From positions 16,019 to 80,018 of the forward strand of contig CAZXOA010000002.1 in assembly GCA_964642275.1 (NCBI GenBank): a DNA stretch of 64,000 nucleotides, read 5' to 3'. The translations under genes and the position numbers were made by a program. Of this stretch, positions 1 to 64,000 are shown in pieces (positions within the stretch are counted from its first letter, which is position 1; each line of letters starts with the position of its first letter). Below the pieces are notes generated by a model. That model did no database searches. It saw only the letters and a list, made by a program, of their open reading frames with translations, and was not told where the DNA came from. Source of the stretch: an uncultured Candidatus Saccharibacteria bacterium (lineage in GTDB: Bacteria; Patescibacteriota; Saccharimonadia; Saccharimonadales; JACDBH01).

Positions 1-1013
1 TGATTGCGCTGGTGATCAAGAACGGCCAAAAACCTGCCGAAACCGAGGGCAATCTGATGCTCAAGCAGGATTTGGTGACTATAAATGAGCAAATGCTGGC
101 CTTGCGAGAAGGTTTGCAAGGGCATTTGACGCTGCGGCTTGATAAAAACCAGGAGAGCATGACTGAGCAACTCAAAGCCAGTCAGCAGATGATCAAGGAT
201 GTCACCGAGCGGCTCACTAAACTTGACGATACAAACAAGAGAGTGGTTGACGTAGCTGACGAACTCAAACAGCTGCAGAATGTCCTGCAAAATCCCAAGC
301 AGCGGGGAGTTTTAGGTGAATTCTACCTTGACCAGATTCTGCAGAACTTATTACCGCCGGGCAGCTACGAACTGCAGTACAAGTTTGGCGAGGGTCTGGT
401 GGTAGACGCGGTCATCAAGCTTGACGGCAAACTACTACCGATTGACAGCAAATTCAGTCTTGAGAACTACAACCGTTTACTCGAACTCAAGGGCGAGGCA
501 CGGACTGTGCTTGAAAAGCAGTTCAAAGAAGACCTCAAGAAGCGTATCGATGAAACAGCCAAATATATTTTGCCCAAAAAGGGTACGCTTGAGCAGGCGC
601 TGATGTTCATCCCATCAGAAGCAATCTATTATGATCTGCTTGCCAATAAAGTCGGCGCCGGTGGTGTCAATGGCCGCGACCTTATGCAGTATGCTGCGGT
701 AGATAAGCACGTGACGATTGTGGGTCCGAGCACGCTTAGCGCCATGCTGCAGGTAATTGTGCAGGGGCTACGCAGCCTTGAGATTCAGAAAGACACTGAA
801 GTTATCCGTAAGAATGTTGAACAACTCCAGAAGCACCTGATTGGCTACGATGGTTACTTCAAGAAAATAGGGACAAGCCTCGGTGCAACTGTTGGCCATT
901 ATAATAATGCGTCAAAAGAGCTGGGTAGGATTGACAAAGACGTGGTCAAAATAGCCGGCGGCGATGCTGTGCTTGATCCGCTTATGCTTGACAAACCCCA
1001 ATCAGACGAATAA
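1..1013 (+). CDS. rmuC: DNA recombination protein RmuC, C-terminal part (5' end runs off the window)
   Basis: Frame is open from base 3. A coiled-coil region is followed by an RmuC-type core (MFIPSEAIYYDLL, VGPSTLSAMLQV). Stop TAA at 1011-1013. Confidence 0.8.
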   Translation, partial: IALVIKNGQKPAETEGNLMLKQDLVTINEQMLALREGLQGHLTLRLDKNQESMTEQLKASQQMIKDVTERLTKLDDTNKRVVDVADELKQLQNVLQNPKQRGVLGEFYLDQILQNLLPPGSYELQYKFGEGLVVDAVIKLDGKLLPIDSKFSLENYNRLLELKGEARTVLEKQFKEDLKKRIDETAKYILPKKGTLEQALMFIPSEAIYYDLLANKVGAGGVNGRDLMQYAAVDKHVTIVGPSTLSAMLQVIVQGLRSLEIQKDTEVIRKNVEQLQKHLIGYDGYFKKIGTSLGATVGHYNNASKELGRIDKDVVKIAGGDAVLDPLMLDKPQSDE

Positions 1014-1024
1014 ATTTACTCCTC

Positions 1025-1240
1025 ATGGAAACACCCCGAGATATATTTGCAGATGGTGGTTACGAAGAGCTTGCGACAGTATTTATAGCGGGTGGTGATA
1101 GCGCGCTTAAAGATGCTAATCGTTACACCGACCGAGGCTTGTCGCCAACAGAGGCGGCCAAAAAAGTTATTGATGAGATGACTCTCGGAGGGAGACTCTC
1201 GGAACAACAGGCGGCTACTTACCGGTCCTATCTCCCTTAA
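1025..1240 (+). CDS. small hypothetical protein (71 aa)
   Basis: ATG lies 8 nt after a TAAATT -10-like box, the leaderless spacing seen elsewhere in the window. No recognisable domain. The 3' end overlaps the convergent gene by 26 nt. Confidence 0.4.
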   Translation: METPRDIFADGGYEELATVFIAGGDSALKDANRYTDRGLSPTEAAKKVIDEMTLGGRLSEQQAATYRSYLP

Positions 1241-2582
1241 ATTTAACTAAATCTATAATCAGTGCGGCGGTCCAAGCAAAGTCGGCGGCACCAATGCCTT
1301 TGCCGTCGATGGGGTCAAAATATTCGAATGGTCCGGACTTATCGACGACGGCAATGCTTCGCTTTGTGAGTTCGTCGGCTTCTTCATCAAAGCCGTAGCG
1401 CCGTAACCCGTCAATAATCAGCCAGTTGGTATTGAGCCACGACGGCCCCTGCCAGTACCGGTCAGAGTCGAAGAATGGCGAGTCAAGCGGCACGCTCGGT
1501 ACCGGGTGGTGCAGCCAGTATTTACGATGATTTTTGAGCAGTGCTACGAGCTCTTTAGCTCGTTCCTGTGTGATTGTGCCGGCGTACAGCGGCATAAAGG
1601 TGCCGATAGTTGGCTCTAGGATGAGTTTGTGGGTAATGAAATCGCGCGAATAGTATTGACCGCTTGGCTCGTCGTATAGTTTCTCAAGCGCCTCTTCGGA
1701 ATATTTCATCTTTGCCAGCAAATCTTCGGGAATTTTGCGTCTGATAGATTTGGCTATCTGCTGCAGCTGCGTGTTATTGCGTACCAGGATGCTGTTGAAC
1801 GTTACATCCTGGGTGGCAAACAGGGCACGATGCAGGATTTTATCGATATCATAGCGCTTGCGGCGCAGGCGGCGCACAACATCCCAGAGCAGCAGCGCCT
1901 CGAGCGAGCTGATGCGCTGTCCCGGGTTTACTGTCCGGGTATCCCTGCGCAAAAAGTTAATAACTTTTTGCAGGCGGAATTTTTCGATAAGTGCAATCCA
2001 CCAGGGGCGGCTGTGTTCATATAGCTGGTGCACCCACGGCGGTGTGTTGTCGAGGCCGACTTCGTACGGATGGACGAGCAGCGCCAGGCCCTCGCCGTGC
2101 GGGTCGCGTTCGGCATAAATCCATGTGTGATAGCGGATGAGCGGTTCGTACATAAAATGATAAAACTCATGCCTGAGATCTTTTGGCAGCTTCTCGCCCA
2201 CCTTGACGACGGCATCGGCAATCATTGGCGGCTGCGTGATACCGCTGGTTGCCACACTATCGGGGGCATGCGGGTTGAGCCAGCTTTTCCAAGCGTCACG
2301 CTCGAGCTGGTATTGTCTGCCCTCAGCAAAGATCATGTTGGGTATCATGCCGTTAGCCCACTGGCCGCGCACGAGGTTAGCGACCTCTTCGGCAGCCCGC
2401 TCGGCATCGAGATGTCGAAGCCCGATAGCCACAAACGCACTGTCCCACAGCCACTGATGCGGGTAGAGCTTGGCCGGCGAGGTGTGCCCACCGCGGTCAT
2501 TCTCTTTGAGTACTTTATACATCCGCTCAACAATGTCATCAGAGAATGACGCCTCTTGAAAAGCTGTTTTGTCTGCTTCCAT
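1215..2582 (-). CDS. six-hairpin (alpha/alpha)6 glycoside hydrolase, GH63/mannosylglycerate-hydrolase-like
   Basis: 455-aa ORF. The HQWLWDSAF motif and overall pattern are typical of GH63 / debranching-enzyme-like glucosidases. Confidence 0.7.
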   Translation of the reverse strand: MEADKTAFQEASFSDDIVERMYKVLKENDRGGHTSPAKLYPHQWLWDSAFVAIGLRHLDAERAAEEVANLVRGQWANGMIPNMIFAEGRQYQLERDAWKSWLNPHAPDSVATSGITQPPMIADAVVKVGEKLPKDLRHEFYHFMYEPLIRYHTWIYAERDPHGEGLALLVHPYEVGLDNTPPWVHQLYEHSRPWWIALIEKFRLQKVINFLRRDTRTVNPGQRISSLEALLLWDVVRRLRRKRYDIDKILHRALFATQDVTFNSILVRNNTQLQQIAKSIRRKIPEDLLAKMKYSEEALEKLYDEPSGQYYSRDFITHKLILEPTIGTFMPLYAGTITQERAKELVALLKNHRKYWLHHPVPSVPLDSPFFDSDRYWQGPSWLNTNWLIIDGLRRYGFDEEADELTKRSIAVVDKSGPFEYFDPIDGKGIGAADFAWTAALIIDLVKFKGDRTGK

Positions 2583-2628
2583 TGTTTCTAGTATAGCGTA
2601 AGGGGTACAAAAGAGTAAGGCTGGGTGG

Positions 2629-3297
2629 TCAGATCTGGTAACTCAGGTCGGCGTAAAAGATACCGTCAGTAGTGTCGATTAATTGGACCAGATCATACAT
2701 ACTTGGAATCATACTGGAATCTTTAAAATCAGGTTCTTTGAGCCAAATATTCTCGCCATTCCGAGCTGCGTGGACAAGTTTGCCAGAGTAACTATCGGCA
2801 AACAGAAGCGTAAAGTGCACAAAACTTTCTTGATCATTGCCCCGGAACAGCTTCACATAGCCAGTACCTCTCACTTGGAAGTTACAGCTGAGGCCCGTTC
2901 TATCCATAAAGGTCTGCTTTGCCGTTACGGTAATCTTCTCGTTGCCCTTGGGTTCTGCATGGGTAAATCCGATTTTTTCAAACATCGGCTGCGCAAGCCG
3001 TTTTCTGAGCAGCCAGCCGTCTTCTTCTGTTCTGAGGCACAACAGCATAACTGAGTGCGCCTGCTCAAGCAGCTCTTTTTTACTGAGAGTCACATTGATA
3101 CCTGCTACTCGTCCGAGCGGGGTAAGGCTATAGAGGCCGTCGTCAGTTTTGAAGACAAGCTTCTCTTTAATAAGTTGCTTTAAATGATACGTAAATACAT
3201 TGCTGTCGACATGCCTGGGTCTTAGATCGGCAAACCTCGCAGAATCGCTCAGTACAAGCCGGTAGAGAATATCCTTTTGTAGGTGGTGTTCCTGCAT
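2629..3297 (-). CDS. winged-helix DNA-binding protein with an uncharacterised C-terminal domain
   Basis: 222 aa. The N-terminus (ILYRLVLSDSARFADL...TYHLKQLIKEKLV) looks like an ArsR/MarR-type wHTH. Confidence 0.55.
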   Translation of the reverse strand: MQEHHLQKDILYRLVLSDSARFADLRPRHVDSNVFTYHLKQLIKEKLVFKTDDGLYSLTPLGRVAGINVTLSKKELLEQAHSVMLLCLRTEEDGWLLRKRLAQPMFEKIGFTHAEPKGNEKITVTAKQTFMDRTGLSCNFQVRGTGYVKLFRGNDQESFVHFTLLFADSYSGKLVHAARNGENIWLKEPDFKDSSMIPSMYDLVQLIDTTDGIFYADLSYQI

Positions 3298-3459
3298 CGT
3301 AGGTCAATTCTATTTGACTCAAAACACTAAGTCTAGAGAATCTACCTGTCGCACAGTATCGTTATGGGTGTAAGCAAAGACCGTCAAGGTAAATTTTACG
3401 TTGAGAGTTCTGAGCAAAGATCAATAATTAACAGCGCACAATAACTTAGGAGATAGAAA

Positions 3460-3723
3460 ATGATAGAACTGGGAGCCTCAGAGATCAAGCAGCTGGATGA
3501 TTTTGTGGCGGCCTTGGCTGACGTTAGGACACCTGATGATATGTTCCCGCCAGATCAGCCCGAGGGTGGTGTTCGCGAACCGCGTAATCCCGTAGTGCCG
3601 CCCATAATTGGTTGCGAGTGCATTAAGTTGGCTCGGGTTTATGATCTACAGGCAGCGCGCCAGCGGCAGTTGGGGCATAGCGCACTGCTGATGAGACAGA
3701 TAGATGAGCTGGTACCGGCCTAG
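3460..3723 (+). CDS. hypothetical protein (87 aa)
   Basis: AGGAG Shine-Dalgarno 7 nt upstream of the ATG. No recognisable domain. 4-nt convergent overlap with yajQ. Confidence 0.5.
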   Translation: MIELGASEIKQLDDFVAALADVRTPDDMFPPDQPEGGVREPRNPVVPPIIGCECIKLARVYDLQAARQRQLGHSALLMRQIDELVPA

Positions 3724-4214
3724 CGGTAGTTTTGGAATTGCAGCGGGAAGTCGAAGTCTTGTTCGCGGAGGAGTTGCATGACGGCTTGCAGGTCGTCCTT
3801 GCTGCTTGAAGTTACGCGGACTTCTTCTCCCTGGATCTGCGGTTTGACCTTAGGAAATTTTTCGCGGATAACAGCGGTGATCTTCTTGGCTTTCTCTTGG
3901 TCCAGGCCCTTTTTGAACGGCACTTCTTTGGTGATTTTGAGATTACTCGTGACAGAGTCTTTGCTGGTATCAAGCAGCTTCTGTGATTGGTTGCGGGCAG
4001 CCAACTTCTTGCGGACAATATCGAGGATAGCATCTACTTGCCAGTCGCCGTTGCCGGTGACCTTCAAGCCCTTTTTGTCGTCCAGCCACTCCACGGCAGC
4101 GGGTGTGCCCTTAAAGTCATAGCGGTTATCAAGCTCGCGCAACGTCTGGTCAAAGACGTTGTTAAGCTCAGCCTTGTCATAATCCGAAACAATATCGAAT
4201 GAAAATGTCGCCAT
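3720..4214 (-). CDS. yajQ: YajQ family nucleotide-binding protein (UPF0234)
   Basis: 164 aa. Full-length match to the YajQ pattern (SFDIVS...DFKG...FQNYR). Confidence 0.9.
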   Translation of the reverse strand: MATFSFDIVSDYDKAELNNVFDQTLRELDNRYDFKGTPAAVEWLDDKKGLKVTGNGDWQVDAILDIVRKKLAARNQSQKLLDTSKDSVTSNLKITKEVPFKKGLDQEKAKKITAVIREKFPKVKPQIQGEEVRVTSSSKDDLQAVMQLLREQDFDFPLQFQNYR

Positions 4215-4216
4215 AT

Positions 4217-4678
4217 TTAGTATATTCTATTCCAAGTCGGTAAGTTACTTGGTTCCACAAACTGGAGCTGGTGAGGGGATGTTTGTGGTACATCAATCTC
4301 TAGTCCGGGACAAACATGAATGTCTACTATAGAAGGCCCGCCGAGCTGATCTATGTCATCGACTATTCTAAACCAGAGCCCTCTGTGCGTGACATTTCTA
4401 ACCGATATTTCAGCTATATGCGCACTCAAAGATTTTATGTTATCAAAAAGAGCTGATCCTATCCCGCCAGCTCCTGTCAGAGAGTAGTCTTCATTTATGC
4501 CTCGACCAACAAAGAAGCTGGCTTTAAGATCTATGCCTCTAGGTGCAGAACCTGCAATGCTTAACAATGCACTTGTAGTAGCACGTATAGTCCTTAGGTC
4601 ATCCTCATTTGGTCCGCCTGGAGCACGTGCGAGTCTGCTTGCTGTGTCGAGAAATTTCTTTTCAAATTGAAGTTGCAT
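4217..4678 (-). CDS. hypothetical protein (153 aa)
   Basis: ORF ends 2 nt upstream of yajQ on the same strand. No recognisable domain. Confidence 0.55.
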   Translation of the reverse strand: MQLQFEKKFLDTASRLARAPGGPNEDDLRTIRATTSALLSIAGSAPRGIDLKASFFVGRGINEDYSLTGAGGIGSALFDNIKSLSAHIAEISVRNVTHRGLWFRIVDDIDQLGGPSIVDIHVCPGLEIDVPQTSPHQLQFVEPSNLPTWNRIY

Positions 4679-4783
4679 CGTTATGCCTATGTAAGTTTGG
4701 TAATGATATTACAGCAATAATTACAAAAAACATAAAGCCAAAGCTTATTCTTAGTGCATCTCTGTTGTACAATATATCTTAAG

Positions 4784-5812
4784 ATGAGTTATCAAAATCC
4801 AGATATTGCACGTGTGGCAGACGAGCTAAAGGCAAAGCTTGGTTCGCTTGAGGACAAAAGGGCTATTTTGCGTGATCCTGCGCTCAAGGGTTTGTTTGAC
4901 CAGCTCAAGACTTTGCCGTCAGAGCAACGCGGGGCTTTTGGTAAAGAGGTTAATCTACTTCGAGCGGAGCTCGAAGATCAAGTATCAAGTATCAAGTATC
5001 AAGTATCAAACCTGCCGCCGATTGATATCACCGCGCCGTGGGATGTAAATGTACCAGCCGACAAGCGGCCGAAATTCTTCTCCGTAGAGCAAGCTAGCCT
5101 ACATCCGCTGACACAAGAGATTGACCGTATAGCCGATATCTTCCAGCGTATGGGGTTTGTAGCGGAGGAGTCGCGCGAGATTGATGACGATTACCATATG
5201 TTCGAGAGCCTGAACTTCCCAGAAGGCCACCCGGCTCGTGACGATTACGACACGTTTATGACTGACGAGGGCCTGATAGCACCGGCACACACCAGCACCA
5301 TGCAAAACCGCTTGCTGCAAAAATACCGGACTAATCTGGAAAAGGGCGAGCCAATCGCCGCGTTGATACCCGGCCGCGTGTTTCGCAACGAAGACCTTGA
5401 TGCCACGCACGAGCATACCTTCCATCAGTTTGAGGGTGTGTACGTGGGCAAGGGCGTGACAGTGGGTAATCTTATCGCCACGCTCAGTGCGTTTATGAAC
5501 GAATATTACGGCCAGGAGTTAAAGACCAAGCTGCAGCCGTTTTACTTCCCATTTACAGAGCCGAGTTTTGAATTTGCCATTGAGCGGCCGGAAGTCCTGC
5601 GCAAAGACAACAGCGAGGAGCAAAAGTGGCTGGAGCTATTGGGCTGCGGCATGATTCACCCCAATGTGCTCAGGATGGCCGGCATAGATTCCAATGAGTA
5701 CACGGGCTTTGCTTGGGGCTGCGGCGTCGAACGTCTGGTCATGATGAAGCACGGCATAGAAGATATCCGCCACTTCGAATCCGCCAATCTAAAATTCCTG
5801 AGGCAGTTCTGA
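4784..5812 (+). CDS. pheS: phenylalanine--tRNA ligase alpha subunit
   Basis: Class II aaRS motifs (FRNE, GWAWGCGVERL-type C-terminus). ATG 4784 is preferred over GTG 4754 because it sits 10 nt after a TACAAT box. Confidence 0.95.
   Translation: MSYQNPDIARVADELKAKLGSLEDKRAILRDPALKGLFDQLKTLPSEQRGAFGKEVNLLRAELEDQVSSIKYQVSNLPPIDITAPWDVNVPADKRPKFFSVEQASLHPLTQEIDRIADIFQRMGFVAEESREIDDDYHMFESLNFPEGHPARDDYDTFMTDEGLIAPAHTSTMQNRLLQKYRTNLEKGEPIAALIPGRVFRNEDLDATHEHTFHQFEGVYVGKGVTVGNLIATLSAFMNEYYGQELKTKLQPFYFPFTEPSFEFAIERPEVLRKDNSEEQKWLELLGCGMIHPNVLRMAGIDSNEYTGFAWGCGVERLVMMKHGIEDIRHFESANLKFLRQF
4977..5008 (+). repeat. heptanucleotide tandem repeat (AGTATCA) x4.5 inside pheS
   Basis: Sequence read directly: atca agtatca agtatca agtatca agtatca. 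It encodes QVSSIKYQVS. Confidence 0.95.
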
Positions 5813-6117
5813 TGAGTGATATAGAACAGATGCGGCAACGGGCAGCTGATATTGATGATATCTATCGTGAGCGCGGGCCAGGATGGGGTTTGCGCGAGTA
5901 TACAGAAGGCGCGATGGGAGACCTCGGCGATCTCATGAAGCTTGTACAAGCGCAACATGGCCTGCGTCCGAAGGATGATATTGAGGCGCGTATAGAACAC
6001 GAGATAAATGACCTGCAGTGGTCAATACTTATGATGTATCGGGCGATTGGTAAGAAGCCGCTCGAGTCATTTATGCAGTGGGCAGATGAATTGGAACAAA
6101 GGATAGCCGGCTCATGA
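5812..6117 (+). CDS. small all-alpha MazG-like nucleotide pyrophosphohydrolase (tentative)
   Basis: 101 aa. ATGA overlap with the pheS stop. The helical pattern resembles the MazG/dCTPase-like family, but the acidic motif is degenerate. Confidence 0.5.
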   Translation: MSDIEQMRQRAADIDDIYRERGPGWGLREYTEGAMGDLGDLMKLVQAQHGLRPKDDIEARIEHEINDLQWSILMMYRAIGKKPLESFMQWADELEQRIAGS

Positions 6118-6392
6118 GTGTAATCGAGAAAAAGACCTGGCCCGATGCATTCGAAAGAATCCTGAGCGGCCAGAAAACATACGAACTCAGGCTTGCCGAT
6201 TGGGAGTGCAGCCCGGGTGACATTCTGATATTGAAGGAGTATCTTCCCGAGGAAAATGAATACACCGGACGCGAGATCCGCAAAAAGGTTGGCTTCGTCG
6301 GCAAGACAAAAGATCAAGCATACTTTGCTCCTGAACAGGTCGAACAGCACGGATTTCAGATAATTTCGCTTTTGCCGGAGGGTGAAGTATGA
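6114..6392 (+). CDS. ASCH/DUF3850-like PUA-fold protein
   Basis: 92 aa. KTWPDAFERILSGQKTYELR...GDILILKEY...EYTGR matches the DUF3850/ASCH pattern. ATGA overlap with the upstream gene. Confidence 0.7.
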   Translation: MSVIEKKTWPDAFERILSGQKTYELRLADWECSPGDILILKEYLPEENEYTGREIRKKVGFVGKTKDQAYFAPEQVEQHGFQIISLLPEGEV

Positions 6393-7018
6393 ACATATTA
6401 GTGTTTGGAGACAGCATCACGCAGGGTTATTGGGCTATTGAGCACGGCTGGGTGGATTTGATTCGTAGATACTACGGTGAAAAACAGCTGACAGATAGAG
6501 ATTATCACGGCATATATAATCTTGGTGTCGATGGGGATACCTCAGAAGATATCTTGCAGAGGATCGAAAACGAGGTCAGAGCGCGAATCAGAGATCGTCA
6601 CACTATCATGCCGATCGTTGTTGTACAGGCAGGCATCAATGATAATTTGCCGCAAGATACTGACCTGGCTGTTGCCATTGATACCTACAAGAAGAACTTG
6701 CGAGGAATTGTTTCAAGGGTAGAACCGATATCCACAAACATTGTATTCGTTGGATATCCTTCCTGTGATGAGAGCAAGACAACTCCTGTTTCTTGGGGAG
6801 AGTATTACTACACAAACGCAAAGACAAAGGCTCATGAAGAGGCCATGCGAGAAATAGCCGAAGAGGCAAAAGCAGTATTTGTGCCGGTATTTGATGAGTT
6901 CAAGAAGCACATTGATAATAACGAAGATCTTCTTCAAGATGGCTTGCATCCAAATGACAAGGGCCACCAGCTGATTGCTGATATCGTACTACCCAAGCTT
7001 GAGGAGTGTTTGAGATGA
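6389..7018 (+). CDS. SGNH/GDSL hydrolase family protein
   Basis: FGDSIT block I and DGLHPNDKGH block V. ATGA overlap with the upstream gene. Confidence 0.85.
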   Translation: MNILVFGDSITQGYWAIEHGWVDLIRRYYGEKQLTDRDYHGIYNLGVDGDTSEDILQRIENEVRARIRDRHTIMPIVVVQAGINDNLPQDTDLAVAIDTYKKNLRGIVSRVEPISTNIVFVGYPSCDESKTTPVSWGEYYYTNAKTKAHEEAMREIAEEAKAVFVPVFDEFKKHIDNNEDLLQDGLHPNDKGHQLIADIVLPKLEECLR

Positions 7019-7731
7019 GGGCATTTATAACTGGTGCGAACAGTCTGGTAAACGCAGCGTTGCTGGAAAAGCTCCTAGCGATGGGCTATGAAGTTACCGC
7101 ACATTATCACTCAGACAATGAAATGACCGCTGAAATCAAGCAAAAGTATCCGGATGTGAAGTTCATTCAAGCGGATTTTGCCGACCCGGATAGCTTTCAA
7201 AACCTGCTAGAGCAGATTAGTGGTGACAAGTTTGACGTACTGGTCAACGGCGCGGTGTATTACGCTGAGGCTGAAGATTGGCAGGTGCAAAGGAACTGGC
7301 ATGCTTGGCAGAAGAACTTCGCCGTCAACACCTCGTCAGCCGGTGTGCTAATGGCCGTTGCCGATAGGTTACTTAACAAAGGCAGCGTGGTAGTGAATAT
7401 CAGTTCGACGTTCGGCCAGAAGTATCTGGGTGAAATACAATTCACTATGTACGGAGCCAGCAAAGCTGCCCTGGACTCACTAACTGTTGCTTATGCGAAA
7501 AGATGGGCTCCTGATGTGCGAGTGGTCGGTATTGGACCCGGCTGGGTAAGGAGCGCTTGGAATGAAGATATGAGCGAGGAAGAGATGGCAGACATGCTTA
7601 AGGGCGTTGTTCCGGCTAAGCTTGTTGAGCCCGCGGAAATCGCGGACCTGATGGAGCTGATTATAAAAAATCCAAGTATAAATGCTACCACGATAATCAT
7701 CGATGGCGGGCTGGGAGCACCGATTATATGA
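7015..7731 (+). CDS. SDR family oxidoreductase
   Basis: ITGANSLVN glycine-rich motif and YGASKAAL catalytic YxxxK. ATG 7015 forms an ATGA overlap with the upstream stop. Confidence 0.85.
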   Translation: MRAFITGANSLVNAALLEKLLAMGYEVTAHYHSDNEMTAEIKQKYPDVKFIQADFADPDSFQNLLEQISGDKFDVLVNGAVYYAEAEDWQVQRNWHAWQKNFAVNTSSAGVLMAVADRLLNKGSVVVNISSTFGQKYLGEIQFTMYGASKAALDSLTVAYAKRWAPDVRVVGIGPGWVRSAWNEDMSEEEMADMLKGVVPAKLVEPAEIADLMELIIKNPSINATTIIIDGGLGAPII

Positions 7732-10280
7732 AGGTAAGTCTGAATTTAGCGCAATATTATTCAAACGTTGATCTGAAGTCTATTCTGCGTGAGGAGCTGT
7801 TGCAGCGTATTGGCGCGCAGCTGGGGGCGGTTGAGGACGTTGTTGACTGGGCGCCGAAGTTTGAGGGCGCAGTGATTGTACGCGTGGTTTCGTGTGAGAA
7901 ACATCCAGATGCCGACAAGCTCAATGTCTGTCGTGTTGACGATGGTGGCCAAAACCAAGCTGTGGAGCGTGGTGAAGATGGTTTGATCCAAGTGGTCTGC
8001 GGTGCACCAAACGTGACCGCAGGCATGTACGCTATCTGGTTAGCGCCGGGTGTGACTGTACCAAATAGCCGCGACACTGATCCTTTTGTGCTGGAGGCGC
8101 GCGAAATCCGCGGTGTGGTAAGCAACGGCATGATGGCCAGCGCGCACGAGCTGGGAATTAGTGACGACCACAGCGGCATTGTAGAAGTTACAGCAGAAGA
8201 TGCGGGCAAAGAGCCGGTGCCAGGCGAACCGCTGACCAACTACTTTGGCTTAGACGACTTTGTTATCGATTGCGAAAACAAGATGTTCACCCACCGCCCG
8301 GACTGCTTTGGCGTGCTGGGTGTGGCGCGCGAACTGGCCGGCATATCCGGCTTGAAATTTGAGAGTCCGGATTGGTATCTTAATCCGCCGCAGTTTGAGT
8401 CAAAGGAAGGATTGCCGCTAGAAATAAAGAACGATGTGTCGGATCTGGTGCCAAGGTTTATGGTTGTAGCGATGAGCGGCATTACCGTCAAACCCAGCCC
8501 GATGTGGCTGCAGGCAACTTTGGCCCGGGTTGGTATCAAACCCATCAACAATGTTGTGGACGCAACAAATTATATTATGCACCTGACAGGCCAGCCTCTG
8601 CACGCTTTTGACTACGACAAAATCAGAGAGCGCTCGGATAAACCAGGTATCTTCCCGCGCCTGAGCAACAAGGGCGAGAAGCTCTTGCTGCTGGGCGGCA
8701 AAGAGCTAGAGCTGACGGGCGAAGAGATTGTTATTAGTACCGACAAACAAGCTGTGGCGTTGGCTGGTGTGATGGGCGGTGCTGACACCGAAGTCGATGA
8801 AAATACCAAGAATATTATTATCGAGTGTGCAACGTTTGATATGTACAGCATTCGTCGTACGAGCATGAGATTCGGGTTATTTACAGATGCGGTTACGCGC
8901 TTTAACAAAGGCCAGAGCCCGCTGCAGAACGATCGGGTGCTATGGTATGCAATGAAGAATATGGTAGAACTGGCTGGCGCGGAACAAGCGTCACAAGTCT
9001 TTGATTTTCAGGCAAGCCTAGATAATGTACGCATATCCGACGAGGGGCGTACTGAGTTGCATGTAAACGTGCCGTTCATCAATGAGCGGCTTGGCTCTAG
9101 CCTGACAGAGGACGAAGTTCTTAAGTTGCTTCAGAACGTAGAGCTTGCTGTCGAGGTTCTGCAGGTTGGAGAACAATATCCCGAAGAAGGACCTAATCAG
9201 TATGAATTGGCTATTTTTGCCCCGTTCTGGCGGATGGATATCGAGATCCCTGAGGATATTGTTGAAGAAGTCGGGCGTTTATATGGCTATGATAAGCTGC
9301 CGGTTGTGCTGCCTAAGCGCACCGCCAAACCGACACCAAAAAACAAGTTATTTGACTTCAAGCAACACCTGCGTTCCCGGCTCAAAGAGGCTGGTGCGAA
9401 TGAAGTCTTGACCTACAGCTTTGTGCACGGCGATTTGATGAAGAGAGTCGGCATCAATGCCCAGGAGCATGCCTATCACCTGCGCAACGCCATCAGTCCG
9501 GACCTACAATACTACCGCACAAGTCTTGTGCCGAGCTTGCTCAGCAAAGTACGCCCCAACATCAAAGCTCAGGCGGGCAGCACCGACAACCAATTTGCAT
9601 TGTTCGAAATCGGCAAAATCCATCACAAAGGCGTTGTCGGCGAGGAAGAGTTGCCGCTGGAGTTCCAAAATATCGCGCTGGTTGTGACTGCTGATGACAA
9701 AACGGCAAAGTCCTACCAAGCGGGCGCGGCATATTATCTGGCCAAAAAATATATTGACTGGATCACAGACGGCCAAGCCGAATACGTACCACTTACATCT
9801 TATGAGCACCCGGTTTATAGCCACTATGAACCAAACAGAAGCGCCGGTGTGATTATTGACGGTGATAAAGTTGGCGTTATTGGTGAGCTGAACGCAAAGG
9901 TAAGACAAGCCCTCAAGCTGCCAGAATTCACCGCCGCCTTTGAGGTGGAGCTTGAGCAGTTGATGTTCAGGCTGAAGCCAAACAGTTACACACCATTACC
10001 CCCGCTACCCGGGACGTCGCAGGACTATACCAAAGAAGTACCCGTCGATACCTCATGGCAGCAGGTGCGTGACGCGTTTGAAAAATCGCTTGCAGAAGTC
10101 GCCGAGGGCTATGTCTATGACATCGAGCCGCGCGATATCTTTGTTCCCGAAGACCAGGGTACCAAACGCATCACCTTCCGCGTCCACTTCAGCCATCCTG
10201 ACAAAACCATGACCACTGACGAAGCGACCAGACTGCTTGCGGCCGCAACCGATAAAATGCACGAACTATTACCAGCGTAA
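7728..10280 (+). CDS. pheT: phenylalanine--tRNA ligase beta subunit
   Basis: 850 aa. tRNA-binding OB domain at the N-terminus, then B3/4, B5 and FDX-ACB-like regions. ATGA overlap with the SDR stop. Confidence 0.95.
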   Translation: MKVSLNLAQYYSNVDLKSILREELLQRIGAQLGAVEDVVDWAPKFEGAVIVRVVSCEKHPDADKLNVCRVDDGGQNQAVERGEDGLIQVVCGAPNVTAGMYAIWLAPGVTVPNSRDTDPFVLEAREIRGVVSNGMMASAHELGISDDHSGIVEVTAEDAGKEPVPGEPLTNYFGLDDFVIDCENKMFTHRPDCFGVLGVARELAGISGLKFESPDWYLNPPQFESKEGLPLEIKNDVSDLVPRFMVVAMSGITVKPSPMWLQATLARVGIKPINNVVDATNYIMHLTGQPLHAFDYDKIRERSDKPGIFPRLSNKGEKLLLLGGKELELTGEEIVISTDKQAVALAGVMGGADTEVDENTKNIIIECATFDMYSIRRTSMRFGLFTDAVTRFNKGQSPLQNDRVLWYAMKNMVELAGAEQASQVFDFQASLDNVRISDEGRTELHVNVPFINERLGSSLTEDEVLKLLQNVELAVEVLQVGEQYPEEGPNQYELAIFAPFWRMDIEIPEDIVEEVGRLYGYDKLPVVLPKRTAKPTPKNKLFDFKQHLRSRLKEAGANEVLTYSFVHGDLMKRVGINAQEHAYHLRNAISPDLQYYRTSLVPSLLSKVRPNIKAQAGSTDNQFALFEIGKIHHKGVVGEEELPLEFQNIALVVTADDKTAKSYQAGAAYYLAKKYIDWITDGQAEYVPLTSYEHPVYSHYEPNRSAGVIIDGDKVGVIGELNAKVRQALKLPEFTAAFEVELEQLMFRLKPNSYTPLPPLPGTSQDYTKEVPVDTSWQQVRDAFEKSLAEVAEGYVYDIEPRDIFVPEDQGTKRITFRVHFSHPDKTMTTDEATRLLAAATDKMHELLPA

Positions 10281-10290
10281 GGGGGTTTCT

Positions 10291-12069
10291 ATGCGAAAAG
10301 TATTGAGTGCGTTGCTACTGCTCAGCATTTTTGTTTTTCCGCTAAAGGTACATGCCCAGGGCGTGAACGACTTCGTATTTCTGAATTTTGAGGCAGATTA
10401 CTACTTAACCAATGATGATCCACAGGGTACCATGCGCGTGACCGAGAATATGACGGTTGAGTTTAGCAGCCAAAACCGCGGGATTGAGCGGGCGATTCCA
10501 AAGAAGTATGATGGGCGCGACCTGAAGCTGCAGATCAACGCTGTCAGTTCAGAATCAGACGCGCCCGTGCAGTACACCACTCGCACCGAGAACGACAACC
10601 TGGTACTGCGCATTGGCGATCCGAATGTGTATATCACTGGCGTGCAGCAGTACACCATCGAGTACAGCATGCAGAATGTCATCAAATTCTACGACGGGCA
10701 TGATGAGCTGTATTGGGATATAAACGGCGACCAGTGGCGGCAGTCGTTCCTGTCAGTAACGGCCAGGGTGCATCTGGCTGACGGGCTTGAGGCAGACGGG
10801 CAGCTCGATTGCTTTACGGGTGTGTATGGTACAAATACCGATACCTGCGCTATTTCTCAAGACGGTAGTGCAATAACAGCGGTTACAACTGCTCCGCTGG
10901 GCGGGTATCAGACTCTCACGATTGCTGCCGGGTTTGAGAAGGGCTTCTTCCGGCCGGCGACTTTTGCCGAGAAGGTCCGTGAGAATCTGCGCAATATCTT
11001 AGGGGTTGTACTGCCGCCGCTGTTGATAGGCGGTTTTGCCTTCCGCCGCTGGTGGAAGTTTGGCCGCGACGCCAAGGGCCGCGGCACTATTGTGGTGCAG
11101 TACGATGCACCTGATGGCCTGCGTCCGGCAGAAGTAGGTGCAATCGCTGACTTTCGGGCAGATCAGCGTGATATTACCGCCACACTGATTGACCTGGCGG
11201 TACGCGGCTATATTAAGATTATTGAAGAGAAAAAGGTTAAGCGTTTCCGCAAAGATACACTGGAGTATTCATTTGAGCTGACTAACGCAGATGTCTCTGC
11301 GCTCAAGCCCTACGAACAAGAGCTGCTAAAAGGCATCTTCCCGGACATGAAATTACACGATGTTGTTGAGCTCAAGACGCTGAGGAACAAATACTACACC
11401 CATGTCAGTAAGGCGAGCAAAGAGCTGATCGACAGCGTCACAAAGGACGGGTATTTCAAGACGCATCCTTCAAAATCGGGCACAGTACTTTGGGTCGTAT
11501 TGGTGGTATCGCTGTTTAGCGTGGGTATATTTGTGGGTATTTTCGGTCCGGGCGCAGCCATCGGGATGTTCTTGTCGGTCGTGCTGTTGTTTGTCTTTGC
11601 GCTGGCTATGCCAGCACGGACAGAGACGGGAGTTGTGGCCAAGGAGCACGCCCTAGGACTCAAGCTGTATCTGGAAACGGCCGAAGCCGACCGCATCAGG
11701 ATGATGCAGAGCCCCGATGCCCCCTACTCCGCTGAAGCTACGAAGGGCAAGCCGTATAGCTCTGGTGTCGAACCCAAAAAGACGGTTCACTTATATGAGA
11801 AGCTGTTGCCCTACGCTATCGTCTTTGGGGTAGAAAAGCAGTGGAGTGAAGAGTTCAAGGATCTATATACCCAAGCGCCGGAATGGTTTGCCGGCAGTAA
11901 CGTGGCAGCGTTTAACTCTGTCTATTTGGCTTCGGCACTGAACAGCAATATGGCAACGGCTATGTCCGCGGCCTACAGCAGCCCGAGTAGTTCTGGCGGT
12001 TCCGGATTTTCGGGCGGCGGCGGATTCTCCGGTGGTGGGGGCGGGGGTGGTGGTGGAGGCGGATGGTAG
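10291..12069 (+). CDS. DUF2207 domain membrane protein
   Basis: Signal peptide MRKVLSALLLLS...VHAQG, TM helices, and the characteristic C-terminal Gly-rich tail (SGGSGFSGGGGFSGGGGGGGGGGGW). Confidence 0.8.
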   Translation: MRKVLSALLLLSIFVFPLKVHAQGVNDFVFLNFEADYYLTNDDPQGTMRVTENMTVEFSSQNRGIERAIPKKYDGRDLKLQINAVSSESDAPVQYTTRTENDNLVLRIGDPNVYITGVQQYTIEYSMQNVIKFYDGHDELYWDINGDQWRQSFLSVTARVHLADGLEADGQLDCFTGVYGTNTDTCAISQDGSAITAVTTAPLGGYQTLTIAAGFEKGFFRPATFAEKVRENLRNILGVVLPPLLIGGFAFRRWWKFGRDAKGRGTIVVQYDAPDGLRPAEVGAIADFRADQRDITATLIDLAVRGYIKIIEEKKVKRFRKDTLEYSFELTNADVSALKPYEQELLKGIFPDMKLHDVVELKTLRNKYYTHVSKASKELIDSVTKDGYFKTHPSKSGTVLWVVLVVSLFSVGIFVGIFGPGAAIGMFLSVVLLFVFALAMPARTETGVVAKEHALGLKLYLETAEADRIRMMQSPDAPYSAEATKGKPYSSGVEPKKTVHLYEKLLPYAIVFGVEKQWSEEFKDLYTQAPEWFAGSNVAAFNSVYLASALNSNMATAMSAAYSSPSSSGGSGFSGGGGFSGGGGGGGGGGGW

Positions 12070-12123
12070 CCACGGGCCTCATCCGGACAGATATGCTAAC
12101 CTAGACGTGTATTAGGAGTGCTC

Positions 12124-12708
12124 ATGCGTAAGGTCATTCTTGCAAGTAAGTCGTGGCTCAGGGCTCAGATTCTTGAGAAGTCTGAGATTGAATATGTCAT
12201 AGCTGAATCACGCGTTGACGAAAGAGTACTTGAGACGGAATTAGAAGGCAAGGGCTTGGAAGACATTACTATTGCGATTGCTCGAGCCAAGGCCTTGGCA
12301 GTTGAAGCGGGTGATCAGGATGTCGTCATCGGAGCAGATACAGTTGCGTACGAAAAAGAATCAGGCAGAGTTTTTCATAAAGCTGAGACACCTGCGGAAG
12401 CCCTGAGCCTATGCATGCAGCAAAGCGGAGCAACCATAGTAGTCGTCACTGGCTTTGCTATCGTCAGGGATAAAGAGGTGCAAAAGGACGGTTTAAGTAC
12501 GACGGAAGTTACCTACAGCCAGTTTACTGAAGACACCCTAGCGAGCCTTCTCGCAAAGGATCATCGTACTACCGAACGCAATGCTGCACTTGGTTTCTTT
12601 ATTGATGCGCCTGGCTTTACGCTGGTGGAGCGTTTCGAGGGTTCGTATACAGGAGCGATGGGGTTACCGATGGAGCAGATACGTCCATTATTGAAGAATC
12701 TTAGCTAA
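12124..12708 (+). CDS. maf: Maf-like nucleoside triphosphate pyrophosphatase
   Basis: VILASKS...GADTVV-type Maf pattern. AGGAG lies 6 nt upstream of ATG 12124. Confidence 0.85.
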   Translation: MRKVILASKSWLRAQILEKSEIEYVIAESRVDERVLETELEGKGLEDITIAIARAKALAVEAGDQDVVIGADTVAYEKESGRVFHKAETPAEALSLCMQQSGATIVVVTGFAIVRDKEVQKDGLSTTEVTYSQFTEDTLASLLAKDHRTTERNAALGFFIDAPGFTLVERFEGSYTGAMGLPMEQIRPLLKNLS

Positions 12709-12723
12709 GAAGCTGTTTCTACT

Positions 12724-12746
12724 GGGCGGGTTGAGGCCCGCTTTCT
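12724..12746 (+). terminator. intrinsic terminator after maf
   Basis: GCGGG-ttgagg-CCCGC followed by TTTCT. Confidence 0.6.
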
Positions 12747-12793
12747 AAAATCTAACATCTGGAATCTATATTCTAGCCAGACCCTATCTTTTC

Positions 12794-12823
12794 ATTATAT
12801 CATACTACTTATGCTTTTGTCAA
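12794..12823 (-). promoter_or_regulatory. promoter TTGACA-18-TATAAT (copy of the dispersed repeat), antisense to the maf 3' end
   Basis: The minus strand reads AACTTGACAAAAGCATAAGTAGTATGATATAATGAAAAGATAGGGT. Confidence 0.5.
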
Positions 12824-12831
12824 GTTTTTTA

Positions 12832-12860
12832 TTGACTTCATCTGTAAAATGGGCTAAAAT
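12832..12860 (+). promoter_or_regulatory. sigma70-type promoter TTGACT-17-TAAAAT
   Basis: The hexamers and 17-nt spacer were read directly. It points into the gene-free structured region. Confidence 0.55.
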
Positions 12861-12910
12861 GATTCCACTTTGAGATGGAGTGAATACGCTCTCTCAAGGG
12901 GTTATTTAAC

Positions 12911-12925
12911 AAGGTGTAGAAGTAA
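12911..12925. repeat. left copy of a 15-bp perfect inverted repeat (AAGGTGTAGAAGTAA)
   Basis: The reverse complement occurs at 13579-13593. Confidence 0.9.
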
Positions 12926-13578
12926 ATATTTCTCTGAGATGACGAATTTTGCTGGTCAATTTTGGCCGATAGAATTCGTTATCTCAGACTATTGAGATAC
13001 AAGAGTTGAGCCTGAGCTCTTCTGGGTGTGTATGACCATCCAGAAACGTTGCTCGGTTCGCCCACAGCAGCTGCGCATGGATCCGTGTCAAGATCAACAC
13101 GGGGAGTGCGGCTGCTGAGGTCATCGAGGCGACTTGGATCTGCCCCACAAGGCAAATTAAAATGGGAAACCGCTTTAGTGATCTGAGAAGCCTCGTCCAT
13201 GTGCAAGCCGTGCGCTTTCCTCTCGAATGAGAGATGTGCTGCACGCTTGTATGTCTGCCAGAGCAGTCTGAGTACATCGGGGGACGTCCTCAAGTACTGC
13301 TCTGGCAGAAGATTTCTGTTGCCTGGCCACCCGTCCGGGTTGGGCGACAGAAAAGCTCGCGTAAGGCTTGTCCTCCCCCTCTCCACTAGGAGGATGAGTA
13401 CCTGCGCGAGCAGCCCTGGTGGACCGGAGGTCGTGGTTCACCTCCACGTAACCTGACCTCCGGTCCCGGGGCACTGAATTGATCGCGCAAGTGATTGATT
13501 TGTCCTAAAAGGCGAAAGAAAGGTTCTCATGGTTGAGATATTGGTCGTAGCTGCATTTTTGCGCTCCCAACACTCCCG

Positions 13579-13593
13579 TTACTTCTACACCTT
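13579..13593. repeat. right copy of the 15-bp perfect inverted repeat (TTACTTCTACACCTT)
   Basis: Reverse complement of 12911-12925. Confidence 0.9.
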
Positions 13594-13642
13594 TTCACAC
13601 CTTATCCGAATGCATAACCGCGGTTGTGGCTTCAGACAATGT

Positions 13643-13671
13643 GTGACAGACAATCTATGCCCGCGTATACT
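13643..13671 (+). promoter_or_regulatory. promoter GTGACA-17-TATACT, 8 nt before the ABC exporter ATG (leaderless-type)
   Basis: Hexamers and spacing read directly. Confidence 0.55.
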
Positions 13672-13679
13672 GAAAGTAT

Positions 13680-15452
13680 ATGAGGTATATTCTTCGGATT
13701 CTCCGGTTTACTGGAGTGCTGCGCTGGTACTACGTGGGTATTTCTGTCCTGACGGTGCTTGTTAGTGTCACGACAGTCGTGCTGCCGTTCCTGAGCGGCC
13801 AGGCAATTGACGAAATCAGCAAAGGCACGTCCGGCAATGTCAGGACCGTTGTTATCCTGGCGCTGCTTATCTTTGCCATGGATGTGCTGGCAAACTTCCT
13901 CAACAATATCAGCGGTTTCTTAGGCGATCAGTTATCGGCCAAAATGAACCAGATATTATCCAACCGCTACTTTGAGCATTTGCTGTCGCTGCCGCAACGG
14001 TTCTTTGATGTGTCGCTCAGCGGCAAGCTGGTAGGACGTCTTAACCGGTCGGTGAATCAGCTGAGCAATTTTGCGCAGATGGTCAGCAACAACTTTATGC
14101 AGTTTATTGTCAGCACCTTGCTGGCTCTCATTATCGTAGCGTTTTATAGCTGGCCGGTGGCACTGATGCTGGGCTCGTTGTATCCGCTGTATATCTGGCT
14201 GACGGTGCGGACCTCTGACAAATGGCAGAAGTACCAGAAAGAAAAGAACGAGAACTATGATATCGCCAGCGGCCGGTTCAATGAGGCTATCACGCAGGTT
14301 AAGGTGATAAAAAGCTTTAATCAAGAAGCTCGTGAGCTATTGTTCTTTCAGCGCTATATCGCAAAAGCTGTGCGCATCAACAAGCCGCAGAGTATCTACT
14401 GGCACGTGCGCGATGTGCGCCGCCGGCTGCTGCTGAACGTCATTTTTCTGGGTGTGTACCTGTATATCTTTGTCGATGCGGTGCACGGCAATATTTCGCC
14501 TGGTGCGGCGGTAGCGCTGATACTGTATGCCCAGCAGATTCGTATTCCGATATTTACCATCAGCTTTTTGGTGGACAGCACGCAGCGTGCGGTAGCCGAC
14601 AGCCGGGATTATTTTGAACTTATGGATGAGAAGCCGGAAATCAATGATGCCAGCGATGCTGCCGTTCTGAAGGTTAAAAAAGGCGGAATTACTTTTGACA
14701 AGGTATCGTTTGCCTACGATAAGACACCGGTAGTGCAGGATATTTCGTTTGAGATTGCGCCAGACAGCAAGGTGGCGCTGGTTGGCGAGAGCGGCGAGGG
14801 CAAGACCACGCTGACGAATCTGCTGCTGAGATTGTATGAACCAGGGGACGGAAAAATTCTTATTGACGGGCAAGATATTACCCGTGCAACACAGGCATCG
14901 CTCAGAGGTTCGATTGCGGTGGTGTTCCAGGAACCGGCGCTGTTCAGCGGCACCATTAACGAAAATATTTCATACGCCAACAAACAAGCGACACAAGAGC
15001 AGATAGAAGCGGCCGCAAAGGCGGCCAATGCCCACGAATTTATTGCAGCGCTGCCAAAAGGGTATGATACCGAAATTGGCGAGCGCGGGCTCAAGCTTTC
15101 TGGCGGGCAGAAGCAGCGTATCGCGATTGCGCGGGCGCTACTGAAAGACGCGCCGATTCTGATACTCGATGAGGCCACAAGCAGTCTGGACAGTCGGTCT
15201 GAGGCGCTGGTACAGGAGGCGCTGGAGCGGCTTATGAAAGGCCGCACCACTATTATTATTGCGCACCGGTTGAGCACTATCGCGGCAGTCGACCAGATCG
15301 TGACGCTCAAAGGCGGCCGGGTTGATGAAATCGGAAACCCGGCGAAGCTGGCAAAATCCGGCGGCATCTATGCCCAACTGCTCAAGCTGCAGTCACGTAC
15401 CCCGACCGACAGAACCAAGGAACAATTAGAAGAATTCGAAATAGCTGGCTAA
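13680..15452 (+). CDS. ABC transporter, fused permease/ATP-binding exporter (MsbA-like)
   Basis: Six-TM exporter domain followed by Walker A GESGEGKTT, signature LSGGQKQR and Walker B ILILDEATS. Confidence 0.95.
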   Translation: MRYILRILRFTGVLRWYYVGISVLTVLVSVTTVVLPFLSGQAIDEISKGTSGNVRTVVILALLIFAMDVLANFLNNISGFLGDQLSAKMNQILSNRYFEHLLSLPQRFFDVSLSGKLVGRLNRSVNQLSNFAQMVSNNFMQFIVSTLLALIIVAFYSWPVALMLGSLYPLYIWLTVRTSDKWQKYQKEKNENYDIASGRFNEAITQVKVIKSFNQEARELLFFQRYIAKAVRINKPQSIYWHVRDVRRRLLLNVIFLGVYLYIFVDAVHGNISPGAAVALILYAQQIRIPIFTISFLVDSTQRAVADSRDYFELMDEKPEINDASDAAVLKVKKGGITFDKVSFAYDKTPVVQDISFEIAPDSKVALVGESGEGKTTLTNLLLRLYEPGDGKILIDGQDITRATQASLRGSIAVVFQEPALFSGTINENISYANKQATQEQIEAAAKAANAHEFIAALPKGYDTEIGERGLKLSGGQKQRIAIARALLKDAPILILDEATSSLDSRSEALVQEALERLMKGRTTIIIAHRLSTIAAVDQIVTLKGGRVDEIGNPAKLAKSGGIYAQLLKLQSRTPTDRTKEQLEEFEIAG

Positions 15453-15459
15453 AGACCTG

Positions 15460-15465
15460 TACAAT
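15460..15465 (+). promoter_or_regulatory. -10 box TACAAT 6 nt before the NUDIX ATG (leaderless-type)
   Basis: ctgTACAATacgagtATG. Confidence 0.5.
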
Positions 15466-15471
15466 ACGAGT

Positions 15472-15936
15472 ATGAAATACTGTGCACGCGCCATTGTTAT
15501 TCGAGACAACCAGCTACTGGTCATGAAGCGGTTTAAGCTGGGTAAGACCTACTACACACTACTCGGAGGCACCGTTGAGTCAGGTGAAACAGCGGATATT
15601 GCGGCTGTACGCGAAGTGCGGGAGGAATCGGGTGTGACAGTTGTAAACCCGCGACTGGTCTTTGTCGAGGAAGCGGGCGACCCGTATGGGCCGCAGCATG
15701 TGTATCTATGCGACTATGTGACGGGTGAGCCAGCCTTGCCGCCAGAGTCCGAGGAAGCTTTTTGGACAAAACCAGACGTTAATACGTATGAACCGCAGTG
15801 GCTGCCTATAGACAAGCTCTCCGAAGTTCCGTTTGTCTCCCCGCTTTTAAAAGAGGCGCTCTTGATGGCGCTCCAGCACGGCTGGCCTCAGGGGCCGTAT
15901 CACTTTTCTTCCAAGAATGCTGTGCGTTTGAGCTGA
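15472..15936 (+). CDS. NUDIX hydrolase
   Basis: Nudix box GGTVESGETADIAAVREVREESGV. Confidence 0.9.
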   Translation: MKYCARAIVIRDNQLLVMKRFKLGKTYYTLLGGTVESGETADIAAVREVREESGVTVVNPRLVFVEEAGDPYGPQHVYLCDYVTGEPALPPESEEAFWTKPDVNTYEPQWLPIDKLSEVPFVSPLLKEALLMALQHGWPQGPYHFSSKNAVRLS

Positions 15937-16068
15937 CCAGGTTCGATGGGCGCGAAACCTCTCAGCTCCAGCCTGCGGGTGTTTGATAAGTAGTAATAAT
16001 GACATTGTGCTTGCGCGGCAGCAGTAGGGCTAGGGTATACTAAGACAACGATTAAGTGGAGGTACCCT

Positions 16069-16647
16069 ATGGAATTTATGCGTCGTTTTGGGACGCTCGC
16101 GCTGGCTGGATTGTTCATTCTGACCTCGGTCGCGTTTACCGCAGTATTGCTCTGGAGTTCTCGCAATGAGAGCAATAACAGCGACCTGACGCTCGAGCAG
16201 CAACAGATGATTCAGGAGCAGCTCAATCAAGCAAATAATCAAGACACAGGAGAAAACATGGCACGACTAGAAGGAACATTACTCGCTGGCTTTACCCCGA
16301 TTACCACACCGGTCACAGACTTGCAGGTCATAGATATTGTTGAGGGTACAGGCGCAGTGGTGCCAGAGGGTGCAACAATTACGGCGCACTACACGGGCGC
16401 GTATGTGGTCAACGGGCAGATTTTTCAGAGCTCAAAGGACATGGGTCAGCCATACCAGTTCAGCCTAAACGGCGTGATTGCCGGCTGGACGCAGGGTGTT
16501 CCCGGTATGAAGGTCGGCGGCCAGCGCCGGCTGATTATTCCTGGCAATCTTGCCTACGGTGAGGCGCCAGAAGGCTATGTACCAGGCAGCGGCGGCAGCC
16601 CAATGGGCCCGCTGGTTTTTGACATCGAACTCGTTTCTATCGACTAA
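16069..16647 (+). CDS. FKBP-type peptidyl-prolyl cis-trans isomerase, membrane-anchored
   Basis: N-terminal TM helix, then an FKBP core (VIAGWTQGVPGMKVGGQRRLIIPGNLAYG). GGAGG Shine-Dalgarno. Confidence 0.9.
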   Translation: MEFMRRFGTLALAGLFILTSVAFTAVLLWSSRNESNNSDLTLEQQQMIQEQLNQANNQDTGENMARLEGTLLAGFTPITTPVTDLQVIDIVEGTGAVVPEGATITAHYTGAYVVNGQIFQSSKDMGQPYQFSLNGVIAGWTQGVPGMKVGGQRRLIIPGNLAYGEAPEGYVPGSGGSPMGPLVFDIELVSID

Positions 16648-16685
16648 CAGGGGTGGTTAGTGCTAAAACCACAACATATGGTGTC

Positions 16686-16713
16686 TTGACCATAAGCACA
16701 AGCGCTATATAAT
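16686..16713 (+). promoter_or_regulatory. promoter TTGACC-16-TATAAT upstream of the glutaredoxin-like gene
   Basis: Read directly. The predicted leader of about 35 nt carries an AGAGGGA Shine-Dalgarno. Confidence 0.55.
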
Positions 16714-16754
16714 GGGTAGTAAGTTCAGTAATAAATATCAACAAGAGGGATAAA

Positions 16755-17003
16755 ATGACAAAAAAAATCACCGTCTACACTACCAACACCTGCGCGTACT
16801 GCGTCATGGTCAAGAAGTATCTGGACAACAAAGGGCATGAGTACGAGGTGGTGAATCTCGACGATCAGCCGGACCGCCAGCAGGAAGCCCTAGCAATCAG
16901 CGGTGCGCTGACAGTGCCGGTGACAGTGGTCGAGAAAGAAGACGAGAGCAAGCACGTTGTTATTGGGTTTAACCTCTCGCAGCTTGCCCCGGCACTCGGG
17001 TAA
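16755..17003 (+). CDS. glutaredoxin-like protein (NrdH/YruB type)
   Basis: 82 aa with a CAYC redox motif in a thioredoxin-fold context. Confidence 0.8.
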   Translation: MTKKITVYTTNTCAYCVMVKKYLDNKGHEYEVVNLDDQPDRQQEALAISGALTVPVTVVEKEDESKHVVIGFNLSQLAPALG

Positions 17004-17048
17004 AAAGTCCCTGTCTGGCGGATTGCGGCGTTAAAAGCTGTGCTCCGC

Positions 17049-17074
17049 GGAAGCAGTATTGAAATACAGCTTCC
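17049..17074 (+). terminator. hairpin after the glutaredoxin-like gene (weak terminator candidate)
   Basis: GGAAGCaGTATtgaaATACaGCTTCC. Only a weak T-rich tail follows. Confidence 0.3.
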
Positions 17075-17162
17075 TTACGGTGCTCGCTTTTGCCTTGCAC
17101 TCCATCCAAACAAGAACTTTTTTAATCAGTGAGGTAGACTAGAGGAAAAGAGGTAACTGGTT

Positions 17163-18113
17163 ATGAGTGAGCAGAAGGTACACGAGCTAGTAATTATCGG
17201 GGCGGGGCCGGCTGCCCTGAGCGCAGCTATTTATACGACGCGCGAAGATATCCAGACAACTTTGTACGAAAAAGCTGTGCCCGGCGGCTTGATTTCTACG
17301 ACTGACTGGGTGGATAATTACCCGGGCTTCCCCGATGGAGTTGCCGGGCTCGAGCTGGGCGATGCTATGCGCAAGCAGGCCGAACGTTTTGGCGCAGTTA
17401 TTGAACTCGGCGAAGTCACCGGCATCAAAAAAGACGATGATCTTGTTGTTTTGGATACAACAGATGGTGAAGTGAAGGCCAAGGTCGTGCTGGTTGCCAC
17501 TGGCGCTGGTTATAAAAAGGTCGGCGTGCCAGGTGAGGAAGAATTTTATGCCCGCGGTGTGCACTACTGCGCCACTTGCGACGGGGCGTTCTATCGAGAC
17601 AAACGGCTAGTAGTAATTGGCGGCGGTAATTCAGCTGTTCAAGAAGCCATGTTCCTGACTCGGTTTGCCAGCCATATAGATATGCTGGTGCGGAGTGACT
17701 TTCGTGCCTCTGATGTACTCGTCCACGAGTTGGAAGAGAAGTTTGCTGACAAGATTACCGTACACAAGCAGACAACAACCGATGAAATCGTCGGCGGTGA
17801 CGTCGATGGCATGAATAAAGTCACCAAAGTCATTGGGACCGACAAGTCAACCGGCAACAAAGTCGAATTCGAAACAGATGGCGTATTCGTGTTTGTAGGC
17901 CTTGATCCAAACACCAAGTTTCTACAAAACAGCGATGTCGAACTGGACGAGATCGGCTTTATCAAAGCCGATGCTGACAAACTAGAGACAACCATTCCGG
18001 GCGTGTTCGTAGCTGGCGATTGCCGCCAAGGCTCAACCATGCAAATCGCCACTGCCGTCGGTGAGGGTGCCACCGCCGCCCTCCGCATCCGCGAATACCT
18101 CGAAAAAATGTAA
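17163..18113 (+). CDS. trxB: thioredoxin-disulfide reductase
   Basis: GAGPAA FAD motif, CATCDG redox centre and GGGNSA NADPH motif. Confidence 0.95.
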   Translation: MSEQKVHELVIIGAGPAALSAAIYTTREDIQTTLYEKAVPGGLISTTDWVDNYPGFPDGVAGLELGDAMRKQAERFGAVIELGEVTGIKKDDDLVVLDTTDGEVKAKVVLVATGAGYKKVGVPGEEEFYARGVHYCATCDGAFYRDKRLVVIGGGNSAVQEAMFLTRFASHIDMLVRSDFRASDVLVHELEEKFADKITVHKQTTTDEIVGGDVDGMNKVTKVIGTDKSTGNKVEFETDGVFVFVGLDPNTKFLQNSDVELDEIGFIKADADKLETTIPGVFVAGDCRQGSTMQIATAVGEGATAALRIREYLEKM

Positions 18114-18359
18114 AAGCACTTGTATAAATATCGAACAAGGGTATAGTATCTTTATCATTTGAGGAGTAATTTGATGGAGAAGAGAGAGAACATGCTCTCG
18201 TAGTAGACTCGAGCGATATCGGTGACACAGGCGATGTTTTAGCAGTAGATACCGGATTCCTGAATGTTGCATCTTTCCGCAACTTGAAGTCCGGAGAGAT
18301 TAAGGTCGCTCAGCTGGGGATAGCGTTGGTTATCACAACTAACCCCTTGTGTTCAACGA

Positions 18360-19013
18360 CTAGATCTTATACTGGTCGGGGTAATCAGTAATCACCGCAT
18401 ATAGTCCGTAACCTTGCCACTTTTTTGCTTTGACTGGATTGTTGAGAGTGTAGGTGGATAATTTGTAGCCGCTACGCGCAACGCTCTTGATAAACCCGCC
18501 CCAAAGCCATTTTTGGTTCATGGTGACATACTTTGTGCCGAGTCTGCGGGCACGGGACGAGGCTCTCACGCCTGACCACGCTTCGTTTACAGCAAGGGTT
18601 ACGTTTGGCAGCTGCTGCTTTACTGCTTGCAAAAGCTTGTAGTCAAACGAAGAAATCGTAATAAGTTCTGTGTCCAGTCCAGAGTCCAGGTGCTGCTGCA
18701 GACAGTCGACAACTGGGGTTGCGGTAACACGAGGCTTAATTTCTATAACGAGTCGCGTCTTGTTCTGCAGGAAGCGGAGCAGATCATCGAGCGTGAGGAG
18801 GTCGGTGTGCTGCTTCCTTAACTCATCAAGGGTCAGGCGCGAGAGCGGTACCTTACCTATCTTTGCATCATGAAAAATAATAGGCACCTTATCTGCTGTT
18901 ACGCGGACGTCAAACTCGACTCCGTCTACATTGGCATCAAGGGCAGCCTGAAAGCTGGCAAGGGTATTCTCTGGAGCCAAACCTTTGGCGCCGCGGTGGC
19001 CTATGATTAACAT
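18360..19013 (-). CDS. glycerophosphodiester phosphodiesterase family protein
   Basis: IIGHRGAKGLAPENT and FDVRVT motifs of the GDPD family. Confidence 0.85.
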   Translation of the reverse strand: MLIIGHRGAKGLAPENTLASFQAALDANVDGVEFDVRVTADKVPIIFHDAKIGKVPLSRLTLDELRKQHTDLLTLDDLLRFLQNKTRLVIEIKPRVTATPVVDCLQQHLDSGLDTELITISSFDYKLLQAVKQQLPNVTLAVNEAWSGVRASSRARRLGTKYVTMNQKWLWGGFIKSVARSGYKLSTYTLNNPVKAKKWQGYGLYAVITDYPDQYKI

Positions 19014-19054
19014 CGGTATGTAGTGTACAATAGAACCGAAGAAAAGGAGAAATT

Positions 19055-19585
19055 ATGGCGGACTTTAACGTAGTGTACGACGCAGGCGATGTAGACGGTG
19101 GTGTCATAAATGTAATCAATGAGATTCCAAAGGGCTCTAATCTCAAGATTGAGTGGAACCGCAAGCTGGCGGCTTTTGAACTGGACCGCGTAGAGCCTCA
19201 GATCTTTGCCAAGCCGTGCAATTACGGTTTTATTCCACAGACATTGGACGATGATGGCGATGAGCTGGATGTTTTGCTTCTGATCGACGCTGCAGTCCCT
19301 ACCGGCGTGAAGGTTGATGGCCGTATCGTCGGTATCATGAATTTTGAAGACGACGGCGAGATGGACCACAAAGTGATTTGTGTTGCAGATGATGACCGTC
19401 ACTGGGGCAAGGATATCCAGGACATCAACGACATATCAGATGCGTGGAAGAAGCAGATCGAGCACCACTTCAGCCACTATAAGGACCTCAAGAAGCCCGG
19501 CAGTACTAAGGTGCTTGGTTTTGGAAATGTCGCAGACGCGAAAGCCACTATCAAGGAGTGTCAAAAGCGCTGGACAGAGCAATAA
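19055..19585 (+). CDS. ppa: inorganic pyrophosphatase (family I)
   Basis: Family I PPase pattern (YGFIPQTL..DGDELDVL). AAGGAG Shine-Dalgarno. Confidence 0.95.
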   Translation: MADFNVVYDAGDVDGGVINVINEIPKGSNLKIEWNRKLAAFELDRVEPQIFAKPCNYGFIPQTLDDDGDELDVLLLIDAAVPTGVKVDGRIVGIMNFEDDGEMDHKVICVADDDRHWGKDIQDINDISDAWKKQIEHHFSHYKDLKKPGSTKVLGFGNVADAKATIKECQKRWTEQ

Positions 19586-19589
19586 GGAC

Positions 19590-20162
19590 ATGAGTGAGCA
19601 CATGCCTTCTGTCAACAAAGAACGGATTACACACCAAGGTCAAATAGTCGAGGTTGTCCAATGTGACGTGGAAGTTGCACCAGGCAAGATAAAGACTTTT
19701 GAGAAAGCCCGCCGGGCTCCTGGCACACGATTAATCATCCCGACCGAAACAGGCATACTGCTGACAAAAGAGTTTCGGCACGAAATCGGTGGCTATGATT
19801 ACCGTCTGCCTGGTGGCAAAGTATTTGATTCGCTTAAGGAGTATAACGGCTTTTTGTCCTCTGGCCAGGATATTCTAGGACCCGCAACAGCCAAAGCGAA
19901 AGCTGAGGCTCGAGAAGAAGCGGGCGTTATTACAGAAGACCTGCGTCACTTTCACACTTCAAAATGCGGTGCCACGGTTGAGTGGGATTTGTTCTATTTT
20001 GTGGTTGATCAGCATCAGCGTACCGATCAGGCGCTTGAAGAGGGTGAGGATGCGGAGGTTGTTGAGGTATCTAGAGAAGAAGCCAAAAGAATGTGTCTGG
20101 ATGGCCGTATGGACGAAGAGCGTTCTGCTCTGGTGCTGCTCAGGTATCTTGCTCAAGAATAA
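19590..20162 (+). CDS. NUDIX hydrolase (ADP-ribose pyrophosphatase-like)
   Basis: Nudix-like box LPGGK...AEAREEAGV with an insertion. ATG 19590 sits just after the ppa stop. The longer ORF from 19380 overlaps ppa and is rejected. Confidence 0.7.
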   Translation: MSEHMPSVNKERITHQGQIVEVVQCDVEVAPGKIKTFEKARRAPGTRLIIPTETGILLTKEFRHEIGGYDYRLPGGKVFDSLKEYNGFLSSGQDILGPATAKAKAEAREEAGVITEDLRHFHTSKCGATVEWDLFYFVVDQHQRTDQALEEGEDAEVVEVSREEAKRMCLDGRMDEERSALVLLRYLAQE

Positions 20163-20232
20163 TCTTGTAGAAACACGCTTACGCTTATACAATACCTCTT
20201 AGACAGAAAATAAAACTCTAGCGGGAGCACAT

Positions 20233-21282
20233 ATGAAAACACGGGTGGCGATAAATGGTTTCGGGCGTATCGGCCGAAACGCTTTTAAGATTGCATTTGC
20301 GCGTAGCGACATAGAAGTGGTCGCAATCAACGACCTGACAGATACCAAGACACTGGCATATCTACTCAAGCATGACAGTAACTACGGCACGTATGACCAG
20401 AAGGTTGATCACGACGAAAATAACCTGATCGTTGACGGCAAGAAGATAAAGGTTATAGCAGAGAAGGACCCCGCTGCATTGCCATGGGGTGAGAACCATA
20501 TTGATGTGGTTATCGAATCGACCGGACGTTTTACTGACAAAGAGAGTGCCGAACTACATATCAAGGCGGGTGCGAAGCGCGTGGTCATCTCTGGCCCGAC
20601 CAAGAGCGAGGGTGTCGACACAATCGTACTTGGTGCAAACGATGATTCACTCGATGGCGCAACTGAGGTTATCAGTAATGCGTCATGTACAACCAACTCA
20701 CTAGGCGCTGTCATGGCAGTGCTCGATGGCGAATTCGGCGTTGAGAAGTCGCTTCTTACAACGGTACACAGCTACACCGCAAGCCAGGCTTTGCAGGACG
20801 CACCTGCCAAGGATCTGCGCGAAGGTCGCAACGCTGCAGAAAATATCGTGCCAACAACCACTGGCGCAGCTATCGCGGTGTCGTTGGCACTCCCGCAGCT
20901 CAAGGGCAAGTTTGATGGCCTCAGTATTCGTGTCCCAACCCCAGTGGTCTCGATCAGTGATATTACGATTCTTTTCAAGCGTGATGTGACTGTTGAGGAG
21001 ATCAATGATGCTTTCAAAAAGGCTGCCAAAGATCCGTTTTATCAAGGTATCCTGGGCGTATCAGAAGAGCCGCTTGTCAGCTCAGACTACATCGGCAACA
21101 GCCACTCCGGCACTGTTGACCTGCTTCTTACAAAAGTAGTTGGCGGGAATCTTGGCAAGGTGATGGTCTGGTATGACAACGAGTGGGGTTACAGTAACCG
21201 CCTGGTTGAAGTCGTGGCTGATACTGGCAAGGATCTTCATAAGAAGGGTCATCATAGCTCTCACCACGCAGCTGGCCACTAA
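20233..21282 (+). CDS. gap: type I glyceraldehyde-3-phosphate dehydrogenase
   Basis: INGFGRIGR and SNASCTTN active site. Unusual His-rich C-terminal tail KKGHHSSHHAAGH. Confidence 0.95.
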   Translation: MKTRVAINGFGRIGRNAFKIAFARSDIEVVAINDLTDTKTLAYLLKHDSNYGTYDQKVDHDENNLIVDGKKIKVIAEKDPAALPWGENHIDVVIESTGRFTDKESAELHIKAGAKRVVISGPTKSEGVDTIVLGANDDSLDGATEVISNASCTTNSLGAVMAVLDGEFGVEKSLLTTVHSYTASQALQDAPAKDLREGRNAAENIVPTTTGAAIAVSLALPQLKGKFDGLSIRVPTPVVSISDITILFKRDVTVEEINDAFKKAAKDPFYQGILGVSEEPLVSSDYIGNSHSGTVDLLLTKVVGGNLGKVMVWYDNEWGYSNRLVEVVADTGKDLHKKGHHSSHHAAGH

Positions 21283-21285
21283 AGG

Positions 21286-21294
21286 TGCTACTAT
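21286..21294 (+). promoter_or_regulatory. extended -10 TGcTACTAT 6 nt before the rpiB ATG
   Basis: ggTGcTACTATagttatATG. Confidence 0.5.
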
Positions 21295-21300
21295 AGTTAT

Positions 21301-21795
21301 ATGAAAGTAGCAGTTACGACTGATCATACAGGTCTGGCATATGGTGAGGTGTATGAGGCTATAAAGACTTTTGTAGCCGGTCTAGGGCATGAGGTTGTTG
21401 ATTTTGGGCCAAAAGAACTCGACATGGATGATGATTACCCAGAGCTCATCTCTCCAGCAGCCCGCGCTGTTGCTGAGGGTACCGCCGACGCGGCAATTAT
21501 CATGGGTGGTAGTGGTCAGGGCGAAGCAATGGCAGCCAATCGAATGAAGGGTATTCGTTGCACCCTGTTCTACGGGCCGGCACTTGCCAAGCAGCCTATT
21601 GATGCCGAGGGCAACATGAGTGATGACCCATACGAAATCCTGCGCCTCAGCCGTCAGCATAATCATGCAAATGTACTCAGTCTGTCATCGCGCTTTTTAA
21701 CTCTTGATGAAATGAAGCGCGCCATTCAGATCTGGCTTGAGACGCCGCATAGCACTGAAGAACGCCACGCCAGAAGAGTTGCGCAACTGGGTTAA
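21301..21795 (+). CDS. rpiB: ribose-5-phosphate isomerase B (RpiB/LacA/LacB family)
   Basis: RpiB family pattern (IIMGGSGQGEAMAANR). Confidence 0.9.
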   Translation: MKVAVTTDHTGLAYGEVYEAIKTFVAGLGHEVVDFGPKELDMDDDYPELISPAARAVAEGTADAAIIMGGSGQGEAMAANRMKGIRCTLFYGPALAKQPIDAEGNMSDDPYEILRLSRQHNHANVLSLSSRFLTLDEMKRAIQIWLETPHSTEERHARRVAQLG

Positions 21796-21814
21796 ATAAA
21801 AAGGAGAATCGATC

Positions 21815-22615
21815 ATGGAACCACAGAACTACAATCAGCCAACCAATATGCAGCAGATGGCAAGTCCTCTGATGCCACCGACCGAGCCCGAAAAGAAACG
21901 CTTTCCGCGCAAGCTTCTGATCCTATTCTTGATAGCAGATATTATCATAGTTGGTGCGGTTATCTGGTGGTTTGTTGTGCGCGATTCGGGTCAGGATACG
22001 AATCAGCCGGCTGCCAACAATCAATCCCAATCAGTCACTGAGCCAGAGGACGAGACAGAGCCTGAGAGGATAGTCACAACGCATGTTTCCGGTCTAGAGC
22101 ACCGCTCTACAGCCAGTTTTGAGCACCCCAAGGATTGGACGGTTATCGAAGAGACCGATGCGATTTTTGAGACCTATACAATCAAGAGTACAACCATAGT
22201 GGCGCCAAAAGGTCTCAGGATAAAAATAACCGACAAGGATGGTATCGGTGGCGGGTGTTATCCAGAGTCCCAGACATATACATTGGTCAAGAAGCTGACT
22301 ACGCAAACCCCGGGCATGTCTTTTAAGCAGTTTACCGTGGCAGGCAATAGCGAGGATTCGCATCCATTCTTTGTGCTCGACACCGATGGTACTGTGGCGT
22401 CAATGTCTGCGTCTTATGCGCTAAAGGAGGGCGAGAGCATCACGGGTGAATGCGCGGTCAATACCTTTCCTTCGGTAGGCAGAGCCGGCGTGTTTGTTGA
22501 TGTGATGACAGGTTCTACGGATAGAACAGTCCAGACATGGGATCTCATCAAGGATGATGCCGAATTTGTACGCACGCTGCAGAGTATGAAAGCCGAGGAT
22601 AAGTCAGGTAACTGA
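21815..22615 (+). CDS. hypothetical membrane-anchored protein
   Basis: AAGGAG Shine-Dalgarno. One TM helix (LLILFLIADIIIVGAVIWWFVV), then an extracytoplasmic domain with no recognisable family. Confidence 0.65.
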   Translation: MEPQNYNQPTNMQQMASPLMPPTEPEKKRFPRKLLILFLIADIIIVGAVIWWFVVRDSGQDTNQPAANNQSQSVTEPEDETEPERIVTTHVSGLEHRSTASFEHPKDWTVIEETDAIFETYTIKSTTIVAPKGLRIKITDKDGIGGGCYPESQTYTLVKKLTTQTPGMSFKQFTVAGNSEDSHPFFVLDTDGTVASMSASYALKEGESITGECAVNTFPSVGRAGVFVDVMTGSTDRTVQTWDLIKDDAEFVRTLQSMKAEDKSGN

Positions 22616-22713
22616 CCCTATAATTTGACCGATGAGGGAGAATTATATGCCGAACCAGAGTTACTCCATCTATAAAAGTCAGAGAGTAACGCTGCGTGAA
22701 GCTATATCTTCAC

Positions 22714-22732
22714 ATTATATCACACTTGTCAA
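22714..22732 (-). promoter_or_regulatory. dispersed repeat copy: ACTTGACA-N7-TATAAT with TGaTATAAT extended -10
   Basis: The minus strand reads TACTTGACAAGTGTGATATAATGTGAAGATATAGCT. Confidence 0.45.
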
Positions 22733-22797
22733 GTAAAGTAAAGCTTCAGGCCATGAACACCTCTGTTATTTTTAAGGACATGGTGTTCTTGGCTTCT

Positions 22798-22823
22798 CAG
22801 CTAATTTCTTAAGAAATTAGCTG
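22798..22823. repeat. 26-nt perfect palindrome CAGCTAATTTCTTAAGAAATTAGCTG
   Basis: Read directly. Intergenic, upstream of the rpe-like gene. Confidence 0.9.
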
Positions 22824-22912
22824 CCCCACGTAAACGTGGGTGCATATAATTCTCGCTTACCGCTCAAATTATCACTATTTACACCTGTTGATAAACTGTT
22901 TATGCTTGAGGT

Positions 22913-23554
22913 ATGAAAGCGGTGATATGCCCGACGGTGATGGGGGCAAGTTCTAAGGAATATCGAGAAGCAATTGAGCGGATTGCCGAGTTTGCTGAGC
23001 GGATTCATATTGATTTTGCCGACGGCGTGTTTGCGCCGACCAAACTGGAGCCGATCGAGGACGCTTGGTGGCCGCTGGGTTTGATTGTGGATTTTCATAT
23101 TATGTACCAGAAGCCGCTGGAGCACCTCGAGACGGTGATTGTACACCAGCCGGACCTAGCCATCGTACATGCTGAGGCAGATGGTGCGTGGGAGTTCTTG
23201 CAGGAGCTGGAGGGTCTGGGGATTCGCCGCGGCGTGGCATTGCTCAAGGATACTCCGGCGGGCGTTATCAAGGACCATCTCGATGATATCGACCACGTAC
23301 TGGTATTCAGCGGCGACCTTGGCTATTACGGCGGCAAGGCAGATTTTGGCTTGCTAAAAAAAGTCGAAGAGCTCATGATCATGAAGCCGACGCTGGAAAT
23401 CGGCTGGGACGGCGGGATTAATGAGCAGACAGCGCGTACGTTAGCAGAAGGTGGCGTCAATGTCTTGAACGTGGGCGGCGCTATCCAAAAGGCCGCCGAT
23501 CCTGAAAGTGCCTATGAAACCTTAGTGCGGGCCGCCGAAGGCAAATCTGCCTAA
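22913..23554 (+). CDS. ribulose-phosphate 3-epimerase family protein (divergent)
   Basis: TIM-barrel Rpe-like blocks HIDFADGVFAP, DFHIMY, VLVFSGDLGYYGGKADF and IGWDGGIN. Confidence 0.7.
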   Translation: MKAVICPTVMGASSKEYREAIERIAEFAERIHIDFADGVFAPTKLEPIEDAWWPLGLIVDFHIMYQKPLEHLETVIVHQPDLAIVHAEADGAWEFLQELEGLGIRRGVALLKDTPAGVIKDHLDDIDHVLVFSGDLGYYGGKADFGLLKKVEELMIMKPTLEIGWDGGINEQTARTLAEGGVNVLNVGGAIQKAADPESAYETLVRAAEGKSA

Positions 23555-24364
23555 GGAAAACGTTCTTTTATCGCTTGCAGGGGTAGTTGCGGGTGTGTAG
23601 CAGATGCCAAGTGCCCGTAGTCGCGTAAAAGAGTGCATCCCCTCAGTTGGATGGGAGACGGTTTCACCCAGTATGAGCGGTGTCCTGGGATGGTTGATTG
23701 GCCGATAAAAGCGTTTGTCCTGTTTCCTGATAAGTCCCCCGTAAAGTCTCGGGTTATTCTTTCTGTCAAGTCCGACCACCGCTAACCCGGCCCTGCGCGC
23801 ATAGTATTTTGCACGTTCTTCGCTGATAATATAGGCGGATTTATAGGCTGCGGCGCCCAGGGCCTGTAGGATGCTCGGGGGCGTTTCGTGGTAGCCCTCT
23901 TGCGTAAGCACGAGCGGCGGAGTGGTGACGGTATCGTTTGCTTGCGGCTCGCCAAGGTATGCGTCTCGTCTCGCATAGCGTTCTTTGCTCTCTACGCGTC
24001 TCCTCACGTCTTGACTATGGTAGTGGGCTCCATGAGCACGGCGGCTCTCGTTAAAAGGGTGCAGCTCCTCCATATCCAGAAGCAGTACTGTACCCGGTTG
24101 ATTGAAATACGAAGGCTTGTCAATGGGGGTTACCTGTGTGCCTCCTCTTGTTTCCCAAGCTACGGTCTGTATGCCCTCTAGTGTATTAACGCATGCTTCT
24201 ATAGCAGCCCGGTACATCTCTTCGCCGATTCCAAGATGCCGTTTTGCACGTTTAGGAAATGCTGGGGGTGTTTGATATTCCGTGCTGGGCGTTGGTACTT
24301 GCCAATAATCGAGCCTGAAAACTTGCTCGCTCGGCGGGAGTTCAGATAAGGGTTTCGCAGTCAT
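23522..24364 (-). CDS. hypothetical protein (280 aa), orphan on the opposite strand
   Basis: Long ORF with no competing + strand ORF. No recognisable domain, Shine-Dalgarno or clear promoter. 33-nt convergent overlap with the rpe-like gene. Confidence 0.6.
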   Translation of the reverse strand: MTAKPLSELPPSEQVFRLDYWQVPTPSTEYQTPPAFPKRAKRHLGIGEEMYRAAIEACVNTLEGIQTVAWETRGGTQVTPIDKPSYFNQPGTVLLLDMEELHPFNESRRAHGAHYHSQDVRRRVESKERYARRDAYLGEPQANDTVTTPPLVLTQEGYHETPPSILQALGAAAYKSAYIISEERAKYYARRAGLAVVGLDRKNNPRLYGGLIRKQDKRFYRPINHPRTPLILGETVSHPTEGMHSFTRLRALGICYTPATTPASDKRTFSLGRFAFGGPH

Positions 24365-24450
24365 GGCTGGGTAGAATCCGCTTGTCTATTGATGTTAATT
24401 CTAATTGAAATCTGCTAGACTACAAGCATTAGCGTAACAGAGAGACAAAC

Positions 24451-25350
24451 ATGACAGACGCACAGCATTTGACTTTGCACGAACTTGAACTGAAGGCCAA
24501 TGATATCCGCCAAGATATCATCAAGATGCTTGAGGAGGCTGGTTCTGGGCACTCCGCCGGGCCGCTTGGGCTCGCAGACATTTTTACGGCGCTCTATTTT
24601 GACATTATGAAACACGACCCCAAGAATCCTACTTGGGAAAAGCGCGACATCTTCCTGCTCAGCAATGGCCACACGGTGCCGGTGCAGTACGCCACCATGG
24701 CTCATGCGGGCTACTTTCCAAAGAGCGAGCTTATGACGCTGCGCAAATTCGGGTCGCGCCTGCAGGGCCATCCAGAAAGAATATCCCTGCCGGGGCTTGA
24801 GAATACCAGCGGCCCGCTTGGCTGCGGCCTAAGCCAAGCAGCCGGTATGGCGCTGGCGATGCGGATGAACCAAGATATGCAGCGCTGGGTATATGTGGTG
24901 ATGGGCGACGGCGAGCTCAACGAAGGAAATATCTGGGAAGCGGCCATGTTCACCGCCAAGTATGGCTTGAATAACGTCATCGGCATTGTCGACCGCAACT
25001 ATATCCAGATTGACGGGCCGACAGAAGAGGTGATGCCTCTTGATGACCTCAAGATGAAATGGGAGGGCTTTGGCTGGCACACGATTGAGATTGATGGCAA
25101 CAACATCGAGGCGATTATTGATGCGTGCGCGATGGCGCGCGCCGTTGCTGACAAGCCAACTGTCATCATTGCGCACACTGTGCCCGGTAAGGACGTCGGC
25201 TACATGGAATACGATTATCGCTGGCACGGTATGCCGCCGGGACTCAATGATGTACCGGGAGATCCGCCCAAGGCCGATCAGGCTAAGGTAGCGCTCAAGG
25301 ATCTCAGGACTCTCAGGGGTAAGATCAAAAGCGAAGGGTACTACGAATAA
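24451..25350 (+). CDS. transketolase, N-terminal (TPP-binding) subunit
   Basis: Split transketolase: GHSAGPLG, GDGELNEGNIWEA. Confidence 0.95.
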   Translation: MTDAQHLTLHELELKANDIRQDIIKMLEEAGSGHSAGPLGLADIFTALYFDIMKHDPKNPTWEKRDIFLLSNGHTVPVQYATMAHAGYFPKSELMTLRKFGSRLQGHPERISLPGLENTSGPLGCGLSQAAGMALAMRMNQDMQRWVYVVMGDGELNEGNIWEAAMFTAKYGLNNVIGIVDRNYIQIDGPTEEVMPLDDLKMKWEGFGWHTIEIDGNNIEAIIDACAMARAVADKPTVIIAHTVPGKDVGYMEYDYRWHGMPPGLNDVPGDPPKADQAKVALKDLRTLRGKIKSEGYYE

Positions 25351-26321
25351 TGAACCTACATTTAGCAGATCTATCTGGTGAACTTGTGAAGGAGCCGACG
25401 CGCAAGGGCTTTGGGCGCGGACTTAAGATTGCTGGCGAACAGGATGAAAACGTGGTTGCGGCGTCAGCAGACCTGACCGATTCAACACAGATAAGCTTGT
25501 TCAAAGAAGCATTTCCTAATCGGTTTATTGAAGTCGGTGTCGCCGAGCAGAACCTCGTGACGGTTGGCTCGGGTCTTGCCGCGATGGGCAAAATCCCGTT
25601 TGTGAGCAGCTATGCGGCTTTTAGCCCCGGGCGCAACTGGGAACAAATCCGTACGACTATTTGTCTGAATGACCGGCCAGTCAAGATCGTTGGTTCGCAT
25701 GCGGGCCTCAGCGTGGGCCCGGACGGTGCCACACATCAGATGTTAGAGGACATTGCGATTATGCGTGCGCTGCCGAATATGGTAGTGCTGGCACCCGGTG
25801 ATGCAGTTGAGGCTGAAAAGATGACCATCGCTATGGCCAAAGACAAGCGGCCAAACTACATGCGGCTGGCGCGCGAAGCCTCACCTGTATTTACAACCAA
25901 AGATACGCCGTTCGAAATTGGCAAGGCATATGTGCTCCGTGAGGGATCAGATGTGACCCTGATTGCAACGGGTGTGATGACATATAACGCTCTGGTAGCG
26001 GCCGACAAACTGGCCAAGGACGGCATCTCTGCAGAGGTTGTGCATGTGCCGACCATCAAGCCGCTTGATAACGAGACAATTCTTAAGAGTGTTCAGAAGA
26101 CTGGCGCGGTTGTTACTGCCGAGGAGCATCAGATTACCGGGGGTCTTGGCGGAGCAATTGCCGAGCTGCTTGCCGAAGAACTGCCGACGCCGCTTGCCCG
26201 TGTTGGTGTCAAGGATCGTTTCGGCGAGTCCGGCACACCGGATGAACTGTTCGAAAAATTCGGCTTGACGCCAAAACATATTACTCTGGCGGCGCATCAG
26301 GTTCTCGATAAGAAAGGATAG
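25350..26321 (+). CDS. transketolase, C-terminal (pyrimidine-binding) subunit
   Basis: TAATG junction with the N-terminal subunit. FIEVGVAEQN and GPDGATHQ motifs. Confidence 0.95.
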   Translation: MNLHLADLSGELVKEPTRKGFGRGLKIAGEQDENVVAASADLTDSTQISLFKEAFPNRFIEVGVAEQNLVTVGSGLAAMGKIPFVSSYAAFSPGRNWEQIRTTICLNDRPVKIVGSHAGLSVGPDGATHQMLEDIAIMRALPNMVVLAPGDAVEAEKMTIAMAKDKRPNYMRLAREASPVFTTKDTPFEIGKAYVLREGSDVTLIATGVMTYNALVAADKLAKDGISAEVVHVPTIKPLDNETILKSVQKTGAVVTAEEHQITGGLGGAIAELLAEELPTPLARVGVKDRFGESGTPDELFEKFGLTPKHITLAAHQVLDKKG

Positions 26322-26333
26322 GACGTAGCAGAG

Positions 26334-27227
26334 GTGGGCTGGGAAGTATTCATACTGCTTCATGCATCTTTCTCTGCCCTTGGCACTCTGCAGGCACGGA
26401 GTATTGCCCGTTTGCCGTATGCGCGGCAGGCGGCGCTGTATGTCAATACAATCACTTTTGTATCATTAGCGGTCTGCGGCTTGCTGCTCTTGCCGTTCAT
26501 TGGCGGCCTTGCATGGTCTGATCTTACAAACAACTGGGTAGCCTATATCGCCAGTGCGGTGTTTTTTAATTTCGGGCTGTTTTATTTGTACCGTGCGCTT
26601 GTCTATCTAGAGAGCGCCACGGCCGCCGTGCTGGCAACATCCAGTGCATTGTTTACGATATTCTTTGCTCGGATTATATTTGACGAGCAACTCACCAGCA
26701 TGCAGCTTATGGGTACGGCTGTACTGGTGCCTTGTATTGGATACATGCTCATGCTGGCGAAGCGCCGGCAAAAGTTTGTTGATTTTCGTGATCTGCCTTG
26801 GATAAAAGGCGCGCTCTACGTGACTATTTCGAGCCTATCTATGGCACTCGGGCATATCATGGAGATGGAATTAATTACCAACGGAAGTATTGGGAGCTAT
26901 GTTGGGTTTGGCTGGCCAATGCAGGCTGCTTTGGCGCTCGTACTGTTTGCGCTATTCGGCCAAAAATCAAAAAAGATAATGAGAGACAGCTTTGTTATCA
27001 AGAATGCAGCCTCGATCGGACTCCTGCGCGTTGGTGCGGCACTGTTCTTCTTGTACGCGTTGGACAAGAGCCATAACCTATCTGTTATTATGGTGGTGGC
27101 GAACTTCCGCATCGTGATTGTAGCAGTGCTGGCCGGCTGGCTGCTGGGCGAACGGCGGTTTTATTATCGCAAGCTTATTGTTGCGGCTATATCTTTGCTG
27201 GGCCTCAGTATTATCTTCTGGGCTTGA
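26334..27227 (+). CDS. DMT/EamA-family transporter
   Basis: About 10 TM helices in a two-repeat EamA-like layout. The GTG start is the only in-frame option. Confidence 0.7.
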   Translation: MGWEVFILLHASFSALGTLQARSIARLPYARQAALYVNTITFVSLAVCGLLLLPFIGGLAWSDLTNNWVAYIASAVFFNFGLFYLYRALVYLESATAAVLATSSALFTIFFARIIFDEQLTSMQLMGTAVLVPCIGYMLMLAKRRQKFVDFRDLPWIKGALYVTISSLSMALGHIMEMELITNGSIGSYVGFGWPMQAALALVLFALFGQKSKKIMRDSFVIKNAASIGLLRVGAALFFLYALDKSHNLSVIMVVANFRIVIVAVLAGWLLGERRFYYRKLIVAAISLLGLSIIFWA

Positions 27228-27288
27228 GTAGTCGGTTTGCAAGTTTAAGCATAAGTATCTATACTTCAGGGTAAATAAAGGGTGGAAT

Positions 27289-28200
27289 ATGTCACAATCA
27301 ATCAAGAGAATACGGTATAACACGGCCAAAGCACGTGATCTTATGCGCCGCTCGCGCGAAGAACACTTTGCGGTAGGTGCCTTCAATATAGACAATCAGG
27401 AAACTTTGATTGCTATTGCAAAGGCTGCCCAGAAAACTAATAGCCCGGTGCTTGTAGAGGTGAGCGATGGCGAGGTCAAAGCTATTGGCCTGGAAAACCT
27501 GCGCTGTCTCGTAGACAACTACAAGACAGAGTATGGCATCGAGATGTACATTAACCTCGATCACAGTCCGACTGTCGAAGCCTGCAAGGAGGCTATCGAC
27601 GCAGGCTACGAATTTATCCACATCGACATTAGCCAGGCAAATCATGACGCCTCAGAAGATGAAATTATCGCCAAAACACGTGAAGTCGTGGAGTATGCCA
27701 AGTTCACCGGCGCGCTGGTAGAGAGCGAGCCGCATTATTTTGGTGGCAGCTCAAACGTGCACAAAGAGGCCTTTGATTACGAAGAGATCAAAAAAACCTT
27801 TAGTACGCCCGAAGGTGCCCGTCATTTTGTTGAGGCAACCGGCATAGATACTTTTGCAGCCGCTGTTGGCAATTTGCATGGCAGCTATCCGGTGCCAAAG
27901 CAGCTTGATCTTGAGTTGCTGCAGGCAGTACGCGATGCTATTCCATGCCAGATCAGCCTGCACGGTGGCAGCGGTACGCCAGGCGAGTACTTCCAGCAGG
28001 CGGCTCACATCGGCGTCAGCAAGGTCAATATTAATTCCGACATGCGTATTGCCTTTCGCGATACACTCGTGCGCGTACTGCAAGAGAACCCGGACGAATA
28101 CGCCGTCATGAAGCTCATGCCAGAAGTCATAGCTGCCATACAAGCAGTTGTAGAAGAAAAAATCGGATTGTTTGGATCGACAGGCAAGGCGGTCAGGTAA
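27289..28200 (+). CDS. fba: class II fructose-bisphosphate aldolase
   Basis: FNIDN, LDHS and SLHGGSG class II aldolase motifs. Confidence 0.9.
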   Translation: MSQSIKRIRYNTAKARDLMRRSREEHFAVGAFNIDNQETLIAIAKAAQKTNSPVLVEVSDGEVKAIGLENLRCLVDNYKTEYGIEMYINLDHSPTVEACKEAIDAGYEFIHIDISQANHDASEDEIIAKTREVVEYAKFTGALVESEPHYFGGSSNVHKEAFDYEEIKKTFSTPEGARHFVEATGIDTFAAAVGNLHGSYPVPKQLDLELLQAVRDAIPCQISLHGGSGTPGEYFQQAAHIGVSKVNINSDMRIAFRDTLVRVLQENPDEYAVMKLMPEVIAAIQAVVEEKIGLFGSTGKAVR

Positions 28201-28411
28201 TTCATTCTCGTATGGTCCTATTTGCAATAACGGTCGGACATCTCCCCTCTTAAGTCTATTTAGCAACAATCCCCACCACGCAGGCTATGTGGGTGAATAT
28301 CTATGTGGTTCTCCACAGATACCTAAGAGGATTTCTCGTGAGTACCACTACTGGTAGGCTTGTGCTACAATGAGACTAAGCATAAGCAAATAACAACAAG
28401 AGGGTGAGGGC

Positions 28412-29434
28412 ATGGCTGATAGAAATCAACTGGATGTACTAAGTGTAGGTGATGTTGTTACCGACGCGTTTATCAAATTATTTGATGACAAAGCTTGGAC
28501 TTATGTCGACGAGCACGGCAAAAAAGTCATTGCCATGGAATACGGCACCAAGATCCCATTTGATCACGCAGTGGTAGTCGAGGGCGTGGGTAATGCCGCC
28601 AATGCTGCTGTTAGCCTCACGAGGCTTGGGCTTAACTGCGGTTACGTCACAAATGTTGGAGATGACAAATACGGCCGCGGTATTATCGCCGCACTCAATG
28701 CAAAGAATATCGACACTCGCTATGTACGCGTTAATCCTGGCAAAAAAACCAACTATCACTATGTACTGTGGTATCGCGAAGAGCGTACGATTCTTATCAA
28801 CCACGAAGAATACGAGTATATCTGGCCAAACTTACGTGAACGCGAGAAGCCACGCTGGATATATTTTAGCTCTATGGCCGAGAATGCACTCGAGTTTCAT
28901 GACGAACTTTCTGACTGGCTGGACGAAAATCCAGACGTCAAGCTGGCTTTCCAGCCGGGTACCTTCCAGATGAAGGCTGGGGCCGAACGACTTGCTCGCA
29001 TTTACAAACACAGTAATATCCTAGTGCTCAACAAAGAAGAGGCCGCCCATGTCAGTGGTAACGATGATGTGCAAAACCTGCATCGTTCTTTTGATATGCT
29101 GCACGCGCTTGGGCCAGATGACATGGTGGTGTGTATTACCGATGGTCCAGCCGGGGCCTACGCCAGCGGGCAAGGCAAGCGCTTGTTTATGCCGATTTAT
29201 CCAGATCCAGCCCCGCCATACGAGCGGACTGGCGCTGGCGATGCCTTTGCAAGCACCTTTACCGCTGCAATCATGCGCGGTAAGACACTCGAAGAAGCCT
29301 TGGCTTGGGGCCCGGTTAACTCAATGAATGTTGTCCAGCACCCTGGTGCCCAAGAGGGGCTCATGACAGAGGCTGAGATCCAGAAACTTTTGGATGATGC
29401 TCCTGAGTGGTATATTCCGAAACCGATGGACTAG
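28412..29434 (+). CDS. PfkB-family carbohydrate kinase
   Basis: Ribokinase-like fold with the C-terminal TGAGDAF motif. Confidence 0.85.
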   Translation: MADRNQLDVLSVGDVVTDAFIKLFDDKAWTYVDEHGKKVIAMEYGTKIPFDHAVVVEGVGNAANAAVSLTRLGLNCGYVTNVGDDKYGRGIIAALNAKNIDTRYVRVNPGKKTNYHYVLWYREERTILINHEEYEYIWPNLREREKPRWIYFSSMAENALEFHDELSDWLDENPDVKLAFQPGTFQMKAGAERLARIYKHSNILVLNKEEAAHVSGNDDVQNLHRSFDMLHALGPDDMVVCITDGPAGAYASGQGKRLFMPIYPDPAPPYERTGAGDAFASTFTAAIMRGKTLEEALAWGPVNSMNVVQHPGAQEGLMTEAEIQKLLDDAPEWYIPKPMD

Positions 29435-29445
29435 CCATACGGTAG

Positions 29446-29478
29446 TAAAAACGCTCCTAAGCGGGAGCGTTTTTTGTT
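29446..29478. terminator. bidirectional intrinsic terminator between the PfkB kinase (+) and LOG (-) genes
   Basis: AAAAACGCTCC-taagc-GGGAGCGTTTTTT. There are U-tracts on both strands. Confidence 0.8.
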
Positions 29479-29500
29479 TGAGAAGAAGAGTTGTAGTTGT

Positions 29501-30256
29501 CTACAGTAAATCTTCTAATCTCTCGGCGGGTTTGATGGGCGACGAGGCTTGCGGAGGCATGGCAAAGACAGAAGTTGTTTCGCGGTGTTTGTCGACGATA
29601 TGTTTGATTTCTTCGATATCGTCGGTGATGGTGTAGAGTTCTTCATCGCCGTGGCTGATAACGCCGGCTTCATCAAGCATTTTGGTGCGTATAAAATCAT
29701 CAAGCGGGTGCCAGAAATCGCTGCCGACTAAAATTATAGGGACGGGCGGCATTTTGCCGGTCTGGACTAGTGTGATGACTTCGAACATTTCGTCCAAGGT
29801 GCCAAAACCGCCAGGACAGACGATAAGTGCACTGGCTGCGTAAACCAACATAACTTTGCGCGCAAAAAAGTACTTGAACGGATGGCTTTCGGTTGTGTAG
29901 GCGTTGAGCTGCTGTTCGTGCGGAAGCTGGATATTAAGGCCAATGGATTTTCCGCCGGCTTCGTAGGCGCCGCGGTTGGCTGCTTCCATGATGCCTCCAC
30001 CACCGCCAGTGATGACAGTAAATCCTTCTTGGGCCAGCATGTTGCCAATCTCGCGAGCCTGCTTGTAATACGGGTTGTCTTCGAGGAATCTGGCTGAGCC
30101 AAAGACAGTGACGGTGTAGCTGTATTTGTTGACGACCTCAAAGCCCGCCTTGAATTCCTTCTCGATACGGTCAACGCGCGCCTCCGTTTCATCGTGCAGA
30201 AGGTTGACGATAGCGTCGCGGTGCGGGGTGATTGCCTGTAGTTTTTTGTCTGACAT
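29501..30256 (-). CDS. LOG family protein (TIGR00730, lysine-decarboxylase-like Rossmann fold)
   Basis: TGGGGGIMEAANRGA and PGGFGTLDEMFE motifs. Confidence 0.9.
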   Translation of the reverse strand: MSDKKLQAITPHRDAIVNLLHDETEARVDRIEKEFKAGFEVVNKYSYTVTVFGSARFLEDNPYYKQAREIGNMLAQEGFTVITGGGGGIMEAANRGAYEAGGKSIGLNIQLPHEQQLNAYTTESHPFKYFFARKVMLVYAASALIVCPGGFGTLDEMFEVITLVQTGKMPPVPIILVGSDFWHPLDDFIRTKMLDEAGVISHGDEELYTITDDIEEIKHIVDKHRETTSVFAMPPQASSPIKPAERLEDLL

Positions 30257-30382
30257 ACGTTACATCCAAGTATAGCATCAATGCTTATGCCTAGGTGATG
30301 ACTAATTAACAACGATATTTGCCATAGTGCCGCTGTTTTTGGTCGCAATATGTTGTATACTTCAGAGTAGAAAGAGGGGTGG

Positions 30383-31624
30383 ATGAGCAATATTATTTCG
30401 AGATTACTCGCTGCTGAAGAGCCTGGGTTCAGCTTGGCTATCCGCCAGTTGGAACGATCATCGGGCAATCCGAGTATGGATGTCCGCTTGATGAGCGAGA
30501 TTATCCAGACCGTTCGCATCAAAATTGCTGAACTGGGCTTGGACGCGCGTGATACAACCGGTGAAGAGCTGTACTATGCACTGCTTGGAAAGGTAAAGCT
30601 TCACGACGAGCATCTGGCAAAGCACATAGGGGCGAGCGATCCGAGCAACCCAGCGATAGTCTTGCCGCGCATCAAACGTACCTTAGAGAAGGCGGACATT
30701 CCTCGTTCGGCTTGGGTGATAAAAAAGAGCGTGGCCAAGAAATTGCTGCACGCAATGCCCCCCGAGAGGTTGATGAAACACCTGGGGTACCAATCTGTTG
30801 AATCATTGACCAAGCGCGAAAATCTGGCAGAGATCTACGGTGCGCTTCGTTTTGCTGAAACACCGTCATGGCTGAGGCGGTTTAATAAGACTTACAAAAA
30901 TCTTGTCCCATCGGACTTCGAGACCCGCGATATAGAGATCATTCTACTGGACAAACAGCGTTATGCAGGACTGCTCGAGTCATTTTTGCATCACAAACAG
31001 TACAGCCTGACTCACCTCAAAGAGATGGGTGTGATTATGCTGTTGCCGCCTCGCCCGGAAAGCGTGACGGGCTTGACCATTGCAACCCTGTCGGCAGCGC
31101 TTCATTATATGCAAGAGATACGCTTGTACAGCGCTTATTTTAAACTGCAGCAGGTCAGACCGGATTTTGGCAAAAAGATTACGCAAATTCTCAACGAAGA
31201 CGTTCATGATGCAGGCGATCTGGCTGGCAACAAAGTACACTGGCGCATTGTCGGGCGGCATTTTGGGCGGGCTGAGTATGCAGCGCATCCGGAGATCTTT
31301 CAGCCTCATATTCAGCCGGAGGACCTATCGTGGCGTAGAGCCGAAGAGCAGCTATTCATGATTGATCCGGAGCTTCGCTTTTGGCGCGATCTCGATTATG
31401 TTGGCGTAATGCTCGGTGATAATACGCCCGTTAGTTTCAACCTCATGGATCTTAGTATGAGCTATTACTTGGGTGCGGACTATCCGCACCGGATTGTGTC
31501 GCATATGCGAGCTGGTCTATGGAACGAGCTGTTTATGCGCTATATGGGCGAGAAAGTGCTGGAGCAAAGTGTGTTGACACAGCTCGACAGCAACCTGCTT
31601 ACGTCTGACAAACTGCGCCTCTAG
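30383..31624 (+). CDS. hypothetical protein (413 aa)
   Basis: GAGGGGTGG Shine-Dalgarno. Long ORF with no recognisable domain. Confidence 0.7.
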   Translation: MSNIISRLLAAEEPGFSLAIRQLERSSGNPSMDVRLMSEIIQTVRIKIAELGLDARDTTGEELYYALLGKVKLHDEHLAKHIGASDPSNPAIVLPRIKRTLEKADIPRSAWVIKKSVAKKLLHAMPPERLMKHLGYQSVESLTKRENLAEIYGALRFAETPSWLRRFNKTYKNLVPSDFETRDIEIILLDKQRYAGLLESFLHHKQYSLTHLKEMGVIMLLPPRPESVTGLTIATLSAALHYMQEIRLYSAYFKLQQVRPDFGKKITQILNEDVHDAGDLAGNKVHWRIVGRHFGRAEYAAHPEIFQPHIQPEDLSWRRAEEQLFMIDPELRFWRDLDYVGVMLGDNTPVSFNLMDLSMSYYLGADYPHRIVSHMRAGLWNELFMRYMGEKVLEQSVLTQLDSNLLTSDKLRL

Positions 31625-31684
31625 GGTACGCAGGCAATTTTGTTTGAATTAAAGTATAATAAAATCAGACAAAGGAGGCGACCG

Positions 31685-32416
31685 ATGGGGATACTGCAAA
31701 AAAAGTATGAACTTGGGCGGATGGAGGTCGCGTTTATCATCATTATCCTGCTGGCGCTGGTAGGAGCGGGCTTTTATGCTTGGAAGCTCGGGCGCGACAA
31801 ACAGGCTGGTATTAACAGTTTTGCCGAATGTGTTGCGGCCGGTAACCCTGTTATGGAAAGCTACCCAGAACAGTGCATGGCAAATGGTCGAACGTGGTCG
31901 AACCCCGACCAAGTACTTAATCAACCAGAGCAGGCTAGCGCCACTGTTTCCGGCCAAGGTGGCCTGTCGGTCGTATTCCCAAGCGACTGGACCGGTATAC
32001 GCCGTATTATGGATAGCGACTGGTTTATTATCCCGGGCACTGACCAGCCGAGGCAGCTTGGACTTATCTCAGCTGGGATCTCGGATAGCGAAAGCTACGG
32101 AGGAGGCGGCGCGTCAGTCTTTTCGATACTTATTCATGATAACTTTGCCGAGCCTATAGGTGTAGCGGCAGACTACACCTTGGTCAACGGCAAGGATAAT
32201 CCCATAGCCGGTAAAAAGTATACGCACGAGTACACCGAAGATACAGAAGAGGGCTTGGGCGCGCGGCTGAAAGGCGACAGAGAGTATACCTACGTGTTTG
32301 ATATTGGAGACGGCAAACAGCTGCGCATCTTCTATAATGTGTTCGTATCTGATCCACGAAACCTGATTGACCAAGCCGAGGCTGTCATAGACTCAATTAA
32401 ATTGCTGAAGTATTGA
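31685..32416 (+). CDS. hypothetical membrane-anchored protein
   Basis: AAGGAGG lies 6 nt upstream of ATG 31685, and TATAAT is at 31655-31660. One N-terminal TM helix. Confidence 0.65.
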   Translation: MGILQKKYELGRMEVAFIIIILLALVGAGFYAWKLGRDKQAGINSFAECVAAGNPVMESYPEQCMANGRTWSNPDQVLNQPEQASATVSGQGGLSVVFPSDWTGIRRIMDSDWFIIPGTDQPRQLGLISAGISDSESYGGGGASVFSILIHDNFAEPIGVAADYTLVNGKDNPIAGKKYTHEYTEDTEEGLGARLKGDREYTYVFDIGDGKQLRIFYNVFVSDPRNLIDQAEAVIDSIKLLKY

Positions 32417-32422
32417 TATACT
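32414..32422 (+). promoter_or_regulatory. extended -10 TGaTATACT 6 nt before the uvrB ATG
   Basis: atTGaTATACTacctagATG. The TGA within it is the upstream gene's stop codon. Confidence 0.5.
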
Positions 32423-32428
32423 ACCTAG

Positions 32429-34393
32429 ATGTCCAGTTTTGAGCTAAAGAGCCAGTACCAGCCCGAAGGCGATCAGCCAGCGGCGATTGAACGTATCACG
32501 AGTTTCCTGAATGAGGGGCAAAAAGAACAGACATTGCTCGGCGTGACTGGATCCGGCAAGACATTTACGATGGCCAACGTCATCCAGAATATCCAGAAGC
32601 CGACGCTGGTACTGAGCCATAACAAGACACTGGCGGCGCAGCTGTACACTGAGTTCAAGAATTTTTTTCCGAACAATGCAGTACACTATTTTGTCAGCTA
32701 CTTTGATTACTATCAGCCGGAGGCATATATTGCCCGCTCTGATACGTATATCGAAAAAGACAGCCAAATCAACGAAGAAATCGATCGGCTGCGCCACGCT
32801 GCCACAGACGCACTGCTGAGCCGCAAGGACGTGATTATTGTGGCCAGCGTCAGCTGTATCTACGGTATTGGTTCTGTTGAAGATTACGACGGTCTGAGTA
32901 TCGAAGTCATAAAGGGCGAGCGCAAAGTCCGCGACAAGTTCCTGCGGCAACTGACAGATATCCAGTACCAGCGTAACGACATAGACTTTCACCGCAGCAC
33001 ATTTCGTGTCCGTGGCGATGTAGTCGATGTCTACCCGGCTGGCGAGGAAACGGCTTACCGCATCGAATTTTTTGGCGACGAGGTCGACCGTATTACCAAT
33101 GTTGATCCGCTGACAGGCGAAATCATTGCCGAGAAAGACCGTATTAAGATTTTTCCGGGCAGCCATTATGTCACCCCGTACGATAAGCTTAAGGTCGCAC
33201 TCGGCAAAATCCAGACTGAACTAGATCAGCAAACAGCACTCTTCCAGAACCAGGGCAAGCTGCTCGAGGCGCAGCGGCTCGGCCAGCGCACGAAGTTTGA
33301 TCTGGAGATGCTCGAAGAAACCGGGTTTGTGAAGGGCATCGAAAACTACAGCCGCTATCTGACTAACCGCGAACCAGGCGAGCAGCCAGCCACGCTGCTG
33401 GATTATTACCCCGACGATTTTCTGATGTTCATCGATGAGTCGCACATGACTATCCCGCAGGTGCGCGGTATGTACAATGGCGACCGCGCCCGCAAGGAAG
33501 TGCTTGTTGAGCACGGTTTTCGCTTGCCTAGCGCGCTCGATAACCGGCCGCTGAATTTTATGGAATTTGAAAAGCATGTGAATCAAGTGGTGTATGTCAG
33601 TGCGACACCGGCACAATACGAGCTGGAGCGCAGCCCTGAACCGACCCAGCAGGTCATCCGCCCGACTGGCTTGCTGGATCCGCCGATAGAAGTCCGGCCG
33701 GTAGAAGGCCAAGTAGACGACCTGATTGCTGAAATCCGCGACACGGTCGCAAAGCGCCAGCGTGTGCTCGTAACAACCTTAACCAAGCGGATGAGCGAAG
33801 ACCTGACCGAATACCTCAAAGACATTAATATCAAAGTGACGTATCTGCATAGCGATGTTGATACGCTGGAGCGTACTGATATCCTGCGCGACCTGCGGCT
33901 TGGAATTTATGATGTCGTGGTCGGTATCAACCTGCTGCGCGAGGGCTTGGATTTGCCAGAGGTATCATTAGTGGCGATTCTTGACGCTGATAAAGAAGGT
34001 TTCCTACGCAGCGAGCAGGCGTTGATCCAGACCGTCGGCCGCGCCGCCCGCCATGTTGAGGGCCGGGTTATTATGTACGCCGACAACATTACCGGCAGCA
34101 TGCAGCGTACACTCGATGAGACTAATCGCCGCCGCGAAATTCAGGCAAAGTATAACGAAGAACACGGTATCACACCGGCTGGTATCGCCAAGGCGGTCGA
34201 AGAACGCATGCATAATCAGGAGAGCAAAGAAGACAAAAAGGCCAAGCTTGACCTAAAGAAAATTCCAAAAGAAGAGTACAAACACCTCATCAAAGATCTG
34301 AGTACCCAAATGGACCTGGCTGCCCAGAATCTTCAGTTTGAAAAGGCGGCAGAACTCAGGGACCTCATTGCAGAAGTTAAATCCAAACTATAG
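32429..34393 (+). CDS. uvrB: excinuclease ABC subunit B
   Basis: GVTGSGKT Walker A, helicase motifs and a C-terminal UVR domain (FEKAAELRD). Confidence 0.97.
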
Positions 34394-34431
34394 ACTATAA
34401 AAAGAGACAAACGTAAGGCAGGGAGATATAC

Positions 34432-34668
34432 ATGGGACCATCATTTCGAAGCGGCAGACGACGGGGACTGATTGCAGGAGCAGCGATAGGTTCGAGCCGG
34501 GCAAAGCGCGCGGCTGCAACATCTGCCGTACCAGCCCAGCCTGTGCCAACTGCAGATAACAGCCAGAACCAGATTAACCAGCTTAGACAGCTGGGCGAAC
34601 TGCGTGATCAGGGGATTTTGACCGAAGAAGAGTTTGCAGCTAAGAAAAAACAGATCTTAGGGCTATAG
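34432..34668 (+). CDS. SHOCT domain protein
   Basis: C-terminal LRDQGILTEEEFAAKKKQILG is the SHOCT motif. Confidence 0.7.
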   Translation: MGPSFRSGRRRGLIAGAAIGSSRAKRAAATSAVPAQPVPTADNSQNQINQLRQLGELRDQGILTEEEFAAKKKQILGL

Positions 34669-34758
34669 ATATCAGATAACCATAATTCGCTGGCAATGCA
34701 CCTTTGGTGGCTAAATGAGCATGCACCCTACATCGTGAGCGTGCTACCGTATCCTCTC

Positions 34759-34777
34759 ATTATATCACACCTGTCAA
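34759..34777 (-). promoter_or_regulatory. dispersed repeat copy: ACTTGACA-N7-TATAAT with TGaTATAAT extended -10
   Basis: The minus strand reads TACTTGACAGGTGTGATATAATGAGAGGATACGGTA. Confidence 0.45.
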
Positions 34778-34809
34778 GTAAAGTCAAGGTACTCATATGA
34801 TTTTCAAGG

Positions 34810-34818
34810 TGTTACAAT
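34810..34818 (+). promoter_or_regulatory. extended -10 TGtTACAAT 9 nt before the gatC ATG
   Basis: ggTGtTACAATagattccacATG, with no Shine-Dalgarno. Confidence 0.5.
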
Positions 34819-34827
34819 AGATTCCAC

Positions 34828-35121
34828 ATGGCAAAAATGACTGGCGACGATATCTTAAAATTGGCCAAACTAGCCCGGCTGCGGCTGAGCGACAAAGAAG
34901 TCGAGAAGTTCCAGGAAGAGATAGGTGCTATCTTGGGTTACGTCGAGATGCTCGGCGATGTTGACACGAAGGCTCTTAAGCCGACCTATCAGGTGACCGG
35001 GCTGACAAATGTGATGCGGGCGGATGAAGTGAAAGATTACGGCTTGAGCCAGCTGGAGCTTCTTAAGAACGCACCTGCAACTGAGAGGGACTATATCAAA
35101 GTCAAGAGGATGATTGGCTGA
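34828..35121 (+). CDS. gatC: Asp/Glu-tRNA amidotransferase subunit C
   Basis: 97 aa with the GatC pattern (IAKLARLRLSDKEVEKF...). Confidence 0.95.
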   Translation: MAKMTGDDILKLAKLARLRLSDKEVEKFQEEIGAILGYVEMLGDVDTKALKPTYQVTGLTNVMRADEVKDYGLSQLELLKNAPATERDYIKVKRMIG

Positions 35122-36539
35122 TGGCCTGGGATCTAATTGATACGATTGCTAAGAATGTACGTGCTGGCGAGGTGTCTGCTACGAGCCTAGTTGAAGAATC
35201 CCTGAGGCGCATTCATGAAGCCGATGAATACAAATCAATCATTGCAGTCATGCGTGACCGAGCGCTCGAGCGCGCAGGGTTTATAGACGAGCAAGTCCGT
35301 GCGGGCAAGAATCCAGGCCGCCTGGCAGGCGTGCCATTCATTGCCAAAGACAATTTTTTGACATTTGGCAGTGAAACGACGGCAGCCAGTAACATATTGA
35401 AGGGCTTTGAAGCACCGTATCAATCTACGGTAATAGAAAGGCTTGAGGCCGAAGGTGCTGTTTGTGTGGCCAAGGCCAACCTTGATGCTTTCGCACATGG
35501 GTCATCGACTGAAAACAGTGACTTTTTTACAACATTAAACCCACATGACAAGACACGTGTCCCGGGCGGCAGCTCGGGTGGTTCGGCAGCAGCCGTCGTA
35601 CTTGGTCTGGCGCCGTTTGCACTTGGTTCTGATACGGGCGGGTCTATCCGTTTGCCCGCAAGCTTTACTGGTTCGGTGGGCCTTAAGCCAACTTACGGAC
35701 TGACAAGCCGCAGTGGTGTGGTGGCTATGGCGAGCTCACTGGACTGTATGGGGCCGATCACTATGCGAGTAGAGGATGCGGCGCTGGTACTTGATATCAT
35801 GGCCGGTCGTGATGAGCTCGATAGTACGACTATTGAGCGCGATGAAATATCATATGCCAAGCTTGATACCAGTCTCAATGGCAAAATTATCGGTGTGGTC
35901 AAAGAATACATGGGCGATGGCGTTGAAGAGGGCGTAAAAGAGCAGATCCAGACGGCAATTAGGAGCCTGGAGTCAGCCGGCGCCATTATAAAAGAGGTGA
36001 GCCTGCCAAGCCTGCCGCTGGCGCTCGCTGTGTATTACATCGTCTGTCCGGCAGAAGTCAGCAGCAACCTGAGCCGCTACGATGGGCAGCGCTATGGATT
36101 TAGCATCGAAAATGCAAAAGATTTAGAAGACAGCTACGAACTATCGCGCGAGAAAGGGTTTGGTGCCGAAGCGAAACGGCGGATTATGATTGGGACCTAT
36201 GTACTGAGTTCTGGCTATTATGACGCGTATTACAATAAAGCGCAGACAGTGCGAACCAAGCTGATCTATGAGTTTGAGAAAGCCTTTAAAGAAGTCGACT
36301 TTCTGCTTGGTCCTACGGCTCCGTCAACCGCTTTTAAGATAGGCGAGAATAGCGAGGACCCACTCAAGATGTATCTGACAGATATTATGACTGTAGCGGC
36401 AAACCTCGTGGGTGTTCCGGCAATCTCGGTGCCGTGCGGAGAAGTAGATGATATGCCCGTCGGCTTGCAGCTGATGGCGCCCCAGGGGCGGGACAGAGAG
36501 CTTCTTGGCGTTGCAAAAGCTTATGAGGAGCTGCGATGA
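35121..36539 (+). CDS. gatA: Asp/Glu-tRNA amidotransferase subunit A
   Basis: Amidase signature GGSSGGSAAAV...GSDTGGSIR. TGATG junction with gatC. Confidence 0.97.
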   Translation: MAWDLIDTIAKNVRAGEVSATSLVEESLRRIHEADEYKSIIAVMRDRALERAGFIDEQVRAGKNPGRLAGVPFIAKDNFLTFGSETTAASNILKGFEAPYQSTVIERLEAEGAVCVAKANLDAFAHGSSTENSDFFTTLNPHDKTRVPGGSSGGSAAAVVLGLAPFALGSDTGGSIRLPASFTGSVGLKPTYGLTSRSGVVAMASSLDCMGPITMRVEDAALVLDIMAGRDELDSTTIERDEISYAKLDTSLNGKIIGVVKEYMGDGVEEGVKEQIQTAIRSLESAGAIIKEVSLPSLPLALAVYYIVCPAEVSSNLSRYDGQRYGFSIENAKDLEDSYELSREKGFGAEAKRRIMIGTYVLSSGYYDAYYNKAQTVRTKLIYEFEKAFKEVDFLLGPTAPSTAFKIGENSEDPLKMYLTDIMTVAANLVGVPAISVPCGEVDDMPVGLQLMAPQGRDRELLGVAKAYEELR

Positions 36540-36946
36540 GTGTCGAATTCCTGGTTGCAGTAATTGGCGGCGGTTTGGCGGTGCTGGGGCTGATTACCTT
36601 CTTGACCAAGCGCCCGCATAAGGACCTCAACCGCGAGTATTTCACAGGCAAATGGAAGAGCCTGCAAAAGGGCTTGACTCGATCAGATGCCTGGCCGCTT
36701 GCTGTTATTAACGCCGACAGCTTATTGGATGAAGCGCTCAAAAAGCGCAGGTTTAAGGGCCGCACTATGGGCGAGCGCCTGGTATCTGCACAAAAGTCTC
36801 TCTCTGACAACGATGCGGTGTGGTTTGCACACAAACTCCGCAACAAACTGGTGCATGAGGTTGATACTGAGCTCAAACAGAAAGAAGTCCAGAAGGCTCT
36901 GATGGGGATTCGGCAAGCACTGCGCGACCTAGGAGCGCTAAAATGA
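36536..36946 (+). CDS. hypothetical single-TM protein inserted between gatA and gatB
   Basis: ATGA overlap with the gatA stop. N-terminal TM helix (FLVAVIGGGLAVLGLITFL) and a helical soluble domain. Confidence 0.65.
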   Translation: MSVEFLVAVIGGGLAVLGLITFLTKRPHKDLNREYFTGKWKSLQKGLTRSDAWPLAVINADSLLDEALKKRRFKGRTMGERLVSAQKSLSDNDAVWFAHKLRNKLVHEVDTELKQKEVQKALMGIRQALRDLGALK

Positions 36947-36959
36947 TGAGCAATTGGCA

Positions 36960-37057
36960 ATTAGCAATGAGCAGAATATTAGCTATTAGCAATGAACGAT
37001 TCATGGCTCATAGCGCATGGCAAATTTTTTGCACATGGCTCATAGCGCATGGCAAAT
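36960..37057. repeat. two pairs of direct repeats in the spacer upstream of gatB
   Basis: ATTAGCAATGA at 36960-36970 and 36985-36995. The 24-nt CATGGCTCATAGCGCATGGCAAAT occurs at 37002-37025 and 37034-37057. Confidence 0.9.
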
Positions 37058-37075
37058 CTGGGATGGAGTTCGTGT

Positions 37076-38509
37076 ATGTCTAAATACGTTCCGACCATCG
37101 GCATCGAGTGTCATGTACAATTGAAGACCACGACTAAGTTGTTTGCTGCTATAGGCAATGATGCACGCGAGGCCGAGCCGAACACGCTTATTAGCCACAT
37201 CTGCCTTGGTATGCCCGGCGCGCTGCCGGTTTTGAACCAAAAGGCCGTTGAGTTAGCTGCAAAGGCTGCTTTTGCGCTTGGTACCAAGCCGCAAAAGTTC
37301 AGCAAGTTTGACCGCAAGCATTATTTTTATCCTGATCTGCCAATGGGCTACCAGATTAGTCAATTCGATGAGCCGATTGTGCTTGGCGGCCACGTAGATA
37401 TTATCGTTGACGGTGAGGGGAAGCGTATTGGCGTGACACGGGCGCACCTTGAGGCTGATGCCGGCAAGTCGATACACCCCGAAGGCAAAGATTATAGTCT
37501 GGTGGACCTGAACCGTGCCGGTACGCCGCTGCTCGAGATTGTGTCGGAGCCGGACATGCATACCGCTGCCGAAGCCAAAGCATACGCACATGAACTTTAT
37601 CTGCTCATGAAGTATGCCGGCGTCAGCGATGTTGATTTGTATCACGGTAATATGCGCTTTGACGTCAACGTGAGCCTGAGTAAAACCGACCAGCTTGGTA
37701 CCCGTACCGAGACCAAGAACTTAAACTCTTTCCGTTCTGTCGAGAAAGCGATTGAGTATGAAATCAAGCGTCAGACTGAAGTGCTGGATTCCGGCAAGCA
37801 GGTTGTGCAAGAAACGCGCGGCTGGGATGACAATGCCATGAAAACCTTTAGCCAGCGCACAAAAGAAGACGCGCATGACTACCGCTATTTCCCGGATCCT
37901 GATCTGCCGCCGGTGGTGCTGGACGATAAGTTTATCACCCGGATCGAGGCCGAGATGCCAGAGTTGCCTCATGCACTCAGGACGGCTTTTGCGAAGCTCA
38001 AATTGGACAGCTCGCAGGTGGATGTCCTGCTGGATGAGCCCGATGTTGCGCATTTTGTCCGCAGTGTTATTGATGCTCATGGAGAAAAAGCAGCCAAGAC
38101 AATCGCCAACTGGCTTACCGGCGAAGTCGTAAGGCTTGTGTCTACTAATGAAATTACCTGGGCTGATGTGCTCGATAAGTCAGCGCAGCTCACTTCGCTT
38201 GTGGCAATGACCGACAGCAGCAAGCTAAGTTCGACCGCAGCTAAAGAGGTGCTGCTTGAAGTACTCAAGACGGGCGAAAATCCAGAAAAAATAGCCGAGG
38301 CGAAGAATCTTATTCAGGAGTCGGATGAGGGCGCGCTTATCATGATTGTGCAGCAGGTCCTCGGTGACAATCAGCAGGCCGCAGACGATGTGAAGAACGG
38401 CGAAATAAAAGCCATCGGCTTCCTCGTCGGCCAGGTCATGAAGGCCTCTCAGGGCAAGGCCAATCCGGCCGTAGTTCAGCAGCTCATCAAAAAGCAACTG
38501 GGCGTGTAG
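37076..38509 (+). CDS. gatB: Asp/Glu-tRNA amidotransferase subunit B
   Basis: Starts MSKYVPTIGIECHVQL. GGAG lies about 7 nt upstream. C-terminal GatB/YqeY domain. Confidence 0.97.
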   Translation: MSKYVPTIGIECHVQLKTTTKLFAAIGNDAREAEPNTLISHICLGMPGALPVLNQKAVELAAKAAFALGTKPQKFSKFDRKHYFYPDLPMGYQISQFDEPIVLGGHVDIIVDGEGKRIGVTRAHLEADAGKSIHPEGKDYSLVDLNRAGTPLLEIVSEPDMHTAAEAKAYAHELYLLMKYAGVSDVDLYHGNMRFDVNVSLSKTDQLGTRTETKNLNSFRSVEKAIEYEIKRQTEVLDSGKQVVQETRGWDDNAMKTFSQRTKEDAHDYRYFPDPDLPPVVLDDKFITRIEAEMPELPHALRTAFAKLKLDSSQVDVLLDEPDVAHFVRSVIDAHGEKAAKTIANWLTGEVVRLVSTNEITWADVLDKSAQLTSLVAMTDSSKLSSTAAKEVLLEVLKTGENPEKIAEAKNLIQESDEGALIMIVQQVLGDNQQAADDVKNGEIKAIGFLVGQVMKASQGKANPAVVQQLIKKQLGV

Positions 38510-38551
38510 TTTTTATAGTCTTTGCGTTCGTTAGGCGAAAGCGTCTGATGT

Positions 38552-39121
38552 CTAAGCAGTAGCTTGGGAGAGCGGATTTACTAGATCACGTTCAATTTCG
38601 TTAATTTGCCGCACAAAGGTCAAATCAATCGGTTTGCGTAAAGAGGGTTGGTCTAGGAGGCTTACTGACCCTCCTGCTAGCCCAAGGCCGGGGTTGATAC
38701 CGAGCTCTTCTTTCCGCCTTCTTGAGTCGTATGTGCGATTGTATTCCACGACAGCATGATCGTGCGTGTGATTGCCTCCATCATCGGTATAGCGGGTAAC
38801 GAGCTTACACCCGTGGTTAAAGAAGAGACCTCCATGATATTTAAATTGCCACTTAACTAAACGCGACTGCAAGGTTAGCCCAGATTGACCGTCACTGTGT
38901 ATATCTACCCAGCCAGCTTCTTGGTCAAGACTTGAAAGCGGCAGATCGCCGTCCAGCAGGACTGCATATTCAGCATCCATCAGATTTCCTACAAATCGTC
39001 CTATACGATTACGACGTCGTGTCTGTGTGATAGCCTCTCGCTTTCTTCGTTCAACAACCAGTCGAGAGTCTCTAGCATTGTGCATGCTGTCTATCGTAGG
39101 TTGATCTGGACCAAACCTCAT
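38552..39121 (-). CDS. hypothetical protein (189 aa)
   Basis: AAGGAG Shine-Dalgarno upstream on the minus strand. No recognisable domain. Confidence 0.65.
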   Translation of the reverse strand: MRFGPDQPTIDSMHNARDSRLVVERRKREAITQTRRRNRIGRFVGNLMDAEYAVLLDGDLPLSSLDQEAGWVDIHSDGQSGLTLQSRLVKWQFKYHGGLFFNHGCKLVTRYTDDGGNHTHDHAVVEYNRTYDSRRRKEELGINPGLGLAGGSVSLLDQPSLRKPIDLTFVRQINEIERDLVNPLSQATA

Positions 39122-39207
39122 TCTTTTCTCCTTGATACGCCTATTCTAAGTAGGTGGCATATCGATTGCAAGCATAACTACTTTTTACTTTCCCCGAATA
39201 GAGGATG

Positions 39208-39216
39208 TGCTACAAT
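39208..39216 (+). promoter_or_regulatory. extended -10 TGcTACAAT 8 nt before the galU ATG
   Basis: gaTGTGcTACAATctggtgagATG. Confidence 0.5.
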
Positions 39217-39224
39217 CTGGTGAG

Positions 39225-40118
39225 ATGACTAAACCAGTACGAAAAGCCGTCATAGCTGCTGCCGGGTTTGGAACGCGGTTTCTACCGCAGACCAAGGCTA
39301 TGCCCAAGGAAATGCTGCCGCTCATCGACAAGCCGATTATCCAGTACATTGTTGAGGATTTGGTGGCCGCCGGCATCCAGGACATTATTATTGTCGGGTC
39401 AAGCAACAAGCGCAGTATCGAAGACCATTTTGATGTACCGAGCGAGGATCTCCTGAATAACCTGCGCGCCGGTGGCCCAAAAAAGCAGCCGTTTATCGAC
39501 CGGATCGAGGCAATCGCCAATCTTGCCAACTTTGTTTACATCAGGCAAAAGGGTCCGTATGGTACCGCGACACCTGTCATGAATGCAGCGCACCTGATAG
39601 GCGATGAACCGTTTATCTATGCCTTTGCAGACGATCTGACGGTGAATACACCAAATGCTTTCCAGCAGATGATTGCACGTTATGAACAGTACGGCGGCAT
39701 TATTATCCCGAGTATCCGAGCCGAAGTAGACACTGACTATGACCGGTATGGTGTGCTTGGCGGCGAGCAAGTCGAAGAAGGCGTGCTAAAAGTTGGCCAT
39801 ATTGTTGAAAAGCCCGGCAAAGACAATGCTCCCTCGGATTTTGCCGCTGTTGGCGGGTATCTATTAACGCCCGCCGTTTTTGATTATGTTGAGAAGGGGT
39901 TGGAATCTTTGCCTAAAGACCGTGAGTTTTATCTGACCGACGAAGTCATCGAACCCATGATTAAGGACGGGCATGATGTATACGGCGCAATTATTCAGGG
40001 CAAACGCTATGATACTGGTGATAAGCTTGAGTATCTCAAAACGGTAGTAGATTTTGCGCTTGCGCACAAGGATCTTGGTCCCGGGTTTGAGGCCTATCTT
40101 CGCGCCAAACTTGACTAA
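39225..40118 (+). CDS. galU: UTP--glucose-1-phosphate uridylyltransferase
   Basis: AAGFGTRFLPQTKAMPKEMLP motif. ATG 39225 lies 8 nt after TGcTACAAT. Confidence 0.9.
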   Translation: MTKPVRKAVIAAAGFGTRFLPQTKAMPKEMLPLIDKPIIQYIVEDLVAAGIQDIIIVGSSNKRSIEDHFDVPSEDLLNNLRAGGPKKQPFIDRIEAIANLANFVYIRQKGPYGTATPVMNAAHLIGDEPFIYAFADDLTVNTPNAFQQMIARYEQYGGIIIPSIRAEVDTDYDRYGVLGGEQVEEGVLKVGHIVEKPGKDNAPSDFAAVGGYLLTPAVFDYVEKGLESLPKDREFYLTDEVIEPMIKDGHDVYGAIIQGKRYDTGDKLEYLKTVVDFALAHKDLGPGFEAYLRAKLD

Positions 40119-40136
40119 GGTGTATACTGTAGGTAC

Positions 40137-40397
40137 ATGGAGAACGCAATGGAGATACTTGTCATCATTCTGTCAGTCTTCTTAGCTATTTTTCTCATCT
40201 TAGGCATAATTTTGTCGGTTATACTGATAAAACTTTCCAAAACTATTCGGCGTCTTGCCGAGAAGGCTGATGGTGTCGTGGGTAATGTCGAGGCTGCCTC
40301 GGCGGCGCTCAAGAATGTTGCCGGCCCGCTGGCAGCCGGTAAATTTGCGATGAATATTATCGACACAGTGCTTAAAAATAAGAAGAGAAAGGGCTAG
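40137..40397 (+). CDS. small membrane protein, DUF948-like
   Basis: N-terminal TM helix plus a helical tail, in the DUF948-like arrangement. Confidence 0.55.
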   Translation: MENAMEILVIILSVFLAIFLILGIILSVILIKLSKTIRRLAEKADGVVGNVEAASAALKNVAGPLAAGKFAMNIIDTVLKNKKRKG

Positions 40398-40400
40398 ACG

Positions 40401-40805
40401 ATGTCAAAGAATGTAGGGAAAAAAGTAGCAGTTGGCGCAGCGATTGCCGGTGTCGCCGGATACGTTGCAGGCGTGTTGACAGCCCCAAAGAGCGGCAAAG
40501 AAACCCGCCAGGATATCAAGAACGCGGCCAGCAAGGCAAAGTCTGAAGCCGAAAAAAAGCTCAAAGAAGTCCACAGCGAACTGAATCAAAAGCTTGACGA
40601 GGTCAAGAAAAGGGGCGGCGAGCTATCCGGCAAGGCCAAGGACGAGTTTGACAAAGTCTTTGCAGCTGCAGGAACAGCCAAGGAAAAAGTTCGCGAAATC
40701 CTCAGCGCGCTCCACGAGGGCGATACCGATGACCCGGACCTCAAAAAAGCGCTCAAAGATGCAAAAGACGCTCTAAAAAATCTCGAAAAATATACGCGCA
40801 AGTAA
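40401..40805 (+). CDS. YtxH domain protein
   Basis: GAAIAGVAGYVAGVLTAPKSGKETRQDIK is the YtxH signature, followed by coiled coil. Confidence 0.75.
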   Translation: MSKNVGKKVAVGAAIAGVAGYVAGVLTAPKSGKETRQDIKNAASKAKSEAEKKLKEVHSELNQKLDEVKKRGGELSGKAKDEFDKVFAAAGTAKEKVREILSALHEGDTDDPDLKKALKDAKDALKNLEKYTRK

Positions 40806-41081
40806 ATGGCAAAGAAACGGGCAGAGTCAGAGAAGCTGAAGGCAAAGCAGTACGAAGACCTAGGCAGGATAGTCGCCAGTGTGTACGAGACGGGCTATCT
40901 TGATGCTGCCAAGAGTTATCGCCAGTCATTTATAAAGGGGTTGTTTCAGGGATTCGGCGGTGTCATCGGCGCGACGTTACTAGTCGCCCTGCTTATTTGG
41001 ATACTGTCATTTTTTAATGAGCTGCCGTTTATCGGCCGTATCACCGAACAAGTGCAGGATACCATCCAGGTTCAAGAGTAA
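40806..41081 (+). CDS. small membrane protein, DUF5665-like
   Basis: ATG directly follows the upstream stop. FIKGLFQGFGGVIGATLLVALLIWIL pattern. Confidence 0.55.
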   Translation: MAKKRAESEKLKAKQYEDLGRIVASVYETGYLDAAKSYRQSFIKGLFQGFGGVIGATLLVALLIWILSFFNELPFIGRITEQVQDTIQVQE

Positions 41082-41134
41082 ACTCAAAAAGTCTCTACGT
41101 TTTTATTACAATAAGCCGGCAGTGTCTTCTGTCC

Positions 41135-41140
41135 TATAAT
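41135..41140 (+). promoter_or_regulatory. -10 box TATAAT 8 nt before the dnaE ATG
   Basis: cctTATAATacatacaaATG. Confidence 0.5.
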
Positions 41141-41148
41141 ACATACAA

Positions 41149-44100
41149 ATGGGGAAACAGGTTCTACAAAACAGTGACTTTGTGCACTTGCACAATCACA
41201 CGCAGTACAGTTTGTTGGACGGGCTCACAAAGATTCCGCAGCTTATTGAGTTTGTCAAAAGTGAGGGCATGCAAGCTGTTGCAATGACAGACCACGGCAC
41301 CCTCTCTGGTGCCATTACTTTCTACAAAAGCGCCAAAGCAGAGGGTGTGAAGCCGCTGATTGGTATCGAAACATATATTGCCAGCCGCAAACACACTGAC
41401 AAAGACCCGCAGAAGGACAAGCAGCGCTATCACCTGATTTTGATTGCCATGAACAACAAGGGGTATGAAAATCTCATGCGCCTGTCTACGATTGCAAATC
41501 TTGACGGCTATTACTATTTCCCGCGGGTAGACCATGATCTGCTTGAGAAATATAACGAAGGCCTGATTGTACTCAGTGCTTGCATGGGGAGCGAGATAGG
41601 CCAAGCGTTCAAGAACGAACAGATTCAGCAAGCAGAAGAGATTGCATCATGGTACAAATCAGTTTTTGGAGATAGATACTACCTGGAAATTCAGGACCAC
41701 GGTCATCCGGATAATCCCTTGCACAATACTGAGCAGGAGGATATTAACGAGAAGATTCTTGCTCTGGGAAAAAAGCTCGATATCCCGGTTGTCGTAACCT
41801 GCGACGCCCACTACCTGAAGCATGAAGACCAAGAGGCGCACGAGACGCTACTGTGTGTTGGTACGGGCGCGTATTTGAGCGATCAGAATAGAATGAGTCT
41901 CAAAGAATTTCCTTTGCATGTCGAAGACGCCGGCAGTATTATCTCGCGCTGGGGTGGAGCGCACCCAGAGGTTGTCACCAATACGAAGGCAATTGCAGAC
42001 AGATGCGATGTCGAGCTGAAACTTGGCGGTATTTTGATACCAAAGTTTCCCGTACCCGAAGCCGACGACGAAAAAAGCTATCTGCACAAATTAGTCTACC
42101 GGGGGCTAGCCTGGAGATATGGAGGCGTCGAAGAGGCAAAAGCGCAGCGCATCACCATGGAGGACGCCAAGAAGAAGCTGTCAAAAGAAGTACTGGACAG
42201 AGTCGCATTCGAACTTGAAGTCATAGACCGTATGGGCTTTAACGGCTATTTCTTGATCGTGCAGGATTTTATTAACTGGGGGAAATCACAGGGAATCGTG
42301 TTTGGTCCGGGCCGTGGGTCGGCGGCAGGATCAATCGTGGCTTATGCCACTCGTATCACTGAGCTTGACCCTATCAAGTACGATCTGCTGTTTGAGAGGT
42401 TTCTGAATCCGGATCGTATCTCTATGCCCGATATCGATATCGATATCCAGGACACGCGCCGCAACGAAGTGATTGAATACTGCGCGCAGAAGTACGGTCG
42501 CGACCAAGTGGCTAATATTGTCACTTTTGGCACGATGGCGGCCCGGGCGGCTGTGCGTGACGTTGCGCGTGTGCTCGAAGTACCGTATGCGGACGCCGAC
42601 CGGATAGCGAAACTCATACCGCAGCCAGTGCAGGGTCGGCATATTCCACTGGCAAAAAGTATTGTCGACGATCCGGACTTCAAGCGCGAGTATGAGACAA
42701 ATGAGGTGGCAAAGCGCGTGATTGATCTCGCAATCAGGCTGGAGGGAACGGTCCGCAGCCACGGCGTACACGCGGCTGGCGTCGTGATTGCGCCTGATGA
42801 TATAGTCAAGTTTATCCCGCTTGAGCGCGCTTCAAAGCAGGTCCTGCTTGCAGATGGTACCAAGCAGGACGTGATAGCCACACAGTATCCGATGGGCCCC
42901 GTAGAAGATTTGGGACTTCTCAAAATGGATTTTTTGGGTCTGTCAAACCTGACGATTATTCGCAATGCACAGCGTATCATCAAGCGTGTATACGGAACGA
43001 CAATCGAGCTTGAAGAAATACCACTTGATGACAAAAAAACCTTTGAGCTCTTTCAGCGCGGTGATACGACTGGCGTGTTCCAGCTTGAGTCTGCCGGCAT
43101 GAAACGCTACCTCAAAGAGCTCAAGCCGACAGTCTTTGACGATATTATTGCCATGGTGGCTTTGTACCGTCCGGGACCGATGCAGTTTATAGACAGCTTT
43201 ATCAAACGTAAGCACGGCGAAGAGAAAATTACCTATTTACACCCCAAAATGGAAAATGCCCTCTCAAGTACGTACGGTGTGCTGGTGTATCAAGAGCAGT
43301 TTATGCAGATCTCCAAAGATCTGGCCGGATTTACCGGCGGCCAGGCCGACACTTTGCGCAAGGCAGTGGGTAAAAAGATCATGGAGATGATGCAGAAGGT
43401 GAAACCTGAGTTTGTCGAGGGTGCTGTCAAGCATTCGAATGCCGACAGAGCGCTGATGGAAAAATTCTGGGACCAGCTGGAAGAGTTTGCGAATTACTGC
43501 TTTAACAAGTCGCACGCCGCCTGCTATGGCCTGATTGCCTACTGGACGGCCTATCTCAAGGCCCACTACCCGGACGCCTTTATGGCGGCACTGATGACCA
43601 GTGATGCCGACGACATAGACCGCCTGGCGATTGAAATTAACGAATGCAAGCACATGGGCATTGAGGTGCTGCCGCCGGATGTGAATGAGTCATACCCGGA
43701 GTTTGCTGTGGTGCCGCACAAACAGCAGATTCGTTTTGGCATGAATGCTGTTAAAAACGTTGGATCAAATGCGGTTGAAGAGCTTCTGCAGGCGCGCGAG
43801 GCCGGTAAGTTCGAAACTCTGGAAGATATCTTTTCGCGCGTAAATGCGCGGGTGTTTAATCGCAAGGCACTCGAGAGTCTTATCCGATCCGGCGCCTTTG
43901 ATCGCTTTGGCGACAGGGGCCAGCTACTGCACAATGTCGATATGATGCTCGCCTTTTCAAATAGATTACAGAAAGAGCGTGCTGCCGGACAGGTCGGCTT
44001 ATTCGGCGATGAATCAAGCGGTTCAGATATGATGCCAAGGATAGTGCTCGAAAACTTTGCCGGCACGTACGACCAGCAAGAGCAGCTCAAATGGGAGCGC

Positions 44101-44808
44101 GAGCTACTGGGACTTTATCTGTCAAAACACCCGCTTGAGCTGTATGAAACCTATCTGTCGGAATTATCTATGCCAATCAAAGATCTTAAGCCGGAGATGG
44201 ACAATAAAACAGTGGTGGTTGGCGGCGCAATAGCTGACATCCGTGAGATTACGACAAAAAACGGCCAGAAGATGGCATTTGTAAAAGTTGCTGATCTCCT
44301 GCATGAGATAGAGGTCATTTTATTCCCAAGCGTCTACCAGCAAACAGATGGCATATGGGAACGCGACAAGGTTGTGCTGATACGCGGCAAGCTGAATGCG
44401 AAAGACCGGCAAACCGGCGAACTCACAGAGGACATAAAGGTGCTGGCTGATGAGGCCCGGGAGATTACCGTGTCTCAGGCACAGGCGTACCAATCGACTG
44501 GCAAGGCCATGAAGCTTCCCGGGGCGGGACGGAAGGCCACGGGGCCAGCTGCTGGAGCAGCTGCCAAAAAATCCTCTCCGGAAAACCCCCGCGTCTACAT
44601 CCGCTTGGTAGATAGCGGCGACGAGAAGCAACTACTCGCTATCAAGCAGCTGCTCGACAGCCATGCCGGGTCTACGGATATGGTTCTCGTACTCGGTTCT
44701 GCGGATAAGAAGCAGATTATAAAGCTGCCCGGCGGTGTCCAGGCAGATGATGCGTTCCTGCAGAAGCTCAAAGCAGTCGTGGGCGAGAGCCATGTTGTTG
44801 TGCAGTAA
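41149..44808 (+). CDS. dnaE: DNA polymerase III alpha subunit
   Basis: 1219 aa. PHP domain (HLHNHTQYSLLDG), polymerase core and an OB fold. No intein-sized insertion. Confidence 0.97.
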   Translation: MGKQVLQNSDFVHLHNHTQYSLLDGLTKIPQLIEFVKSEGMQAVAMTDHGTLSGAITFYKSAKAEGVKPLIGIETYIASRKHTDKDPQKDKQRYHLILIAMNNKGYENLMRLSTIANLDGYYYFPRVDHDLLEKYNEGLIVLSACMGSEIGQAFKNEQIQQAEEIASWYKSVFGDRYYLEIQDHGHPDNPLHNTEQEDINEKILALGKKLDIPVVVTCDAHYLKHEDQEAHETLLCVGTGAYLSDQNRMSLKEFPLHVEDAGSIISRWGGAHPEVVTNTKAIADRCDVELKLGGILIPKFPVPEADDEKSYLHKLVYRGLAWRYGGVEEAKAQRITMEDAKKKLSKEVLDRVAFELEVIDRMGFNGYFLIVQDFINWGKSQGIVFGPGRGSAAGSIVAYATRITELDPIKYDLLFERFLNPDRISMPDIDIDIQDTRRNEVIEYCAQKYGRDQVANIVTFGTMAARAAVRDVARVLEVPYADADRIAKLIPQPVQGRHIPLAKSIVDDPDFKREYETNEVAKRVIDLAIRLEGTVRSHGVHAAGVVIAPDDIVKFIPLERASKQVLLADGTKQDVIATQYPMGPVEDLGLLKMDFLGLSNLTIIRNAQRIIKRVYGTTIELEEIPLDDKKTFELFQRGDTTGVFQLESAGMKRYLKELKPTVFDDIIAMVALYRPGPMQFIDSFIKRKHGEEKITYLHPKMENALSSTYGVLVYQEQFMQISKDLAGFTGGQADTLRKAVGKKIMEMMQKVKPEFVEGAVKHSNADRALMEKFWDQLEEFANYCFNKSHAACYGLIAYWTAYLKAHYPDAFMAALMTSDADDIDRLAIEINECKHMGIEVLPPDVNESYPEFAVVPHKQQIRFGMNAVKNVGSNAVEELLQAREAGKFETLEDIFSRVNARVFNRKALESLIRSGAFDRFGDRGQLLHNVDMMLAFSNRLQKERAAGQVGLFGDESSGSDMMPRIVLENFAGTYDQQEQLKWERELLGLYLSKHPLELYETYLSELSMPIKDLKPEMDNKTVVVGGAIADIREITTKNGQKMAFVKVADLLHEIEVILFPSVYQQTDGIWERDKVVLIRGKLNAKDRQTGELTEDIKVLADEAREITVSQAQAYQSTGKAMKLPGAGRKATGPAAGAAAKKSSPENPRVYIRLVDSGDEKQLLAIKQLLDSHAGSTDMVLVLGSADKKQIIKLPGGVQADDAFLQKLKAVVGESHVVVQ

Positions 44809-44811
44809 TCG

Positions 44812-45897
44812 CTACTTGATGGTGCCGGTAGTGCCGAGCAGTACAAATCCAAGATAGATAATCGATAGTACGGTCAGGTCAAGGTGGAGATACTTGCCAA
44901 CCATTTTTTCCGTAGAAGCAATCCATTTCTTAAGGCGAAAGCCCCTATGTGTTGCCCAGAGCAGGCCGATAGCGCAGACACTCAGTATGACAAAAGTTGC
45001 ACTCCAGATGGCACTGCCTCCAGTCATGACCTGAATTCTCCTAACCTCTGTCGTTGTGGCGGTCGGCGGGGTCTCTTGACTTCCGGTGAGGGCGATGGCA
45101 ATGGGCTCTTCGTCGTTGTCTTCCTGGGCAGGAACTTCCTCTGGCTCGGACTCTGTCGGTTTCTGTTCTGAGGCAGGGGTTTGCTGTTGGGCTACGGGTC
45201 TGCTATTGCTTGATCCTTGAGTGGCCTGTGCAGGGGTCTGGGGTGCTGGAGCGGGGGCTGGCGGTGTGGGTGCGGGCACCGGGGCGCCCTGCGGCTTGGC
45301 ATACATCGCAACAACAACGGTCTGCGGCCCGTTTCCAACAAAATCTGCACTGTTTGCAATCCCGAAACCGACCTCGGTAAAGGTTCCGGACAGTAGGTTT
45401 GACCGGTGCGAAGGGCTATTCATCCACCCCGTGACGGTTGCGCTGCTTGTCATAAAGCCATAGGCAAGGTTTTCTCCTGCTGACAGGTACTGATAGCCGG
45501 CACCAGTGATAAATATCCATGGCTGCTGGCCGTCAGGAGTTTGATGTGACCAGTAATTGCGGTTAACCATGTCATTGGCCTTGGCTTGGGCGGCGCTGTT
45601 CAGGAGGCCGTTCGCGCTGAGTGCTGAGACGCCGTTGGCGGTACGCTGCGAATTGGTAGAGGACAGGAGTCCGGCCGGGCTTATATTGGTTGCGTACGCC
45701 AGCACATCCTGGCTTTTGCCAAAGAACAGCAGGTGCGGCTGCGCCCACAAGAATGTGGCAACAAGTGCGATGACAATTGCTGGCAGGAACCGAGCCCGGC
45801 TCCTCATGCTTAACCAGCCGGAGCGGCTTTTGTGCGACCGGGCATTGCTGCTTCGGGGATGTCGTTGCTTGCGTGAATGATGACGGTGTTTTGACAT
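44812..45897 (-). CDS. CAP/SCP (YkwD-like) domain protein with a Pro-rich linker and C-terminal TM segments
   Basis: CAP motifs (YWSHQTPDG, GENLAYG, SPSHRSNLL). PAPTPPAPAPAP linker. Confidence 0.8.
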   Translation of the reverse strand: MSKHRHHSRKQRHPRSSNARSHKSRSGWLSMRSRARFLPAIVIALVATFLWAQPHLLFFGKSQDVLAYATNISPAGLLSSTNSQRTANGVSALSANGLLNSAAQAKANDMVNRNYWSHQTPDGQQPWIFITGAGYQYLSAGENLAYGFMTSSATVTGWMNSPSHRSNLLSGTFTEVGFGIANSADFVGNGPQTVVVAMYAKPQGAPVPAPTPPAPAPAPQTPAQATQGSSNSRPVAQQQTPASEQKPTESEPEEVPAQEDNDEEPIAIALTGSQETPPTATTTEVRRIQVMTGGSAIWSATFVILSVCAIGLLWATHRGFRLKKWIASTEKMVGKYLHLDLTVLSIIYLGFVLLGTTGTIK

Positions 45898-45952
45898 GTT
45901 TTTGTCTTTGCTTATGAGCTACATTCTAGTATAGCTGTCTGTCTGAAAAAAG

Positions 45953-46450
45953 CTAGTAGAATCTGCAGTGGTACAGCGCCATAGCCGCAGCCTGGACGAC
46001 ATTAAATGATTCTTTTTGTCCGAACATAGGTATCTCACAGACCACAGATGCCAGAGCCACGATATCAGACGGCAAGCCCTCTACCTCTGTACCGAGAATC
46101 AGGGCTACTTTGTCGGGTGCGTGGTAGTCGGGCATTTTTGTAGAATCTTTAGCTTGCTCTAGTGCGACTATTTCATAACCAGCGGTCTTGAGCCGCTCTA
46201 CAAGCGCTGTTATATCTTCTTCATGCTGCCAGGCGACCGTATGGGAAGCACCGAGGGCAGTCTTGTCTATCTGTTTGTCCAGTCTTGCAGCAATATGCGG
46301 AAGCCGCGAGTCGTTTTCTTGTCTTGGGTATGGTGTGTATCCTGTGAAGTACACCCCTTTTACCCCAAGTCCTTCGGCGGTGCGCAGCAGCGACCCGACA
46401 TTAAAGGCGCTGCGCATATCATGGGCAATAACAACAATCTCTCTCATCAT
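45953..46450 (-). CDS. TrmH/SpoU family RNA 2'-O-methyltransferase
   Basis: SPOUT motifs (NVGSLLRTAEGLG, LILGTEVEGL, ESFNVVQAAAMALY). Confidence 0.85.
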   Translation of the reverse strand: MMREIVVIAHDMRSAFNVGSLLRTAEGLGVKGVYFTGYTPYPRQENDSRLPHIAARLDKQIDKTALGASHTVAWQHEEDITALVERLKTAGYEIVALEQAKDSTKMPDYHAPDKVALILGTEVEGLPSDIVALASVVCEIPMFGQKESFNVVQAAAMALYHCRFY

Positions 46451-46580
46451 TCGTAAGCTTAACAGATGTCATTTCTACATATCAACGCAGAGTCAATAAT
46501 TTAGGGGTATATCCTTCGGACTTCGGCAGCTCTGGATGTTGATCATTGAAAATTCACTTATAACCTTAAGCTTTTAAGGG

Positions 46581-46595
46581 TATAATGGATATAAT
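46581..46595 (+). promoter_or_regulatory. tandem TATAAT boxes directly before the pilB-like ATG
   Basis: gggTATAATggaTATAATATG. Confidence 0.45.
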
Positions 46596-48203
46596 ATGGC
46601 GGACGAAGCACGACGAATTGAAGAACAGAACACGGCCCGAAGGGCCCAGATATTGGGGCTGCCCTACATTGACACGACCCAGCTCCCAAACCGGCAGCTG
46701 TATTTGCAGTTTCTTAGCGTACAGGAGTTGTACGACACGCGGATTATCCCCCTGATCGTGCAGGAGAACAAGGTTACTTTTGGTGTTACAAACACCACTT
46801 CGCAGCAGACTATGCGTGCTGTGCAGCAGCGCTTTGCAGATTACCAGATTACTTTTGCACTGATGTCGGACACAAGCTATAGCGACTACATGAAGTTGTA
46901 CGATCCGCCCAAACAGGTAGTGTACGAAGACATCAGCCTGAGCGACGCCGGAACCGAAGATTTAGTGGCACGTGTGACAGGCATGCTCGAAAAGATCCGT
47001 CCTGATGATACGCTGGCGTATCTGATAGAGCAGGCCCATAATCTCAACGCCAGCGATATTCATATCGAAACCCAGCGTGGGGATGTGCGCTTTCGTTTTC
47101 GTATAGACGGTGTGCTGCATCCTATTGCGACCATTACGCACGATAGATATCGGATCTTGCTTGGCGTCATAGCCAGCGCTGCCAATGTCTCCAGTGCTGA
47201 TCCTGAGGCTCAGCAGGGCCATATCTCACAGGATCTCACTATGGCTGACGGGCGTACGGTACGTGTTAATGTTCGTCTCGAGACCGTCCCGACTGTCAAT
47301 GGCATGGATGTAGTCATGCGCCTGTTCAACATGCAGGAAGAAAATTACAATCTCGACCGGCTTGGTCTCGGCCCCGAGGAGCGCGCAGTCGTAGATGATA
47401 TCATTGCCAAACCAAGCGGCCTGGTGCTGGTGGTGGGCCCGACGGGTTCCGGTAAAACAACCACGCTGTATTCTATGCTCAATTCGCTCAACCGTGAAGA
47501 CCGCAAGATTATCACTATCGAAGATCCGGTCGAATATCAGTTTGCCGGTATCACACAGATTCCGGTTGATACCAATGCAGCTGGCAATGACGGCAGTTTT
47601 GCCAAGAATCTGCGCGCGACGCTGCGTCTTGACCCGGATATCGTGATGGTGGGCGAGATCCGCGATAATGAGACAGCAAAGACAGCCTTGCAGGCCTCAC
47701 TCACCGGGCATTTGGTGCTCAGCACCTTCCATGCCTCGTCTGCGGCTGCCGCACTGACGCGTATGGAAGAGATTATCGGCAGCAACCCGTTGTTTGTGTC
47801 TGCTATCCGCCTGGTTATGGCCCAGCGGCTGGTACGCCGGCTGGACGACGCACTTAAGCAGCAACGCGACCCAACCGAAGCCGAATGGAACCGCATAAAA
47901 TCAGTAGTAGATAGTTTGCCAGCATCTGTAGAAAAGCCCGATATCAATGGCCTGAAGCTATATGATCCAGGCAGCTCGCCGGAGAATCCCTACGGTTTCA
48001 AGGGCCAGATTGCTCTACGCGAGCAATTCCGTATGACCGATTCATTGCGCCAGTTATTCGAAAAGCAGCATGTGTCTATGGTGGCGCAGGATATTGAGAA
48101 GGCTGCCAGCAAGGACGGGATGCTTACTATGGAGCAGAAGGGTATTTTAAAGGTTATTGCGGGCGAGACGACTTTGGAAGAAATATATAGAGTTGTTGGC
48201 TAA
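46596..48203 (+). CDS. GspE/PilB-family secretion or type IV pilus assembly ATPase
   Basis: Walker A GPTGSGKTTT, Asp box, Walker B and His box. No other pilus genes are adjacent. Confidence 0.9.
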   Translation: MADEARRIEEQNTARRAQILGLPYIDTTQLPNRQLYLQFLSVQELYDTRIIPLIVQENKVTFGVTNTTSQQTMRAVQQRFADYQITFALMSDTSYSDYMKLYDPPKQVVYEDISLSDAGTEDLVARVTGMLEKIRPDDTLAYLIEQAHNLNASDIHIETQRGDVRFRFRIDGVLHPIATITHDRYRILLGVIASAANVSSADPEAQQGHISQDLTMADGRTVRVNVRLETVPTVNGMDVVMRLFNMQEENYNLDRLGLGPEERAVVDDIIAKPSGLVLVVGPTGSGKTTTLYSMLNSLNREDRKIITIEDPVEYQFAGITQIPVDTNAAGNDGSFAKNLRATLRLDPDIVMVGEIRDNETAKTALQASLTGHLVLSTFHASSAAAALTRMEEIIGSNPLFVSAIRLVMAQRLVRRLDDALKQQRDPTEAEWNRIKSVVDSLPASVEKPDINGLKLYDPGSSPENPYGFKGQIALREQFRMTDSLRQLFEKQHVSMVAQDIEKAASKDGMLTMEQKGILKVIAGETTLEEIYRVVG

Positions 48204-48258
48204 CAACTCTATATACTTTTTGTGTGCGCAACCACTTTCGGAGTGGTAATTTTCGCGC

Positions 48259-49392
48259 TTATACAATTACCGAAGCCACGGCTTCGACGACGCCCGGGTC
48301 GAATGGTCCGGGGATGATTTTGTCAGTCGTTGGTTCTGGTACTAAATCGGCCAGGGCTTTAGCAGCGGCTAATTTGTGCTCATCAGTAATTTTGGTAACA
48401 CCATTATCTAGTGCGCCACGGAATATGCCCGGGAACCCAAGGGAGTTGTTAACTTGATTCGGAAAATCACTACGTCCAGTCGCTACGACAGCCGCACCGG
48501 CTTCTTTGGCAAGGTCCGGTAAGATTTCCGGCTCTGGATTGGCCATGGCAAAGATAATAGGATTATCAGCCATGGATTTGACCATGTCTTGTGTCAGTAG
48601 TCCGGCAGCACTGACACCGATAAACACATCAGCACCCATCAGGGCATGTTCCAACGATCCGTTCACATGATTCGGATTGGTGAATACCAGCAGGCTGCGT
48701 TTTTCGTCGTTGAGGTCGGCGCGGTCCTTACTGAGGATACCCTTGCTGTCTATGGCTAAAATCTCAGCCTTGGTATAAAGGTTGAGCAGCTTGATGATAG
48801 CGGTACCGGCCGCACCCGCGCCCACCACGACAATGCGGGATTCGTCGAGGTTGCGGTTTGTTACCTTGGCGGCATTAATGATACCGGCAAGCGTCACTAT
48901 AGCGGTGCCATGCTGATCGTCGTGCATAACGGGAATGTTGAGCTCGGCTTTAAGCCGCTCCTCTACCTCGAAGCACTTTGGTGCAGAGATATCCTCGAGG
49001 TTGATACCGCCGAAGCTCGGTGCAATGGCTTTGACAGCGGCAACAATCTCATCTGCGGTATGAACATCAAGCACAATCGGCACGGCATCAATATCGGCAA
49101 AAGTCTTGAACAGCATAGCCTTGCCCTCCATAACCGGCATGGCGCCGTAGGGGCCGATATCGCCCAGTCCAAGCACAGCCGAACCATCAGACACAACCGC
49201 AACGAGGTTGTTCGTCCACGAGTAGTCACGAAGCTGCTCAGGATGTTCGGCGGTGTATTTAGCCACGCCGCCAACACCGGGACTGTAATACAGTGACAAC
49301 TTCTCTTTGCTGTCGACAACGTCGCGCAGACTCGTACTGATTTTGCCGTGTTTTTCTTTGTGAAGGCTGAGGGCTTGTTCGTATATATCCAT
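48259..49392 (-). CDS. NAD(P)-dependent malic enzyme (short form, no PTA domain)
   Basis: Malic enzyme N-terminal and NAD-binding domains (VVGAGAAG, VSDGSAVLGLGDIG). Confidence 0.9.
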   Translation of the reverse strand: MDIYEQALSLHKEKHGKISTSLRDVVDSKEKLSLYYSPGVGGVAKYTAEHPEQLRDYSWTNNLVAVVSDGSAVLGLGDIGPYGAMPVMEGKAMLFKTFADIDAVPIVLDVHTADEIVAAVKAIAPSFGGINLEDISAPKCFEVEERLKAELNIPVMHDDQHGTAIVTLAGIINAAKVTNRNLDESRIVVVGAGAAGTAIIKLLNLYTKAEILAIDSKGILSKDRADLNDEKRSLLVFTNPNHVNGSLEHALMGADVFIGVSAAGLLTQDMVKSMADNPIIFAMANPEPEILPDLAKEAGAAVVATGRSDFPNQVNNSLGFPGIFRGALDNGVTKITDEHKLAAAKALADLVPEPTTDKIIPGPFDPGVVEAVASVIV

Positions 49393-49489
49393 ACCTTCTA
49401 GTCTATAGCGGATAGTAATAAGTGGCTAGATGTAAAATTTCATTACCCAATTTTAAAGGGATAAAGTCCCGCTGTTTACAACTGCAGGT

Positions 49490-49532
49490 ATTGAAAATTG
49501 CATGGAAATTGAACAGTGAACATTGAAAATTG
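49490..49532. repeat. direct repeat of ATTGAAAATTG (32-nt period) in the divergent malic enzyme / rplS promoter region
   Basis: Copies at 49490-49500 and 49522-49532. A related CATTGAAAATT lies at 46544-46554, upstream of the pilB-like gene. Confidence 0.8.
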
Positions 49533-49542
49533 TTTTTACCCC

Positions 49543-49571
49543 TTGAAATAAGGAGTAAAAGGCTGTATACT
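49543..49571 (+). promoter_or_regulatory. promoter TTGAAA-17-TATACT 10 nt before the rplS ATG
   Basis: Hexamers and spacing read directly. Confidence 0.55.
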
Positions 49572-49581
49572 ACCCCGAGTT

Positions 49582-50103
49582 ATGGATCAAGCAATCAAGG
49601 CTCTACAGGCCGCACAGAAGAAACACCAAGTCGTCGACGTTCGTTCAGGCGACACTGTCAAGGTGCACCAAAAGATCAAAGAAGGCAGCAAAGAGCGTAT
49701 CCAGGTCTTTGAAGGCCTTGTTATTCGCACCAGCCGCAAAGACAGCCAGACTAGCAGCATTACGGTCCGCCGTATCGCGAGCGGTATTGGCGTCGAGAAG
49801 ACGTATCTTTTGCACTCGCCGCTCGTTGTAAAGGTAGAGGTGACCAAGCGTTCAAAAGTTCGCCGCAACTACCTGACCTATATGCGCGACCGTCGTGGTA
49901 AATCAGCTCGTTTACAGGGCCAGGCATTTGACCGCGAAGCTGTGAATACTATCAGCGAAGACCCGGCTATTGCTGCTGCAGAAGCAGAGCTTAAGGCCCG
50001 GGCCGAAGCCGAACACAAGGCTGCTGAAGAAGCTAAATCCAAGGAAGAGGCTGAGAACGAAGCCAAGGTCGCTGAAGCAATTGCAGCCCACGACGACAAA
50101 TAG
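49582..50103 (+). CDS. rplS: 50S ribosomal protein L19 with an Ala/Glu/Lys-rich C-terminal extension
   Basis: L19 core (GDTVKVHQKIKEG.KERIQVFEG), then an extra low-complexity tail of about 55 aa. Confidence 0.95.
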   Translation: MDQAIKALQAAQKKHQVVDVRSGDTVKVHQKIKEGSKERIQVFEGLVIRTSRKDSQTSSITVRRIASGIGVEKTYLLHSPLVVKVEVTKRSKVRRNYLTYMRDRRGKSARLQGQAFDREAVNTISEDPAIAAAEAELKARAEAEHKAAEEAKSKEEAENEAKVAEAIAAHDDK

Positions 50104-50123
50104 TTTGTATTCTGATTTTTGAT

Positions 50124-50150
50124 AAACTCCTCGCTTGCCGGGGAGTTTTT
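50124..50150 (+). terminator. intrinsic terminator after rplS
   Basis: AAACTCC-loop-GGAGTTTTT. Confidence 0.65.
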
Positions 50151-50158
50151 GATATGCT
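50150..50158 (+). promoter_or_regulatory. extended -10 TGaTATGCT 6 nt before the rnhB ATG
   Basis: ttTGaTATGCTtggggtATG. Confidence 0.45.
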
Positions 50159-50164
50159 TGGGGT

Positions 50165-50731
50165 ATGAGCGGAGTGATTGGGATAGATGAAGTCGGACGC
50201 GGCTGTTGGGCAGGGCCGCTCCTGGTGGTAGCTGCTCGGCATATTGACCAGCTGCCGGCTGGCCTGAAGGACTCAAAGGTTATCTCTAAAAAGAAGCGTG
50301 AATCACTGAGGTACGATATTGAGCTGGCCTGTGATATCGGCGAGGGCTGGGTGATGCCGGCCGAGATTGATCATCTTGGCCTGTCAGAAGCAATGAGGCT
50401 TGGTACTGAACGCGCGCTTGCAGCCATTAGTGCAAAGGCCTCGGAAAAGATCATATTTGACGGCAACATCAACTACTGCGATACATCATTTATCAAAGCC
50501 AGCGCGGTAATAGATGCCGATGCGCTCTTTCCAATAGTCAGCGCGGCTAGTATTTACGCAAAAGTCCGGCGCGACGCCTACATGACAGAGCTGCCCGAAC
50601 GCTACGGTGTGTATGAATTTGCCAGTCACGTGGGATATGGGACCAAAAAGCACCTTGAGCTGCTGAAGCAGTTTGGCGTTAGTGATCAACACCGCAAATC
50701 ATTTAAACCAATTCGAGCATTACTGGGATGA
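50165..50731 (+). CDS. rnhB: ribonuclease HII
   Basis: IGIDEVGRGCWAGPL catalytic motif. Confidence 0.9.
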   Translation: MSGVIGIDEVGRGCWAGPLLVVAARHIDQLPAGLKDSKVISKKKRESLRYDIELACDIGEGWVMPAEIDHLGLSEAMRLGTERALAAISAKASEKIIFDGNINYCDTSFIKASAVIDADALFPIVSAASIYAKVRRDAYMTELPERYGVYEFASHVGYGTKKHLELLKQFGVSDQHRKSFKPIRALLG

Positions 50732-51063
50732 ATACAACGTCAACAGGCAATCAGGCAGAGCAGTCGGTGGCCGGGGAGTTCGTGCACAGGGGATATGAGA
50801 TTGTAGCTATGAACTGGAAGACCAAGATCGCCGAGATAGACATCGTTGCTAAGAAGGGTAAAACAATATATTTCGTCGAGGTAAAATACCGCAGGACGGA
50901 TAGCACTGGCGATGGATTCGACTATATTACGGCCAAAAAACTACACCACATGCAGCGAGCCGCCGAACTCTGGGTGACTGAAAATGACTGGCAGGGTTCA
51001 TACGAACTTATGGCGGCTTCGGTAGTTGGCGAGAATAAAATCGATATCCGGCAAATTGCTTAA
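50728..51063 (+). CDS. yraN: YraN family endonuclease-like protein (UPF0102)
   Basis: ATGA overlap with rnhB. EIDIVAKKGKTIYFVEVKYR motif. Confidence 0.85.
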   Translation: MNTTSTGNQAEQSVAGEFVHRGYEIVAMNWKTKIAEIDIVAKKGKTIYFVEVKYRRTDSTGDGFDYITAKKLHHMQRAAELWVTENDWQGSYELMAASVVGENKIDIRQIA

Positions 51064-51100
51064 CCTTGCAAAGAATACAACATTCAATACACTATTAACA

Positions 51101-51640
51101 ATGAGTCAAGTTTCTGCTACTGAACATTTTGATAGCATAAAGATGGTTGGCCAGGCTAGTGTCAGTGCAAGAGTCGCTGCTGGAATGCTCTCGTTGTCGA
51201 TGCCGTCAAAGACCTTGTTGGAGAGGGACGGCTACGGTTCTGAGCTGCTTATGCAGGATGGCTACAAACAGTTACTACACGCGAGGTCCGATAACCCGAT
51301 ATACATTAATGCGGAAAAAGGCTCCCATATTAATGTCACCGGCGAACTGGATGAAGTGGTGGTTGGTGTATATATGGGTTTTATGCAGCCTCCTAAGCCG
51401 GGTCTGATTCGTCGCAGAGATCCCGGATCGATCTATAGAGTCCGAAAGAACCGCCAGGGGAATTTTGATTATTCGGCAACAGTTTTCCCATACTCTTCTG
51501 AGCGGCAGCTGGGTCTGCAGACAGATGCGTCATTACGCAAGGATTGGAGTAGTACGGAGGGTCTCGGTTTGTTTTATCCGGCCAGGGCGCTGAGCTTGGG
51601 AGTGCTAGCGCTGAGTAAGGCAGCTCAAGAGGCGAGGTAG
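51101..51640 (+). CDS. hypothetical protein (179 aa)
   Basis: ATG 51101 follows a TACACT box. No recognisable domain. 16-nt convergent overlap with pepN. Confidence 0.5.
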   Translation: MSQVSATEHFDSIKMVGQASVSARVAAGMLSLSMPSKTLLERDGYGSELLMQDGYKQLLHARSDNPIYINAEKGSHINVTGELDEVVVGVYMGFMQPPKPGLIRRRDPGSIYRVRKNRQGNFDYSATVFPYSSERQLGLQTDASLRKDWSSTEGLGLFYPARALSLGVLALSKAAQEAR

Positions 51641-54147
51641 TTGATAAGCTGCTTAAGGTCGCGTTGTCTCCATGCGGTTTGCCACTCCAGTATCTCTGCG
51701 CCTTGCTTAATGCTGCGCTCTAAAGCTGGTTGAGTACGCTTGGCAAAGAAGTCCTCGTATTCTTTTTTGAACGCTTCATCGCTAAAGCTGCGGGCAGCAA
51801 ATATGGGCGTGCGGTAAAAGCTGAGGTCTGACCCAAGCTCTTTATCAAGCCATGTCCAATTATCTCTCATCCACTGCCAGGCAGCCCTCTTGGCGTGGCG
51901 GTTCATGAAGCTGTAGGCAACCCAGTACATAGCATCTTGGCGGCGCACTGTCTTGGTGGTGATAAGTCCAAGAGCTTTCTGAATGAGCTTATTGTCTTCG
52001 AAAGCAGTCATGGCTGCAGCGATAACTGTGCGCTCTTCGCTCAGGTCGGTGGCATTGTGAAAGGCGAGGAGCTTGTCAAACACAGTGGCATTATCAGAGC
52101 GGGCTACGGTAGTAAATACGATACTGCGCAGGTCAGGATGAATACTCTCCGACGACACCGCTTTGTCAAAGCTCGTACGGCACCAGTCAAGTACGGTGGG
52201 CTCATCGGCACTGGCAGCGAGTGCCAAGATTGTTGGACGCAATAACTTGTCGAAGTGGCTGTCCGACTTGCTCTCGGCAAATCCGAGCCGCGCCAGCTGT
52301 TTTTCTGTGAGCTTGAGTATCAGCGGCTTTATAGCTACCCGGAATTCGTCATCGTCCATAACACGGCGGAGCTCGCCGATGTTGGTAGCAATAATATCCC
52401 AGACGGCGGCATTGTCTTCGTCCGCGTATTTCTCCATCAGTTTGAGCGCCTCTACGGCAGAGCTATAGCCAGCCTTACTGGTCTCGAAGGTGTCGGCAAG
52501 CAGGCCGAGGCGATCTAATGGCTCAAAGCTTGTAAGATCTTCAGATAGCGCTTCAGTGAGCTCGGGGCTGTAATCTACTCGATAGAAGCCGCTTTGACCT
52601 CTGTTGAACTTAGAAATTGCCCCTGTGTCATGATCCAGATGCGCCCTGTCGAGGCGTTCTAGGCCTTTAAAATGGCTCAGGAGCGGTATTGGCCAGGTTT
52701 TACGGCTGATTTTTTCGGGTTTTACCATGTAAAACCGTTCTTGGCTTATCTGTTTTGAGTCGACTTTCAGCAGAGGAAAACCGGGTAAGCTCGTCCAAGC
52801 GTGCATAAACTCTTTGACAGGTTTTCCGGATGATTTTTCGAGTGCGGTCCAGAGGTCATTAGTGACCGTGTTTTTGTAGGCGTGCTCACGGAGGTAATGG
52901 CGTAGTCCGTCACGGAAATCATCAGCGCCTAGGTAGCCGTGCAGCATATGGATCGCGCTCGCGCCCTTGTTGTAGCTGATAGCGTCGAAGATGCTGCGGA
53001 TTTCGTCGAGGTGGTTGATAGGCGCCTCGATAGCATGAGTGTTATCCAGTGCATCTAGTTTGAGTGCTGACTGTTGCTCGTCAACAATAAACTGCGTCCA
53101 CATATCCCAGTCTGGGAACAGGTGGTCTACGGCCATATACTCAATCCAAGACGCAAAGCCTTCATTTAGCCACAGATCGGTCCACCACTGCATGGTGACA
53201 AGATTGCCGAACCACTGATGCGCAAGCTCGTGTGCAACCACCATAGCAACGTATTGTTTGGTGACAAGACTGGTGTTTTTTGGGTCGACTAGCATGCATT
53301 GCTCGCGGTAGGTAATCAGCCCCCAATTTTCCATAGCACCGCTGGCGAAGTCGGGTAGAGCTATCATGTCGCACTTCTCGAGCGGATACGGGATGCCAAA
53401 GTAATCTTCATAAAACTCAAGTGTCCTCACGGCGACATCCAGCGCAAAGTCCGTGAATTGCACGTTGTCTGGGGTTGCATAGGTGCGTACCGCTGTACCG
53501 CGGGCGGTCTTTGACTCTTTGTAGCCAATATCTCCATGCACAAATGCCAGCAGATACGTACTCATGATAGGGGTTGTCTCGAATGTTGTCCTGAGGACTC
53601 TTCCCTCAGTCACCTGCTTCAGAACAGGGGTATTTGCAAGTACTGTCAATCCGTCATCCGGAGTTATGAGTGTCAGGTCGAAAGTTGCCTTGGCCTCTGG
53701 TTCATCAATACACGGAAAAACCTCGCGGGCATGGTGGCTCTCGAACTGCGTTGCGAGCAGCATTTTTTCTGTCTTGTTGTGCGTGAAGTAGCAGGGGTAC
53801 AGGCCGTTCATTGGGTCGGTGATTTTGCCGCTGTACTCAAGGATGACGGTATATTCGCCGGGAAACAGAGTCTTTTCGGTATGCAGCCGTACCTCGTCAT
53901 AGGATTTCTGCAGGTTTATGCGGGACACTTCTATAACTTCGTCACCGCGTTTGTCGTGGCGGGTTATGGTCGCAGATGTCACCCTTAGGTCTTTCTGATG
54001 AAACGTCAGACGTTTGCTGGGCCGGCCGGTCTTGCGGCCCGTTATCACTACGCTGCCGCCGAATTTCTTCTGGCCTGGGTGCAGCTCAATACTGAGGTGA
54101 TAATTTTTTGGCACAAAGCCATCAAAGAGTCTGGTAACTTTTTTCAT
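51625..54147 (-). CDS. pepN: aminopeptidase N (M1 family)
   Basis: GAMENWG exopeptidase motif, HELAHQWFGN zinc site and WLNEGFA. Confidence 0.95.
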   Translation of the reverse strand: MKKVTRLFDGFVPKNYHLSIELHPGQKKFGGSVVITGRKTGRPSKRLTFHQKDLRVTSATITRHDKRGDEVIEVSRINLQKSYDEVRLHTEKTLFPGEYTVILEYSGKITDPMNGLYPCYFTHNKTEKMLLATQFESHHAREVFPCIDEPEAKATFDLTLITPDDGLTVLANTPVLKQVTEGRVLRTTFETTPIMSTYLLAFVHGDIGYKESKTARGTAVRTYATPDNVQFTDFALDVAVRTLEFYEDYFGIPYPLEKCDMIALPDFASGAMENWGLITYREQCMLVDPKNTSLVTKQYVAMVVAHELAHQWFGNLVTMQWWTDLWLNEGFASWIEYMAVDHLFPDWDMWTQFIVDEQQSALKLDALDNTHAIEAPINHLDEIRSIFDAISYNKGASAIHMLHGYLGADDFRDGLRHYLREHAYKNTVTNDLWTALEKSSGKPVKEFMHAWTSLPGFPLLKVDSKQISQERFYMVKPEKISRKTWPIPLLSHFKGLERLDRAHLDHDTGAISKFNRGQSGFYRVDYSPELTEALSEDLTSFEPLDRLGLLADTFETSKAGYSSAVEALKLMEKYADEDNAAVWDIIATNIGELRRVMDDDEFRVAIKPLILKLTEKQLARLGFAESKSDSHFDKLLRPTILALAASADEPTVLDWCRTSFDKAVSSESIHPDLRSIVFTTVARSDNATVFDKLLAFHNATDLSEERTVIAAAMTAFEDNKLIQKALGLITTKTVRRQDAMYWVAYSFMNRHAKRAAWQWMRDNWTWLDKELGSDLSFYRTPIFAARSFSDEAFKKEYEDFFAKRTQPALERSIKQGAEILEWQTAWRQRDLKQLINYLAS

Positions 54148-54396
54148 CCCGTTTCGAATTCTCCCCTAGGTAAATTATGTCAGTATGTTATGAGTTTGTT
54201 CCGAATGTAATCCGCACAGTATGTCCATGGGATTCATAAAACTATTGTACCAGCCTATACCTCTTGTGCTAAACTGATATCACGTTCAACAAAACAAAAA
54301 AGGAAAAAATTTATGTTTGGATGGCAGAGAGATACTGAGTCTCGTCAGCTCTTACGATAAAACGTTTTTGAGCACGAACTAAAACTAACTTGCGGG

Positions 54397-54430
54397 AAGG
54401 AGCGTCCGGGTGGGGGCGCTTCTTTATTTA
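54397..54430 (+). terminator. terminator-like hairpin 1 in the nusA leader
   Basis: A stem of about 11 bp (AAGGAGCGTCC / GGGGCGCTTCTT, with G-U pairs), followed by TATTT. Confidence 0.4.
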
Positions 54431-54465
54431 CAAACTGCGAATGGTGGTGTATTATGAATGCAGTT

Positions 54466-54490
54466 CCCGGCCGTCATGGTCGGGTTTTTT
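54466..54490 (+). terminator. intrinsic terminator 35 nt upstream of the nusA ATG (attenuator candidate)
   Basis: CCCGGCC-gtcat-GGTCGGG followed by TTTTTT. Confidence 0.6.
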
Positions 54491-54524
54491 GATGAAATGA
54501 ACCCATAATGAAAGGAAAATACAT

Positions 54525-55679
54525 ATGGATTTTGACTTAAAAAGTCTGGCAGCCGCCATCAAGGTAATTGCCGAAGAAAAGAACCTCAGCGAAGAGGTTG
54601 TGCAAGATGTAGTAGAGCAGGCGCTTGCCGCTGCTTACCGCCGCGATTACGGCGACCGCGAGCAAGAAGTTCGTGTCACCATGGATCTTGATAGCGGTGA
54701 TGTTGACGCCTATGTCAGCAAGACCGTCGTCGAAAAAGTAGAGGATGAGTTCCTGGAAATCAGCCTGAAAGACGCGGGTGTAATGAAGAAGAACGCTGCT
54801 GTCGGCGACGTCATTGAAATCCACCAAAAGGTCGAGACCTTCGGCCGCGTGGCTGCCCAAACCGCTAAGCAGGTTATCCTGCAGCGTTTGCGTGAGGCAG
54901 AGCGCGAAATAGTCATGGCCGAATTCGAAGACAAGATCGGCACAGTCGTCAACGGTATTGTCAGCCGCGTCGAGGGCAATATTGCCCGCATGGAGCTTGG
55001 TAAAGCTCAGGCCATTATGCCGCGCAGCGAACAGATCCAGGGCGAACGCTACCATCCAGGCCAGCGCCTCAAGGTATATCTCAAAGACATCGAACGCGGT
55101 TTCCGCGGCCCGCAGCTGGTAGTATCGCGCGGTAATCCTGAGTTTGTCGAATGGCTGTTCCGCGCAGAAGTACCAGAGATGGAGAGCGGTGCGGTCAGCA
55201 TCAAGGGTATCGCCCGTGAAGCTGGTGTACGTTCTAAAATTGCCGTTGCCAGTACGGTTCAGGGTGTTGACCCTGTCGGTACCTTTGTCGGCGGCCATGG
55301 TACCCGTGTAAATGCTGTCATGAGCGAAGTGGGTGACCAGGAAAAGATTGATATCGTGGTGTGGGATGAAGATCTCAAGACCTATATTCAGAACGCACTG
55401 AGCCCAACCAAGGTTAATCGTGTCGAGATTGACGAAGCTAACAAAAAGGCTCGTGTAGCTGTAGATGACGATCAGCTGAGTATTGCCATCGGCAAAAGCG
55501 GCCAGAACGTACGCCTTGCCAGCAAGCTGTCAGGATATGATATTGATATCATGGCCGATAAGCCAGCCGAACCAGCCGTGGGCGCAACCGTAGAAGCCGT
55601 CAAACCTGTCCAGAAGCTCAAGCGCAAGGACCAGCTCGAGAGCAGCCTACTCGAAGCCATCGAGGAACACGGAGAGTAG
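54525..55679 (+). CDS. nusA: transcription termination/antitermination factor NusA
   Basis: NusA N-terminal domain, S1 domain and two KH domains (GKSGQNVRLASKL). Confidence 0.95.
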   Translation: MDFDLKSLAAAIKVIAEEKNLSEEVVQDVVEQALAAAYRRDYGDREQEVRVTMDLDSGDVDAYVSKTVVEKVEDEFLEISLKDAGVMKKNAAVGDVIEIHQKVETFGRVAAQTAKQVILQRLREAEREIVMAEFEDKIGTVVNGIVSRVEGNIARMELGKAQAIMPRSEQIQGERYHPGQRLKVYLKDIERGFRGPQLVVSRGNPEFVEWLFRAEVPEMESGAVSIKGIAREAGVRSKIAVASTVQGVDPVGTFVGGHGTRVNAVMSEVGDQEKIDIVVWDEDLKTYIQNALSPTKVNRVEIDEANKKARVAVDDDQLSIAIGKSGQNVRLASKLSGYDIDIMADKPAEPAVGATVEAVKPVQKLKRKDQLESSLLEAIEEHGE

Positions 55680-55680
55680 C

Positions 55681-56247
55681 ATGGCACGTAACCCAGAGCA
55701 TGGAGCTGGGTGGGAGATAAGACGAGAGTTCGTTGATCCTGAAAAGGCTGCGCGTGCTGGCAAAGAGGTATTGGGTCTAATCGAGTCGGGTAGCAAGTAC
55801 TTTAGTACGTACGATTACAACCCGCCGGGTACAAGCGGAGTCACCTTTTGTAACTTGGCTGCTTGGAGCCCAAGTCAGTACCCCGAGCAGACCGACACAA
55901 TACAGAATGATCCTGATGCCATGAAAGCGGTGAGGGACATCATAGATATACACCGGCGTACGGAGAAGGTTATATCTGAGAAAGTACGCAGTGCCCAGTT
56001 TAATATATATGAACCTGGCGGCCATACCCGCAGTCATCGGGACAGGAGACGTGGTGAGATCTTTGCGCTTGGACTACTCGGAGTGGCTCAAGCAAGAATA
56101 AAAGACCCGGTCTTTGGCACTTGGCATGAATTCGAGATTAATCCTGGCGATGGGGTGCATTTTGTCAATCCGCGTGCACAAAGGTTACGCCCCTACCATC
56201 AGTTTATTAATATATCCAACGCTCGTAGGGTATCCATAGTTGCCTAA
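55681..56247 (+). CDS. hypothetical protein, possible 2OG-Fe(II) oxygenase / double-stranded beta-helix fold
   Basis: YEPGGHTRSHRD (YxxGxxxxxHxD-like), a later GDGVHFVNP His and RRVSIV Arg. Start lies 2 nt after the nusA stop. Confidence 0.45.
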   Translation: MARNPEHGAGWEIRREFVDPEKAARAGKEVLGLIESGSKYFSTYDYNPPGTSGVTFCNLAAWSPSQYPEQTDTIQNDPDAMKAVRDIIDIHRRTEKVISEKVRSAQFNIYEPGGHTRSHRDRRRGEIFALGLLGVAQARIKDPVFGTWHEFEINPGDGVHFVNPRAQRLRPYHQFINISNARRVSIVA

Positions 56248-56405
56248 ATTAGCACTCGACATGGCTGAGTGCCAAGTGCTATACTGGATATCAGGTCTAG
56301 ATAAAACGACCGTAAGCACGAAGCGAAAAGAGCAGCCGGAACGTCAGGCTTTGCCTGCGTCCCGCGCGTTGAGAAAAACTGCGAAGTTTGTCTCAAGGAG
56401 AGTTT

Positions 56406-58910
56406 ATGATGCCAAATAGCCCAGATTTTCAAGAATTCTTGAACCACTTAAGCGACAATGCGCTGCAGAGCCTCAAGCATGCAGACGCGATTGCGCGCAG
56501 TTTTAATAGCCCGTATATCGGTACGGAGCACTTGCTTTTGGGCGTGCTTGCCCAAGACAGCTCTATGGGTGCCAAGGTGCTGGAAGGCAGCGGTGTGACG
56601 CTGGAGCGCGCGCGTGTGGCCTTGAACCTGACGCCGAAGTCTATTGTTATCAACATGGGTGCTAAGGGCCTGAGCGAGACTGCAAAACTCACACTTCGAA
56701 TGGCATACGAGCTGTCGCAGGAGTTTGGCCAAGATTTCACTGGAACGGAACATATTCTCTATAGCATTCTGAGTCAGAAAAACGCACGGGCAACCACCTT
56801 GCTGAGAGATCTGCAGGTCAATACCGATACACTGACTGGCGAGCTTGAGCAGTTTATGAATCGCCAGCAATATGACGACGGCGAGAACCCCGGCAGTACC
56901 GGTACGCGCCGCCGCTCCAAACAGCGCCGCGGCAAAACTGCTCTTGATACCTACGGGACTGACATGACGGCTCAGGCGCGCCAGGGCAAGCTAGACCCTG
57001 TGGTAGGGCGCGAACAGCAGATCCGCCGCGTGATCACGATTCTTAACCGCCGCACCAAGAACAACCCGGTACTTATTGGCGAGCCTGGTGTTGGCAAGAC
57101 GGCTATTGTAGAAGGCCTGGCACAGAGGATTATTAGCGAAGATGTACCTGACAGCTTGCTTGATAAGCGTATTATCATGCTTGATCTTGCCGGCATGATT
57201 GCCGGTACCAAATACCGCGGTGAGTTCGAAGAACGGCTTAAAAAAGTCATGGCCGAGCTCGAAGATAGCAAAAACGCGGTGGTATTTATCGACGAACTTC
57301 ACTTAATCGTGGGAGCCGGTGCGGCTGAAGGCTCGATGGATGCGGGGAATATACTCAAGCCTGCCCTTGCACGCGGCAAAATCCAGCTGATTGGCGCCAC
57401 GACTACGCAGGAGTACACCAAATATGTTGAAAAAGATGCAGCACTCGAACGCCGGTTCCAACCCGTACAAGTGCCAGAGACAACGGTGCCGGAGACGCTT
57501 GCAATACTGAAGGGACTCAGAAAGCACTACGAATCATTCCACGGCGTGGCAATTGGCGATGATGTGCTCGAAGACACAGTGCATCTAGCCAAGAGATATA
57601 TAAACGACCGGTTCATGCCGGACAAAGCCATCGACCTGCTCGATGAAGCGGCCGCGCACCTGCGCGTTGACAAGGGCAAGACGCCGCCGGAGCTGCGTAA
57701 GCTTCAGAAGGAACTCAAGCTGCTGAATATACGCATAGATGACGCGGTCGATGCCGAAGAGTACCAAAAGGCTGCCGAATATAAACAGCAGGCCTCCAAG
57801 ATTAGCCTCGATATAGAAAAGATCCTCGAAAAGGCCAAGGGCGGCAAACGCCTCAAGCTGACCACAGATGATATTGCCGACGTGGTTGCCCGTATGACAG
57901 GGGTGCCGGTCAATAAAGTGATCCGTTCAGAGGCCAAGTACCTGCGCAACCTGGAATCAAACCTCGAAAAGCACGTGATTGGACAAAACGAAGCCGTTAA
58001 CGCACTGGCCCGCGCCGTACGCCGCAACCGTATTGGCATCGGCCAGACGTCCCGGCCTATTGGTTCGTTCATATTCCTTGGGCCGACTGGCGTGGGCAAG
58101 ACCGAGCTGGCCCGCGTACTGGCCCGCGAATTCTTTGGTTCCGAAAACGCCCTGATAAAAATCGACATGAGCGAGTTCGGCGAACACCATAACGTGTCGC
58201 GCCTGGTTGGCGCACCGGCCGGCTACGTCGGTTACGACGACGGCGGCCAGCTGACTGACAAGATTCGCCGCCAGCCGTACAGCGTGGTATTGTTCGACGA
58301 AATCGAAAAAGCTCACCCCGATGTGTTCAATATGCTGCTGCAGCTGCTCGAAGACGGCCGGCTCAGCGACGCTAAGGGCCGTGCAATTGACTTCACTAAT
58401 ACCATCGTCATCATGACCAGTAACATTGGCGCTGACAAGCTGCAAAAAGAGGCCAGCTTCGGCTTTAGCGCCGCAAACAAAAAAGACATCGAAGACCTTG
58501 ATGATTTGCATACTGAGAACAGGAGTAAAGTACTGGACGAACTTAAGAAGCTTATGAAGCCAGAGCTGCTAAACCGTATCGACAAGACAATCGTTTTCCG
58601 GGCGCTGACCAAAAAAGATGCGCTTGCCATCATGGATTTGCAGCTGGATGAGCTGAGAAAGCGGCTCGTCAAACAGGGCCTGGGACTATCTGTGAGTGCA
58701 GCAGCCAAGCAATGGATGCTAGAGAAGGGGTACGATGCTAAGAACGGTGTGCGGCCTATGCGCCGATTGATTCAGGACGAGATAGAGGATCATATTGCCG
58801 AAGGGCTTCTTGACGAAGCCTATCAAAAGGGAGACATCGTGCATGTCTCATCAGGCAAGAAAGGGCTCCTGTTTAGCACGAGGACCGAAAAATCCGCTAG
58901 GAAGAAATAG
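56406..58910 (+). CDS. clpC: ATP-dependent Clp protease ATP-binding subunit ClpC
   Basis: Clp_N repeats, two AAA+ modules ([16 protein letters not shown]) and a UVR motif. AAGGAGAG Shine-Dalgarno before ATG 56406. Confidence 0.95.
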
Positions 58911-58933
58911 TACTGCTCTTGTAGTATGAAAGC

Positions 58934-59908
58934 ATGAGCGGGGCGATGAAAAAATTCAGCATAGGGGCTTCTTTTGCCATACTCGCGGTAGTCGCTTTTG
59001 GGCTCGTGTTTCGAAACGACATCCACGACTATCTGAAACTACGCAACTACACTCCGTCAAAGGCAATTGTAGAGCTGGCCGATGCGACGACTATGCAAAG
59101 CGACGCACGGCGTCTTTTCTATGTCAATCATCCAGTGATTGCCGACAGCGAAGAGTTCAATAGCACCTGCCGTGAAAACGAACATTCGATAGTGCTGGGG
59201 TGTTATCTAACGGGTCAGCGCGGTATATATCTGTTGCACGTGACAGATGAGCGCCTTGCGGGTATCCAGGAGGTGACTGCGGCTCACGAGCTCCTGCATG
59301 CCGCGTATGAGCGCTTGAGCATTCGCGAGAGAAATCGGGTGGATGTATTGTTGGCTGACGTGTTCGCCAGTATCACCGATACGCGCGTAAAAGAGACCAT
59401 AGAGCTGTACAGAAGGCAGGACCCCGCTATTGTGCCAAATGAGCTGCACTCTATACTTGGCACTGAGGTGAGGGTACTCTCGGCCGAGCTCGAGACGTAC
59501 TATGCACGGTACTTTAAAGATCGTCAGAGGATAGTCAGTTTTGCTGAGGCGTACGAGCAGGCCTTTATCGAGCGGCGCAACATCATTCGCCAGTATGATG
59601 CCGAGCTTACAAGCCTCAAACAGCGTATCGACGCGCTTAGTTTGCAGCTGAGTACAGACGAGACACAGCTGCGTGCTCTGCGTCAGGAGATGGAGGGCTA
59701 TCGTTCGGCTCATCAAATCGAGCGGTATAACGAGCTGGTACCAATTTTTAACGGTCGCGTGGCCGCGTATAACACGGAGGTGGATGAGTTGAGTGCTTTG
59801 GTAGCGCGGTATAACGACACCGTGCAAAAGCGTAATGGTGTTGCTGCCGAAGAAGCTGAACTGGTTGATGCTATTGATAGCCGGGATGTGGTGCCGAAGC
59901 AGCAGTAG
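58934..59908 (+). CDS. hypothetical membrane-anchored protein with an HExxH motif and coiled coil
   Basis: N-terminal TM helix, AAHELLHAAYE (HExxH) and a long C-terminal coiled coil. The metalloprotease role is only a guess. Confidence 0.6.
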   Translation: MSGAMKKFSIGASFAILAVVAFGLVFRNDIHDYLKLRNYTPSKAIVELADATTMQSDARRLFYVNHPVIADSEEFNSTCRENEHSIVLGCYLTGQRGIYLLHVTDERLAGIQEVTAAHELLHAAYERLSIRERNRVDVLLADVFASITDTRVKETIELYRRQDPAIVPNELHSILGTEVRVLSAELETYYARYFKDRQRIVSFAEAYEQAFIERRNIIRQYDAELTSLKQRIDALSLQLSTDETQLRALRQEMEGYRSAHQIERYNELVPIFNGRVAAYNTEVDELSALVARYNDTVQKRNGVAAEEAELVDAIDSRDVVPKQQ

Positions 59909-60243
59909 TTTTCTTCCGTTCTTGTAGTCAAGAACCAACCCCTCTGTTACTTTTGATGGCAAAAGTAACCAAAACTACTGGGCCAAAATACCTCGTGACT
60001 CATCTGTATGCCAAAATCACAATGCCTCAGACAACTCCCTTTGGTCGGGCAGACAAGTTTCATAGTAGAGTTGTCTGCCTGAGTCTTCGGCAATAATTGT
60101 AATTATTGGCAACATCTGAATCAGGAGGTATTTTGATGCCCAGACCCGGAAAGCAGAAGCCCTGAATGGGCATTATTTATACACGGCCTATCGGCCGTGA
60201 AATGCGTGAAACAGGGGTGGATGAGCAAAAACGCTTGCAAAAC

Positions 60244-60263
60244 TTGACAATGTGTGGTATAAT
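60244..60263 (+). promoter_or_regulatory. dispersed repeat copy: ACTTGACA-N8-TATAAT with TGgTATAAT extended -10
   Basis: The plus strand reads AACTTGACAATGTGTGGTATAATGAGAGGATAGGGTG. Confidence 0.5.
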
Positions 60264-60313
60264 GAGAGGATAGGGTGTGTTTTTGAGCTAACACCGCTCC
60301 ACCCCCTGTACAT

Positions 60314-60327
60314 TGACAGAGTAGTGT
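60314..60327. repeat. left copy of a 14-bp perfect inverted repeat (TGACAGAGTAGTGT)
   Basis: The reverse complement occurs at 60799-60812. Confidence 0.9.
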
Positions 60328-60414
60328 TATTCCAGATTGACTAAGAGATCATATTTTTGTGGTTTGTTAGTCGATCTGGAAGGTTTCCATGATTTAGACT
60401 CCTCGGGAGGGGAA

Positions 60415-60639
60415 ATGAACTGGATTACTGTCGCAGTGATTATCTGCCTCACATGCGTGGCTGTCGCCACAGACATGTTACAAACTCTCGACCATGGGGG
60501 GTGTTCTGTCAGTCGCAAGGTCAGGAGATGGATTCTCGTCCTTTCACCCCTCTGGGTTGCGTTGGGAATCCTGCTCGTGATCGGTCTCATCTTGGAAAGA
60601 GTCCAAGAGAAAACCACCAGCTTCTTCACCGACCGGTGA
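60415..60639 (+). CDS. small two-TM hypothetical protein (74 aa), embedded in a structured non-coding-looking locus
   Basis: GGGAGGGG Shine-Dalgarno 2 nt upstream of ATG 60415. Two hydrophobic helices flank the loop SRKVRRW. The region also carries shadow ORFs on both strands, so coding status is uncertain. Confidence 0.4.
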   Translation: MNWITVAVIICLTCVAVATDMLQTLDHGGCSVSRKVRRWILVLSPLWVALGILLVIGLILERVQEKTTSFFTDR

Positions 60640-60686
60640 AGTAGTAAATTGATGAGCTGTGATTTACATGGGGCTCCCAGAAGAGG

Positions 60687-60704
60687 CGATTCATTAATGA
60701 ATCG
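60687..60704. repeat. 18-nt perfect palindrome CGATTCATTAATGAATCG
   Basis: Read directly. It sits at the tip of a longer GGGG...CCCC imperfect hairpin. Confidence 0.9.
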
Positions 60705-60798
60705 AACTTGCTTCTACCCCAGGGTGGTACTGAGACTTTGAAGGACTTGGTCTTTCGATTTTCTTTACCTTACACCCTCAACCCTGCGCCCTTTCCTC

Positions 60799-60812
60799 AC
60801 ACTACTCTGTCA
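60799..60812. repeat. right copy of the 14-bp perfect inverted repeat (ACACTACTCTGTCA)
   Basis: Reverse complement of 60314-60327. Confidence 0.9.
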
Positions 60813-60871
60813 TCTCACCAGAAAGTTTAAGAGTCTTTGTTGAACTTTGTGATGAGATTACATAAACAGCA

Positions 60872-60900
60872 CCCCGGCCAATGCCGGGGTTTCTGCTTTT
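60872..60900 (+). terminator. intrinsic terminator closing the 60.2-60.9 kb locus
   Basis: CCCCGGC-caat-GCCGGGG followed by TTTCTGCTTTT. Confidence 0.75.
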
Positions 60901-61210
60901 GTCCCGGCTTTCAGGAATCTGATTTGTCAGTGGCTATTCGGCTAGTTAGGTATATGTCACGAGGACTGTTTGAGACCGTTCAAGTCGAGTTTCACAGCGA
61001 CAAATTAGCCGGATAGACATCTGACAAGTCATGATTACTGAACCGCCGGTCAGGCTTTTGGCTTCTTTTCTGCTGAATCAGAAAAGAAGCGACTTGGTTC
61101 TTGGTCTCAAGAGCATCTATGAAAGGATTCCTTATCTAAGGAACAAGAGAGAGTTTAGTTTTTCACCAGAAGAACATAAGATTGCTTGAGGTTTGCGGTG
61201 AGAGAGGCGG

Positions 61211-61216
61211 TATACT
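61211..61216 (+). promoter_or_regulatory. -10 box TATACT 8 nt before the radA ATG
   Basis: gcggTATACTtagttcatATG. Confidence 0.5.
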
Positions 61217-61224
61217 TAGTTCAT

Positions 61225-62571
61225 ATGGCCAAAAAGGGAAGTATCAAGTACGTTTGCAACAGCTGCGGTGCAATGCATGGCTCGTGGATGGGCAAGTGTT
61301 CGGCGTGCGGCGAGTGGAACACGATAGTCGAACAGCTTGATAGCGCTGCTCTCATGGCGCCTGCTGGTCGTGCACTGCAGGCCACCGAAGCAAAAACACT
61401 CGCTGGTTCTAAGCAGCAGTCGCGTATTACTGCCGGCATTGCAACCGTCAACGAAGTGCTTGGCGGCGGTTTTGTGCCGGGTTCGGTCACGCTGATAGCC
61501 GGCCAGCCGGGTATTGGCAAGAGCACACTGCTTTTGCAGGTTGCCTACGAGGCGGCTCAGACAACCAAGGTGCTCTATATAAGCGGCGAGGAGTCAGTTC
61601 ACCAAGTGAGTCTGCGCGCCCAACGGCTTGGGGCTAATCATCAGAACTTATTGCTGGCTTCAAGTACTTCGACTGATGACATTGCTGCTACTATTGCCGC
61701 CGCCGAACAGTCACTGGTTGTTGTTGACTCGGTCCAGACGATATCAGTTGGCGCAGTGTCATCTGCGGCCGGTTCGGTCAGCCAGATTACCAACAGCACG
61801 CAGATGCTCATGCAGGCAGCCAAAACATCTAATACGGCACTGCTTCTGGTAGGGCATGTGACCAAAGAGGGTTCGATTGCCGGGCCAAAAGTGCTTGAGC
61901 ATGTGGTTGATGTGGTACTGCAGCTCGAGGGTGATCGTTATGGCGGGTTTAAGATACTTAGAAGCGTCAAGAATCGGTTTGGGAGTACGCATGAGTCGGC
62001 GATATTCGAGATGAAAGAAGAGGGCTTGATACCTGTCGAGAATCCGTCTGCATCGCTCCTCGAAGAGCGGCAGGTGAGCGACGGCTCGGTTGTGCTTGCG
62101 ACGGTCGAGGGCGCCCGCCCGCTTCTTGTCGAGGTGCAGGCACTGGTCAACACGACTGCGTACGGCTACCCTAAACGAACTGCCAGCGGCTACGATATCA
62201 ACAGGCTCAACCTGCTCGTGGCCATGCTCGAGAAACGCACCAAACTACAGCTGTCTGACAAAGACATTTATCTCAACATTGTCGGCGGTCTTAAGATTAC
62301 CGAGCCGGCAGCTGATTTAGCAGTCGCCATGGCAATTGCATCTGCATCAAAAGGCATGCAACTCAAGGATGATGCCGTGGTGTTTGGCGAACTCGGTCTG
62401 TCGGGCGAAATCCGCCGGGTGCCGTTTGCCGACAAACGTATTGCCGAGGCTAAGAAACTTGGGTTTAGCGGTGCTATTGTCCCAAAGAAAAGTACAGACA
62501 AGGCGTCGCGTGGCTTTGCGTACGAGGTAGCTGATATCAAATCTGCTCTCAATACATTCTTGAGTAAGTAG
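61225..62571 (+). CDS. radA: DNA repair protein RadA
   Basis: Zinc finger CNSCGA...CSACGEWN, Walker A GQPGIGKST, KNRFG and a Lon-like C-terminal domain. ATG lies 8 nt after TATACT. Confidence 0.95.
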   Translation: MAKKGSIKYVCNSCGAMHGSWMGKCSACGEWNTIVEQLDSAALMAPAGRALQATEAKTLAGSKQQSRITAGIATVNEVLGGGFVPGSVTLIAGQPGIGKSTLLLQVAYEAAQTTKVLYISGEESVHQVSLRAQRLGANHQNLLLASSTSTDDIAATIAAAEQSLVVVDSVQTISVGAVSSAAGSVSQITNSTQMLMQAAKTSNTALLLVGHVTKEGSIAGPKVLEHVVDVVLQLEGDRYGGFKILRSVKNRFGSTHESAIFEMKEEGLIPVENPSASLLEERQVSDGSVVLATVEGARPLLVEVQALVNTTAYGYPKRTASGYDINRLNLLVAMLEKRTKLQLSDKDIYLNIVGGLKITEPAADLAVAMAIASASKGMQLKDDAVVFGELGLSGEIRRVPFADKRIAEAKKLGFSGAIVPKKSTDKASRGFAYEVADIKSALNTFLSK

Positions 62572-62573
62572 CG

Positions 62574-64000
62574 CTAGTTGACGGTAATTGTCGGCGAGAC
62601 GCCGTTGAGCGTGCGGGCATACACCCCTGTGCCCGCTGGGCCGACGCTGGCTTGGCTTGCGGTGCATGAACCACCGCCGCCCAAACAGGTGAACGACGAG
62701 CCATTAGAGCGGTAAAAGCCAACGCTGCCCGAAGCGTTTGTCCAGCTAAAGACGTAGTTGCTACCCATTGAGGTCACAGATAGTCCGATGACCTCAATGG
62801 TTACTGGGTTGGAGGCTGCATCATAGAGCACGCTGTCGAACACGCGTGCACTGAGTGACTGGTCGCCCCCGGAAGTTGGTGTGTACGCTACGGTGTAAAG
62901 TCCGGGGCCAGTGAGCTCGGCTGATCCGACGACTTGTCCGCCAATGATGAACTCTACCTTGCCCGCGCCTTTATCGGCATTGCCAGCCAGCGGATGTGTG
63001 CCGCCGGTAACGTTGGCACTGAGGTTATATGTACCGCCGGTACCGAGCGACGAGGTGACGGTGACGCTTGGGCGGACATCAGTACACAGGTGCACATCAT
63101 CTTTTTCGTCGGACGCAGTGCCGGCATCGACAAAGGTGTCGCCGCTATGCTGCGAAGCAATACCGCCTGTCTCCTCCTTTTTAGCAGGGTCAGGTGTACA
63201 TTCAGTTGCAAGTTTCCCGGATATGACATCAATTGTGCGCTTCTGGTTGCTATTGTTCCTCTTCTGGTACCAAGACGGGTAAAGGTCGGTACTGCTGCTC
63301 GGTTCCTGAGAACTGGCGCCAACATGAGCTGTCACGACAAAGGCGGGCAGCGTCTGGACCCCGTTTGGCTTGGGCCAATCTTTCGGCTCGATATCCTTAT
63401 GTACACGCGACATCCAGCCGTCAAAGATTGGCTGAGTCATATTCTCCATAAAGCCGCTCATCTCAACTTGGCGTTTATTGTGGCCGACCCACACGACAGC
63501 GGCGTATTTGCTGGAGAAGCCGGTAATCCAGCCGTCCTTCGAGTCGTTGGTCGTACCGGTCTTGATGGCAACTTTCCATTGCCCGCCTGCGCCAGGCATG
63601 CGGTGGCGCTTGCGGCCCATGTAGCTTGCCCGCGGGTCTGACATCATATCATTAATGATATACGCGGTGTCTTCACGGATGACCTGGCTACCGCCTTCGA
63701 GTTTCCATTCGTAGACCGACTTATTTGCGGCATCGTCAATCTTAAGTATGTAAGCGCGCGGAATATTGAGCCCGTTGCGTGACAGAGTAGCCAGGCCGTG
63801 CACGTGCTCATCCATTTTGAGGTAGGCACCGTCGCCAATAGCGGACGATGCGTAGCACTGATCTTCGTTAACAGGGATAAAGTCGGTGGTGCCTGGCTGG
63901 TAGCAACGGTATCCATAGCTGTCCGGGTTGTTGGCATTCATGAGAGTTGTTGCGGTTTCGATGGTTTTGTCGACGCCGGCGATGAGCATGGCCTTGATAG
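62574..64000 (-). CDS. penicillin-binding protein, C-terminal part (N-terminus lies beyond the window end)
   Basis: KTGTT box of the transpeptidase domain, followed by a Gly/Ser/Thr-rich beta-rich tail of about 190 aa. The frame stays open to base 64000. Confidence 0.8.
   Translation of the reverse strand, partial: IKAMLIAGVDKTIETATTLMNANNPDSYGYRCYQPGTTDFIPVNEDQCYASSAIGDGAYLKMDEHVHGLATLSRNGLNIPRAYILKIDDAANKSVYEWKLEGGSQVIREDTAYIINDMMSDPRASYMGRKRHRMPGAGGQWKVAIKTGTTNDSKDGWITGFSSKYAAVVWVGHNKRQVEMSGFMENMTQPIFDGWMSRVHKDIEPKDWPKPNGVQTLPAFVVTAHVGASSQEPSSSTDLYPSWYQKRNNSNQKRTIDVISGKLATECTPDPAKKEETGGIASQHSGDTFVDAGTASDEKDDVHLCTDVRPSVTVTSSLGTGGTYNLSANVTGGTHPLAGNADKGAGKVEFIIGGQVVGSAELTGPGLYTVAYTPTSGGDQSLSARVFDSVLYDAASNPVTIEVIGLSVTSMGSNYVFSWTNASGSVGFYRSNGSSFTCLGGGGSCTASQASVGPAGTGVYARTLNGVSPTITVN

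Follow-up and report, generated by a model that had tools for sequence, protein, structure and literature searches.

The gap between maf and an ABC exporter gene (12709-13679) in the 64-kb window, the whole stretch of 64,000 nucleotides of Saccharibacteria DNA that was analysed, probably holds a separate transcription unit whose product is a large non-coding RNA (ncRNA), with a predicted primary transcript of about 780-790 nt. The shape of this unit is conserved across related Saccharibacteria while its sequence is hardly conserved at all. We establish here its anatomy, its conservation as judged by covariation, the strand that carries it, its lack of coding capacity and its absence from known families. 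Since the RNA unit matches no described family, it seems to represent a new class of large bacterial ncRNA. The ABC orthologues place the window in the Saccharibacteria (TM7/CPR), whose genomes are about 1 Mb in size and have very short intergenic spacers. In such small genomes almost 1 kb of conserved, heavily structured non-coding DNA with its own predicted promoter is costly and is therefore presumably useful.

Anatomy of the unit

All elements of the unit lie on the + strand. The initial annotation had placed its borders at 12867 and 13600. This location is correct, but the real span is slightly larger, from the promoter at 12832 to the end of the 3' hairpin at 13646. The promoter is of the sigma-70 type (TTGACT-17-TAAAAT, 12832-12860); it was found where it had been reported and matches the consensus at 10 of 12 positions, with a predicted transcription start at about 12867. 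A -10-like box (TATTAT, TATAAT, TACAAT and similar) occurs at the same position in every homologous unit. The promoter is followed by a 5'-terminal two-tier hairpin (12868-12899; outer stem CUUUGAGA/UCUCAAGG, inner stem GAGU/GCUC), whose family consensus, GGUYGAGY-loop-GCUCCC, is visible in most members. A linker (GGUUAUUUAAC, 12900-12910) then brings UUUAAC(A) directly 5' of the long-range closing helix, P1. This motif is among the best conserved sequences of the family, with (near-)invariance of its leading T and of both bases of the A-G step.

P1 consists of a 5' strand, AAGGUGUAGAAGUAA (12911-12925), and a 3' strand, UUACUUCUACACCUU (13579-13593), which form the perfect 15-bp inverted repeat already noticed in the initial annotation. 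We estimate that about 5e-4 perfect 15-mer inverted repeats would be expected by chance within a 1-kb gap. Inside this closing helix the RNA measures about 683 nt. Directly after the 5' strand comes H1, a long hairpin (12927-12999) with stems of 19 bp and 6 bp and a basal 6-bp stem (12927-12932/12994-12999). It is found at the same place in those relatives whose folds were dissected and in a second frame in the window (see below).

H1 is followed by an interior array of about ten hairpin domains (13003-13522), conserved in position but not in sequence: 13008-13059, 13060-13121, 13125-13195, 13201-13252 and 13254-13309 in the first half, and 13313-13353, 13355-13411, 13413-13472, 13476-13501 and 13502-13513 in the second. 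In relatives, CGGGGUG/CACCCCG takes the place of the helix 13125-13130/13190-13195 (CGAGGC/GCCUCG) through compensatory changes, and the junctions GUCAUCG and GUCCAUG at this helix are conserved. Just before the 3' strand of P1 lies the 3' module, a multi-tier hairpin (GGUUGAGAUAU..GUCGUAGC-loop-GCGCUCCCAACACUC, 13524-13575) which is similar to the 5' hairpin and whose outer stem covaries. The unit is completed by the 3' extended hairpin (UCACAC..CAUAACC-GC-GGUUGUG..GUGUGA, 13595-13646). The stems listed in the initial annotation are all present and are mostly longer than it stated: 12933-12951/12970-12988 (19 bp, plus a 6-bp tip), 13065-13076/13106-13117 (12 bp, around the 7-bp stem 13082-13088/13097-13103), 13254-13267/13296-13309 (14 bp, perfect) and 13421-13432/13455-13466 (12 bp, perfect).

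The conserved order of the frame is thus promoter, 5' two-tier hairpin, P1, H1, 3' module, P1' and 3' hairpin. The interior between these elements varies by lineage and its hairpin sequences turn over fast. The GC content of the core is 0.50-0.62 (0.52 overall) against 0.29-0.41 in the promoter flank; its earlier description as GC-rich therefore holds with respect to this flank but not with respect to the neighbouring genes, above which it does not rise.

Fold strength, covariation and strand

The + strand of 12900-13605 folds with -337.9 kcal/mol, compared with -230.7 +/- 7.7 kcal/mol for shuffled sequences (z -13.85). We also scanned the window in sliding 683-nt segments, regressing fold energy on GC and comparing with 186 other segments. 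The gap contains the most structured 683-nt stretch of the entire 64 kb (residual -106 kcal/mol, z -6.7). Fold z-scores in three orthologous spacers are -13.9, -11.2 and -8.0.

The helices covary in the spacers of relatives, a check that the initial annotation had suggested; this applies to P1, to the 3' domain and, in the closest clade, to the whole element. P1 is 84.2% paired over 22 members, against 64.1% in shuffled and 31-46% in slid controls. Thirteen of its 15 pairs change on both sides, and the number of both-side-changed cells (77, against 27.6 in shuffles) was reached in none of 500 shuffles. G·U pairs are in small excess over A·C (9 versus 5), so that P1 alone is no proof of pairing at the RNA rather than the DNA level. 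The 5' hairpin is 100% paired with one pair changed on both sides (RNAalifold helix 1, alignment A4). The 3' domain is 92.8% paired and includes invariant U·G pairs; for the 3' extended hairpin the figure is 98.4%, with both-side changes in 7 of its 14 pairs and an invariant U·G in 9 of 9 sequences.

The 12 hairpin domains recur in unchanged order in two relatives, L091 and L092, most of them at only 5-18% three-way identity (below 20%). In H1, 23 of 26 pairs are kept in the window, L091 and L092, four of them changed on both sides (helix 3, 97% paired). Over the whole element the closest clade is 93.3% paired, with both-side changes in 51 of 177 pairs, compared with 25.5 in shuffles, the structure being taken from the same four-sequence alignment. 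Across clades, the interior hairpins have no sequence in common and defeat alignment with MAFFT; interior covariation is therefore documented within the closest clade only. The + strand folds better than its complement in all 22 members (by 5-54 kcal/mol), and it is also the strand of the promoters and, in some homologues, of terminators.

Homologous units and their relationship to the ABC gene

At least 20 Saccharibacteria loci, drawn from genome, metagenome and Logan contigs, have a homologous unit next to the orthologous ABC gene, always in the same orientation. The P1 span ranges from 348 to 1003 nt across the family and the length of P1 from 10 to 15 bp. There is one unit per site except for two tandem pairs (L027 and L036). 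A covariance model, R1, matches 13524-13640 with 88.7 bits (E 1e-17; this sequence is included in R1's own alignment). It has one match in the 64 kb and one per locus over 736 kb of related loci, on the same strand. A search for closer relatives by way of Maf gave only a 68%-identical Maf, on a contig ending 50 nt past the gene.

A rival reading is that the unit is a long structured 5' leader, a cis-regulatory RNA of the ABC exporter mRNA whose structure tunes termination or mRNA stability; transcription from 12832-12860 would then run through the hairpins into the ABC gene. It lies directly upstream of ABC in most loci, in the same orientation. In the window the 3' hairpin has no U-run behind it, so that read-through into the ABC gene is possible, and in L022-24, L037 and L041 the same hairpin with its U-run forms a terminator that could equally be seen as an attenuator. 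In addition, the -35 of the ABC promoter coincides with part of the conserved 3' sequence, which counts against the ncRNA reading. We nevertheless consider a leader unlikely. The ABC exporter has its own predicted promoter (GTGACA-17-TATACT, 13643-13671, + strand), whose -35 overlaps the 3' arm of the unit's 3' hairpin and whose -10 box ends 8 nt short of the ATG at 13680, so that the ABC mRNA would be almost leaderless. Most ABC orthologue loci, with or without the element, keep a -10 box at 8-12 nt from the ATG, and the element itself is absent from most ABC orthologues. Moreover, in L095-L097 the element is found downstream of ABC, before the NUDIX gene, and the second frame of the window stands before radA. 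The unit's own promoter, the separate -10 box of ABC and the placement in L095-L097 all argue for independence. A role as an antisense regulator of ABC was also rejected as a conserved mechanism: the tip of H1 is complementary to ABC nt 254-273 at 18 of 20 positions, but relatives reach only background values (14-16 of 20).

A second frame and its cargo

A scan of the window for frames identified only the gap unit and a divergent, paralogous unit before radA (60235-60900, + strand, z -8.1), found by the same hairpin-plus-P1 rule. The latter comprises a promoter (60235-60263), a 5' two-tier hairpin (60273-60305), a perfect 14-bp P1 (60314-60327/60799-60812), H1 (60330-60381), a 3' hairpin (60813-60857) and an intrinsic terminator (60871-60900), all on the + strand. 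It encloses an orphan 74-aa two-TM ORF with a Shine-Dalgarno sequence (60415-60639, + strand), which has no homologue among 5.8 billion proteins. Small ORFs preceded by a Shine-Dalgarno sequence are also present within the frames of L022-24, L027a, L036 and L037. The small cargo ORFs of relatives encode mostly zinc-ribbon mini-proteins and belong to no significant Pfam family. Since paralogous and distant frames hold small ORFs, the frame is not specific to ncRNAs and the gap unit could be a former mRNA.

The gap unit might accordingly be a framed small-gene transcript that has lost its ORF, the frame being a general expression or stability cassette and this copy degenerating. The ORF-bearing frames of the same layout speak for this. 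We find it improbable, as the ABC proteins are only 76-81% identical and yet the orthologous units keep z-scores of about -11 to -14. The closest clade also keeps the same twelve hairpins, where a neutral remnant would have lost its structure; there is no shared trace of a reading frame; and the interior is larger than in the ORF-bearing frames.

A broader reading, which we offer tentatively and regard as possible although doubtful, is that the Saccharibacteria frame is a previously undescribed modular cassette for ultra-stable or specially processed transcripts with interchangeable cargo. The frame may then consist of the two-tier hairpin, a covarying 5'-3' helix with a hairpin inside each strand and the conserved 3' hairpin. 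The cargo seen so far includes the sequence-free hairpin array of 0.5-0.7 kb (gap unit), tRNA-like modules and orphan mini-ORFs (zinc-ribbon or two-TM). The gap unit would be the non-coding extreme, perhaps with Nus-type antitermination and double-strand processing as for rRNA.

Mobile element or invertible DNA as unlikely readings

Two readings were given in the initial annotation: a large structured RNA, some 700 nt in length and of unknown class, or the relic of a TIR-bounded or hairpin-ended element. The former is supported by the homologous spacers, the covariation, the lack of a coding signal and the lack of any Rfam match. The latter, in which the 15-bp repeat would represent the TIRs of a mobile, possibly MITE-like element, we consider very unlikely. 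As in MITEs, a non-coding segment below 1 kb (683 bp) lies within short perfect inverted repeats; the side of the ABC gene on which the element lies also switches between lineages, and tandem pairs occur in L027 and L036. Unlike MITEs, the unit is syntenic over deep divergence and has no target-site duplication (the flanks, ...TTATTTAAC and TTCACACC..., have no direct repeat: TTTAAC versus TTCACA). The search for further copies proposed in the initial annotation covered the window and the related loci, where the unit is single-copy; R1 finds no other in the 64 kb, the sole other frame being the divergent one at 60235-60900, and the 15-bp repeat recurs in the window only as a 3-mismatch chance match. 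The repeat sequence is not shared between lineages, which differ in distal P1 by compensatory changes at a syntenic site, and the promoter, the 5' hairpin and the 3' hairpin, all conserved and functional-looking, are located beyond the repeat. Viral contigs yielded no homologue: two scans with the conserved 3' motifs gave 0 and 98 chance matches, and none of the 80 chance-match viral loci searched fits R1.

attC sites of integron cassettes are compact, with RYYYAAC ... GTTRRRY core sites, and are accompanied by an integrase. At the 5' side TTTAAC is similar to RYYYAAC, but CCTGTTTCA stands on the 3' side in place of GTTRRRY, and cargo lies between the repeats, which do not form a compact attC.

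An invertible DNA switch (inverton) or a DNA-level palindrome, with the repeats as recombination sites or cruciform DNA, is likewise very unlikely. Inverted repeats do flank a segment beside promoters, recombination between them would keep the arms identical and the G·U excess of P1 is slight. Against this, the interior has a single orientation in 22 of 22 members, including the near-identical L091 and L098 from different samples, the ORFs and tRNA-like modules of relatives are always on the + strand, and all members share the stability bias towards that strand. The adjacent hairpin has invariant U·G pairs, and there is no recombinase among the neighbours checked (pheT, DUF2207, maf, ABC and NUDIX).

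Coding capacity and known RNA families

The ORF listing of the gap includes only short ORFs, overlapping and on both strands, and the description of 12709-13679 as gene-free is borne out: they have neither Pfam matches nor protein-level conservation. A check for a pseudogene (Pfam, and tblastn against homologous spacers) gave no coding signal. No frame-consistent similarity to the homologous spacers was detected using tblastn and six-frame peptides; the few tblastn matches fall on the nucleotide-conserved ends, in all frames and on both strands. A decayed protein-coding gene is thus extremely unlikely even though gap ORFs reach 135 aa, as these lack Shine-Dalgarno sequences and are not alike from genome to genome.

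The initial annotation could not match the region to RNase P, tmRNA, SRP RNA, 6S RNA or a group II intron, and a search against Rfam 15 upheld this. At gathering score there is no match in the whole window, and at E <= 10 only sub-threshold miRNA-type hairpins appear in 12600-13800. The families covered include RNase P, tmRNA, SRP, 6S, OLE, GOLLD, ROOL, HEARO and raiA, as well as group I/II introns and self-cleaving ribozymes. Relatives have only tRNA matches in Rfam (17 loci searched at gathering score and 9 at E <= 1), and ARAGORN finds no tRNA or tmRNA in the window. We found no described large ncRNA of Saccharibacteria or Patescibacteria in the literature.

The hallmarks of group II introns are a 5' GUGYG, domain V, a 3' AY and six domains round a central wheel. 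Such an intron was rejected here: there is no Rfam match, the unit has its own promoter, no gene is interrupted and the 5' ends of the family vary (AAGGUG, AGACGU and AGGUAU, versus GUGYG).

Proposed model and significance

In the model we propose for the ncRNA, transcription would start near 12867 from the TTGACT-17-TAAAAT promoter and the two-tier hairpin would form the 5' beginning of the RNA. P1 (12911-12925 with 13579-13593) would tie both ends together, with H1 directly inside its 5' strand and the 3' module directly inside its 3' strand, and the conserved extended hairpin (13595-13646) would provide the 3' end. Between these frame elements, the roughly ten hairpins would be fixed in position and free in sequence and length. 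The frame might act as an end clamp shielding both termini, or possibly as a double-strand processing site like the stems flanking rRNAs. The outcome would be an RNA of great stability. Its double-stranded arms would work largely without regard to their sequence and could serve, for example, as a scaffold for proteins or as a decoy. A counterpoint to the ncRNA reading is that the interior stems are long and near-perfect with little conserved sequence. Ribozyme-like or cage-forming RNAs differ in this respect, since their loops and junctions stay conserved.

If transcribed, the gap RNA adds a new class to the large bacterial ncRNAs (OLE, GOLLD, ROOL, raiA), in a phylum for which, to our knowledge, almost no RNA biology is available. 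Its design, a conserved terminal frame around fast-evolving double-stranded arms, is unusual, and the family provides a natural test of how RNA structure is retained under loss of sequence. The ORF-bearing paralogues suggest a general strategy of 5'-3' clamping of transcripts in these epibionts. Co-culture with the host is possible for some Saccharibacteria, and the function of the RNA might be directly testable if a culturable strain carries a member of the family.

Comparison with known systems

A tRNA-like module is embedded in distant members of the present family (L022-24 only), and such modules have also been reported for variable regions of GOLLD. OLE, GOLLD and ROOL (Rfam RF01071, RF01998 and RF03087) are large 'ornate' bacterial ncRNAs whose function is unknown or only recently glimpsed, and which have been studied by cryo-EM (PMC12286853). 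The gap unit shares with them its size (0.5-0.8 kb), its many helices, its (predicted) own transcription unit and its restriction to one lineage. It differs in that their covariance models do not match it even at E <= 10, that its helices are long, near-perfect and freely replaced in sequence, and that its conservation resides in the terminal frame instead of tertiary-contact loops. In addition, its paralogous frames can hold ORFs, and no phage association was found.

The hairpin followed by GCUC(C/U)..UUUAACA resembles boxB-boxA antitermination leaders, which we regard as a lead. Such leaders shield long untranslated transcripts from Rho. The match is partial and partly within helices, and it concerns the boxA of E. 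coli and that of Aquifex (PMC3177189) rather than the organism's own. Leaders and processing stems of rRNA operons include a boxB hairpin, boxA (UGCUCUUUAACAA), boxC and an RNase III stem around 16S/23S, and CRISPR arrays can also be protected by boxA (PMC7665894, PMC3177189). The gap unit has the same order of hairpin, GCUC(C/U)..UUUAACA-like motif and 5' strand of a long-range helix, and the partner strand of its covarying P1 lies hundreds of nt downstream, past a long untranslated RNA. The rationale, that long untranslated transcripts need protection from Rho, would be shared. Unlike these systems, the unit holds no rRNA or CRISPR, and P1 measures just 10-15 bp in the family; neither the window nor the related loci compared contain an rRNA operon.

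Type I toxin mRNAs can also be clamped by 5'-3' fold-back, as in the fbi element of hok/sok and the long-distance interaction of aapA1/IsoA1. The gap unit resembles these mRNAs in being highly structured, with 5' and 3' regions that pair over hundreds of nt, but it has no ORF preceded by a Shine-Dalgarno sequence, and there is no evident gene for an antisense RNA. A further resemblance is the small hydrophobic two-TM ORF enclosed by the paralogous frame at 60235-60900; the cargo of relatives consists mostly of zinc-ribbon ORFs and not of hydrophobic peptides.

Structure of the maf-to-ABC exporter gap

The gap between maf (12118-12708; Pfam Maf) and the ABC exporter gene (13680-15452) holds a real, conserved structured RNA locus that matches no described RNA family and, on sequence grounds, is very probably transcribed. 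The initial annotation had reported a gap without a convincing gene, a TTGACT-17-TAAAAT promoter (12832-12860), a perfect 15-bp inverted repeat (12911-12925 / 13579-13593) and a number of long stems. All are present, and most of the stems are longer than stated. The ORFs in the gap are short and overlap on both strands, their Pfam search gives no match and no protein-level conservation is found in the homologous spacers. Folded as RNA, 12900-13605 reaches -337.9 kcal/mol (z -13.85), where dinucleotide shuffles give -230.7 +/- 7.7 and the minus strand of the same stretch -293.4 kcal/mol. In a sliding, GC-regressed scan of the whole window, the element far exceeds every other 683-nt stretch in degree of structure (z -6.7).

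Rfam 15 gives no family at the gathering score and none at E <= 10 in the region; in the relatives it matches only tRNAs. An ARAGORN search of the window returns neither tRNA nor tmRNA, and the whole 64 kb (1-64000) contains no tRNA, rRNA or other Rfam family at the gathering score.

A perfect TTGACA-18-TATAAT promoter on the minus strand (12794-12823) lies back-to-back with that of the element, reading antisense into the 3' end of maf. It is also conserved in L091/L098, two near-identical related contigs from different samples.

Relatives and the conserved frame

Orthologues of the ABC exporter occur in Saccharibacteria MAGs, which places the organism in this group. Scanning metagenomes provided 80 more orthologous ABC loci, and closer relatives (76-95% ABC identity) were obtained by protein search and contig look-ups; related loci carry handles such as L002. 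In most orthologous loci only a short spacer precedes the ABC gene. The stem formed by the inverted repeat (P1) was mapped in about 22 elements, with the 3' module alone in further loci, and the first three relatives likewise fold much better than their shuffles (z -11.2 for L002 and -8.0 for L003).

All members share one frame. The -10 box is followed after about 10-15 nt by a two-tier hairpin, GGUYGAGY-loop-GCUCCC in consensus, and by a short linker with (U)UUAAC or UUGAC at its end. Next come the P1 5' strand and, at once, a long hairpin, H1. The interior varies and measures 350-1000 nt. Behind it lie a module that resembles the 5' hairpin and reads GGUUGAGAUAUAAGUUGAGCC-loop-GCUCCUGACACUCCC among the window's closest relatives, a linker of about 10 nt, the P1 3' strand and an extended 3' hairpin; in L022-24, L037 and L041 this last hairpin precedes a U-run and so forms an intrinsic terminator.

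The interior is cargo and differs among distant members. In L022-24 it consists of a tRNA-like module (Rfam tRNA, 49.9 bits in L022) directly after the P1 5' strand (L022:3415-3493, L023:3424-3501, L024:3411-3489) and a conserved 48-aa ORF preceded by a Shine-Dalgarno sequence. The module has an extended anticodon stem and an odd anticodon loop, for which ARAGORN calls a 4-nt 'anticodon' (gaat). Elements L027a, L036 and L037 carry Shine-Dalgarno-preceded zinc-ribbon ORFs of 40-56 aa (L027:3030-3182, L036:3671-3841, L037:3706-3828) with CxxC pairs, some being CxxCxGxG as in the DnaJ zinc finger; Pfam gives no significant family for these three. Only hairpins are found in L047, L085, L083, L033, L011, L012, L003 and the window's clade.

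Tandem frames upstream of the ABC gene in L027 (2733-3262 and 3390-3927) and L036 (about 3400-3460 and 3583-3930) point to local duplication of the unit.

Covariation

P1 was aligned in 22 members using its conserved A-G step as an anchor. Its cells are 84.2% paired; shuffling the partners lowers this to 64.1%, and sliding the partner strand by 1-3 columns lowers it to 31-46%. Both sides have changed at 13 of the 15 pairs. The covariation score, 0.614 against 0.236, is matched by none of 500 shuffles. The 3' domain is 92.8% paired. In its 3' hairpin, 7 of 14 pairs have changed on both sides while one U·G pair is invariant (9/9 sequences), and this conserved wobble argues for pairing at the RNA level, on the plus strand. 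The plus strand folds better than the minus strand in every one of the 22 members (by 5-54 kcal/mol).

In the closest clade (the window, L091/L098 and L092; ABC 80-81% identical), RNAalifold gives 177 pairs, 93.3% paired, with 51 both-side changes against 25.5 +/- 3.4 in shuffles, figures drawn from only four sequences and a structure taken from the same alignment. Twelve hairpin domains occur in identical order, most with differing lengths and 5-18% three-way identity; H1, a short hairpin (13476-13501) and the 3' module are better kept (37-54%). Conserved helix bases and junctions include CUGCCA/UGGCAG, shared by the window and L091, and GUCAUCG...GUCCAUG, flanking a helix whose strands are CGAGGC/GCCUCG in the window but CGGGGUG/CACCCCG in relatives. 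Structure is thus retained while sequence is lost, unlike in a neutral relic.

Alternative explanations

The large structured RNA of unknown class proposed initially is supported by covariation, fold z, the lack of coding signal and the lack of an Rfam match, and we consider a structured non-coding RNA the probable reading. Its main rival is a cis-acting leader of the ABC mRNA, as the position of the element might indicate. However, the ABC gene has a -10 box to itself, 8-12 nt ahead of its ATG, whether or not a locus carries the element, and so does not depend on the upstream promoter; many ABC orthologues lack the element; and in L095-L097 the entire element, with its promoter, lies downstream of ABC ahead of a NUDIX gene. 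The element forms a unit of its own. A former small-gene transcript that has lost its ORF is possible as an origin but leaves the maintained structure unexplained.

A mobile-element relic, an inverton and a pseudogene each fail their own defining tests. The initial suggestion of a TIR-bounded or hairpin-ended relic does not stand: the covariance model of the 3' domain (R1, whose alignment included 13524-13640) gives a single match per locus, on the ABC strand in every case, and a single one in the window; there is no target-site duplication; and the arms covary at a syntenic site. A multicopy TIR element is rejected on the same single copy without target-site duplication and on conserved modules outside the arms; the 15-mer arm recurs in the window only as a 3-mismatch chance match. 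The interior has one orientation in all 22 members compared, which argues against an inverton, and a decayed gene across the core is rejected by the absence of coding signal in Pfam and in homologous spacers. Two viral-contig scans gave no homologue.

The architecture, in which a conserved clamp frame encloses an array of fast-evolving hairpins, is not that of OLE, GOLLD or ROOL. Literature searches on Saccharibacteria and Patescibacteria turned up no account of an RNA of this kind.

At the ABC start (window 13643-13680; most orthologue loci, L002-L102) the -10 box is TATACT, TACAAT or TATAAT, with no Shine-Dalgarno sequence. Together with the short distance to the ATG, this sequence pattern suggests that the mRNA is leaderless or near-leaderless across Saccharibacteria. 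The H1 tip (12952-12971) is complementary at 18/20 positions to 13933-13952 (ABC coding nt 254-273; chance about 0.002, our own estimate for this region pair). Relatives show only background (14-16/20), and the match is either lineage-specific or coincidental.

Proposed working

With promoter, strand, frame, covariation, non-coding nature and single-copy status in the window demonstrated, a working scheme can be proposed. The primary transcript would run from about 12867, where the 5' hairpin would protect it, to the 3' hairpin at 13646, P1 tying its ends together. As H1 and the 3' module lie immediately within P1, the termini would be structured both with P1 intact and after its cleavage by a double-strand-specific nuclease. 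The product would be a highly stable RNA, its many double-stranded arms serving RNA-binding proteins as a scaffold or decoy with little dependence on sequence; candidates for repeated protein-binding sites are the two similar two-tier hairpins.

The boxA of rRNA operons follows a boxB hairpin, and the boxC behind it belongs to the long-range processing stem; the E. coli boxA is UGCUCUUUAACAA. The leader of the element, directly before P1, reads hairpin, GCUC(C/U)(C/U)U.., ..CUUUAACA. BoxA shields long untranslated transcripts from Rho in rRNA operons and many CRISPR arrays (PMC7665894), and that of Aquifex is GGCUCCUUGGCA (PMC3177189). The leader resembles both sequences, which are those of other organisms and not the host's own boxA. 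By analogy, a putative boxA-type antitermination leader is a lead.

A second frame in the window

Another structured gap in the window, upstream of radA (61186-62571), came to light in the sliding scan; it holds a second frame (fold z -8.1). It includes a promoter (60235-60263), a two-tier hairpin (60273-60305), a perfect 14-bp P1 (60314-60327 / 60799-60812), H1 (60330-60381), an orphan two-TM ORF of 74 aa with a strong Shine-Dalgarno sequence (60415-60639; a homologue search found none), a 3' hairpin (60813-60857) and an intrinsic terminator (60871-60900). A scan that requires the hairpin motif and, 250-1250 nt downstream, a perfect partner of 11 nt returns the two frames of the window plus five more, compared with one match in a control. 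The frame is therefore a reusable architecture, of which the maf-to-ABC element is the largest, purely non-coding form.

The flanks (59909-60235 and 60900-61185) are also hairpin-rich, the whole gap measuring 1.28 kb. It is bracketed by an imperfect 19-nt repeat (59920-59938/61094-61112) and contains a 75%-complementary 40-nt inverted repeat (59984-60023/60096-60135) and a 9-codon mini-ORF after AGGAGG (about 60125-60164).

An extended -10 motif, GTRTGRTATAATG (plus strand reading CATTATATCAYAC), occurs four times (12794-12823 on the minus strand, 22713-22725, 34758-34770 and 60252-60264) with 0.14 expected by chance; the last copy drives the second frame. Elsewhere, an intergenic gap of 297 bp contains an 87%-complementary 31-nt inverted repeat (22620-22650 / 22842-22872), with each arm promoter-like (TTGAC/GC..N15..TTATAT) and 191 bp between the arms. 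Just downstream of the repeat, TTTACACCTGTTGA (22877-22890) resembles the P1 3' strand of L002-type elements.

Follow-up and report, generated by a model that had tools for sequence, protein, structure and literature searches.

Near-identical predicted sigma-A-type promoters in a Saccharibacteria genome, three of them facing the end of the preceding gene

We found that four near-identical repeats in a 64,000-nucleotide stretch of an uncultured Candidatus Saccharibacteria genome (the window) have the complete sequence anatomy of housekeeping-sigma (sigma-70/sigma-A type) promoters, and that readings of them as a mobile repeat or an operator are not supported. Our main reading, to which we gave a probability of about 0.6, is that they are genuine strong promoters, that one (copy A) would make an mRNA with a structured leader, and that the other three (copies B, C and D) would make short non-coding transcripts running towards the 3′ end of the preceding gene. 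The genomes of Saccharibacteria and other Patescibacteria are tiny and encode few recognisable regulators, and to our knowledge very little has been learned of their transcriptional control. Ordinary genes in this clade have extended −10 promoters without a −35 and predicted leaderless mRNAs, and the best promoters lie disproportionately backwards at gene borders, where they have been kept in evolution. Such a backward placement suggests either that small or antisense RNAs have escaped annotation or that promoters serve here in a boundary mechanism.

The original prediction described a dispersed promoter-like repeat, and its coordinates and strands were right for all four copies. The pattern ACTTGACA-N(5-25)-TATAATGNRANGATA matched four times in the window, against 0.00 expected from 100 dinucleotide shuffles, and TATAATGNRANGATA with at most one mismatch recovered the same four sites (0.12 expected). 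All four are among the window's five best-scoring promoter sites, counting both strands. Each has a perfect TATAAT, with both A2 and T6, directly preceded by an extended −10/−16 element (TGTGR in copies A–C, TATGA in copy D), and each has a −35 resembling TTGACA 16–18 bp upstream of the −10. From this anatomy we infer that the copies fire; their start sites, transcript lengths and roles are predicted below. Transcription would most likely begin at either A of GATA, which in copy A is likely A60270 or A60272. Coordinates are given in Table 1.

The TTGACA of three copies had been judged too close to TATAAT for a −35/−10 pair. The gap is indeed short (8 nt in A, 7 nt in B and 7 nt in C, compared with 18 nt in D), but this box is not the sole −35, because a weaker canonical hexamer, unnoticed in the original prediction, sits 9–10 bp further upstream. 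In copies A–C the functional −35 would be this distal hexamer, 17 bp from TATAAT, and the perfect TTGACA, roughly a helical turn closer to the −10, would form a second box. Other Saccharibacteria genomes have the same double −35 layout. The distance of 16–17 nt from TTGACA to a downstream AGGATA or AAGATA had been reported correctly, but we dropped the reading of this pair as a second promoter because the hexamers lack the key A2 and/or T6 of a −10. Two further candidates were rejected: a micro-ORF that would use the TTG of TTGACA as its start codon after a Shine–Dalgarno-like AACAGAGGT, whose frame varies with spacer length and whose start codons are not conserved, and a sigma-dependent pause element (a −10-like TAnnnT in TAGGGT), whose last-position T is not conserved.

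Table 1. Positions in the window of the four promoter copies, their predicted products and neighbouring elements.
Feature	Position	Strand	Details
Copy A promoter	60235..60273	+	Score 12/14; distal −35 TTGCAA 60235-60240, TTGACA 60244-60249, TGTG 60253-60256, TATAAT 60258-60263, GAGAG 60264-60268, GATAG 60269-60273
Pattern match, copy A	60242..60272	+	
AACAGGGGT motif	60210..60218	+	Upstream of copy A
Structured leader of copy A	60270..60414	+	145 nt, predicted
Predicted membrane protein ORF	60415..60639	+	74 aa; GGGAGGGG ribosome-binding site 3 nt before ATG
Copy B promoter	34750..34787	−	11/12 plus TG; distal −35 TTGACT 34787-34782, TTGACA 34777-34772, TGTG, TATAAT 34764-34759, GAGAG, GATA 34753-34750
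Pattern match, copy B	34750..34779	−	
Putative non-coding transcript of copy B	34669..34752	−	Reaches SHOCT stop codon
gatC promoter	34810..34818	+	Extended −10 TGTTACAAT, no good −35; ends 9 nt before ATG 34828
Copy C promoter	22705..22742	−	Distal −35 TTTACT 22742-22737, TTGACA 22732-22727, TGTG, TATAAT 22719-22714, GTGAA, GATA 22708-22705
Pattern match, copy C	22705..22734	−	
AACAGGGGT motif	22759..22767	−	Upstream of copy C
Putative non-coding transcript of copy C	22616..22707	−	Fold z = −2.07
Copy D promoter	12785..12823	−	12/12 plus TG; single −35 TTGACA 12823-12818, 18-bp spacer, TATAAT 12799-12794, GAAAA, GATA 12788-12785
Pattern match, copy D	12785..12825	−	
Putative short transcript of copy D	12709..12787	−	Fold z = −1.68
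Divergent partner of copy D	12832..12860	+	TTGACT-N17-TAAAAT; promoter of a conserved ~800-nt non-coding region (12868-13660)
AACAGGGGT motif	16646..16654	+	Upstream of glutaredoxin promoter

Four near-identical 35-bp copies within 64 kb could also be operators bound by a regulatory protein, or could form the core of a repetitive extragenic or miniature mobile element, and both a regulator binding site and a small repeated element had been proposed. The extra TTGACA box and an upstream AACAGRGGT motif fit such a reading; AACAGGGGT had five matches in the window (0.69 expected) and recurs 5′ of the −35 in many Saccharibacteria copies. However, when the four copies were aligned with 100–150 nt of flank on each side, identity was confined to ~37 bp, which leaves the repeated element unsupported, and no terminal inverted repeats or target duplications were seen by eye around them. 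The regulator site is unsupported because, apart from the sigma elements, the copies show neither dyad nor direct-repeat symmetry (inspection gave no palindrome); the conserved columns are the −35, TRTG, −10 and start blocks, each a known sigma-70 contact at canonical spacing. In dozens of other genomes, moreover, genes begin just after this motif. We gave almost no credence to a non-promoter origin.

We scanned 185,579 species genomes with CTTGACA-N(5,22)-TGRTATAATGNNNNGATA. Fifty-one of the 65 matching stretches were titled Saccharibacteria, Nanosyncoccus or Saccharimonadales and two more came from other Patescibacteria; the 10 from other named phyla agreed with our chance estimate (~10). 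Among 59 tabulated copies, which include nine within one orthologous coding region (gpmI) and the window's own four, the four positions left free by the pattern were purines in 54–59, and the three positions after GATA were G in 38, 32 and 34. As read from these sequences, the strong-promoter consensus of Saccharibacteria is AACTTGACA, a 17–18 bp spacer ending in TGTGR, TATAAT, G-RRRR and GATAGGG, which is useful for gene annotation and for emerging genetic tools. At about 23 Saccharibacteria loci a co-oriented ORF lies 2–277 nt downstream of the motif, including two leaderless cases. Genes directly 3′ of it, recognised from their translations, encode TrpRS, HisRS, SecY, MetK, acetate kinase, a PBP and an ABC transporter, and at two loci (L021, L022) it precedes a conserved 68-aa ORF whose ATG starts at the second A of GATA.

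The repeats resemble the promoters of Gram-positive bacteria. Bacillus subtilis sigma-A-type promoters reportedly carry a '−16 region', TRTGnTATAAT, which Voskuil and Chambliss are said to have described in 1998. Like Gram-positive sigma-A promoters, the repeats combine TTGACA, a 17–18 bp spacer and TGTG one base before TATAAT with a purine start ~7–9 nt downstream, and A and G dominate the interval from the −10 to that start. Unlike them, the G-RRRR-GATAGGG block is far more stereotyped, a subclass has two −35 boxes about one helical turn apart, and most full-consensus copies in this clade are not before genes. The caveat originally raised, that the motif might be just the generic housekeeping promoter, held for its presence before many normal genes, but not for its conserved downstream block or its mostly non-genic placement.

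In the literature searched for a promoter consensus or a catalogue of small RNAs in Saccharibacteria, the only relevant study found was Kuo et al. 2025 (PMC12641261). That study sets out a general bacterial promoter grammar that includes the TRTG extended −10, a four-part spacer, an AG-rich −10-to-start stretch in Terrabacteria and a 'start' element, Y(−1)R(+1), with a YRR variant enriched in Terrabacteria. For one Saccharibacterium it has only 188 RNA-seq-inferred starts, the sole start-site set for Saccharibacteria and one of low resolution, and it reports imprecise −10-to-start distances for that organism (PMC12641261). The repeats follow this grammar: their spacer runs through an AT-tract, GC, a second AT-tract and a G-rich end with TRTG (TTGACAAAA-GC-ATAA-GTGTG), purines predominate 3′ of the −10, the T-A step within GATA conforms to Y(−1)R(+1), and TAG conforms to the YRR variant. 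GATAGGG, the double −35 and the orientation bias are not described there (PMC12641261).

Copy A is co-oriented with a small ORF encoding a predicted membrane protein with no Pfam family; none of the other copies has an ORF that it could drive. Its mRNA would comprise this 74-aa reading frame behind a 145-nt leader with a strong predicted fold (minimum free energy −55.2 kcal/mol, z = −5.56), in which the 5′ AUAGGG pairs with CCCUGU, a long hairpin spans ~60330–60381 and the ribosome-binding site lies within a small hairpin. A homologous leader follows the promoter upstream of gatC in one relative (L153).

Copies B, C and D have no gene of their own to express. As originally described, they sit just 3′ of the SHOCT gene, the 21815–22615 gene and maf, respectively, and no minus-strand ORF follows any of them; their distance from the stop codons is 79–92 nt. 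They face the end of the preceding gene, as in related genomes, and are therefore probably starts of short non-coding or antisense RNAs rather than of messenger RNAs; the transcripts probably run into that gene's 3′ end. On its other side, each diverges from the promoter that serves the next transcription unit (gatC for B, rpe for C, the 800-nt non-coding RNA for D).

We counted the orientation of intergenic promoters in the window and eight syntenic loci (~210 kb), using an ORF-based gene map and defining a good −35 as at least 4/6 matches. Extended −10 sites with a good −35 were mostly convergent, facing a gene's 3′ end (14 convergent v 7 co-oriented, n = 21), whereas those without a −35 were mostly co-oriented (8 v 30, n = 38) and mostly 0–35 nt from a start codon. 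The contrast was significant (P = 0.0008, Fisher test) with orthologous sites counted more than once, and P was ~0.04 when they were roughly collapsed to distinct sites. The backward orientation of the copies is not accidental: it is kept at equivalent sites in relatives.

Copy B lies back to back with the gatC promoter. The arrangement of that promoter is repeated in ~24 relatives, and the gatC mRNA would be leaderless or nearly so. A minus-strand promoter lies 64–66 bp upstream of the gatC ATG in five genomes (the window, L151, L149, L153 and L147), and the L151 promoter is identical to copy B over 38 nt. Sequence 3′ of the promoter could not be aligned between the window and relatives, and the gene that it faces varies (SHOCT, DUF378 or Big_13). 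The region of the putative copy B transcript has no ORF of at least 30 aa and folds no better than shuffles (z = +0.59), with only a weak hairpin (CUAAGA...UCUUAG); if unterminated, the transcript would continue antisense into SHOCT and uvrB. In JGI metagenome relatives with 65–78% GatA identity, neither the 250-nt regions upstream of gatC nor pattern scans gave a GATA-type motif. These same relatives have leaderless gatC promoters, often with a divergent minus-strand gene.

In L147 the site B promoter precedes a minus-strand gene of 113 aa, which it drives; in L153 it drives three small ORFs on that strand, and many relatives at greater distance also have minus-strand genes there, so copy B could be an orphaned gene promoter. 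More generally, the backward copies might be functionless relics, left when the minus-strand genes that they served were lost or replaced by plus-strand insertions, and the variable gene content of the uvrB–gatC gap among relatives is consistent with this. However, three genomes with different insertions at site B keep a perfect or near-perfect promoter beside sequence that has diverged beyond alignment. A neutral 38-bp element would not hold 12–14 of 14 consensus matches at such divergence, here gauged by 84–87% GatA identity to the window in four of the five relative genomes. At site C the promoter is orphan and convergent in all five genomes that we examined. We consider relics improbable.

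Site C is the rpiB/rpe boundary, where the window, L154, L155, L156 and L157 all have the minus-strand promoter, facing either a 266-aa gene or RpiB. Its spacing to the downstream gene varies (~96–198 bp), and the region downstream of copy C did not align with the orthologous sites. The copy C transcript would end at, or run into, the 3′ end of the 21815–22615 gene, whose stop codon is overlapped by a hairpin (GUCAG-UUAC-CUGAC). Site D was less conserved: a reverse promoter is present in L155 and absent from L154 and L156 (one of the three relatives covering the site), and the faced gene differs among relatives. The putative copy D transcript contains the maf terminator hairpin GCGGGCCUCAACCCGC, read backwards.

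A gene-specific role, in which each copy would make a cis-antisense RNA that controls how stable the mRNA of the faced gene is or how well it is translated (maf, the 21815–22615 gene or SHOCT), fits the closeness of the predicted starts to the stop codons, with no terminator intervening. At sites B, C and D, however, relatives keep the promoter but differ in the gene that it faces; a promoter that stays while its target changes is hard to reconcile with gene-specific regulation, which we regard as very improbable.

Of the options originally listed, we favour that of outward promoters making small or antisense RNAs: the sigma-A features are complete, the motif drives genes elsewhere, the sites are kept, and at two different loci (in relatives L054 and L151) the promoter leads into homologous RNAs of ~150 nt, 90% identical over 126 nt, with a strong intrinsic terminator. 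Bacterial small RNA genes commonly start at a strong promoter of their own and finish at a convergent gene's terminator, or share it. The backward copies are like such genes in their consensus promoter, lack of an ORF and convergent neighbour, and the L054/L151 RNA adds the terminator. They are unlike them in that, for B–D, we could demonstrate neither a conserved RNA sequence or structure nor a terminator: the putative transcripts of B and C share no conserved sequence with their orthologous sites, and within the window none of the three has a significant fold or a clear terminator. Hairpins after the window copies are weak or borrowed, whereas clear terminators follow the motif in L054, L151, L010, L041, L042 and L060. 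Conserved transcript sequence or structure was found only for the copy A leader and the L054/L151 RNA, and the regions downstream of B, C and D have no homology to either beyond the promoter. Rfam gave no match at the gathering threshold across the window or in four relatives, and a permissive search (E up to 5) of the two longest spacers, which contain copies D and A, gave only sub-threshold chance matches, for example to microRNA families. A tRNA/tmRNA scan of the window found none.

Head-on antisense transcription from a very strong promoter, against the dominant gene direction, should be costly; this speaks for either very short products or a role that is not carried by the RNA. It is possible, if rather unlikely, that the selected function is the loading of RNA polymerase itself. 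A tight promoter facing the end of one gene (Z) would keep transcription of Z from reading through, either by occlusion or because polymerases collide head-on, and/or its divergent negative supercoils would stimulate the next gene (Y), whose leaderless promoter is weak and lacks a −35. The neighbouring gene promoters do lack a −35; the promoter and its distance to the downstream neighbour are kept at gatC; and the transcript is not conserved, with the convergent gene differing at sites B and C. In many relatives only 0–33 nt separate the start points from the stop codon of the convergent gene, too little for a separate RNA gene, and in L010, L041, L042 and L060 a hairpin and T-run follow the motif at once, giving products of ~25–30 nt before a second promoter. 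Against polymerase loading, in known cases an elongating polymerase usually dislodges a promoter-bound one, the spacing at site C is variable, and L054 and L151 encode a defined, conserved small RNA; every step is also one that we infer. Extended to the clade, and held as tentatively, the proposal would make the full-consensus double −35 promoters a repeated genome device rather than expression signals, loading polymerase backwards at the borders of co-directional units, insulating those units and/or boosting adjacent −35-less leaderless promoters, with short, fast-evolving transcripts as by-products.

Promoters coupled by interference or supercoiling include pR/pL of coliphage 186, with its 'sitting duck' interference, and the divergently activated leu-500 and ilvY/ilvC. 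As in those cases, a strong promoter here faces an incoming unit, back to back with a weaker one. Unlike those single switches, it would be a repeated device, conserved genome-wide. Bidirectional promoters arising from −10 symmetry, with overlapping −10 elements and starts ~18 bp apart, were reportedly described by Warman et al. in 2021. The Saccharibacteria pairs share with them divergent transcription from one intergenic region, but we rejected a symmetry-type bidirectional promoter: the opposing −10 boxes do not overlap, lying 48 bp apart for copy B and gatC and 55 bp apart for copy D and the non-coding RNA, and each promoter has its own elements.

A search of the window with ACTTGACA-N(5,25)-TATAATGNRANGATA returned exactly four matches (copies A-D; see table) and none across 100 dinucleotide-preserving shuffles, bearing out the four-copy repeat of the original prediction. 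The 15-nt downstream block alone, with at most one mismatch, found the same four sites in the window against 0.12 expected. In character the window is ordinary bacterial chromosome, ~50% G+C, with pheT, maf, an ABC exporter, trxB, gap, rpiB, rpe, tkt, fba, uvrB, a SHOCT-domain gene, gatCAB, dnaE and radA among its genes, most of which are on the + strand; it gave no tRNA in a tRNA scan and no Rfam family at the gathering threshold. Copies B-D, the three on the minus strand, are found 79-92 nt downstream of where the SHOCT gene, the 21815-22615 gene and maf, respectively, have their stop codons, and the window ORF map has no minus-strand ORF downstream of them, both as predicted. The suggested alignment of the regions beyond the copies, run with 100-150 nt added at either end, confined their similarity to ~37 bp; there is therefore no longer repeat.

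All four copies have a perfect TATAAT, directly preceded by TGTGR (TATGA in copy D), an extended -10 of the TRTG or '-16' type. In copy D, TTGACA stands at 18-bp spacing and the score is 12/12. In copies A-C a perfect TTGACA lies only 7-8 bp from TATAAT, this and the related spacings being correct as first given, and a second hexamer occupies the canonical 17 bp, the two -35-like boxes being 9-10 bp apart, start to start. The proposed pairing of TTGACA with AGGATA or AAGATA 16-17 bp downstream fails, because a -10 hexamer needs A at position 2 and T at position 6 and these lack one or both. An unbiased score (-35 + TG + -10, maximum 14) over both strands of the window reached at least 12 at only five sites, copies A-D and the promoter of the 56388 gene. 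We consider it very probable that the four copies are promoters. Their anatomy speaks against an operator or mobile element, which we regard as highly improbable, and, with similarity limited to ~37 bp, it tells against the regulator-site and small-repeat options of the original prediction; the prediction is partly supported, in its option of promoters for small or antisense RNAs, with the -35 of copies A-C placed at 17 bp. Our preferred reading (probability about 0.6) is that these are sigma-A promoters, of which copy A would make an mRNA and copies B-D would initiate short non-coding transcripts directed at the end of the preceding gene.

Coordinates of promoter copies and associated features (L-numbers, stretches or loci from other genomes; L147, L149, L151 and L153-L157, syntenic close relatives)
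Feature	Window	Other loci	Remark
Copy A, pattern match	60242-60272 (+)		17-bp hexamer TTGCAA, 60235-60240
Copy B, pattern match	34750-34779 (-)		17-bp hexamer TTGACT, 34787-34782
Copy C, pattern match	22705-22734 (-)		17-bp hexamer TTTACT, 22742-22737
Copy D, pattern match	12785-12825 (-)		
Site B		L151 (-)	identical to copy B over 38 nt; faces Big_13 gene end
Site B		L149 (-)	TTGACT-N17-TATAAT-GAGTAGATAGGG; start 9 nt from DUF378 stop
Site B		L153 (-)	double -35 version; drives three small minus-strand ORFs
Site B		L147 (-)	extended -10 promoter; drives 113-aa minus-strand gene
-35-less near-start promoters	34810-34830, 46581-46598, 41135-41151	many relatives	
AACAGRGGT	60210-60218 (+), 22759-22767 (-), 16646-16654 (+)	L003, L023, L037, L042, L044, L045, L054, L057 and others	
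GCATAAG(C)/GCTTATG	e.g. 12806-12813; upstream of 27289, 28412, 29501, 20233, 22913	many loci	12806-12813 in copy D spacer
gpmI-internal motif		L002, L004, L008, L016, L023, L025, L029, L032, L044	
TATAAT-G-TAnAAT-AAGAAGAAT		L155:7401 (-), 20488 (+); L156:14213 (-), 20451 (+)	
Repeats upstream of gatB	~36950-37048 (+)		CATGGCTCATAGCGC (x2), TTAGCAATGA (x2)
uvrB-gatC interval	34394-34827	gaps in L147, L149, L151, L153	
Palindrome CAGCTAATTTCTTAAGAAATTAGCTG and hairpin CCCACGTTTACGTGGG	22798-22823 and 22825-22840	L156	partly conserved in L156
Promoter-leader-membrane protein cassette	60270-60639 (+)	L153:6133-6486 (-)	upstream of radA; gatC-upstream site in L153
Predicted ~150-nt RNA		L054:~4100-4270 (-); L151:~9390-9551 (-)	after same double -35 promoter; different loci
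Non-coding region	12868-13660 (+)	L154:5327-6398; L156:5880-6638; L155:7371-8255; L157:1-776	promoter 12832-12860; others syntenic gaps

Two further motifs recur. AACAGRGGT stands co-oriented 10-25 nt upstream of the -35 in many consensus promoters (five window matches against 0.69 expected); it is Shine-Dalgarno-like, yet has no consistent start codon after it. Promoter spacers and short 5' leaders, both in the window and elsewhere in Saccharibacteria, repeatedly contain GCATAAG(C) or its complement GCTTATG, which may be a spacer preference or a global-regulator site.

A scan of 185,579 species-representative genomes with CTTGACA-N(5,22)-TGRTATAATGNNNNGATA gave 65 stretches, 51 of them titled Saccharibacteria, Nanosyncoccus or Saccharimonadales, nine Saccharibacteria matches being one orthologous gpmI coding site (LDK...VWYNEEIG) that should count once. 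Two came from other Patescibacteria, two were unnamed 'bacterium' records (one, L013, near-identical to a Saccharibacteria match), and the ten from unrelated phyla were about the chance number estimated from pattern information content alone. The four N's, free in the pattern, were purines in 54-59 of the 59 Saccharibacteria copies, and G followed GATA at the next three positions in 38, 32 and 34 of the 59. AA preceded CTTGACA in these matches, and the spacer ran in the order A-tract, GC, AT, GTGTG. Kuo et al. 2025 (PMC12641261) describe a general grammar in which the extended element is TRTG, the spacer has four parts, the discriminator is AG-rich in Terrabacteria and the 'start' element is Y(-1)R(+1); the paper had only 188 RNA-seq-inferred starts for one Saccharibacterium, which it notes to be imprecise. 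The Saccharibacteria layout agrees with this grammar, the T-A step of GATA corresponding to Y(-1)R(+1). In the literature searched, GATAGGG, the double -35 and the orientation bias were nowhere described; the interest lies in a consensus specific to the lineage, in the double -35 layout and in a backward placement that is conserved. The gpmI motif, complete and in frame within the coding sequence of Nanosyncoccus-type genomes (...LDK...VWYNEEIGP...), represents an internal promoter or else a coincidence of coding that nine species have inherited. L155 and L156 have a different but equally stereotyped post--10 block, in effect a second -10-like hexamer in tandem with a purine run after it.

The original prediction had left room for a generic housekeeping promoter. 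The motif does precede co-oriented ORFs at ~23 Saccharibacteria loci, with starts 2-277 nt downstream, but its downstream block is conserved and many copies point backward. ORFs recognised from their translations were TrpRS, HisRS, SecY, MetK, acetate kinase, a class A PBP, an ABC exporter, lysozyme and others. In L021 and L022 the ATG of a conserved 68-aa ORF is formed by the second A of GATA; this puts the start at GATA, and the implied mRNA is leaderless. In about half of all copies a hairpin begins 0-5 nt from the predicted start, its 5' arm often AUAGGG; in copy A this pairs with CCCUGU, and the pairing is kept in the homologous L153 leader. 5'-terminal stems are known to stabilise transcripts, and on the simplest reading the post--10 block would be a favourable discriminator and start context plus such a stem.

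Orientation differed between promoter classes when the extended -10 sites of the window and eight syntenic loci (~210 kb) were split by -35 quality. With a -35 of at most 3/6, 30 of 38 intergenic sites were co-oriented with the next gene, mostly 0-35 nt from its start codon, and 8 faced a gene's 3' end; with at least 4/6, 7 of 21 were co-oriented and 14 faced a 3' end (P = 0.0008, Fisher's exact test; ~0.04 with orthologous sites roughly collapsed), figures that are indicative, as they rest on our own ORF-based gene map. For gatC and other ordinary genes the promoter is TGnTAnAAT or TATACT with no -35, and these genes are leaderless or almost leaderless; the gatC promoter, TGTTACAAT, ends 9 nt before the ATG, an arrangement repeated in ~24 relatives. 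The consistent picture is of full-consensus promoters placed mostly backwards at borders of co-directional genes. In most genes an extended -10 lacking a -35 stops 6-11 nt short of the start codon, implying widespread leaderless or near-leaderless mRNAs in the lineage. Two direct repeats lie just upstream of gatB.

In the wider set, at least 12 promoters faced a convergent ORF whose stop codon was 17-63 nt from their -10 box; eight of the ORFs are recognisable genes (MurB, LDH, UvrA, PilB, FtsX, TrmD, MMPL and others). Closer relatives, found via GatA (84-87% identity) and TrxB (80-91% identity), had loci syntenic with the window. At site B, upstream of gatC, the distance from the -10 to the gatC ATG was 64-66 bp in all five genomes (window, L151, L149, L153, L147), and the sequence downstream of the promoter did not align. 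At site C, the rpiB/rpe boundary, a minus-strand promoter was present in 5/5 (window, L154, L155, L156, L157). In the relatives its start is separated from the rpiB stop by 7-33 nt; in the window the distance, 92 nt, is to the stop of an extra 266-aa gene. Site D had a reverse double -35 promoter in L155 and none in L154 or L156. Judged from these comparisons, the backward orientation is a real, conserved feature.

Promoter and geometry relative to the next gene are conserved, and neither the RNA nor the faced gene is. This would suit the main rival, a possible but distinctly less probable reading in which polymerase loading is itself the function, the elements insulating transcription units or activating the adjacent -35-less promoter via divergent supercoiling. 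That they are relic promoters is unlikely; the history of site B supports it, but perfect hexamers are retained beside unalignable flanks and the site C promoter is kept in five genomes. Gene-specific antisense control is more doubtful still, as the identity of the faced gene varies. The stretch from uvrB to gatC is a variation hotspot in gene content: the window carries SHOCT there, and the relatives carry DUF378, Big_13 giant proteins, an MFS transporter or small ORFs. A perfect 26-nt palindrome adjoins a hairpin in the stretch separating copy C from the rpe -10 box, and may be an operator or bidirectional terminator.

The predicted copy A leader is 145 nt long and strongly structured (z = -5.56), is followed by a predicted 74-aa membrane-protein ORF, and is homologous to the unit behind the L153 gatC-upstream promoter. 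This cassette of strong promoter, conserved structured leader with the ribosome-binding site in a hairpin, and small membrane protein is reminiscent in layout of type I toxin mRNAs. Copies B-D, to go by their sequence, can only yield non-coding RNA; their 79-92-nt stretches to the convergent stops fold no better, or just marginally better, than shuffles (z = +0.59, -2.07 and -1.68 for B, C and D), and no clear terminators were found for them in the window. L054 and L151 share the promoter and 126 nt at 90% identity, ending in a strong intrinsic terminator; the L054 unit lies upstream of secY, which has its own promoter, and the L151 unit at site B. An internal GGGGATAATGTAnAAnTAAGAAGAAT stretch of this RNA resembles the promoter core. 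Several other genomes have the order promoter, hairpin and T-run, second promoter, gene, which implies products of just ~25-30 nt.

Back to back with copy D is the promoter of a conserved non-coding region of 0.75-1.07 kb (~800 nt), flanked by the pheT-linked genes (in the window also by maf) on one side and by the ABC exporter on the other. This region may be of greater interest than the promoter copies themselves. It contains no gene calls in any relative, has no Rfam match, and is still present in L155, which lacks the ABC gene. We regard it as a candidate for a new large structured RNA of Saccharibacteria: its minimum free energy over 793 nt is -369.7 kcal/mol (z = -9.95), both its 5' and its 3' end are conserved, and a long-range closing helix, AAGGTGTAGAAGTAA / TTACTTCTACACCTT, covaries (CAGATGTGAAG / CTTCACATCTG in L157).

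Follow-up and report, generated by a model that had tools for sequence, protein, structure and literature searches.

The window, the whole 64-kb stretch of DNA analyzed here, derives from a Saccharimonadales genome (Saccharibacteria, TM7) and carries an accessory unit between p324, a 324-aa gene, and radA, its neighbors being clpC, a HExxH protein, radA and PBP. The gene order clpC, p324, radA is kept in 24 Saccharimonadales loci, and the p324–radA spacer extends over ~1.3 kb in the window compared with 20–100 nt in most relatives. As Saccharibacteria have tiny genomes with scant non-coding DNA, a strongly promoted and heavily structured spacer of 1.3 kb is conspicuous. The unit represents a presence/absence polymorphism of this spacer varying even among close relatives, and L046, the closest relative by RadA (85%), lacks both its promoter (P1) and the cassette, indicating that the unit is dispensable. 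Elsewhere the spacer is occupied by other genes (SDR, GNAT, SHOCT, an extra 316-aa gene). Directly upstream of radA a −10 signal (TATACT; 61211–61227, plus strand, as are all features of the unit below) is located 8 nt 5' of the ATG and is not accompanied by a Shine–Dalgarno (SD) sequence, predicting a leaderless radA mRNA. In every relative inspected, TATACT or TATAAT occurs 6–10 nt 5' of the start codon of radA, even where the spacer measures 21–30 nt, and the leaderless-type −10 signature is found for 15 of the 59 window ORFs. A search of the extra segment 60862–61160 for a SHOCT remnant or any repeat yielded neither.

Promoter, transcript ends and fold of the radA-spacer unit

The promoter P1 (60205–60263) comprises an upstream AACAGGGGTGGAT box, a −35 element TTGCAA (60235–60240) at 17-nt spacing to the −10, an inner TTGACA (60244–60249) and a TG-n-TATAAT (60255–60263), yielding 10 of 12 consensus matches plus the TG in a consensus scan. 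The sequence-only reading had drawn the promoter at 60244–60263; its TG-n-TATAAT stood, but the TTGACA lies just 8 nt from the TATAAT and hence cannot serve as the −35 element, which is TTGCAA. The P1 block recurs in five related loci (L003, L004, L024, L050, L007), scoring 10–12 of 12 with the TG included in every P1 locus, and is also present on the minus strand of the window at 34.7, 22.7 and 12.8 kb; the motif TTGACA-N7/8-TATAAT recurs in three window copies versus 0.00 expected. A near-identical promoter family of this kind, with the pattern AACAGRGGTR...TTGACA-N7/8-TATAAT-GAGAGG-ATAGGGT, may form a regulon. The TTGACA within the left arm of the inverted repeat described below was considered as an internal promoter and dropped, as no −10 follows it in any locus. 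The predicted transcript starts with AUAGGGU at 60270, and ATAGGGT is located 6 nt past the −10 in all P1 loci. By sequence layout, a SHOCT gene lies antisense in the path of the P1 transcript in L034 and L007, and likewise in that of the paralogous P1-type promoter at 34.7 kb in the window. At the other end, the clean intrinsic terminator noted earlier at 60872–60900 was recovered (60871–60900), its stem (60871–60890) containing eight pairs, seven of them G-C, followed by TTTCTGCTTTT. L024 and L050 have no terminator equivalent before radA, so that the term self-contained unit is true of the window only.

Compared with shuffled sequence, the fold of the transcript 60270–60900 is far more favorable (z = −7.0), as is that of its L024 counterpart (z = −8.7). 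This fold contains a long-range helix, H2, formed by the left arm TGACAGAGTAGTGT (60314–60327) and its perfect 14-bp partner ACACTACTCTGTCA (60799–60812), both found exactly as the sequence-only reading had described them. Perfect inverted repeats of at least 14 bp at a distance of 60–1500 nt occur twice in the window versus 0.33 expected, and those of at least 13 bp seven times versus 1.1 expected. H2 is present in the minimum free energy (MFE) and centroid structures alike, with a mean pair probability of 0.95 in the window and 0.95–0.99 across three loci; for L007 the probability was about zero in a fold with the register entered one base off. The helix spans from ~45 nt into the transcript until ~90 nt before its 3' end, thereby enclosing everything from just before the hairpin H3 to 77 nt beyond the hairpin H5.

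Besides H2, the transcript contains the hairpins H1, H3, H5 and H6. H1 (60270–60309) forms the 5' terminus in the MFE and centroid structures. H3 (60330–60381), with 22-nt arms, follows directly 3' of the left arm; the 13-bp stem previously read at 60332–60344/60367–60379 is present, but it is only the base of this longer hairpin. H5 (60670–60721), evident from sequence and fold, is clamped by GGGG...CCCC and tipped by the perfect 18-nt palindrome 60687–60704, which had been recognized before, as had CTTGGA-aagag-TCCAAG (60592–60608) and a near-palindrome at the ORF stop codon (60624–60641). H6 (60807–60861), detected by inverted-repeat search, is a two-tier 3' hairpin that directly adjoins the right arm. 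Just 5' of the radA −10, at 61155–61207, H6 recurs as a second copy that is partly degenerate, and each copy is opened by the 9-nt direct repeat TCACCAGAA (60815–60823, 61163–61171).

Conservation of the RNA frame

The same frame was observed at the same radA-spacer locus in three other species (L024, L050, L007), with P1, the 5' hairpin, the long-range helix, the long hairpin, a paired SD, the GC-clamped palindromic hairpin and the 3' hairpin common to all four. Seven further contigs of the L024 family (L029–L033, L048, L049) carry the frame as well, yet at 98.5–99.4% identity they are too close for covariation analysis. RadA-guided sampling of relatives added one new loaded locus, L050, all others being unloaded or duplicates. 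The length of H2 amounts to 14, 15, 13 and ~8–10 bp in the window, L024, L050 and L007, respectively. Its outer GACAGA/TCTGTC (positions 1–6) is invariant across the four lineages, whereas positions 7–13 vary between them with Watson–Crick pairing retained. The distance from the −10 to the left arm is 50 nt in the window and 70, 73 and 70 nt in L024, L050 and L007, respectively. A shared 50-nt offset, as had been proposed, thus holds for both window loci (60263 to 60314; 12860 to 12911), but not for the homologues, and is no conserved property.

For H3, comparison of the four species yielded 20 pairs with 95% of cells paired and compensatory changes in 10 of the 20, a signal reached by none of 500 shuffles; for H6, seven sequences yielded 15 pairs with 91% of cells paired and compensatory changes in 9 of the 15, reached by 3 of 500 shuffles. 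These covariation statistics are weak, as there are only four independent versions of the frame (window, L024, L050, L007). H1-like hairpins are found in L024, L050 and L007 with weak covariation, and H5 has positional counterparts with palindromic tips in the same three loci. A covariance model of the arm plus H3 (R1) scored 74.8 bits on the plus strand versus 27.1 bits on the minus strand, and the H6 model (R2) scored 48.2 bits, with 46.1 bits for the second copy. The helices are strand-asymmetric at 75–81 bits (plus) versus 27–38 bits (minus), the roughly twofold difference expected with G-U pairs, which points to RNA. The sequence comparison shows compensatory changes preserving the frame in the three other species. 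Conservation of the ORF without the helices had been named beforehand as the outcome speaking against a structured unit; we observed the opposite, with helices conserved and the ORF barely so.

Parts of this frame also exist without the cassette. L003 and L004 possess a consensus-grade P1, ATAGGGT, CTGTCA and a covarying H6; their cassette-less leaders also contain the outer part of the right arm, as CTCTGTCA in L003 and as CTGTCA in L004. These observations, together with the direct abutment of H6 on the right arm and the antisense orientation of P1 towards SHOCT in L034 and L007 (and of the paralogous promoter at 34.7 kb), would fit a helix serving a host RNA: an older functional leader or antisense RNA (H1, CUGUCA, H6 and onward) would have received the cassette by insertion, and H2 would loop the insert out or act as an RNase III stalk, leaving H1 beside H6 in the manner of the cassette-less loci. 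We consider this unlikely. With a terminator 3' of H6 and no SHOCT gene farther downstream, the window has nothing left to protect; radA has its own predicted leaderless promoter; and the helix of 13–15 bp is shorter than a usual RNase III substrate, as RNase III usually cuts helices of roughly 20 bp. Processing stalks of rRNA operons and other long-range helices of RNase III similarly bring together complementary segments that lie hundreds of nucleotides apart, loop a functional RNA and covary. The helix here differs from them in being perfect, spanning 13–15 bp (8–10 in L007) and enclosing an mRNA.

The 74-aa ORF and the exchangeable cargo

Within the frame, an SD region (60399–60414) with GGGAGGGG at 60405–60412 and a CUCC upstream, predicted to be paired, precedes p74, a 74-aa ORF (60415–60639) encoding a helical hairpin with two transmembrane (TM) helices; the ORF, its SD and its two TM helices agree with the sequence-only reading. 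The SD core exhibited an unpaired probability of 0.01–0.08 in the window and of at most 0.1 in all four loci according to fold prediction. In the window the predicted anti-SD pairings are CUCC/GGAG and one involving 60790–60796. As the pairing partners differ between loci, a G+C-rich fold could have produced this masking incidentally. The p74 ORF scores as coding: its codon score of +0.206 was best in frame 0 and exceeded all 320 off-frame chunks, while being within the lowest 4% of real-gene chunks. The AlphaFold model shows two helices with a pLDDT of 73, and the ORF is annotated in NCBI as P0001. The sole possible relative is a 78-aa ORF of L024, located at the same position with the same topology (E = 0.03). 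A word-indexed protein search matched p74 to itself only and the L024 ORF to one cluster at 97% identity. A profile of both, searched against 1.84 billion representatives, returned these two only, plus a repetitive 747-aa match judged spurious, and an exact-sequence look-up of p74 gave no record. No significant family was obtained for p74 or the cargo proteins in Pfam, PHROGs, NCBIfam or PADLOC.

In the related loci the enclosed genes differ from species to species and include non-hydrophobic proteins of 106–117 aa. The cargo proteins of L050 and L007 are mutually homologous (E = 1e-14), and in each of the loaded loci an ORF preceded by an SD is placed identically, 3' of H3. Small hydrophobic ORFs with basic tails and one TM helix are present in L024 (29 aa), L050 (25 aa) and L007 (20 aa), but none of this 20–29-aa type was found in the window. 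SHOCT and GNAT domains were detected in neighbor genes of L007, outside the cassette. Judged from these comparisons, the cargo of the frame is exchangeable. The L050 cargo gene has a GC3 of 0.93.

A purely non-coding structured RNA with an incidental 74-aa ORF would be consistent with a structure that is conserved where the ORF is not, and with a second unit of the same layout at 12.9 kb that has no credible ORF (fold z = −9.7). We nevertheless deem it very improbable given the SD-preceded ORF after H3 in every loaded locus, the homology of the L050 and L007 cargo and the p74 frame 0 codon score above all off-frame controls. The repeats flank the ORF with the promoter outside, and a 100-aa ORF exists on the strand opposite p74, an arrangement as for a DNA switch in which a recombinase inverts the repeat-flanked segment relative to P1. 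This model is barely credible: the antisense ORF has a negative codon score, the eight L024-family contigs (L024, L029–L033, L048, L049) and all four lineages share one orientation with no flipped form among them, no recombinase gene is nearby, and the structures are strand-specific.

The sequence-only reading had also considered a MITE-like insert. In a DNA-level version of this idea, a non-autonomous mobile cassette would carry the 14-bp repeats as its terminal inverted repeats or as sites of recombination, and several features are compatible with it: the arms are perfect 14-bp terminal inverted repeats, as in a MITE, and their outer end TGACAGA is conserved, close relatives differ in whether they have the unit, the cargo is exchanged and includes the gene with a GC3 of 0.93, and SDR, GNAT, SHOCT and a 316-aa gene fill the spacer elsewhere. 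However, the flanks (...tacat|TGACAG and CTGTCA|tctca) contain no direct repeat, hence no target-site duplication. The four versions occupy one and the same locus, and the covariance models detected no second copy of the element in the window or in 43 related loci; on 395,722 bases including the 64-kb window, R1 and R2 recognized the radA-spacer copies only. No transposase or recombinase adjoins the cassette, H3 and H6 are strand-asymmetric, and part of the right arm is already present in empty sites. Based on the missing target-site duplication, the lack of a second copy in 396 kb and the strand asymmetry of the helices, the MITE proposal was abandoned, and we regard mobility through these repeats as quite improbable. 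With phage 'morons' and integron cassettes the unit shares a small orphan gene that lies between conserved genes and brings its promoter and terminator along, and an exchangeable cargo, one of foreign base composition (L050), but differs by the absence of phage matches and of an integrase and by its single slot at one locus. An attC-like reading of H3 was rejected, since the polarity of its GTTAGG...CCTAAC motifs, compared by eye, reverses the R''/R' order of integron attC sites.

Comparison with type I toxin mRNAs and the 12.9-kb unit

Among the published descriptors of type I toxin mRNAs are a stem-loop at the 5' end, an anti-SD, a terminator at the 3' end and a long-distance interaction between 5' and 3' parts (PMC8594479). 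The unit resembles hok/Sok of plasmid R1 and aapA1/IsoA1 of Helicobacter pylori in its strong promoter, 5'-end stem-loop, terminator hairpin, 5'-3' long-distance helix around the ORF, masked SD, small hydrophobic product and patchy, intergenic, orphan distribution, and the characteristic lock of long-distance helix and SD sequestration is reproduced in silico only. It differs in lacking a conserved promoter for a cis-antisense RNA, in a helix sparing the extreme transcript ends, in a window product of 74 aa with two helices, in the non-hydrophobic 106–117-aa proteins carried by the frame elsewhere, and in the absence of any sequence or model similarity. In a genuine type I toxin–antitoxin system, p74 or the 20–29-aa ORFs elsewhere would be the toxin and a missed antisense RNA the antitoxin, which we consider improbable. 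Speaking for it are the fit of the mRNA architecture to the published descriptors (PMC8594479), the hydrophobic basic-tailed ORFs of L024, L050 and L007, the patchy distribution of orphan proteins and a weak antisense promoter-like site from 60467 to 60439 with 9 of 12 matches. However, no antisense promoter is conserved by position or sequence in L024, L050 and L007, no minus-strand promoter was found in L024 or L050, and no minus-strand −10 is positionally conserved in any of the four loci. In addition, p74 exceeds typical type I toxins, which usually have fewer than 60 aa and one TM helix, and no match was obtained in Rfam, Pfam, NCBIfam or PADLOC.

Rfam 15 at the gathering threshold yielded no match over the whole 64-kb window and, at E ≤ 10, nothing meaningful at either of the two loci (best for 59850–61250: 19 bits, E above 1), ARAGORN detected neither tRNA nor tmRNA, tblastn gave no match against phages, and nothing relevant was found in the literature on Saccharibacteria ncRNA, leaderless genes and structured RNA. 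Lacking an Rfam, Pfam or phage match, a second copy and a conserved antisense promoter, the unit is neither a MITE nor a demonstrable type I toxin–antitoxin system. From the original proposal of a structured RNA or a small membrane-peptide cassette a combination of both emerges, a coding cassette in an RNA frame conserved with compensatory changes, with 'toxin-like' retained as an analogy only.

The second unit of the window (12.87–13.65 kb), located between a Maf-like gene and an ABC transporter, is closed by a perfect 15-bp helix (12911–12925/13579–13593). It has the layout of the radA unit: a promoter and a 5' hairpin precede the left arm, to which a long hairpin is attached; the closing arm adjoins a 3' hairpin, and the −10 of a leaderless gene comes next. 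Unlike that of the radA unit, its core strings together about nine long hairpins rich in G+C and contains no credible SD-preceded ORF; the two share no sequence, R1 and R2 having no match at 12.7–13.7 kb, and its promoter is outside the P1 family. The assignment of both loci to one class therefore holds for the layout, but neither for sequence or model similarity nor for cargo.

Although we stop short of calling it probable, we favor an accessory small-protein cassette with a strongly transcribed mRNA, which the RNA frame would keep both compact and stable while limiting its translation. Strong transcription from P1 would yield an mRNA of ~630 nt that ends at the intrinsic terminator and encodes the 74-aa two-helix membrane protein, its coding part set within the frame of H1, H2, H3, paired SD, H5 and H6. 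Acting on the RNA, the frame would compact this mRNA for a small hydrophobic protein, protect it from end-dependent nucleases and restrain the initiation of translation until the RNA undergoes remodelling or processing. Type I toxin mRNAs follow such a design logic. From the arrangement of these elements we infer that P1 fires, that p74 is produced and that the helices control stability and translation. A broader proposal, which we rate as distinctly unlikely, takes P1-H1-H2-H3...H5-H2'-H6 as a reusable RNA 'slot', a conserved structured scaffold that in one Saccharimonadales clade accommodates unrelated small genes in exchange for one another, among them the gene with a GC3 of 0.93, which may stem from a high-G+C donor such as an actinobacterial host. 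The covarying helix would insulate each cargo as its own folding domain; with the ORF-less 12.9-kb unit and the dispersed P1-type promoters directed antisense into small ORFs it would constitute a genome-wide family of loop-closed transcripts just upstream of leaderless genes. To our knowledge, no family of this kind is on record for Candidate Phyla Radiation (CPR) bacteria.

If the favored cassette reading is true, the frame would represent a new RNA structural family outside Rfam with testable helices, and a rare case of a long-range mRNA helix preserved by compensatory changes even though the enclosed genes are replaced, which would set the function of the frame apart from that of its cargo. 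The p324–radA spacer would be a hot spot of gene gain adjoining radA. For epibionts, bacteria living attached to host cells, the unit would offer a lead on how small membrane proteins are expressed and perhaps restrained, proteins that may act on the epibionts themselves or on their hosts.

Genomic setting and architecture of the radA-spacer locus

RadA-guided searches placed the window in the Saccharimonadales (Saccharibacteria/TM7), and the order clpC, p324 (encoding a 324-aa HExxH protein), radA is kept in 24 loci. The p324–radA spacer measures 1316 nt in the window compared to 20–100 nt in most species; for the nearest relative by RadA (locus L046, 85%) it is 79 nt long and devoid of P1, the promoter discussed below. 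In other genomes (surveyed at L047, L053, L054, L007 and L034) the spacer accommodates SDR, GNAT or SHOCT genes, an extra 316-aa gene or a second p324-sized gene (326 aa), which marks it as a hot spot of gene acquisition. radA itself is very probably transcribed independently of P1, from a leaderless promoter of its own, since TATACT/TATAAT is found 6–10 nt 5' of its ATG without a Shine-Dalgarno (SD) sequence in every relative inspected, including those with 21–30-nt spacers, and the same signature (TAYAMT 4–12 nt before the start codon, no SD) precedes 15 of 59 window ORFs. Examples of such starts are 61211–61227 (radA), 13666–13682, 41149, 46596 and 49582; leaderless mRNAs seem to be common in this genome.

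All elements listed at 60244–60900 by the sequence-only reading were present on direct reading of the sequence. An inverted-repeat search yielded the perfect 14-bp arms TGACAGAGTAGTGT / ACACTACTCTGTCA (60314–60327 / 60799–60812) of the long-range helix H2. Between them lie the hairpin H3 (60330–60381), whose 22-nt arms include at their base the 13-bp stem described earlier, the 74-aa ORF p74 (60415–60639) preceded by GGGAGGGG, two small palindromes, one within and one at the end of this ORF, and a perfect 18-nt palindrome (60687–60704). An intrinsic terminator of eight pairs, seven of them G-C, with a U-rich tail follows at 60871–60890. The window contains an excess of long perfect inverted repeats, with seven of at least 13 bp (1.1 expected) and two of at least 14 bp (0.33 expected) spaced 60–1500 nt apart. 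The predicted transcript (60270–60900) exhibited a folding z of −7.0, and H2 was found in both its MFE and centroid structures.

Two copies of the 3' hairpin H6, each starting with TCACCAGAA, occur in the window (60807–60861 and 61155–61207), separated by ~340 nt of extra sequence including the terminator (60824–61162), a segment that matches nothing else in the window or in the fetched loci. Upstream of P1, a 9-codon ORF (MPRPGKQKP) follows AGGAGG at 60123–60166, and runs of an AATAGG(A/T)AAT-like tandem motif were observed in the related loci L003 (2669–2710) and L004 (3707–3800).

Conserved RNA helices and exchangeable cargo

P1 (60205–60263) with the conserved start ATAGGGT was identified in L003, L004, L007, the L024 family and L050. 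In the "empty" loci L003 and L004, ~100 nt before radA, there are P1, a short hairpin, CTGTCA and H6 as a two-tier hairpin. The "loaded" loci L024, L050 and L007 repeat the layout of the window element for element: the 5' hairpin H1 (window 60270–60309), a left arm starting (T)GACAGA, H3 as a long hairpin directly 3' of this arm, an SD-ORF, the GC-clamped hairpin H5 with a palindromic tip (window 60670–60721), a right arm ending TCTGTC(A), and H6. By RadA identity these three loci belong to one subclade, which also contains unloaded members (L035, L054, L055, L056), and the window represents a separate lineage.

Counted from the outer end, positions 1–6 of H2 (GACAGA/TCTGTC) are the same in the window, L024, L050 and L007, whereas positions 7–13 vary (GTAGTGT in the window, AACAAGT in L024, AACAAAG in L050) with Watson–Crick pairing in each; L007 retains eight pairs plus U-G and A-U. 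The helix spans 14, 15, 13 and ~8–10 bp in the window, L024, L050 and L007, respectively. The H3 alignment comprises 20 pairs with 95% of cells paired and 10 pairs changed on both sides, a result matched by 0 of 500 shuffles, with register-shifted controls reaching 24–45% pairing. For H6 (seven sequences, including the empty loci and the second window copy) 15 pairs were 91% paired with nine compensatory changes, and three of 500 shuffles were as good. As the alignments contain only four to seven independent sequences, the statistics suggest but do not establish selection on the helices. Covariance models built from the H3 and H6 alignments scored 75–81 and 46–55 bits on the + strand and only 27–38 and 17–27 bits on the − strand, an excess expected if an RNA folds, because G-U pairs then matter; the folded molecule would accordingly be the P1 transcript rather than double-stranded DNA.

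A mobile element acting at the DNA level, as in the MITE-like reading proposed earlier, fares worse: the repeats exhibit no target duplication, the cassette occupies one locus without a further copy in 396 kb searched with models R1 (arm plus H3) and R2 (H6), and no recombinase is found among the neighbouring genes. An inverton also fares worse, the orientation being the same in all contigs. The earlier interpretation is supported in part: its structured-RNA and small-membrane-peptide options, taken in combination, agree with the data. As the main rival, H2 may serve to loop out a cassette that was inserted into an older functional RNA, or it may constitute a processing stalk; the empty leader of L003 and L004 already includes H6 and the outer half of the right arm, and in L034 and L007 transcription from P1 proceeds antisense into a SHOCT gene. 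This rival is less compelling in the window, where H6 is followed by a terminator and the downstream sequence contains neither a SHOCT gene nor a remnant of one.

p74 is likely to be translated. Its frame-0 codon score (+0.206) was the top of the three frames and above 320/320 off-frame 74-codon chunks of window genes, although within the lowest 4% of real-gene chunks; the antisense 100-aa ORF scored negative. The ORF is annotated by NCBI, an SD-ORF sits in the matching position in every loaded locus, and structure prediction gives a helical hairpin (helices 3–27 and 33–73, pLDDT 73). The 78-aa protein of L024 is a possible relative and the only candidate, with 33% identity over 49 residues (E = 0.03) and the same topology with a basic inter-helix loop; a p74/L024 profile run against 1.84 billion representatives returned no others besides one repetitive 747-aa match, judged spurious.

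The cargo differs between loci: 74 aa with two helices in the window; 78 aa with two helices and a hydrophobic 29 aa in L024; 117 aa and a hydrophobic 25 aa in L050; and 106 aa, a 69-aa zinc ribbon and a hydrophobic 20 aa in L007. The 117-aa protein of L050 and the 106-aa protein of L007 are homologues (E = 1e-14). GC3 is 0.93 in the L050 117-aa gene (2708–3061) against ~50% G+C for the genome, which suggests a recent gain from a high-G+C donor; the gene product matched no known family.

Promoter relatives and the 12.9-kb unit

The TG-extended −10 box of P1 is as previously described, but TTGACA (60244), where that promoter was taken to begin, lies 8 nt from TATAAT and therefore cannot be the −35; the −35 is TTGCAA at 60235 with 17-nt spacing. 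TTGACA-N7/8-TATAAT occurs three times in the window (60244 +, 34759 −, 22714 −) versus 0.00 expected, and P1 is one of several near-identical strong promoters dispersed in it, located at 60205–60276 (+), 34746–34800 (−), 22700–22760 (−) and 12781–12823 (−). Their features are an upstream AACAGRGGTR box, the −35, an inner TTGACA 7–8 nt from TG-n-TATAAT, GAGAGG and an ATA(G/C)GGT start. The family could represent a regulon or a portable promoter module.

The 34.7-kb copy is directed antisense into a 78-aa SHOCT gene. A 77–78-aa SHOCT-domain gene with a convergent P1-family promoter, whose RNA is therefore antisense to the gene, was observed at 34432–34800 in the window, at 2646–2876 (−) in L007 and at 3175–3405 (−) in L034, lying within the p324–radA spacer in the latter two and at 34.4–34.8 kb in the window. 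The 22.7-kb copy (22732 to 22714) runs antisense over a 29-aa SD-ORF (22647–22736), both being enclosed by a 13-bp perfect long-range repeat (22638–22650 / 22842–22854) in the 297-nt intergenic region 22616–22912. An exact TATAAT-N6-ATAGGGT at 12781–12799 (−) stands back to back with the 12.9-kb unit.

This unit is a 784-nt promoter-driven RNA (12867–13650, +) with the promoter TTGACT-17-TAAAAT followed by a 5' hairpin, a 15-bp perfect closing helix (12911–12925 / 13579–13593), a hairpin with 27-nt arms right after the left arm and another abutting the right arm. Its core, a series of about nine long G+C-rich hairpins (z = −9.7), contains no credible SD-ORF. The end hairpin adjoins the −10 of a leaderless ABC-transporter gene (GTGACA-17-TATACT, ATG at 13680). 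The unit has no Rfam match and went undetected by R1 and R2. The two loci match in layout and may, as had been proposed, form one class by design, whereas common descent is unsupported. The 50-nt offset from −10 to arm, common to the two loci of the window, did not recur in the true homologues of the radA-spacer locus, where it is 70–73 nt.

Likeness to type I toxin mRNAs and proposed function

An Rfam comparison, envisaged with the sequence-only reading, returned no family for the cassette, and Pfam, PHROGs, NCBIfam and PADLOC likewise gave no match. In design it resembles, by analogy, type I toxin mRNAs, whose descriptors (PMC8594479) are high promoter strength, a 5' end hairpin, a 5'–3' long-distance helix, masking of the SD, a terminator hairpin and a small hydrophobic product. 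In contrast to type I toxin-antitoxin loci, it has no positionally conserved antisense promoter: none was found in L024, L050 or L007, and the antisense promoter-like site of the window is a 9/12 match only. As this is the family's defining feature, the cassette was not assigned to it.

Partition-function folds of full transcripts gave H2 pair probabilities of 0.95–0.99 in the window, L024 and L050, and an unpaired probability of at most 0.1 for the SD core in all four loci. In L024 (UCC/GGA) and L007 (CUUCC/GGAAG) the predicted SD partner is a short anti-SD upstream; in the other two loci it is distal, namely a C/U-rich stretch in L050 (3039–3044) and a stretch directly before the right arm in the window (60790–60796). 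Because of these folds and the likeness to type I toxin mRNAs, we infer that the RNA frame would keep a strongly transcribed small-membrane-protein mRNA compact, make it nuclease-resistant and keep its translation poor until the mRNA is remodelled or processed. The cassette is real and lineage-restricted, combining a conserved, covarying RNA frame with exchangeable cargo.
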